20,000 nt of DNA. Origin: an uncultured virus (IMG/VR IMGVR_UViG_3300031646_000001). Taxonomy: Duplodnaviria > Heunggongvirae > Uroviricota > Caudoviricetes. Made by a program: the position numbers and the translations under genes. The notes below the pieces were generated by a model that was not told where the DNA came from, ran no database searches, and saw only the letters and a program-made list of their open reading frames with translations. Positions 1 through 20,000 of the stretch are shown piece after piece. The DNA lies in the IMG/VR virus record IMGVR_UViG_3300031646_000001; one strand, written 5' to 3'. Each line of letters opens with the position of its first letter. Positions within the stretch are counted from its first letter, which is position 1.

Positions 1-2
1 AT

Positions 3-1376
3 TATGATAACTGTAACTATTCTTACGATTGCTTAGAAGGATTCTGTCCTTCGTTTGCTACAATTAAAGGACGTAAACCAGCAGTAGAACTTGTTAAACC
101 AAAGTTCCCAAAGTTAGTTAATTATTTGCATCCAAAAATTTCAAAGCCGGAACGTTATAATATACTTGTTGCTGGTATCGGCGGCACTGGCGTTATTAGC
201 ACTAGTCAAATGATGTGTGTTGCCTCACATATCGATGGCATAAAAGTTATCTCAACAGATCAGACCGGGTTAGCACAAAAGTACGGAGCAGTAACATCTA
301 CAATTAGTTTAGGAGAGAAAGCATTTGGCAGAATGTTTCCAAAATCCTGTGATGTAGTAATAGGCATAGATCCACAAGTTACAGCAATGGAAGATTCAAT
401 GCGTTTTATTGGGCCGAATACAACAGTTATTCTTAATAAAAGTTTGGCGGCCAATGCTGAGATAATAAGAAATAGAGATTGGAAGTTAGAACTTGATGAT
501 ATTGTTAATGTATTAAAAACACAATGTAAGGAAGTAATTATTATAGATGCTTCTAATTACGCTAAAAAAATAACTGGTAATGCTGTAATGGTTAATATGT
601 TGATGCTTGGTTACGCATATGAAAAATGCTTGTTACCATATAGTGAAAAAGCAATGATAAAAGCAATTGAAGCAAACGGTGTCGCAGTAGATAGTAATAA
701 AAATGCGTGGATGATTGGCAGGCAATCTGCTACAGTCGAAGGCCATGGCGCAATTGAACGTTCTTTGAATCCAGAGGTAAAAGATACTTTTTATAGTGCA
801 ATGTATCATAGGCACGAATTGTTAAAGAAATATCAAGACGAAGAATATGCTAACATTTATTTAGACATAGTTACGAGAGCAAAGTTAAAAGAAGATTTCT
901 TAAATTCAGGCACTCACAGTCATTTTAATACAGAATTTTCCGAAGCAGTAATGCGTAATTTATACAAGTTAATGGCATACAAAGATGAATATGAAGTAGC
1001 CCGTATTTGGAGTGCAACACCTGAAATTAACAAATATAAAACAATTAAATTTCATATGTGCTTGCCTTGGAATCGAAAGTCACAAAAGAAAACAAGAATA
1101 GGCACGTGGGCAAAATATGTATTTGCTGTATTACAACATGGTAAAAAACTTAGAGGTAAAATATATGATCCTCTTGGATTTACATATGAACGAAGGCTGG
1201 AAAGAAAAATAAGAGATTGCTATATTTTGTTGGTTGAAGAGTGGATCAAAAATATTAAGACGGATAACTATAGTAATACAGAAAGACTAGCAAAACTCCC
1301 TGATAACATTAGAGGATATGGACATATTAAGTTAGCAAGTATTTGTAATTGTGAATTATTTAAGGACGTAATATGA
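3..1376 (+). CDS. ior: Indolepyruvate/arylpyruvate:ferredoxin oxidoreductase, fused alpha-beta type; 5'-truncated by the window edge
   Basis: The frame of the 126..1376 ORF is open back to base 3 and reads YDNCNYSYDCLEGFCPSFAT, matching the IOR 4Fe-4S motif CNxDxxCxxGFCPSF. Downstream motifs are GIGGTGV, DQTGLAQKYGAV, NMLMLGYA, KLMAYKDEYEVAR and PDNIRGYGHIK. Confidence 0.92.
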   Translation, partial: YDNCNYSYDCLEGFCPSFATIKGRKPAVELVKPKFPKLVNYLHPKISKPERYNILVAGIGGTGVISTSQMMCVASHIDGIKVISTDQTGLAQKYGAVTSTISLGEKAFGRMFPKSCDVVIGIDPQVTAMEDSMRFIGPNTTVILNKSLAANAEIIRNRDWKLELDDIVNVLKTQCKEVIIIDASNYAKKITGNAVMVNMLMLGYAYEKCLLPYSEKAMIKAIEANGVAVDSNKNAWMIGRQSATVEGHGAIERSLNPEVKDTFYSAMYHRHELLKKYQDEEYANIYLDIVTRAKLKEDFLNSGTHSHFNTEFSEAVMRNLYKLMAYKDEYEVARIWSATPEINKYKTIKFHMCLPWNRKSQKKTRIGTWAKYVFAVLQHGKKLRGKIYDPLGFTYERRLERKIRDCYILLVEEWIKNIKTDNYSNTERLAKLPDNIRGYGHIKLASICNCELFKDVI

Positions 1377-1789
1377 AGTTGCAAGGATTACATCATTTTG
1401 CGTGGAAGTGCCGAAACGCAGATGAAACGATACATTTTTATTCACATATCTTAAAACTTCCACACGTTCATACTATCGAAAAGGATCATGTTCCGAGTAC
1501 AGGAGCATATGCACCTTATAAACATATTTTCTTCCAAATGGAAGATGGCAGTAATATTGCTTTTTTTGATTTAGGTGATAATAAAGGAACCACAACAGAT
1601 TGTGATGATTGGGTAGTGCATTTTGCTTTTAATGTTAGTACAAAAGAAGATGTTGATAATTGGTGTCAATATTTAAAAAATAATAATATAGATGTTATAG
1701 GCCCTACTAATCATGATGATTGGATTTATAGCATTTATTTTTTCGATCCTAATGGATTGAGATTAGAGATTACAACACAGATAAACTAG
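1373..1789 (+). CDS. VOC (glyoxalase/extradiol dioxygenase-fold) family metalloprotein
   Basis: GLHHFAW, HFAF and SIYFFDPNGLRLE supply the His/His/Glu metal ligands. The ATGA start overlaps the ior stop. Confidence 0.9.
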   Translation: MKLQGLHHFAWKCRNADETIHFYSHILKLPHVHTIEKDHVPSTGAYAPYKHIFFQMEDGSNIAFFDLGDNKGTTTDCDDWVVHFAFNVSTKEDVDNWCQYLKNNNIDVIGPTNHDDWIYSIYFFDPNGLRLEITTQIN

Positions 1790-1805
1790 TATATGGAAAT
1801 ATTAA

Positions 1806-2564
1806 ATGACAGGCGGCCGAATAAAAGATTCAAGTAGTGTAAAAATAACACAGTTTTGTGATGGGAGCGCATATTTAATTCATGCGGAAAGAGTTCGAAA
1901 ATCACGCGGAGAAGAATTACCTGAGCAATTGAGAACAGATCCGTTAATGTACCAAGGCGTTAGCGATAAATTTTTAGAATATAACGAACCAATATATCCT
2001 TATAAAGAGGCATATGGTTTAGATTTTGAAGCAGAAGTTGGTGTAATTTTAGATGATACCCCAATGGGGGTATCTGTATCCGAAGCAACAGAATATATTA
2101 AATATGTTACAATTATTAATGACATTAGTTTGCGTAAATTAATACCTGCAGAATTAGCAAAAGGTTTTGGATTTTTACAAGGAAAACCTCATAGTTCCCT
2201 TGGATTAAAATGTATTCCTTTGCGTTTTTTAAATGGCACTTGGAAAGAACATGATGCTGTATTAGATGCAGACTTGGTTATTAATTATAATGGTGAGGAA
2301 TTTGGTAGAATTAATACTGCAAATATGGATTTTAATTTTGCACAACTAATTTCACATGCGGCAAAAACTCGTCCATTGTCTTCAGGAACATTGATAGGAA
2401 GCGGCACTGTAAGCTCTCATGATCTTTCTGACGGTTATGGTTGTTTATTAGAACGCAATGTAGTTGAAAGCATTAATGAATTTATGAATCCCGGCGATAC
2501 AATTAAAATGTATATAGTTGGATATGAAGATACATTAATTATAGATCAACAAGTTGCTTTCTAG
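1806..2564 (+). CDS. Fumarylacetoacetate hydrolase family protein lacking the usual N-terminal domain
   Basis: Motifs DGSAY, DPLMYQGxSD, LDFEAEV, NDISLR, ELAKGFGFLQGKP and GTLIGSGTVS. Confidence 0.9.
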   Translation: MTGGRIKDSSSVKITQFCDGSAYLIHAERVRKSRGEELPEQLRTDPLMYQGVSDKFLEYNEPIYPYKEAYGLDFEAEVGVILDDTPMGVSVSEATEYIKYVTIINDISLRKLIPAELAKGFGFLQGKPHSSLGLKCIPLRFLNGTWKEHDAVLDADLVINYNGEEFGRINTANMDFNFAQLISHAAKTRPLSSGTLIGSGTVSSHDLSDGYGCLLERNVVESINEFMNPGDTIKMYIVGYEDTLIIDQQVAF

Positions 2565-2565
2565 G

Positions 2566-2571
2566 TAAATA
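2566..2571 (+). promoter_or_regulatory. T4-type late promoter core (TAAATA) for the neck gene
   Basis: GGTAAATACT lies right after the FAH stop and upstream of the AGAGGG RBS. The same core recurs before other structural genes. Confidence 0.65.
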
Positions 2572-2592
2572 CTACTGTATAGAGGGACACAG

Positions 2593-3345
2593 ATGCCACG
2601 AAAACCTACTTTAGCACGAAATGAAGTTATTCAGCGTTTAACAACACGTCTCGGCGGCGGCATGGTTGATGTGGAATTAGATCCAGATCATTATAATGTT
2701 GCTATCGATAGAGCAATTGATCGCTATAGACAGCGATCATCTAATGCTACCGAAGAAAGCGGAATGTTTTTAACGTTGCAACCAGACATAACAGAGTATA
2801 TTCTACCAAATGAAGTATTAGAAGTACGTAAGTTATATAGACGTGCTATAGGCAGTGATTCTGGCACAGGCGCTGGAATAGATCCATTTGATATGGCATT
2901 TACAAATCTTTATATTTTGCAAGCAGGCCGCGTTGGCGGCGTCGCTTTATATGATGCATTTACTCAATACCAAGAAGTTGTAGGTAGAATTTTTGGTAGC
3001 GAAACAAATTTTATGTGGCATCCTAATACACACAAGTTAGAAATTATTCGAAGAGTAAAGAATGAAGAAAGCATTCTTTTACATGTTCATAACGAAAAAC
3101 CAGAGAATGAAGTATTAAGAGATCGTAGAAGTAGATTATGGTTAGAGGATTATGCTTTGGCAAATTGTAAAATTATGTTAGGAGAAGCAAGAGGAAAATA
3201 TCAATCCTTACCTGGTGCAGCCGGCGGCGTAGCCTTAAATGGCGAGACTTTAAAACAAGAAGGCCAAGCCGAGTTAGATCGGCTCGAAATGGAAATTACT
3301 CGTTACGGAGACGGCGGCGAACCACCTACTTTTATAATCGGTTAA
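2593..3345 (+). CDS. Neck/head completion protein (T4 gp13-like)
   Basis: RLGGGMVDVEL N-terminus; W..DYALA.CK..LGEARGKY..LPG..GGV.LNG; C-terminal PPxFIIG. It lies in a structural gene context. Confidence 0.8.
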   Translation: MPRKPTLARNEVIQRLTTRLGGGMVDVELDPDHYNVAIDRAIDRYRQRSSNATEESGMFLTLQPDITEYILPNEVLEVRKLYRRAIGSDSGTGAGIDPFDMAFTNLYILQAGRVGGVALYDAFTQYQEVVGRIFGSETNFMWHPNTHKLEIIRRVKNEESILLHVHNEKPENEVLRDRRSRLWLEDYALANCKIMLGEARGKYQSLPGAAGGVALNGETLKQEGQAELDRLEMEITRYGDGGEPPTFIIG

Positions 3346-3354
3346 GGAGTTCAA

Positions 3355-3624
3355 ATGTTACCAACCGATTCCCGGGCCGAATGGCCCTATATAAATAAAC
3401 CTCCCCAATATGGCACTATGGATGATCTGTCCACTGCTGATTTACTACAACTTGAAAAATTAATTTTAAATACATTAAAAGGAAATACAAATAGAGGACC
3501 AACGTATGGTGAGTTTTCTATTGTAGGACTTAATGGTTGGTTAAACGAGTGTCGTAGTATTTTACAAAAACGTAAGTATAAAAGTTCTTATAAAATATTA
3601 AAAAATATGGTGTTAACTGCTTGA
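3355..3624 (+). CDS. Hypothetical protein
   Basis: 89 aa ORF with an AAGGAG RBS that fills the gap between two genes. No motif recognised. Confidence 0.6.
   Translation: MLPTDSRAEWPYINKPPQYGTMDDLSTADLLQLEKLILNTLKGNTNRGPTYGEFSIVGLNGWLNECRSILQKRKYKSSYKILKNMVLTA
3390..3397 (+). promoter_or_regulatory. Possible intragenic late promoter TATAAATA
   Basis: Perfect T4 late consensus, but it lies inside a CDS. Confidence 0.35.
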
Positions 3625-3649
3625 CATAGACTAAGAATAATGTTATTAT
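3621..3649 (+). promoter_or_regulatory. Sigma70-type promoter for the dNMP kinase gene
   Basis: TTGACA (3621-3626), 17 bp spacer, TATTAT (3644-3649), with an extended -10 TG at 3641-3642. Confidence 0.75.
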
Positions 3650-3655
3650 AATATT

Positions 3656-4345
3656 ATGATTATTGGGTTATCTGGATTAGCAGGTAGTGGTAAAGATACA
3701 GTAGCATCTTTTATTGCTGAAAAGCACGAATTTGATAGAGTAAGTTTTGCCGGCGCCTTAAAAGATGCTACGGCCGCAGTTTTTTCCTGGCCGCGAGAAT
3801 TACTTGAAGGCGACACAAATGAAAGTAGAGATTGGCGAGAACAAGTAGACACTTATTGGAGTGCAAAGTTTGGTTATGCTGTTACTCCTCGGACAATTCT
3901 TCAACAGTTTGGTACAAATGTATGCAGAGAACATTTAAATGATAATATCTGGATTTATTGTGTAGAGAAAAAATTACAAGAAAATAACAAAAATAAATTA
4001 AATACAGTAATTACAGATGTGCGGTTTCCAAATGAAATAAAAATGATTAAACAGGCCGGCGGAAAGTGTTTTCATGTTAAACGTGGCCCAGAGCCTAAAT
4101 GGTGGCACTTGGCAAAGGCAGCAAATGGGTTAGAAGAAAATTTTAAAAATGATGTCATGTTCGAAGGAGATAGTGCTGTAATTTCTAATAAATTAGAGAT
4201 TGAATATAATCTCCATATTAGTGAGTGGGCCTGGGTCGGGTCTTCGTTTGATAGTGTAATAAATAATAATAGTACATTAGAGGCGTTAGATGAAAAAGTA
4301 ACCAATCTATTAGCCGTTTATGATTTCTTTGGCAAGGATATATAG
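3656..4345 (+). CDS. Deoxynucleoside monophosphate kinase (T4 gp1-like)
   Basis: N-terminal IIGLSGLAGSGKDT P-loop, SFAGALKD, TPRxILQxFGT, ITDVRFPNE and HISE. Confidence 0.92.
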   Translation: MIIGLSGLAGSGKDTVASFIAEKHEFDRVSFAGALKDATAAVFSWPRELLEGDTNESRDWREQVDTYWSAKFGYAVTPRTILQQFGTNVCREHLNDNIWIYCVEKKLQENNKNKLNTVITDVRFPNEIKMIKQAGGKCFHVKRGPEPKWWHLAKAANGLEENFKNDVMFEGDSAVISNKLEIEYNLHISEWAWVGSSFDSVINNNSTLEALDEKVTNLLAVYDFFGKDI

Positions 4346-4383
4346 TCAGCCAGTAATTAACGTAATATAGAATGATGAAAGGC

Positions 4384-4405
4384 AACCGGCTATATAGTCG
4401 GTTTT
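4384..4405 (+). terminator. Possible weak intrinsic terminator after the dNMP kinase gene
   Basis: Hairpin AACCGGCT-ATAT-AGTCGGTT (one G-U pair) followed by only a short T run. Confidence 0.4.
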
Positions 4406-4419
4406 ATAATGATTTCCAA

Positions 4420-4425
4420 TAAATA
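4420..4425 (+). promoter_or_regulatory. Late promoter core for the tail sheath gene
   Basis: AATAAATACT in the intergenic region upstream of the AAGGGG RBS. Confidence 0.7.
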
Positions 4426-4473
4426 CTGTTAACAACTTATATAAGTTATTATTAAGTTTAAGGGGAAAGATAA

Positions 4474-7173
4474 ATGCCAACATTAGTATCACCGGGCGTA
4501 TCGGTTAGCGTAATCGATGAGTCCTTTTACGGATCCGCTGGTTCCGGTACTATACCTTTAATTGTATTCGCAACGGCTGCCACTAAGGCACACCCAAGCG
4601 GCACAGGTACAGCAACTGGTACAACAGCGATCACAGATGAAGTAAAACTTATTACTTCACAACGAGAACTAATTCAAACATATGGCGATCCTTCCTTCAG
4701 GTCGGTTAGCGGAACACAAATTCATGCTGATAATCAGAATGAATATGGTCTATTAGCGGCACATAGTTACCTAGGAATTGCAAACAGAGCATATATGCTT
4801 CGTGCAAATCTTGATTTAGGTCAACTAGGTGCGGCTTCGACTGCTCCAGCCGGCGCACCTGTTAATGGTACACACTGGTTAGATTTAACAACATCTACGA
4901 TGGGCGTTTTTTCTTACAATGCGGGAACAGCAACTTGGGTTGCACAAACTGCATCTAAGTTAAACGCATCCACTGAGGTTGATGCTGGTACCGGTGCACC
5001 GTTAAATAGTATCGGCCTGGACGGAGCGTTCGCATGGGTTGCAACTGTAGGTGGCAATGCTCATAATAGAATCTGGAACAAAGTAAGTGGTGTTTGGTAT
5101 CACTTAGGTACAGATACTTGGAGAGCAGCCGCATCAAAAGACTTTCAGTTTGCCGCACATACTGCCATACCAACTGTAAAATCAACAGAAGGTGGCGGCG
5201 GTGCATTAGCAACCGGCGATGTATGGATTAAAACAACAGAATTCAATAACGGTACAAAAATGGTAGTGAAATCATATGATACATCTACCAAGAAATGGAC
5301 CACAATTACTTGCCCAGTATTAGCAGATACAACCGCGGCTTGGACAAATTTTACAACTCCAGTTGCAGGTAACTTGTTTGCTAAGTACAATCACGAGCAA
5401 GGAGCACACACTTTAAAAGTTGCATCACATTCAATTTTACGATTTAATGGTAGTGCAACACTAGCAGTTACAGGTAGTGCCAATCCAGCACCAACTGCAA
5501 CGCACACAATGGTAATTAATGGTACAACCGTTACGTACTCATCGAGTGCAGATTCAGCAGTTATTAGGACGGCAGCACTTGTTAATTCGGCGGCGATCAC
5601 AAATATTACCGCTAGTGTAGCAAGTAACAAACTAGTTATTACAAATACAGCAGGTAAGGACATTGTTCTTGCCGCGGGTTCAGGGACTTTGATTACTGAT
5701 TTAGGTCTAACCGCAGGAACAAGTTCAAACTGGGTTGCACTCAGTTATGAGCCAAATTTAAATACTCCAGTTGGTGCCACACCTAATGGTACATTATGGT
5801 ATGATAGCAGAATTACTACAGTAGATTTGCTTGAAACATATGATAATGCAGGTGTGACAACATGGAGAACATTTAGTGGTACATTAACACCATCGGCATC
5901 AAAACCAACAACACCTTCTGCAGGTGATATATGGATTGATACAACTGACACTGAAAATTATCCACTAATGTACAAATATAATGGTACAACATCTGTTTGG
6001 GATGTTATTGATAAGACAGACCAGACAACTAGCGAAGGTATTATATTTGGCGATTTCCGAGAAACTGCGTCTAGTTCATTGGAATCAGACGCACCAGTGC
6101 CAGCAACATATCCAGTTGGTATGTTGGGTTGGAACTTTATGGCTTCTGGCTATAATGTTAAGAAGTATAACTCAACTACTGCTAAATGGGTTAATGAATC
6201 CGGCACCAAAACAGCAGGTGATCCATATATGGGTCGTCATGCTACTAAGAAGGTTATTGTTAGAGCACTAGCGGCCGCACTTAACTCGAACCAGGATATT
6301 AGAGCAGAAACTAGATTCTTTAATCTAATTGCTTGCCCAGGTTTCCCAGAGTTAATTGACGAAATGAAAACCTTGCACATTGATCGTAAGGAACAAACAT
6401 TCGTTATTTGCGATGTTCCGTTTAGGCTTGCATCCTCTGGTACAGCAGTACAAAATTGGGCAACCAATGCGGCTAACGCGGCAGAGAATGGCGAAGACGC
6501 CCTACTAAGTTCAGGTCATGAACTAGGCGTATGGTATCCAGGCGGTTGCTTAGTATCAAATACTGATGGTACAAACGTTGTACAACCAGCATCTCATATT
6601 ATGTTGAGACAGATGGCATACAACGATCAAGTAGCGTATCAGTGGTTTGCTCCAGCAGGTTATCAACGAGGCCTTGTGCAGAATGCAACAAGTGTTGGTT
6701 ATATTAGTGCTGAACAAGAATATGTACCAGTAACACTAAACCAAGGTCAGCGTGATGTACTTTATACAAATAAGGTTAATCCAATTGCATTTATGCCTAA
6801 TAGAGGTTTAACTGTATTTGGTCAAAAGACACTTTATCCGTTAACAAGTGCATTAGATCGTATTAATGTATCTCGTTTGGTTGCTTTTTTGCGTAAGCAG
6901 TATGATGATATGGCACAGCCATTCTTATTCGAGCCAAATGATACTTACACTAGAGATCAAGTACTAGAAGTATTCAATGGTTTTATGGCAGATCTTATTA
7001 CAAAAAGAGCAGTATATGACTTCTTAGTTGTTTGTGATGATAGTAACAACACACCAACAAGGATTGATCGTAACGAGCTTTGGATTGATGTAGCGATTCA
7101 GCCAGTTAAAGCAATTGAGTTTATTTACATTCCTGTAAGAATTAAGAATACAGGAGAGTCATTAACTACATAA
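4474..7173 (+). CDS. Contractile tail sheath protein (T4 gp18-like), 899 aa
   Basis: LVSPGVSVSVIDES N-terminus; WFAPAGxxRG, LYxNKVNPI, FGQKT, DRINVSRL, FLFEPND, VVCDDSNNT and IQPVKAIEFIY. Confidence 0.96.
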   Translation: MPTLVSPGVSVSVIDESFYGSAGSGTIPLIVFATAATKAHPSGTGTATGTTAITDEVKLITSQRELIQTYGDPSFRSVSGTQIHADNQNEYGLLAAHSYLGIANRAYMLRANLDLGQLGAASTAPAGAPVNGTHWLDLTTSTMGVFSYNAGTATWVAQTASKLNASTEVDAGTGAPLNSIGLDGAFAWVATVGGNAHNRIWNKVSGVWYHLGTDTWRAAASKDFQFAAHTAIPTVKSTEGGGGALATGDVWIKTTEFNNGTKMVVKSYDTSTKKWTTITCPVLADTTAAWTNFTTPVAGNLFAKYNHEQGAHTLKVASHSILRFNGSATLAVTGSANPAPTATHTMVINGTTVTYSSSADSAVIRTAALVNSAAITNITASVASNKLVITNTAGKDIVLAAGSGTLITDLGLTAGTSSNWVALSYEPNLNTPVGATPNGTLWYDSRITTVDLLETYDNAGVTTWRTFSGTLTPSASKPTTPSAGDIWIDTTDTENYPLMYKYNGTTSVWDVIDKTDQTTSEGIIFGDFRETASSSLESDAPVPATYPVGMLGWNFMASGYNVKKYNSTTAKWVNESGTKTAGDPYMGRHATKKVIVRALAAALNSNQDIRAETRFFNLIACPGFPELIDEMKTLHIDRKEQTFVICDVPFRLASSGTAVQNWATNAANAAENGEDALLSSGHELGVWYPGGCLVSNTDGTNVVQPASHIMLRQMAYNDQVAYQWFAPAGYQRGLVQNATSVGYISAEQEYVPVTLNQGQRDVLYTNKVNPIAFMPNRGLTVFGQKTLYPLTSALDRINVSRLVAFLRKQYDDMAQPFLFEPNDTYTRDQVLEVFNGFMADLITKRAVYDFLVVCDDSNNTPTRIDRNELWIDVAIQPVKAIEFIYIPVRIKNTGESLTT

Positions 7174-7193
7174 CGTAGTTATTAACACCCATT

Positions 7194-7223
7194 AGAAAGG
7201 GGCCTTGTGCCCCTTTCTTTTTT
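7194..7223 (+). terminator. Rho-independent terminator after the sheath gene
   Basis: Perfect 10 bp stem AGAAAGGGGC-CTTGT-GCCCCTTTCT followed by TTTTT. Confidence 0.85.
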
Positions 7224-7236
7224 GGCGGTAAATTGA

Positions 7237-7242
7237 TAAATA
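7237..7242 (+). promoter_or_regulatory. Late promoter core for the tail tube gene
   Basis: GATAAATAAC just downstream of the terminator and upstream of the GAGGAG RBS. Confidence 0.7.
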
Positions 7243-7285
7243 ACTACAGTAGACACTTATTCTAAAAGTGAGGAGATAAAATAAG

Positions 7286-7876
7286 ATGGTAACTCTTAAT
7301 AAATTCGGTATTAATGTCGACGACAGCCAACGAGGTATTTTACAGCCAAAACTTAAATATAAGTTTCGCGTAGTATTCTTTAATTATGGCGGCGCCGGCG
7401 GTGGTCGAGAGTATACACAAAATGTTGTATCTGTTGATCGCCCAAAACTTTCATACGCTGAAGTTCCAATTCATTCGTATAACTCAATTGCATATGCAAT
7501 GGGTAAGCACGAATGGGCAACAATGACTTGTGCAATTCGAGATGACGTTAGCAATGATGTTGTCGGCCTAACTGGTCGTCAAGTTCAGCGCCAAGTTGAT
7601 CATCACAACCAAACATCGGCACTTAGTGGTGCAGATTTTAAATTTGGTATGAGAATTGACATTATGACAGGTGCGGCAAATTCTATTCTTGAGCAGTGGA
7701 CCTTAGAAGGTTGCTTCTTGCAGAATGTTGATTATGACGGCGGCGATTACTCCGCAAGTGAACCATTGATTGTAACATTAACTGTGCGCTTTGATAATGC
7801 AACGCATTTTGGAGCAAATGGGTCCGATCAATTGACACCAGCAGGACTAACCCAACAGAATACGGGCACGGCATAA
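7286..7876 (+). CDS. Tail tube protein (T4 gp19-like)
   Basis: Follows the sheath gene. Motifs PKLKYKFRV, RPKLSY, GKHEW, WTLEGCF and DY..SE....LTVRFDNA. Confidence 0.88.
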   Translation: MVTLNKFGINVDDSQRGILQPKLKYKFRVVFFNYGGAGGGREYTQNVVSVDRPKLSYAEVPIHSYNSIAYAMGKHEWATMTCAIRDDVSNDVVGLTGRQVQRQVDHHNQTSALSGADFKFGMRIDIMTGAANSILEQWTLEGCFLQNVDYDGGDYSASEPLIVTLTVRFDNATHFGANGSDQLTPAGLTQQNTGTA

Positions 7877-7903
7877 TATTAATATTCGGAGGCATACAAC
7901 CTA

Positions 7904-9931
7904 ATGGCTACCTATATAGATCCGAAGGGTTATAAACCTAAAGATAGTGGTAAATCATTTGTTGTAGGCTCATCCGAAGCACCACGTGTTCACGGGTTTT
8001 CAGGAACGAAATGGCAAAAGTACGATTCGGCTCCTCGCTTTAAGAATCAATTTTTTGTACATTTTCAGTTTAGACCTCAAGTGACATATTCGGGTGGTTT
8101 TGAAACTTTGAAGGGCGTTTCGTATAAAGTTATAACGTTTGACGCCCCAAAGTTTGAAATCCAAAACGAAACAATGATGCAATATAATAAACGTCGCATT
8201 ATTCCTACACAGATACAATTTAGCCCGTGCAATATTACTTGGCATGATACTAAAGATGCTCAGGTCCAGCAATTTTGGCAATTTATCTATAACTTTTATT
8301 TTAAAGATGGCATGAAGAAAAAGCCTGGCCTATATGAAATGTCAGCATCTACAAAGATAGTTGAAGGCGCTGATGCAGGCGCAATTAAAACGCCGCTTCC
8401 ACATGAACAGTTTGGTTATCATTTAGGTAATAAAGAAGAATATCCGAACTTGTTTAGTGCAATCTCATTATATCTTGTTGCAAATTCAAAATATACTCGT
8501 ATAGATTTAGTAAATCCATATTTACAAGCATTTAATCATGATTCATTAAGTCAAGAAGATCCAAATACTCTTATGACTTTAACAGCAACCTTTCAACCCG
8601 AAACAGTTGTTTATGTTGCTGAAAACAAAACCCTTAATGAGGCCGACGATTATAATGGAACAGTACGAGCATTACTGGGCATGAGCGATAAAAATACGGC
8701 TATTTTTAATCATTATAGTTATGATGATACAATACCAGAAGTAAAAAATGGCCCAAAAAATATTGCTATTGTTCGTGATTCGATTGGCATGGGAACAAAC
8801 CCAACAGATGGAACACTTGAGAAGAAAATTGGTAGGCGGAGTGCAGGAATGGCAACAGATAGTGGAGATTTAGATACTATGTTCTCACCCACTTTAGTCT
8901 CTTCATCAAAGGATTATATGCAATGGTGGCACACAGGCGATGTTGAAGAAATGGAAGTAATACTTCAAAACATTGGTGTTACAATAGCCGTTGACGATTT
9001 TTCATTTTTAACGCAGACAATGACAAATCTGTTTAAAGGTACAAAACCTCCACAACATATTGAAAAACTAGCAAAGTCATTACAAACAGCAGTAGCAACC
9101 GACCCTGCAATTGCATCTAATCCAGCAACATTGGGCGGTAATGCCGGTGCCGTTGATACGACGCCGCCCTTCGCCTTAGAAAAAGCCAATGTTGCGGCCT
9201 TTGATGATTTAAATGCGGCGATGTCATCAGTTACTGATCCTGGCGTTGTGCCAAGTGAAAAAAGCACAGCCGCTTTAAAAACTGCTATTACTAATGTTAA
9301 GACAGCACCACCGGGTACAGTTGGCAAAGCACTTTCAACCGCTCTATCATATGGCCAATCGTCAATAGCCGTTAACGTATCAGGCGCACGGGCATCATTA
9401 ATGGGCGGAACAGTACCGTCTTTTAATGCTCCGGGACTGAGTAATATAGGATTTGGTTCGTTGTTGCCATCAGGGCTGTCTGGTTTAAATCAAACTTTGC
9501 AAACATTAAGTACAATAGCAAGTGTTGTAAATGTTGTTGCTGGCGGAAATTCTTTTGGTAAATTTTCAACTGGTGCAAGTACATTAGCAAATGTAGTACA
9601 AGGATTATCAACTGGTAATTTAAGACAGGCGGCATTATCGGTTGGTACGCAAACACATTTTTCACCAAATATAGGAAAGGCAATCACAGTTATTGATATG
9701 GTAACAGCAAGCCAAGCAACGTCTCAAAGATTGGTAGGTTCTAATTTCAATAATAGCGTAGTTTCAAGTTCACGAGGCGCCGCCAAGCCGTGGGTTAATC
9801 CGGATTCATTAGGTAATAAAACAGTTAATACAACATTGTTAACAACACAAGGAAAAGTTGCTCCCACATCATTTAATAAAACATTCGGCCCAGCCACATC
9901 AACGCAAAATAAAAATATTCATCCTTGGTAA
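7904..9931 (+). CDS. Tail-tube-fold paralog (gp54/gp48-like tube initiator) with a long Ser/Thr/Gly/Ala-rich C-terminal extension
   Basis: The N-terminal ~235 aa align by eye with the adjacent tube protein (PRFKNQFFVHF vs PKLKYKFRVVF; DAPKF..QYN vs DRPKL..SYN; ITWHD vs CAIRD). Confidence 0.6.
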   Translation: MATYIDPKGYKPKDSGKSFVVGSSEAPRVHGFSGTKWQKYDSAPRFKNQFFVHFQFRPQVTYSGGFETLKGVSYKVITFDAPKFEIQNETMMQYNKRRIIPTQIQFSPCNITWHDTKDAQVQQFWQFIYNFYFKDGMKKKPGLYEMSASTKIVEGADAGAIKTPLPHEQFGYHLGNKEEYPNLFSAISLYLVANSKYTRIDLVNPYLQAFNHDSLSQEDPNTLMTLTATFQPETVVYVAENKTLNEADDYNGTVRALLGMSDKNTAIFNHYSYDDTIPEVKNGPKNIAIVRDSIGMGTNPTDGTLEKKIGRRSAGMATDSGDLDTMFSPTLVSSSKDYMQWWHTGDVEEMEVILQNIGVTIAVDDFSFLTQTMTNLFKGTKPPQHIEKLAKSLQTAVATDPAIASNPATLGGNAGAVDTTPPFALEKANVAAFDDLNAAMSSVTDPGVVPSEKSTAALKTAITNVKTAPPGTVGKALSTALSYGQSSIAVNVSGARASLMGGTVPSFNAPGLSNIGFGSLLPSGLSGLNQTLQTLSTIASVVNVVAGGNSFGKFSTGASTLANVVQGLSTGNLRQAALSVGTQTHFSPNIGKAITVIDMVTASQATSQRLVGSNFNNSVVSSSRGAAKPWVNPDSLGNKTVNTTLLTTQGKVAPTSFNKTFGPATSTQNKNIHPW

Positions 9932-9934
9932 ATA
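9929..9934 (+). promoter_or_regulatory. Late promoter core overlapping the upstream stop codon
   Basis: GGTAAATATT, with an ATG at 9940. Confidence 0.6.
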
Positions 9935-9939
9935 TTAAT

Positions 9940-10344
9940 ATGAGTACACAATTAACAGGAGCAACCGGTTTAGTTAAATCTTTTGGTAAGACAAAAAAGT
10001 CTGAGCCAGGCAGTACATTTTTAAGTAATATTAATATGGGCGAAATGCAGATTAATGGAGCCGAGTTTGATATTGTTCGTGGTATACTTGAAGCAGATCA
10101 TAATGTATCAAGCGAAGTCAAGAATGTTTTAGCAGTTCTTATGTTAGAAGCGGCAAAAGGCCTTAATATTAGTGTTACTGAATTGGTCGAATTAGGTAGC
10201 ATAAATCCTAATAAAATTAGTATACCAGAAGTAGGTCTCGAGATGATTAATCGATTGAGACCGATTACGAGCCAAATTGGAATGAAAACTGTTAATGCCA
10301 AAGCATCTGATGTTGTGTACATTGACAGGAATATTATTTCATAA
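9940..10344 (+). CDS. Hypothetical protein, probably structural; start revised to ATG 9940
   Basis: ORF between tail genes and the gp4-like gene. Its stop overlaps the next start (TAATG). Confidence 0.65.
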   Translation: MSTQLTGATGLVKSFGKTKKSEPGSTFLSNINMGEMQINGAEFDIVRGILEADHNVSSEVKNVLAVLMLEAAKGLNISVTELVELGSINPNKISIPEVGLEMINRLRPITSQIGMKTVNAKASDVVYIDRNIIS

Positions 10345-10805
10345 TGGCCAAACAACCCAAGTTTGCAAGAGGGTTATTCACTCCTCAAAATCATAAAAAA
10401 TATGTTGGTTTAAAACAGCCAAGATACAGATCTGGCTGGGAATTAGCATTTATGAGAATGTGTGATGCTCATCCTAATATAGTTAGTTGGGCAAGCGAAC
10501 CATTACGAATTCCATATATTAATCCAATGACAGGACGCAAAACAAATTATATTCCAGATTTTGTAATACAGTATAGAGATCGGCATGGTAAAGCACATAA
10601 TGAAGTAATTGAAATTAAACCATTTGCCCAGACTACAGACGAAAGAGCAGGTAGCCAAACAGAAAAAGCAATGGCTTTAGTTAACAAGGCCAAATGGCAA
10701 GCCGCATACGAATGGTCAAGTCAACGTGGCCTACGATTTCGAGTATTAACTGAAAATGAAATTTTTATGAATCCTCAAAAAAAGAAATCTCGTAAACGTA
10801 GATAA
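10344..10805 (+). CDS. Head completion nuclease (T4 gp4-like, TnsA-like endonuclease fold)
   Basis: G.FTPQN..KYVG, YRSGWE, WASE...IPY, YIPDF, IEIKP, NKAKWQAA and FRVLTE. Confidence 0.9.
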   Translation: MAKQPKFARGLFTPQNHKKYVGLKQPRYRSGWELAFMRMCDAHPNIVSWASEPLRIPYINPMTGRKTNYIPDFVIQYRDRHGKAHNEVIEIKPFAQTTDERAGSQTEKAMALVNKAKWQAAYEWSSQRGLRFRVLTENEIFMNPQKKKSRKRR

Positions 10806-10814
10806 TGTTATATC

Positions 10815-10822
10815 TATAAATA
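10815..10822 (+). promoter_or_regulatory. Late promoter TATAAATA
   Basis: Perfect T4 late consensus in an intergenic position. Confidence 0.75.
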
Positions 10823-10835
10823 ATATGGGTAGTTA

Positions 10836-11372
10836 ATGATGACAAAAAAACTTGAAGAAGAATTTAATTTGCCTCCATTAAAAGAGGCCCTTGCTGATGC
10901 CGAAAATCATAACGGTTTGGAAACGCCTGATGATATATCTGAAGATGAAGAAGTAATTGAAAAAGAAAAACTTCCTATTGATGCTATTGAAATACAAACA
11001 GCATTACGAGCGGCAGATAAAATTGATCAAGCACTGCCAACTGTTAGAGGATTGGAATCACATGATTTAGATATGGATTCATATGCTACACAGGCAGAAC
11101 AAGCATTTAAAGACTTAATGGATTTAGGAATGAACGTAGAAACTCGCCATGCAGGCGATATTTTTGCGGCCGCCCAACGTATGTTAAAGAATTCAATTGA
11201 AGCAAAAGCAAATAAAGCAGATAAAAAATTAAAAATGATTGAAATGCAACTTAAAAAGATGAAATTAGATCAAGAAAAAAACGGAGATTCGGGCGCAATT
11301 CAAGGCAAAGGTTATGTGATTGCTGACAGAAATGATATTCTTAAAAGTTTTCTAGATCAAGAAAATGAATAA
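10836..11372 (+). CDS. Helical phage protein; candidate terminase small subunit (gp16-like)
   Basis: 178 aa with an acidic N-terminus, a central helix-turn-long coiled coil and a short C-terminal strand plus helix (GYVIADRNDILK). It has its own late promoter and lies upstream of the large terminase. The function is inferred. Confidence 0.45.
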   Translation: MMTKKLEEEFNLPPLKEALADAENHNGLETPDDISEDEEVIEKEKLPIDAIEIQTALRAADKIDQALPTVRGLESHDLDMDSYATQAEQAFKDLMDLGMNVETRHAGDIFAAAQRMLKNSIEAKANKADKKLKMIEMQLKKMKLDQEKNGDSGAIQGKGYVIADRNDILKSFLDQENE

Positions 11373-11375
11373 ATA
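11370..11375 (+). promoter_or_regulatory. Late promoter core overlapping the upstream stop codon
   Basis: AATAAATAGT upstream of the AGAGGG RBS of the 11406 gene. Confidence 0.65.
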
Positions 11376-11405
11376 GTAAAAAGAACTCTTAAGAGGGAAA
11401 ACAAA

Positions 11406-11942
11406 ATGAAAAAATTATCAGATTATTTGGCCGAGTCTGTTAAAGAATTTAATTATAAAATTAAGATTCTTGGTGAAGTAGAAGATGGCATGATGGATGC
11501 TATTGAAAATGAATTAAAGAAATACGATCTCAAATCAATGGGCTCACCAACAAGAACAATGTTCCAGAAAAATCCTTTAGATTTTGAGGAAGGTGTATCA
11601 GGCGAAGTTAATATTGCTAGTTTTAAAACAGGTATTGCATTACCAAAAGATGCAGTACGAGATGTTATTGCACATAAGTTAGGAATTCCGGAAAAATATT
11701 TAAAGATCCGATCAGAAAACGATCCACTTGAATATTCTCTTGTTGACAATGCAGTTGATACTGAAATTACAGTAGGCGAAAGCGATCCTGCAGATTCAGC
11801 ATTAATGAATGAATATGAAGCAGATGAACATAAAGCAGAAGATTATCATGGCAATGAATTTAATACAAAATTTGTTGATGAATTAATGAAGTTAGTAAAA
11901 GATAGAGATCAACATGTATCTAAATACATGAAGGAAGAATAA
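11406..11942 (+). CDS. Hypothetical acidic protein; putative internal head protein
   Basis: The N-terminal decapeptide MKKLSDYLAE resembles the T4 capsid-targeting leader MKTYQEFIAE. Confidence 0.6.
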   Translation: MKKLSDYLAESVKEFNYKIKILGEVEDGMMDAIENELKKYDLKSMGSPTRTMFQKNPLDFEEGVSGEVNIASFKTGIALPKDAVRDVIAHKLGIPEKYLKIRSENDPLEYSLVDNAVDTEITVGESDPADSALMNEYEADEHKAEDYHGNEFNTKFVDELMKLVKDRDQHVSKYMKEE

Positions 11943-11958
11943 TTCCGGAGTGGATGAA

Positions 11959-13263
11959 ATGACAAATAATGGAACTAAGTATAATGCAGATTTATATCGT
12001 GCATTGGATATTATAAAGAAGTATAATATGCCTAATCAACCTAAAGCAGTTGATGAAGCACCATATGGATTGATAAATCGTGCAAAAGATGCTGTAAAGG
12101 GTGGCGTCGGTGCAATGGTGGGCAAAGGACAGATGTCTAAAGGTAGAATAGAAGCAGGTCGATTGTCGGATGATTTAAATAAACAATATTTACAATTTTT
12201 AGGACAACGCGGACATAAGAATCAAAAGACTCAAACAGTTCAGGATATTACAGATTTCTTTTCTAAATTTCAAGTTGATCCGGCTTCGTATTTTGCAAAA
12301 GCAGGAGTTGCCGCAGGCGAGCCAACCACAGTACTTACAAAAAAACAATCCGATAATGTTGTATTACAAATTGGTCAAGGAATGGCGTCAAGCGGAAAAG
12401 TCCCACCAGGCATGGGCGCCGCAGAAGATCCAGCCACGGCCGGTAAAGCCGCAACTGATACAGCACCAACATCAGCAGGCGCAAAGGCCGCAGGAGCGGC
12501 AGGAGCCGCAGGCGCAGCCGGCGCTTCATTTGGTAGAAAATCTGATGGTACAGCGGCCGCAACAGGCGGAGCAGGCGCAACAGGAGCCGCAGGCGGAGCA
12601 GGCGCAACAGGCGGAGCAGGCACAACAGGAGCCGCAGCCGAACCAGGCACAACAGGAGCCGCAGGCGAACCAGGAGCCGCAGGAGCGGCAGGAGCCGCAG
12701 GAGCGGCAGGAGCCGCAGGAGCGGCAGGAGCGGCAGGAGCCGCAGGCGAACCAGGAGCCGCAGGAGCCGCAGGAGCCGCAGGCGAACCAGGAGCCGCAGG
12801 CGAACCAGGAGCCGCAGGCGAACCAGGAGCCGCAGGCGAACCAGAAACGCCAGCCACGCCAGCCACGCCAGCACAAAAGTTTAATAATGGTGATGAAGTT
12901 AGTTATATAACTTCAAAAGGCAAACCACAAGATGGCATATTTGTACAATATTTAGATACTAAAGATGCCGAAGGCGACCCACAAGCACAGGTTCGACAAC
13001 CTAATCAAACAGATGCTCAAGCCTATGCAATTGATGCGGACAGTATCGGCCCTAAAGGTTCTCCACCAGTTAATAATGATGCGGCAAAAGCAAGTACACC
13101 AGCACAAAATAAGGTACTTGGCCAAGTTGAAAAATTAAATGACAGTGATCGCGTAAAATTAAAAAATACTATTGGTAGAATTTTAACAAGCCAAGCAATG
13201 AAAGCAAGTCCTGGACGATTAGCCGCCAGCAAGAAGCCAGCCGGGGAGGTATCAGCAGGATGA
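11959..13263 (+). CDS. Hypothetical protein with a collagen-like Gly-X-Y tract; start revised to ATG 11959
   Basis: GGAG at 11947-11950 is well spaced for ATG 11959. The protein contains GAA/GEP/GAT peptide triplets. Confidence 0.75.
   Translation: MTNNGTKYNADLYRALDIIKKYNMPNQPKAVDEAPYGLINRAKDAVKGGVGAMVGKGQMSKGRIEAGRLSDDLNKQYLQFLGQRGHKNQKTQTVQDITDFFSKFQVDPASYFAKAGVAAGEPTTVLTKKQSDNVVLQIGQGMASSGKVPPGMGAAEDPATAGKAATDTAPTSAGAKAAGAAGAAGAAGASFGRKSDGTAAATGGAGATGAAGGAGATGGAGTTGAAAEPGTTGAAGEPGAAGAAGAAGAAGAAGAAGAAGAAGEPGAAGAAGAAGEPGAAGEPGAAGEPGAAGEPETPATPATPAQKFNNGDEVSYITSKGKPQDGIFVQYLDTKDAEGDPQAQVRQPNQTDAQAYAIDADSIGPKGSPPVNNDAAKASTPAQNKVLGQVEKLNDSDRVKLKNTIGRILTSQAMKASPGRLAASKKPAGEVSAG
12565..12870 (+). 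repeat. 9 bp-unit coding tandem repeat (Gly-X-Y), then ETP-ATP-ATP
   Basis: About 31 units of ggagccgca, ggagcggca or ggcgaacca types from 12565 to 12843, followed by gccacgcca twice. Confidence 0.9.
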
Positions 13264-15767
13264 AACTAACAGAATTAAAAAATAAAAAAATGTATCTATA
13301 TGAGAGCGAACTTGGATCTGATTTAGATAATTTTACATCTGAACAAAAAGAAGTAATGCGTCAAGTTGAAGAAACATTGATGCCTTATATTAATGAGTAT
13401 AAACGGTTAATTTTATCAGAAGCGGCAGTTACACCAGACCAAGTAAATGCTATTTTTCAACAAGCAGTTGATGGCCATATAGAAGCAACCGGTAATCCAG
13501 GTTTATTAAAGAAAAGTACACAAGCAATTGGTAAAAGTTTACCAGTTAAAGCGGTAAAAGCGGCCAATAAGGCACTTAACGACTTAGGTAAAAAGATTCA
13601 AGATACTGAACCAGTACAAAATTTTGATGCTTTAGTTGCTAAAAAGATTGGAGAAATGAAAGTTAAACTAGAAGACAGTCCAATGGGGGCGGCTCTAGTT
13701 AAACAAGTACAAGCATATGGTAAGTGGGGTAAAGAGAACCCAGGTAAACAAGCAATTATTGTTGCTGTAATTACATTAGCAGGCGGCATGATCGCTGGCC
13801 CAGCCGGCGGCGCTATTGCTGGTTTTGTAATGAGAGCAGGTAACGATTTGATTGCAGGCGAAAAGTTAAGTACAGCAGTTGGTAGAGCAGGAAAAACAGC
13901 GGCAATTGGTGCTCTTGTTGGTTTTGCGGCCAATTGGCTTGGCGACGGTGTTATTTCTAATATTGAAATGGCAGGTATCGAAGACATTGAAGGAATGGAA
14001 GCGGCCATGAAAGCGATCAATGTTGAGGATGCAATGGCCGGAGTAACTGATCAATATGGTGATCTTGTTGCTGAATTAGATGGTGCTATGTCAATTCAAT
14101 CGACGGGTAGTATTAATGCTTTCCATTATAGTTATGATATTATTATGCCACCTGATGTATATGAACAATTTGAAGCCGCAAAAGCGGCAGTCTCGGCCAC
14201 CGGCGGTAATTGGTCGCCAGAATGGTATACAGAAGTAGCAAAATATCATGAAATGATGGCAGGTTTGCAAAACGACCCTATCCAAGGAACAATGCGAGCG
14301 GCAGTAGATGCAATTAAATCGGCACAAGAAACAGGAATGTCAATTGATCAATTAGAACAAGTTATAGGTCAATATGATAATCTCGACGGTTTATTAACTA
14401 ATTTAGAAGCGGCACAAGGCCCTGTTGCGGCCGCGGCACAAGCGGCGGTTCAACAAGCAGATCAATTAAAGGCAGCCGCAACAAAAGCAGGCGAACCAGA
14501 AGAACCTGAAAAACCAGTTCCAGCCGAAATGATTCCAGCAGGTGCTGGAGAAGAAACTGCTAAAGAAAGTTTTGAAGAAAATGACGATCATTTATATGAA
14601 CTTAATTTTGCTGGAATAAAAACAGCAATGGGTGGTGTGCTGGCCAAGGCCGCCGCTGCCGTAGCCGATGTTGGCGCAATATCAGTAGATGGTTTAGTAA
14701 ACGCATGGAAAAAAGCAGGTTCACCAGAAGATTCAGCAAGTATTAGAAATATAGTAGTTGATGCTGGAATTGGCGCTGATACAGTTGATAATGCATTTTC
14801 ATCAGCAGGAATTGACGTAAGTGCAGAACCAGAAGCAGGTGCAGATGCCGAAGCAGAAGCAGGTGCAGAAGCAGGTGCAGAAGCAGGCGCGGATGCCGAA
14901 GCAGAAGCAGGTGCAGAAGCAGGTGCAGAAGCAGGCGCGGATGCCGAAGCAGGCGCAGATGCCGATGCCGAAGCAGGCGCAGATGCCGATGCCGAAGCCG
15001 GCGCCGAAGCAGGCGCTGAAGAACCAGCAGGCCCAGCAGACGATCAAGTATTGCAAGATTTAGCACAAATGATTATTGATAATGGTATGGTACAAGTACC
15101 ACAAGGCAATGTAACCCATGCAGGCCTTATGGCCCTAATTGGTGAATCAGTTAGTAATGAAGAGTTAAATGATTTAATGGAGAGAATAATGAAAATCGAT
15201 GAAATGTGTGGTGTTTGTGATCCAACAGGTCCTGAGGTAATGCCAGAACCTAAAACAAATTACAATCTAAACATCACCCAAGATGATGGTAATACTCATA
15301 AAACTATGAATGTTACTAGTGATGCTCCTGATGAATTAATGAAAGTATTAAGTTTGGCGGGCGTTTCAACCGGCCATTCAGAACCAGATGGTGATGAAAT
15401 TGTTGGCGTTGACCTTGATGGCGATGAGCCAGCAGGCCCACAAAGTATGGGCGACTTAGTACAGAAGTTAAACAACATTGGAAGCAATAGCGATGAACAT
15501 GACCACGACGGTATGACACATTCACATCCAAATGATGGCGAGCACGACCATGATGATGATGGCGAAGAGTATGAAAGTGTTGAACAAGACCCACGTAGTA
15601 AGCCAAAATATTGGTCCAGATCTGATTTACCGATACATGGCGCAGGCGAGAAAAAGCAACCAAAGCAACGCACAGTAAGTGCAAGACAAGGCGACAATCC
15701 TTATCTTAATGCAGAATCGTTAGAGGAAAAATTCTCAAAAGCATACACAGACTATAAAAGCGAGTAA
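13260..15767 (+). CDS. Large acidic multidomain hypothetical protein; putative internal virion or ejection protein
   Basis: 835 aa with an ATGA overlap, Gly-rich hydrophobic segments, an AEAG repeat, a CxxC and a His/Asp-rich patch. Confidence 0.75.
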   Translation: MKLTELKNKKMYLYESELGSDLDNFTSEQKEVMRQVEETLMPYINEYKRLILSEAAVTPDQVNAIFQQAVDGHIEATGNPGLLKKSTQAIGKSLPVKAVKAANKALNDLGKKIQDTEPVQNFDALVAKKIGEMKVKLEDSPMGAALVKQVQAYGKWGKENPGKQAIIVAVITLAGGMIAGPAGGAIAGFVMRAGNDLIAGEKLSTAVGRAGKTAAIGALVGFAANWLGDGVISNIEMAGIEDIEGMEAAMKAINVEDAMAGVTDQYGDLVAELDGAMSIQSTGSINAFHYSYDIIMPPDVYEQFEAAKAAVSATGGNWSPEWYTEVAKYHEMMAGLQNDPIQGTMRAAVDAIKSAQETGMSIDQLEQVIGQYDNLDGLLTNLEAAQGPVAAAAQAAVQQADQLKAAATKAGEPEEPEKPVPAEMIPAGAGEETAKESFEENDDHLYELNFAGIKTAMGGVLAKAAAAVADVGAISVDGLVNAWKKAGSPEDSASIRNIVVDAGIGADTVDNAFSSAGIDVSAEPEAGADAEAEAGAEAGAEAGADAEAEAGAEAGAEAGADAEAGADADAEAGADADAEAGAEAGAEEPAGPADDQVLQDLAQMIIDNGMVQVPQGNVTHAGLMALIGESVSNEELNDLMERIMKIDEMCGVCDPTGPEVMPEPKTNYNLNITQDDGNTHKTMNVTSDAPDELMKVLSLAGVSTGHSEPDGDEIVGVDLDGDEPAGPQSMGDLVQKLNNIGSNSDEHDHDGMTHSHPNDGEHDHDDDGEEYESVEQDPRSKPKYWSRSDLPIHGAGEKKQPKQRTVSARQGDNPYLNAESLEEKFSKAYTDYKSE
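14832..15020 (+). repeat. Coding tandem repeat (EAGA/DAEA)
   Basis: A 48 bp unit occurs twice exactly (14844-14891 and 14892-14939), followed by 24 bp units gatgccgaagcaggcgcagatgcc. All are built on a 12 bp gaagcaggYgca core. Confidence 0.9.
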
Positions 15768-15772
15768 CTACT

Positions 15773-16105
15773 GTGAAGTTTTTTGAGATTGTAAATGAGG
15801 ATTGGGAATCTGATGCCGCAGAACGCGAAAAGCGTGAGCGCGGCCATGATGCCTTTGATGCTTCACATGATCAAGCATTGTGGCGCCGCCGCCCAGCCGA
15901 TCGTTCCCCAGAAGTAGGTGATCACCGAGTGTGGGGCGGCATGAGTGGCAGTCTTATTAAACAAGCAAAGCGGTTAGAACATATTGTAGACGAACTTGAA
16001 GGGTTTAATGTTGAAGAAGCAGATCCAATAGTATTAAAACGTTTTCGAGATGCTCTCATGGATCTTAATGAAATTGAAATGGGCGCCGACGATGAAAGCG
16101 AGTGA
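15773..16105 (+). CDS. Hypothetical acidic protein
   Basis: GTG start 5 bp after the upstream stop. Leader MKFFEIVNE. Confidence 0.65.
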   Translation: MKFFEIVNEDWESDAAEREKRERGHDAFDASHDQALWRRRPADRSPEVGDHRVWGGMSGSLIKQAKRLEHIVDELEGFNVEEADPIVLKRFRDALMDLNEIEMGADDESE

Positions 16106-17579
16106 GTTTATATTTTTAATTGAAAAAGGCTTATCACATGGTGATCTTGCTAAAAGATATGGAGAGTATCTTGATCAATTAATTACGTTTATTAATAACG
16201 GCGAGGAAGTTGAATTAGAAGGCGCCTCATGGAAGAAATATGGTAATTTTGTAACATTTGAGAAAGAAGACGCAAAAAAACTTGCTCAAGTATATTATGG
16301 CCAAGATGAGATACCAACGGACAAAACCAACGTGGAAGTGACCGATGCAGGACCTGATCGAATTGTTCCTGTCGGCAACTATAAAACTTTAAGATTAACC
16401 ATTCAAGGTACTAAAGATACAGTGCCGGTGGGTCATGTACATAAATCGGATAAATTTAAATCCGGTAAAGGATTTAATGCAGGTGATGTCGGCGAAGCAT
16501 TTTTAGGTGCCGCGGCAACTGCTAAATTTAGATCACCTAATGTTGATATTACCGAAGAGGATATTATAAACGTTCTTAAATCGATGACGATTACCGAAGC
16601 CGCAAAAACTTTACAGGGCGAAGTTTGGACCGAGGTTAATCTCGGCCCTAATAACATTCCGAATTCTGACGCCGATGAGTTATACTTTAAATTAGTTTTG
16701 AATAGATCGGGTTTTACAGCAATTCAAAAAGCAATCAAATCAGGCACCTGGCATCCTAAAATGGCTGGATTGAATAGATCAGCAGTCATGTGGGCAAATA
16801 CTAATCAAACTGTTACAAACGCAGTTAAAACAATAATTGAAAATGGCAAAAAAAATATGGTAAAAGTTACATCAGATGGTACAATGGATCAAAAAGGCAC
16901 TAAAGCAGATTTATTTTTAACTGTTGATGATATAACAATTAGTTTATTAAGTGCTAAAACAGGTGATGTAAAACAGTTTGGCCAAGTTAGTGGAGATACA
17001 TTTGAGGTTTTTCAAGAATATTTTAACAAGATTCTTGGAGTAGATATACCCGATACTTGGATTGACCAGTTAGAGGGAGTCGGCCGAAAAGAGAGTTTCG
17101 AGATTTTACAGAAAATATATGAAAAAGTATTTACTGAGTTAAAAGCCGAACTTGCAGGTAATACAAAGAAAGAAGTTACATTTTTAGACAGACTTTATTC
17201 AGGTATTAAGCATTTCGCCACAAACAACGACCCAAACGTTAGCATGGTTATTTTAAAAACTACACCAAACGCACCCGGATATAAAGAATTATTCTTTGGT
17301 CCAGAGTTACATGAAGCAATGAAACAGTTTGATTTAAAGATAGATTATCAAGCAACCCCTCCAGTAATTAAAATCTTTGGCGTTCCGGTAGGATCGGATG
17401 CAAAAGAAGTATTCGCAGGCAAAGAAATGTTGGTTCAAATTAGATCGAATCTTAAACCTTCAGAAAGTTATTTAAGAAATACCATCGAAATGGGCGATCT
17501 ATTAAAACATATTGCGGATGTTAAATATAAGATTGAGCGGGACGATCCCATCACTCAAATAAACCCAACTAAACCTTAA
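16092..17579 (+). CDS. Hypothetical protein with a putative PD-(D/E)XK nuclease-like core; start revised to ATG 16092
   Basis: Leader MKASEFIFLIE. GDVGE helix, then GTKADL and LLSAK. Confidence 0.6.
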   Translation: MKASEFIFLIEKGLSHGDLAKRYGEYLDQLITFINNGEEVELEGASWKKYGNFVTFEKEDAKKLAQVYYGQDEIPTDKTNVEVTDAGPDRIVPVGNYKTLRLTIQGTKDTVPVGHVHKSDKFKSGKGFNAGDVGEAFLGAAATAKFRSPNVDITEEDIINVLKSMTITEAAKTLQGEVWTEVNLGPNNIPNSDADELYFKLVLNRSGFTAIQKAIKSGTWHPKMAGLNRSAVMWANTNQTVTNAVKTIIENGKKNMVKVTSDGTMDQKGTKADLFLTVDDITISLLSAKTGDVKQFGQVSGDTFEVFQEYFNKILGVDIPDTWIDQLEGVGRKESFEILQKIYEKVFTELKAELAGNTKKEVTFLDRLYSGIKHFATNNDPNVSMVILKTTPNAPGYKELFFGPELHEAMKQFDLKIDYQATPPVIKIFGVPVGSDAKEVFAGKEMLVQIRSNLKPSESYLRNTIEMGDLLKHIADVKYKIERDDPITQINPTKP

Positions 17580-17590
17580 ATCTCCAATCA

Positions 17591-17598
17591 TATAAATA
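17591..17598 (+). promoter_or_regulatory. Late promoter TATAAATA for the usg-terminase unit
   Basis: Perfect consensus in an intergenic position. Confidence 0.75.
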
Positions 17599-17630
17599 AA
17601 TTACAGTTGTATTTGTCAAGGAGGGTTCTT

Positions 17631-17891
17631 ATGCTTTTAAAGGAGTATCGTCTAACTACAATGTCAGTGTATTATTGGATGCCTGACTATAATCATATAC
17701 TGCAACAATTTATATGGCAGTACATGGATGTTCCACCTGCTTTTGCTCGATCATATCGTTTTTTAGATTTTTGGAAAGAAAATATAGAAGCAGTAATTGA
17801 AGAAGTAACAATCGCACATGGCGATCACAATCCATGGGATCTACAGGTTACTAATGATTACCGTGTTGTGGATTTTGAGAAGAAATTTTAA
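17631..17891 (+). CDS. usg: Usg-family protein; start revised to ATG 17631
   Basis: AAGGAGG RBS. The pattern Y.LTT..V.Y.MPD...ILQ.FIWQ..D..P.F.....FLDFW...IE..I..V.IAH matches the Usg family. Confidence 0.82.
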   Translation: MLLKEYRLTTMSVYYWMPDYNHILQQFIWQYMDVPPAFARSYRFLDFWKENIEAVIEEVTIAHGDHNPWDLQVTNDYRVVDFEKKF

Positions 17892-17899
17892 AGGATAAC

Positions 17900-19495
17900 A
17901 TGCCACAAGGTACAGACAGTAAATTAATTAAATCTGCTCATAAGTCGATAAAGTATACTAAAGAAGAAATAACACATTTAAAAGAATGTATGGACAAGAC
18001 AACGGGTCCTTTATACTTTATGAGTAATTTTATGTATATACAGCATCCGGTTCGCGGAAGGCTATTATTTGACCCATATGATTATCAGGTAGAATTGGTA
18101 GACAATTATCATGAGAATAGATTTAGTATTAATATGTGTGGACGACAGATGGGTAAAACTACTGTTGCCGCAGGCTATTTGTTGTGGTATGCAATGTTCA
18201 TTCCAGACAGTACAATATTAATTGCCGCACACAAATATCAAGGTTCTGCTGAAATTATGCAACGTGTGCGTTATGCTTATGAGAGCGTACCGGATTTTAT
18301 TCGGCCTGGTGTGACTAACTACAATAGAAATAGTATAGATTTTGATAATGGGTCGAGAATACAATCATCAACAACTACAGATAATACTGGACGCGGTATG
18401 TCCTTGTCACTTATTTACTGTGACGAGTTTGCATTTGTGCAACCAAGAGTAGCACAAGAGTTCTGGACTTCCTTATCTCCAACATTAGCAACAGGTGGTA
18501 AATGTATTATTACATCTACACCTAATAGTGATGATGATCAATTTGCATCAATTTGGCGAGAAGCAAATAATACAATTGATGAACACGGCGACCATCAAAA
18601 ATTAGGACGCAATGGATTCTCAGGTTTTAAAGTTACTTGGCAAGAGCACCCAGACCGTGATGACGAATGGGCAAAGGGGGAAAGATCCCGCGTTGGTGAA
18701 GAACGTTTTAGACGAGAGCATTTGTGTGAGTTTATTATTTACGATGAAACATTAATTGATCCATTAAAGTTAGTTGGTTTAAAAGGAAGAGAACCAGTAT
18801 TGAGAACTGGAGAAGTGCGTTGGTTTAAGAAACCGACGAAAGGCGGTATTTATCTTGTTGGCTTAGATCCAAGTTTGGGCACAGGCGGAAATTCAGCGGC
18901 CATTGAAGTTTATGATGGTACAACAATGGAGCAGATTGCGGAATGGCAACATAATAAGTCTCCAGTAAAACGCCAATTAAAAATTATGCAAGACATTTTA
19001 ATGTATATTGCAAAAGAAACAGATTATAAAGAAGGTACACATTTAGAAACAGAAATTTATTGGAGTGTAGAAAACAACACACTCGGTGAAGCCGCATTAA
19101 CTGTTATTGAATATACTGGGGAAGAAAATTTTCCTGGACAAATGATAAGTCAACCAAAAGCAGGAAGCGCCACCCGACGATTTAGAAAAGGCTTTACTAC
19201 TACAGCAAAGACAAAAATAGCAATGTGTTCGATGCTTAAAAATTTAGTAGAGTCTAATAAAATAAAAATATATAGTAATAATTTAGTAAGAGAATTAAAG
19301 AATTTTGTAGCACACGGATTAAAATTTCAGGCAAAATTGGGGGAATCTGATGATTTAGTAGCGGCAACGTTATTGGTACTTCGAATTAGTCATCATTTAG
19401 CAAAATATGACGACAGAATTCACGAAAGAATGGCTCAAAACGCCGCTGATGACGATACTGGCTTCGAACTGCCCCTCCCATTAGGTCTAATTTAA
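17900..19495 (+). CDS. Terminase large subunit (T4 gp17-like)
   Basis: YDYQ adenine-binding motif, GRQMGKTT Walker A, LIYCDEFAF Walker B, ITSTPN coupling motif, and nuclease motifs GLDPSLG and DDLV. Confidence 0.97.
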   Translation: MPQGTDSKLIKSAHKSIKYTKEEITHLKECMDKTTGPLYFMSNFMYIQHPVRGRLLFDPYDYQVELVDNYHENRFSINMCGRQMGKTTVAAGYLLWYAMFIPDSTILIAAHKYQGSAEIMQRVRYAYESVPDFIRPGVTNYNRNSIDFDNGSRIQSSTTTDNTGRGMSLSLIYCDEFAFVQPRVAQEFWTSLSPTLATGGKCIITSTPNSDDDQFASIWREANNTIDEHGDHQKLGRNGFSGFKVTWQEHPDRDDEWAKGERSRVGEERFRREHLCEFIIYDETLIDPLKLVGLKGREPVLRTGEVRWFKKPTKGGIYLVGLDPSLGTGGNSAAIEVYDGTTMEQIAEWQHNKSPVKRQLKIMQDILMYIAKETDYKEGTHLETEIYWSVENNTLGEAALTVIEYTGEENFPGQMISQPKAGSATRRFRKGFTTTAKTKIAMCSMLKNLVESNKIKIYSNNLVRELKNFVAHGLKFQAKLGESDDLVAATLLVLRISHHLAKYDDRIHERMAQNAADDDTGFELPLPLGLI

Positions 19496-19501
19496 TAAAT
19501 A
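19496..19501 (+). promoter_or_regulatory. Late promoter core
   Basis: AATAAATACA immediately after the terminase stop, with an ATG at 19507. Confidence 0.65.
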
Positions 19502-19506
19502 CATAT

Positions 19507-20000
19507 ATGAGTTCGAGTATAGAAAATATAGCCACCGAAGTTCGCAAGGTGATCAAAGGTACAGGCTTTCGTTTAGAAATGTTTTCTGAAAACGGAGATA
19601 AAACTCTTGACGATCGTGAAGCCAGAAGGTTCTTTTTAAAGCCTTCTAATGTTATGATTACACTTGACGAAACTTTAAAAACTATAAAATTGCACAAACC
19701 AGATTCGGTAGAATTAGATGAAATTGAGAATTTACGTAAAACGTTGCAAAGTATTGCAACTAAAAACAGATGGAATTTTGATCTACGAACGTTTGGACAT
19801 ACCTTAAAACCAAAGGATTATGTGCATCAAGCAGTTAAATCAATGAATGATGAGGAATTAGCAATGAAAAATATGGCAGAGGGAATGTCTCCGATGTCAG
19901 GAAGTAGTAAATCTAGTTATCAGTTACATGATAACAAAGTAAAATTAATCGTGAGACATACAAAATCAATTGACGAAGAAGTACGCGGTTCACGAAGCCG
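19507..20000 (+). CDS. Hypothetical late protein, 3'-truncated; missing from the ORF track
   Basis: Open frame from ATG 19507 to the window end: MSSSIENIATEVRKVIKGTGF...KLIVRHTKSIDEEVRGSRS. Confidence 0.8.
   Translation, partial: MSSSIENIATEVRKVIKGTGFRLEMFSENGDKTLDDREARRFFLKPSNVMITLDETLKTIKLHKPDSVELDEIENLRKTLQSIATKNRWNFDLRTFGHTLKPKDYVHQAVKSMNDEELAMKNMAEGMSPMSGSSKSSYQLHDNKVKLIVRHTKSIDEEVRGSRS

Follow-up and report, generated by a model that had tools for sequence, protein, structure and literature searches.

Marine and jumbo phages carry auxiliary metabolic genes. Phage metabolic genes reveal which host bottlenecks limit virus production. Glutamine synthetase has been described in large aquatic phages (available text of PMC12619734). 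In the family of fused 2-oxoacid:ferredoxin oxidoreductases (IOR), EdcC from Sphingomonas sp. KC8 is the member that has been named and studied (PMC8913865). PDB 9U42 (Seo et al. 2025, Proteins 93:2150) is by its title a homogentisate 1,2-dioxygenase, a VOC-type enzyme of Acinetobacter, whose activity has been demonstrated according to a passage that cites it (PMC13572102). The same passage cites the homogentisate pathway of Pseudomonas putida, which consists of the cupin dioxygenase HmgA, the isomerase HmgC and the fumarylacetoacetase HmgB. Among FAH-family proteins, PDB 3LZK is a structural-genomics entry from Sinorhizobium meliloti described as a "probably aromatic amino acid degradation protein".

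The locus described here carries an IOR gene, a VOC gene and a FAH-family gene in a row (Table 1). It lies in a window of 20,000 nt (the whole stretch of DNA that was analysed), which is part of a 72.8-kb virus record. The record is a linear metagenomic fragment with a CheckV completeness of about 20% of the genome. The best joint explanation, with a probability of roughly 0.6, is that the record is a piece of an uncultured marine jumbo myovirus genome with a neck island that would hold two separable amino-acid catabolic modules, the substrates being assigned by homology.

Table 1. Features at the start of the window (window coordinates)
Feature	Position	Strand	Basis or remark
IOR-family oxidoreductase, window part	1..1376 (window ORF 3-1376)	+	POR + DUF6537 domains; NF009589
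VOC protein, 138 aa	1373..1789	+	PF00903 6e-11; PDB 9U42 E 3.5e-29, 38% identity
FAH-family hydrolase, 252 aa	1806..2564	+	PF01557 6.2e-29; PDB 3LZK E 1e-54
TAAATA hexamer	2566..2571	+	1 nt past FAH stop, 27 nt ahead of gp13-like start
gp13-like head-tail adaptor	2593..3345	+	PHROG 211, 1.5e-31; right-hand island boundary

Phage setting of the cassette

Phage genes flank the cassette over 18.5 kb on one side and about 50 kb on the other. Pfam and PHROG profiles identify the gp21 protease, the gp23 capsid protein, fibres, NUDIX, gp15 and a gp14-like gene upstream, and the gp13-like adaptor, sheath, tube and TerL downstream; UvsX-like, DnaB-like and helicase genes follow further along the contig. 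The capsid protein is 71% identical to its counterpart in Pseudomonas phage PA5oct. The earlier note on this DNA, made from the letters of the window, had seen no integrase at the junction, and no match to one occurs among the 80 open reading frames (ORFs) of the contig (Pfam, all 80; PHROGs, the 33 ORFs of the window and upstream flank). Its description of three tightly packed same-strand genes followed by a gp13-like gene was also confirmed. The three reading frames have family matches far beyond chance, the IOR and VOC genes overlap by 4 bp (ATGA), 16 nt separate VOC from FAH, and the next gene matches the head-tail adaptor Ad2 family.

A phage late promoter core had been placed 1 bp past the last stop codon of the cassette. 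TAAATA does occur there, but the sequence is GGTAAATA and not the T4 core TATAAATA, and exact copies of the T4 core in the window number 3 against 2.89 expected. Of the 80 contig ORFs, 17 have TAAATA in the 45 nt before their start, the gp13-like gene (at -27) among them, and the background is 0.70 per kb per strand. This enrichment upstream of ORFs makes a late-promoter-like signal ahead of the gp13-like gene plausible. Sigma-70 promoters showed no enrichment (22 sites versus 26.9 +/- 5.7 in shuffles). Terminator-like sites gave no clear signal (6 versus 3.4 +/- 1.8), and the scan found none at the junction, as the earlier reading had it.

A break near position 2565, or cellular housekeeping genes upstream, had been named as the result that would make the cassette a host flank or a misassembly. 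No break was found, and the upstream genes are those of a phage. Sampled words of the 5-kb stretch are present at 0.97-1.00 in eight marine or seawater DNA runs dated 2017-2025. Some of these runs may be the source of the record itself, and a linear metagenomic fragment leaves room for a faulty join, but an assembly of run X8 (a 10,667-bp contig with 2 differences, spanning window positions 2016-5000) crosses the junction, a 92%-identical IOR gene lies on a separate 78-kb contig, and four further viral contigs keep the synteny. The GC content of the cassette (32-35%) matches that of the phage (33-53% over the rest of the window), while the median is 63% in 80 mostly cellular IOR loci. Intact reading frames and invariant cofactor motifs argue against decaying passenger genes without function. 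It is thus extremely improbable that the genes are such passengers, a host flank or a product of misassembly; the phage genes on both sides, the bridging assemblies and the conserved synteny place all three in the phage. They are auxiliary metabolic genes in the usual sense, host-type genes within a genuine phage genome, with phage genes on either side and no assembly artefact. Contigs from RNA library X11 span window positions 1289-2528 and 2508-3032, with carried-over DNA as a possible source. Their depth is about 6 on the cassette and 98.9 on the sheath gene, a difference that cannot rank expression. The presence of the exact 5-kb stretch both in seawater data of 2017-2025 and in RNA libraries indicates that the phage is widespread and that its genes are open to study in field data.

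Two separable modules at a proposed hot spot

With the single IOR protein as query, the viral contig collection yielded no relative; an alignment-based scan did recover relatives. Four viral contigs (L006 to L009) carry NUDIX, gp15, gp14, PHROG 11903 and an IOR gene (55-57% identity) at the same neck position. L007 repeats the order IOR, VOC and the start of FAH, inside which the contig ends. L008 has gp13 directly 3' of IOR, and its gp13-like protein is 78% identical to that of the window. The VOC and FAH genes are adjacent in nine viral contigs besides the window, and three of the relatives (L022 to L024) have a saccharopine-dehydrogenase-like gene between the two. VOC is 74-76% identical between phage lineages whose gp15 proteins are 40-73% identical. 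In relatives the island also holds an omega-aminotransferase, and either an ammonium transporter or a glutamine synthetase of GlnII-like type.

The search of viral sequences for the same cassette recovered the same order in L007, but the modules are separate in other relatives. A 322.6-kb record that is about 90% complete (G001) carries VOC, FAH and an aminotransferase and lacks IOR; two fragments (G002 and G003) carry IOR, and VOC is absent on these fragments. In cells, IOR almost never neighbours VOC or FAH. IOR lies within 8 kb of VOC in none of 80 VOC loci, and within 6 kb of IOR there is a VOC gene in 1 of 80 IOR loci and a FAH gene in none. A FAH-family gene is found within 3 kb of VOC in 17 of 80 cellular VOC loci and is missing from that distance in the other 63; 7 of the 80 have an operon of flavin monooxygenase, VOC and canonical FAH.

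The three genes had been taken as one multi-step module. A single coherent pathway would have IOR, VOC and FAH work one after another on a single aromatic class, either by that scheme or by a meta-cleavage-type route in which the VOC dioxygenase opens the ring and the IOR-family enzyme turns the resulting 2-oxoacid into a CoA ester by decarboxylation. The tight same-strand packing and the recurrent order in L007 suit such a pathway, and EdcC provides a precedent in which the ring-cleavage product of an extradiol dioxygenase is decarboxylated to a CoA ester (PMC8913865, in the text available). Set against G001, the two IOR fragments, the direct passage from IOR to gp13 in L008 and the scarcity of the pairing in cells, one pathway is distinctly unlikely. 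The favoured reading of the region is a hot spot of variable metabolic-gene content that would hold two separable amino-acid catabolic modules. The genes hppD and maiA had been proposed as possible companions of the cassette. Profiles of HPPD and of maleylacetoacetate isomerase (MaiA) found neither in the five phage records searched. One of these is about 90% complete; the other four are fragments, in which an absence says little. On this result the phage would need the host to complete the homogentisate pathway.

In a set of 50,697 phage records, no true phage carries an IOR, VOC or FAH gene, in agreement with the earlier remark that IOR is not known as a standard phage auxiliary gene. Records named "Acinetobacter phage MD-2021a" contain IOR and VOC homologues and were rejected, being plainly bacterial chromosome (liu, fad, pca and hmg genes). 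A metagenome scan with the IOR alignment gave, among the matches listed, only cellular-type homologues (36-46% identity), which served as a control for cellular gene context and not as phage loci. One VOC homologue (67% identity) is labelled as a Marinimicrobia MAG and one FAH homologue (55% identity) as an archaeal MAG; either may be a mis-binned phage contig. A search of the literature on phage metabolic genes, with the supplementary gene tables of virome papers outside its scope, found no report of an IOR-family gene, a VOC-type homogentisate dioxygenase or a FAH-family gene. The available text of the "moraphage" paper (PMC12619734) does not mention IOR, VOC or FAH genes. The sole match to "indolepyruvate" in a virome paper was an indolepyruvate decarboxylase in a read-count table.

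The encoded enzymes

The window truncates the IOR gene. The full gene encodes 1,117 aa and occupies contig positions 18565-21918, with its start 1,977 nt ahead of the window. The window part matches POR (4.4e-22) and DUF6537 (3.7e-34), and the full protein has the POR gamma domain (PF01558, 1.2e-21) followed by DUF6537 (PF20169, 2.1e-33). A score of 1142.4 bits against NF009589 (cut-off 816) over residues 2-1109 of 1117 places it in the fused family. EdcC itself is presumably also of the single-polypeptide form. In an alignment of 21 sequences (8 from the phage clade, 13 from cells), the TPP motif GDG...N (G496, D497, G498, N525) and 11 cysteines (431, 434, 454, 604, 631, 634, 637, 643, 664, 670 and 675) are identical throughout; the cysteines are the expected ligands of the iron-sulfur clusters. 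The protein falls below the equivalog cut-offs of IorA (TIGR03336, 131.9 versus 650.9) and IorB (TIGR03334, 83.5 versus 205.8). By these scores it is related to the characterised arylpyruvate enzyme family IorA/IorB, yet outside it, and the arylpyruvate substrates that had been proposed are not supported.

A PRK07036-type aminotransferase gene overlaps the start of IOR in three of the related phages (L006, L007 and L009; 713 bits versus a cut-off of 618 in L007). In a sample of 22 of the 80 cellular IOR loci, 6 have a neighbouring Lrp/AsnC regulator and 3 a neighbouring Glu/Leu/Phe/Val dehydrogenase. The aminotransferase overlap and these cellular neighbours appear to link the phage IOR to amino-acid catabolism. 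The enzyme class is reversible. A biosynthetic IOR would carboxylate an acyl-CoA reductively to a 2-oxoacid, from which the aminotransferase would make an amino acid for phage protein synthesis. The aminotransferase directly upstream of IOR in relatives fits this direction, as do the nitrogen-assimilation genes of their island (glutamine synthetase, ammonium transporter), but the biosynthetic direction is quite improbable: the 80 ORFs of the contig include no ferredoxin or flavodoxin family and so no low-potential electron donor, the cellular homologues adjoin catabolic Leu/Phe-type dehydrogenases and, in Acinetobacter, the leucine/isovalerate catabolic cluster, and the adjoining VOC-FAH pair is itself probably catabolic.

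For the VOC protein, 9U42 is the best PDB match by far (the runner-up has an E-value of 2.8e-7; profile E-value 7.5e-47), and the two folds compare with a TMq of 0.90 and an rmsd of 2.0. The candidate metal residues H7, H8, H51, H83, H114 and E132 are invariant in all 17 sequences aligned and identical in 9U42. Cellular homologues are 166-211 aa long. A C-terminal tail of about 45 aa, which 9U42 and all 10 long cellular sequences (170-190 aa) possess, is absent from the phage protein. By alignment and fold, the phage VOC is a shortened homologue of VOC-type homogentisate 1,2-dioxygenase. A near-identical gene to that of 9U42 lies in an Acinetobacter cluster of FAH, maiA, VOC, iclR and hpd; this cluster and the adjacent FAH gene provide a genomic link between VOC and the later homogentisate steps. 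HPPD was found in 5 of 5 cellular genomes with VOC homologues and canonical hmgA in 2 of the 5.

The FAH-family protein aligns only to chain residues 98-317 of 3LZK (Foldseek TMq 0.86, with 42% identity over the catalytic domain). All 19 sequences compared share residues D19, H26, E75, E77, D106, R110 and K127, and the acidic motif DFEAE...ND is invariant. We take these residues to be the counterparts of the catalytic residues of mammalian fumarylacetoacetase. The N-terminal PF18288 domain is present in cellular forms (about 327 aa) and absent in short forms (about 250 aa), so the phage protein amounts to a 3LZK-type catalytic core that lacks PF18288. An identity as canonical fumarylacetoacetase was rejected (TIGR01266, 25.4 bits versus a cut-off of 375.3; PF01557 is present and PF09298 is not). 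Release of fumarate, which had been proposed, is therefore conjectural.

The homology of VOC to homogentisate dioxygenase and the 3LZK type of its partner make the pair resemble homogentisate ring opening and hydrolysis, and the two look like steps of the lower tyrosine pathway. The proposed tie to aromatic amino acids thus holds up for VOC-FAH, given the 9U42 homology and the FAH-family, HPPD and isomerase genes near cellular homologues, but not as a one-pathway scheme. It is somewhat unlikely that the pair acts on another substrate, such as another hydroquinone or catechol (gentisate, for example) or a non-aromatic beta-diketo acid, or that VOC is a detoxifying thiol transferase or glyoxalase. 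VOC is 38% identical to the characterised dioxygenase, and after 9U42 the closest structures to it are glyoxalase I, FosB and FosX; however, 22 orders of magnitude separate the 9U42 match from the next PDB match, and VOC scores far under the cut-offs of all Fos and glyoxalase equivalogs. The neighbours of the FAH-family protein include diketo-deoxyrhamnonate hydrolase, fumarylpyruvate hydrolase and FAHD1, and the saccharopine-dehydrogenase-like gene of L022 to L024 would also suit a different substrate, whereas the flavin monooxygenase operons (7 of 80) and the Acinetobacter hmg cluster that contain cellular homologues favour homogentisate.

Proposed role and comparison with known systems

The preferred reading is that phages of this family have an island of host-derived metabolic genes, variable in content, between the diverging neck genes, with gp15 and gp14 leftward and gp13, sheath and tube rightward. 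In the first module, IOR would convert a 2-oxoacid, derived from an amino acid by deamination or transamination, to acyl-CoA, CO2 and a reduced low-potential carrier. In the second, VOC would open the homogentisate ring and FAH would hydrolyse the product to acetoacetate and a C4 diacid; HPPD, and perhaps an isomerase, would have to come from the host. During infection the two modules would probably speed the conversion of amino acids to acyl-CoA, TCA carbon and reductant and save the amino nitrogen. Gene identity, intact motifs, phage location, recurrence and separability are observed, and direction and benefit are proposed; the substrates are assigned by homology, at identities of 37-42% to the closest proteins with a study or a structure. 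The activity or specificity of the phage enzymes may differ from that of cellular relatives, given the missing VOC tail and FAH N-terminal domain.

A more far-reaching reading is that a family of abundant marine jumbo phages runs an isomerase-free, minimal homogentisate shunt (the tail-less VOC and the FAH core) beside an oxygen-tolerant, iron-sulfur-rich IOR and, with aminotransferase, glutamine synthetase and ammonium transporter genes of the same island, reprogrammes the infected cell to strip nitrogen from amino acids and burn the skeletons. This is unlikely; if true, it would add to the ocean a viral route of tyrosine and amino-acid turnover that is missing from current gene catalogues. 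Under the preferred two-module reading, VOC and FAH would give viruses their first connection to tyrosine/homogentisate breakdown, and the phage VOC extends a dioxygenase type recognised only in 2025. An IOR of this size that needs TPP and several iron-sulfur clusters is costly in iron-poor seawater, yet it is intact across several phage lineages. The cut-down phage enzymes may offer natural minimal versions for biochemistry.

The phage IOR has the domain order of the NF009589/PRK13030 fused enzymes of Pseudomonadota (TPP domain, POR gamma domain, DUF6537). It is 37-42% identical to cellular NF009589 proteins, has three small deletions that leave it about 45 aa shorter, and groups with other viral-contig sequences in a clade of its own, a provisional placement (FastTree only, long branches and skewed composition). 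Both the phage VOC gene and the Acinetobacter gene of 9U42 adjoin a FAH-family gene. Unlike the 182-aa Acinetobacter protein, the 138-aa phage VOC has no C-terminal tail, and its partner is a 3LZK-type core without isomerase, whereas the Acinetobacter partners are a canonical fumarylacetoacetase and an isomerase. The phage FAH-family protein begins at about residue 98 of 3LZK; the catalytic domain and acidic motif are common to both. The proposed chemistry, homogentisate ring opening followed by C-C hydrolysis, is that of the P. putida pathway, but the phage would use VOC in place of a cupin and a short 3LZK-type protein in place of a hydrolase of roughly 430 aa, both of them non-orthologous or divergent forms, with no isomerase and no HPPD. 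As with known phage auxiliary metabolic genes, the locus has host-derived genes amid phage genes, a phage-like composition and a position in a variable island.

Phage genes on both flanks of the cassette

The window corresponds to bases 20543-40542 of one 72,806-bp virus record, which represents about 20% of the genome as estimated by CheckV. All 80 ORFs called on this record were compared with Pfam, and 33 of them (window plus upstream flank) were scanned against PHROGs. The upstream contig, which the earlier note proposed to inspect for phage genes, carries a gp21-type prohead protease, the gp23 major capsid protein, fibre-like proteins, a 2OG-Fe(II) oxygenase and a NUDIX hydrolase 5' of the cassette, as well as minus-strand genes for gp15 (PF16724) and a gp14-like virion protein. 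Between the gp14-like gene and the cassette lie genes for a PHROG 11903 protein and then a 97-aa ORF, both on the plus strand. On the 3' side are genes for a gp13-like adaptor (PHROG 211), a dNMP kinase, an 899-aa sheath, the tube, a head-closure protein, a collagen-like fibre, a Usg-like protein and TerL, followed farther along the contig by UvsX-like, DnaB-like, helicase and CCA-adding enzyme genes. The capsid protein shares 71% identity with its counterpart in the Pseudomonas jumbo phage PA5oct and 65-67% with the capsids of other jumbo myoviruses. Since phage genes flank it on both sides and the capsid is of the jumbo-myovirus kind, the cassette lies within a jumbo-phage genome, at a site where neck genes diverge.

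The three ORFs, encoding a 2-oxoacid:ferredoxin oxidoreductase family protein (IOR), a VOC protein and an FAH-family protein, are arranged as first described, with an ATGA overlap between IOR and VOC and a 16-nt gap between VOC and FAH. The IOR gene is truncated by the window edge; the whole gene encodes 1,117 aa. Behind the FAH stop, where a phage late promoter core had been proposed, the motif reads GGTAAATA rather than TATAAATA. TAAATA, which occurs there at 2566, nevertheless shows strong enrichment 5' of the contig's genes, preceding 17 of 80 ORFs (background 0.70 per kb per strand).

A chimeric join near 2565 had been raised as one case against the cassette. Eight marine or seawater DNA runs from 2017-2025 contain 0.97-1.00 of the words sampled from the 5 kb between the 3' end of IOR and the beginning of the sheath gene, and RNA libraries contain part of this stretch. 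Assembled contigs from 4 of the 21 listed runs were compared with this stretch. Contigs of two runs, X1 and X5, which may be the source of the record, cover all of it with 0 differences. A 10,667-bp contig of a third run, X8, spans 2016-5000 with 2 differences and bridges FAH and gp13, and the RNA library X11 yields contigs at 1289-2528 (IOR end, VOC and FAH) and 2508-3032 (FAH into gp13), which are no proof of transcription because an RNA library may contain DNA. In the contigs of these four runs the junction showed neither joints nor loose ends. Apart from the two corrections above, to the extent of IOR and to the motif after FAH, the observation is confirmed.

Other features of the contig are listed in the table. 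The 675-aa protein has tube homology (PHROGs 13438 and 4542) only in its first ~250 residues; it is possibly a paralogue of the tube protein that carries a long extension. The collagen-repeat gene (PF01391, 2.5e-10) falls in a region with 50-53% GC, compared with 33-44% in its surroundings. The Usg-like protein (PF06233, 2.3e-21) has no PHROG match. The class-II aminoacyl-tRNA-synthetase-like core (276 aa; PF00152, 1.4e-11) is also found in three viral contigs, L022-L024; the nearest NCBIfam names for a 59%-identical relative are Asn/Asp-tRNA ligases, far under their cut-offs, and the core may be an asparagine-synthetase-like paralogue.

Coordinates of the cassette and of other features of the contig and its relatives
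Feature	Coordinates	Strand	Position
97-aa ORF	contig 18210-18503 (L001:18210-18503)	+	just 5' of window
IOR, whole gene	contig 18565-21918		
VOC	window 1373-1789		
FAH-family	window 1806-2564		
675-aa protein	window 7904-9931	+	directly 3' of tail tube gene
Collagen-repeat fibre-like protein	window 11950-13263	+	
Usg-like protein	window 17607-17891	+	directly 5' of large terminase gene
Synthetase-like core	contig 47669-48499 (L003:7669-8499)	+	right of window
tRNA-Asn(GTT)	contig 48509-48597 (L003:8509-8597)	+	10 nt 3' of synthetase-like core
Metabolic gene in relative	L023:4721-5935	-	
Metabolic gene in relative	L024:4230-5186	-	
Metabolic gene in relative	L024:6872-7921	+	
Metabolic gene in relative	L024:10918-11850	+	
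Metabolic gene in relative	L018:8738-10135	+	

The oxidoreductase and the assortment of the genes

IOR scores 1142 bits against the NCBIfam profile NF009589 ("indolepyruvate ferredoxin oxidoreductase family protein"; cut-off 816) and stays far under the IorA and IorB equivalog cut-offs. The 21 sequences aligned, from the phage clade and from cells, agree without exception in the thiamine-pyrophosphate motif and in 11 cysteines; no solved structure matching IOR by sequence was found. Among 5.8 billion proteins the closest cellular ones are about 40-42% identical. The homologues P0001-P0017 are 46-92% identical to the window protein, and P0003-P0017 are 70-100% identical to IORs of viral contigs; an IOR with 92% identity is present on a separate 78-kb contig. 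In a FastTree phylogeny that carried composition and long-branch warnings, the window protein, P0001-16 and those of L010 and L011 form one clade (SH-like support 100) separate from the remaining 35 sequences, which are 34 cellular ones and that of L012, an IMG/VR contig of 49.5% GC.

The immediate neighbours of cellular IOR genes include an Lrp/AsnC regulator (6/22) and a Glu/Leu/Phe/Val dehydrogenase (3/22) among 22 sampled from 80 loci listed, and on an Acinetobacter chromosome an IOR-family gene adjoins a leucine/isovalerate cluster. In three phage contigs (L006, L007 and L009) a PRK07036-type class-III aminotransferase gene overlaps the IOR start. EdcC, the one studied relative found by name, converts a 2-oxoacid from ring cleavage into a CoA ester by decarboxylation (PMC8913865). 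Taken together, the family match, motifs, neighbouring genes, aminotransferase overlap and EdcC point to a predicted role in the oxidation of amino-acid-derived 2-oxoacids.

The order NUDIX, gp15, gp14, PHROG 11903 and IOR is common to four IMG/VR contigs (L006-L009) whose structural proteins are 70-78% identical, and IORs 55-57% identical, to those of the window phage. In L007, IOR is followed by VOC (76% identity) and FAH (62%); in L008 it is followed directly by gp13. Nine further viral contigs have VOC and FAH side by side or separated by a single gene. One of the nine, a 322,647-bp record (about 90% complete; capsid 71% identical to that of the window phage), carries VOC, FAH and an aminotransferase, and IOR was not found in it. 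In L022-L024 the order is NUDIX, gp15, gp14, a GlnII-like glutamine synthetase or ammonium transporter, a 93-aa ORF, VOC, a saccharopine-dehydrogenase-like gene and FAH. The 97-aa ORF is 62-67% identical in these contigs and heads the island there too, though the next genes differ; its sole family match, DUF6356, is weak (3.1e-4, under cut-off).

In cells, an FAH-family gene occurs within 3 kb of VOC in 17 of 80 VOC loci. Ten of these FAH genes are of the type of 3LZK, a Sinorhizobium meliloti FAH-family structure, and eight of the ten lie <500 bp from VOC. The other seven (L029, L026, L032, L037, L049, L092 and L103) belong to operons of a flavin/FAD-dependent monooxygenase, a VOC of the 9U42 family and a canonical fumarylacetoacetase; this recurrent three-gene operon occurs in Burkholderiales and may be a hydroxylase-fed homogentisate route using a VOC-type dioxygenase. 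IOR was found within 8 kb of VOC in none of the 80 cellular VOC loci. Among 80 IOR loci listed, mostly cellular, one has VOC nearby and none has FAH or an aminotransferase. Because the modules are found apart in phages and are rarely neighbours in cells, the island is a mosaic of two separable modules and not a transferred operon, and the single pathway first proposed for IOR, VOC and FAH is not upheld. VOC identity is 74-76% across phage lineages whose gp15 identity is 40-73%, which suggests that VOC is under strong constraint or is exchanged among phages.

Metabolic genes of L023, L024 and L018 sit at or near the same neck-gene island. Encoded in these related jumbo-phage contigs are an ammonium transporter (PF00909, 2.5e-95), a GlnII-like glutamine synthetase scoring under its cut-off, a saccharopine-dehydrogenase-like protein, a coproporphyrinogen III oxidase (2.2e-109) and a PRK07036-type aminotransferase. 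Judged by this gene content, the island appears to be a hot spot where genes of nitrogen and amino-acid metabolism collect. Two records filed as "Acinetobacter phage MD-2021a" (L005 and L015) were rejected as phage; they contain ordinary chromosomal liu, fad, pca and hmg clusters, are free of phage genes over the 27 kb and 12 kb viewed, and look like bacterial contigs. Mislabelled records of this kind can yield false "phage" matches for metabolic genes.

The VOC-FAH pair and characterized homogentisate enzymes

The proposal of an auxiliary module tied to aromatic amino-acid breakdown has partial support: VOC and FAH bear it out well as a homogentisate-type pair, an aromatic substrate for IOR is conjectural, and the idea of a single pathway is not supported. 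No report of these genes in phages was found in searches of the main texts of papers. Neither HPPD nor MaiA turned up in the five phage records searched.

The top PDB match of VOC is 9U42, an Acinetobacter homogentisate 1,2-dioxygenase of the VOC type (E 3.5e-29, 38% identity; second match 2.8e-7), and its AlphaFold model (pLDDT 94.6) matches this structure with a TMq of 0.90. An Acinetobacter cluster of FAH, maiA, VOC, iclR and hpd encodes a VOC nearly identical to 9U42; the Acinetobacter gene was shown to encode homogentisate 1,2-dioxygenase, as stated in a 2026 paper (PMC13572102) citing Seo et al. 2025 (Proteins 93:2150). The phage protein is 46-58% identical to cellular homologues and is without the C-terminal tail of about 45 aa. 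Genomes with a VOC homologue have HPPD in 5/5 cases but the canonical cupin hmgA in only 2/5, as would be expected if the VOC type has taken the place of the cupin enzyme in cells.

At 25.4 bits (cut-off 375.3), the FAH-family protein does not belong to the canonical fumarylacetoacetases. Its residues D19, H26, E75, E77, D106, R110 and K127 are shared by every one of the 19 sequences compared. Cellular forms (about 327 aa) possess an N-terminal PF18288 domain, which the phage protein lacks, as indicated by an alignment to 3LZK (42% identity) that begins only at chain residue 98. 3LZK is described as "a probably aromatic amino acid degradation protein".
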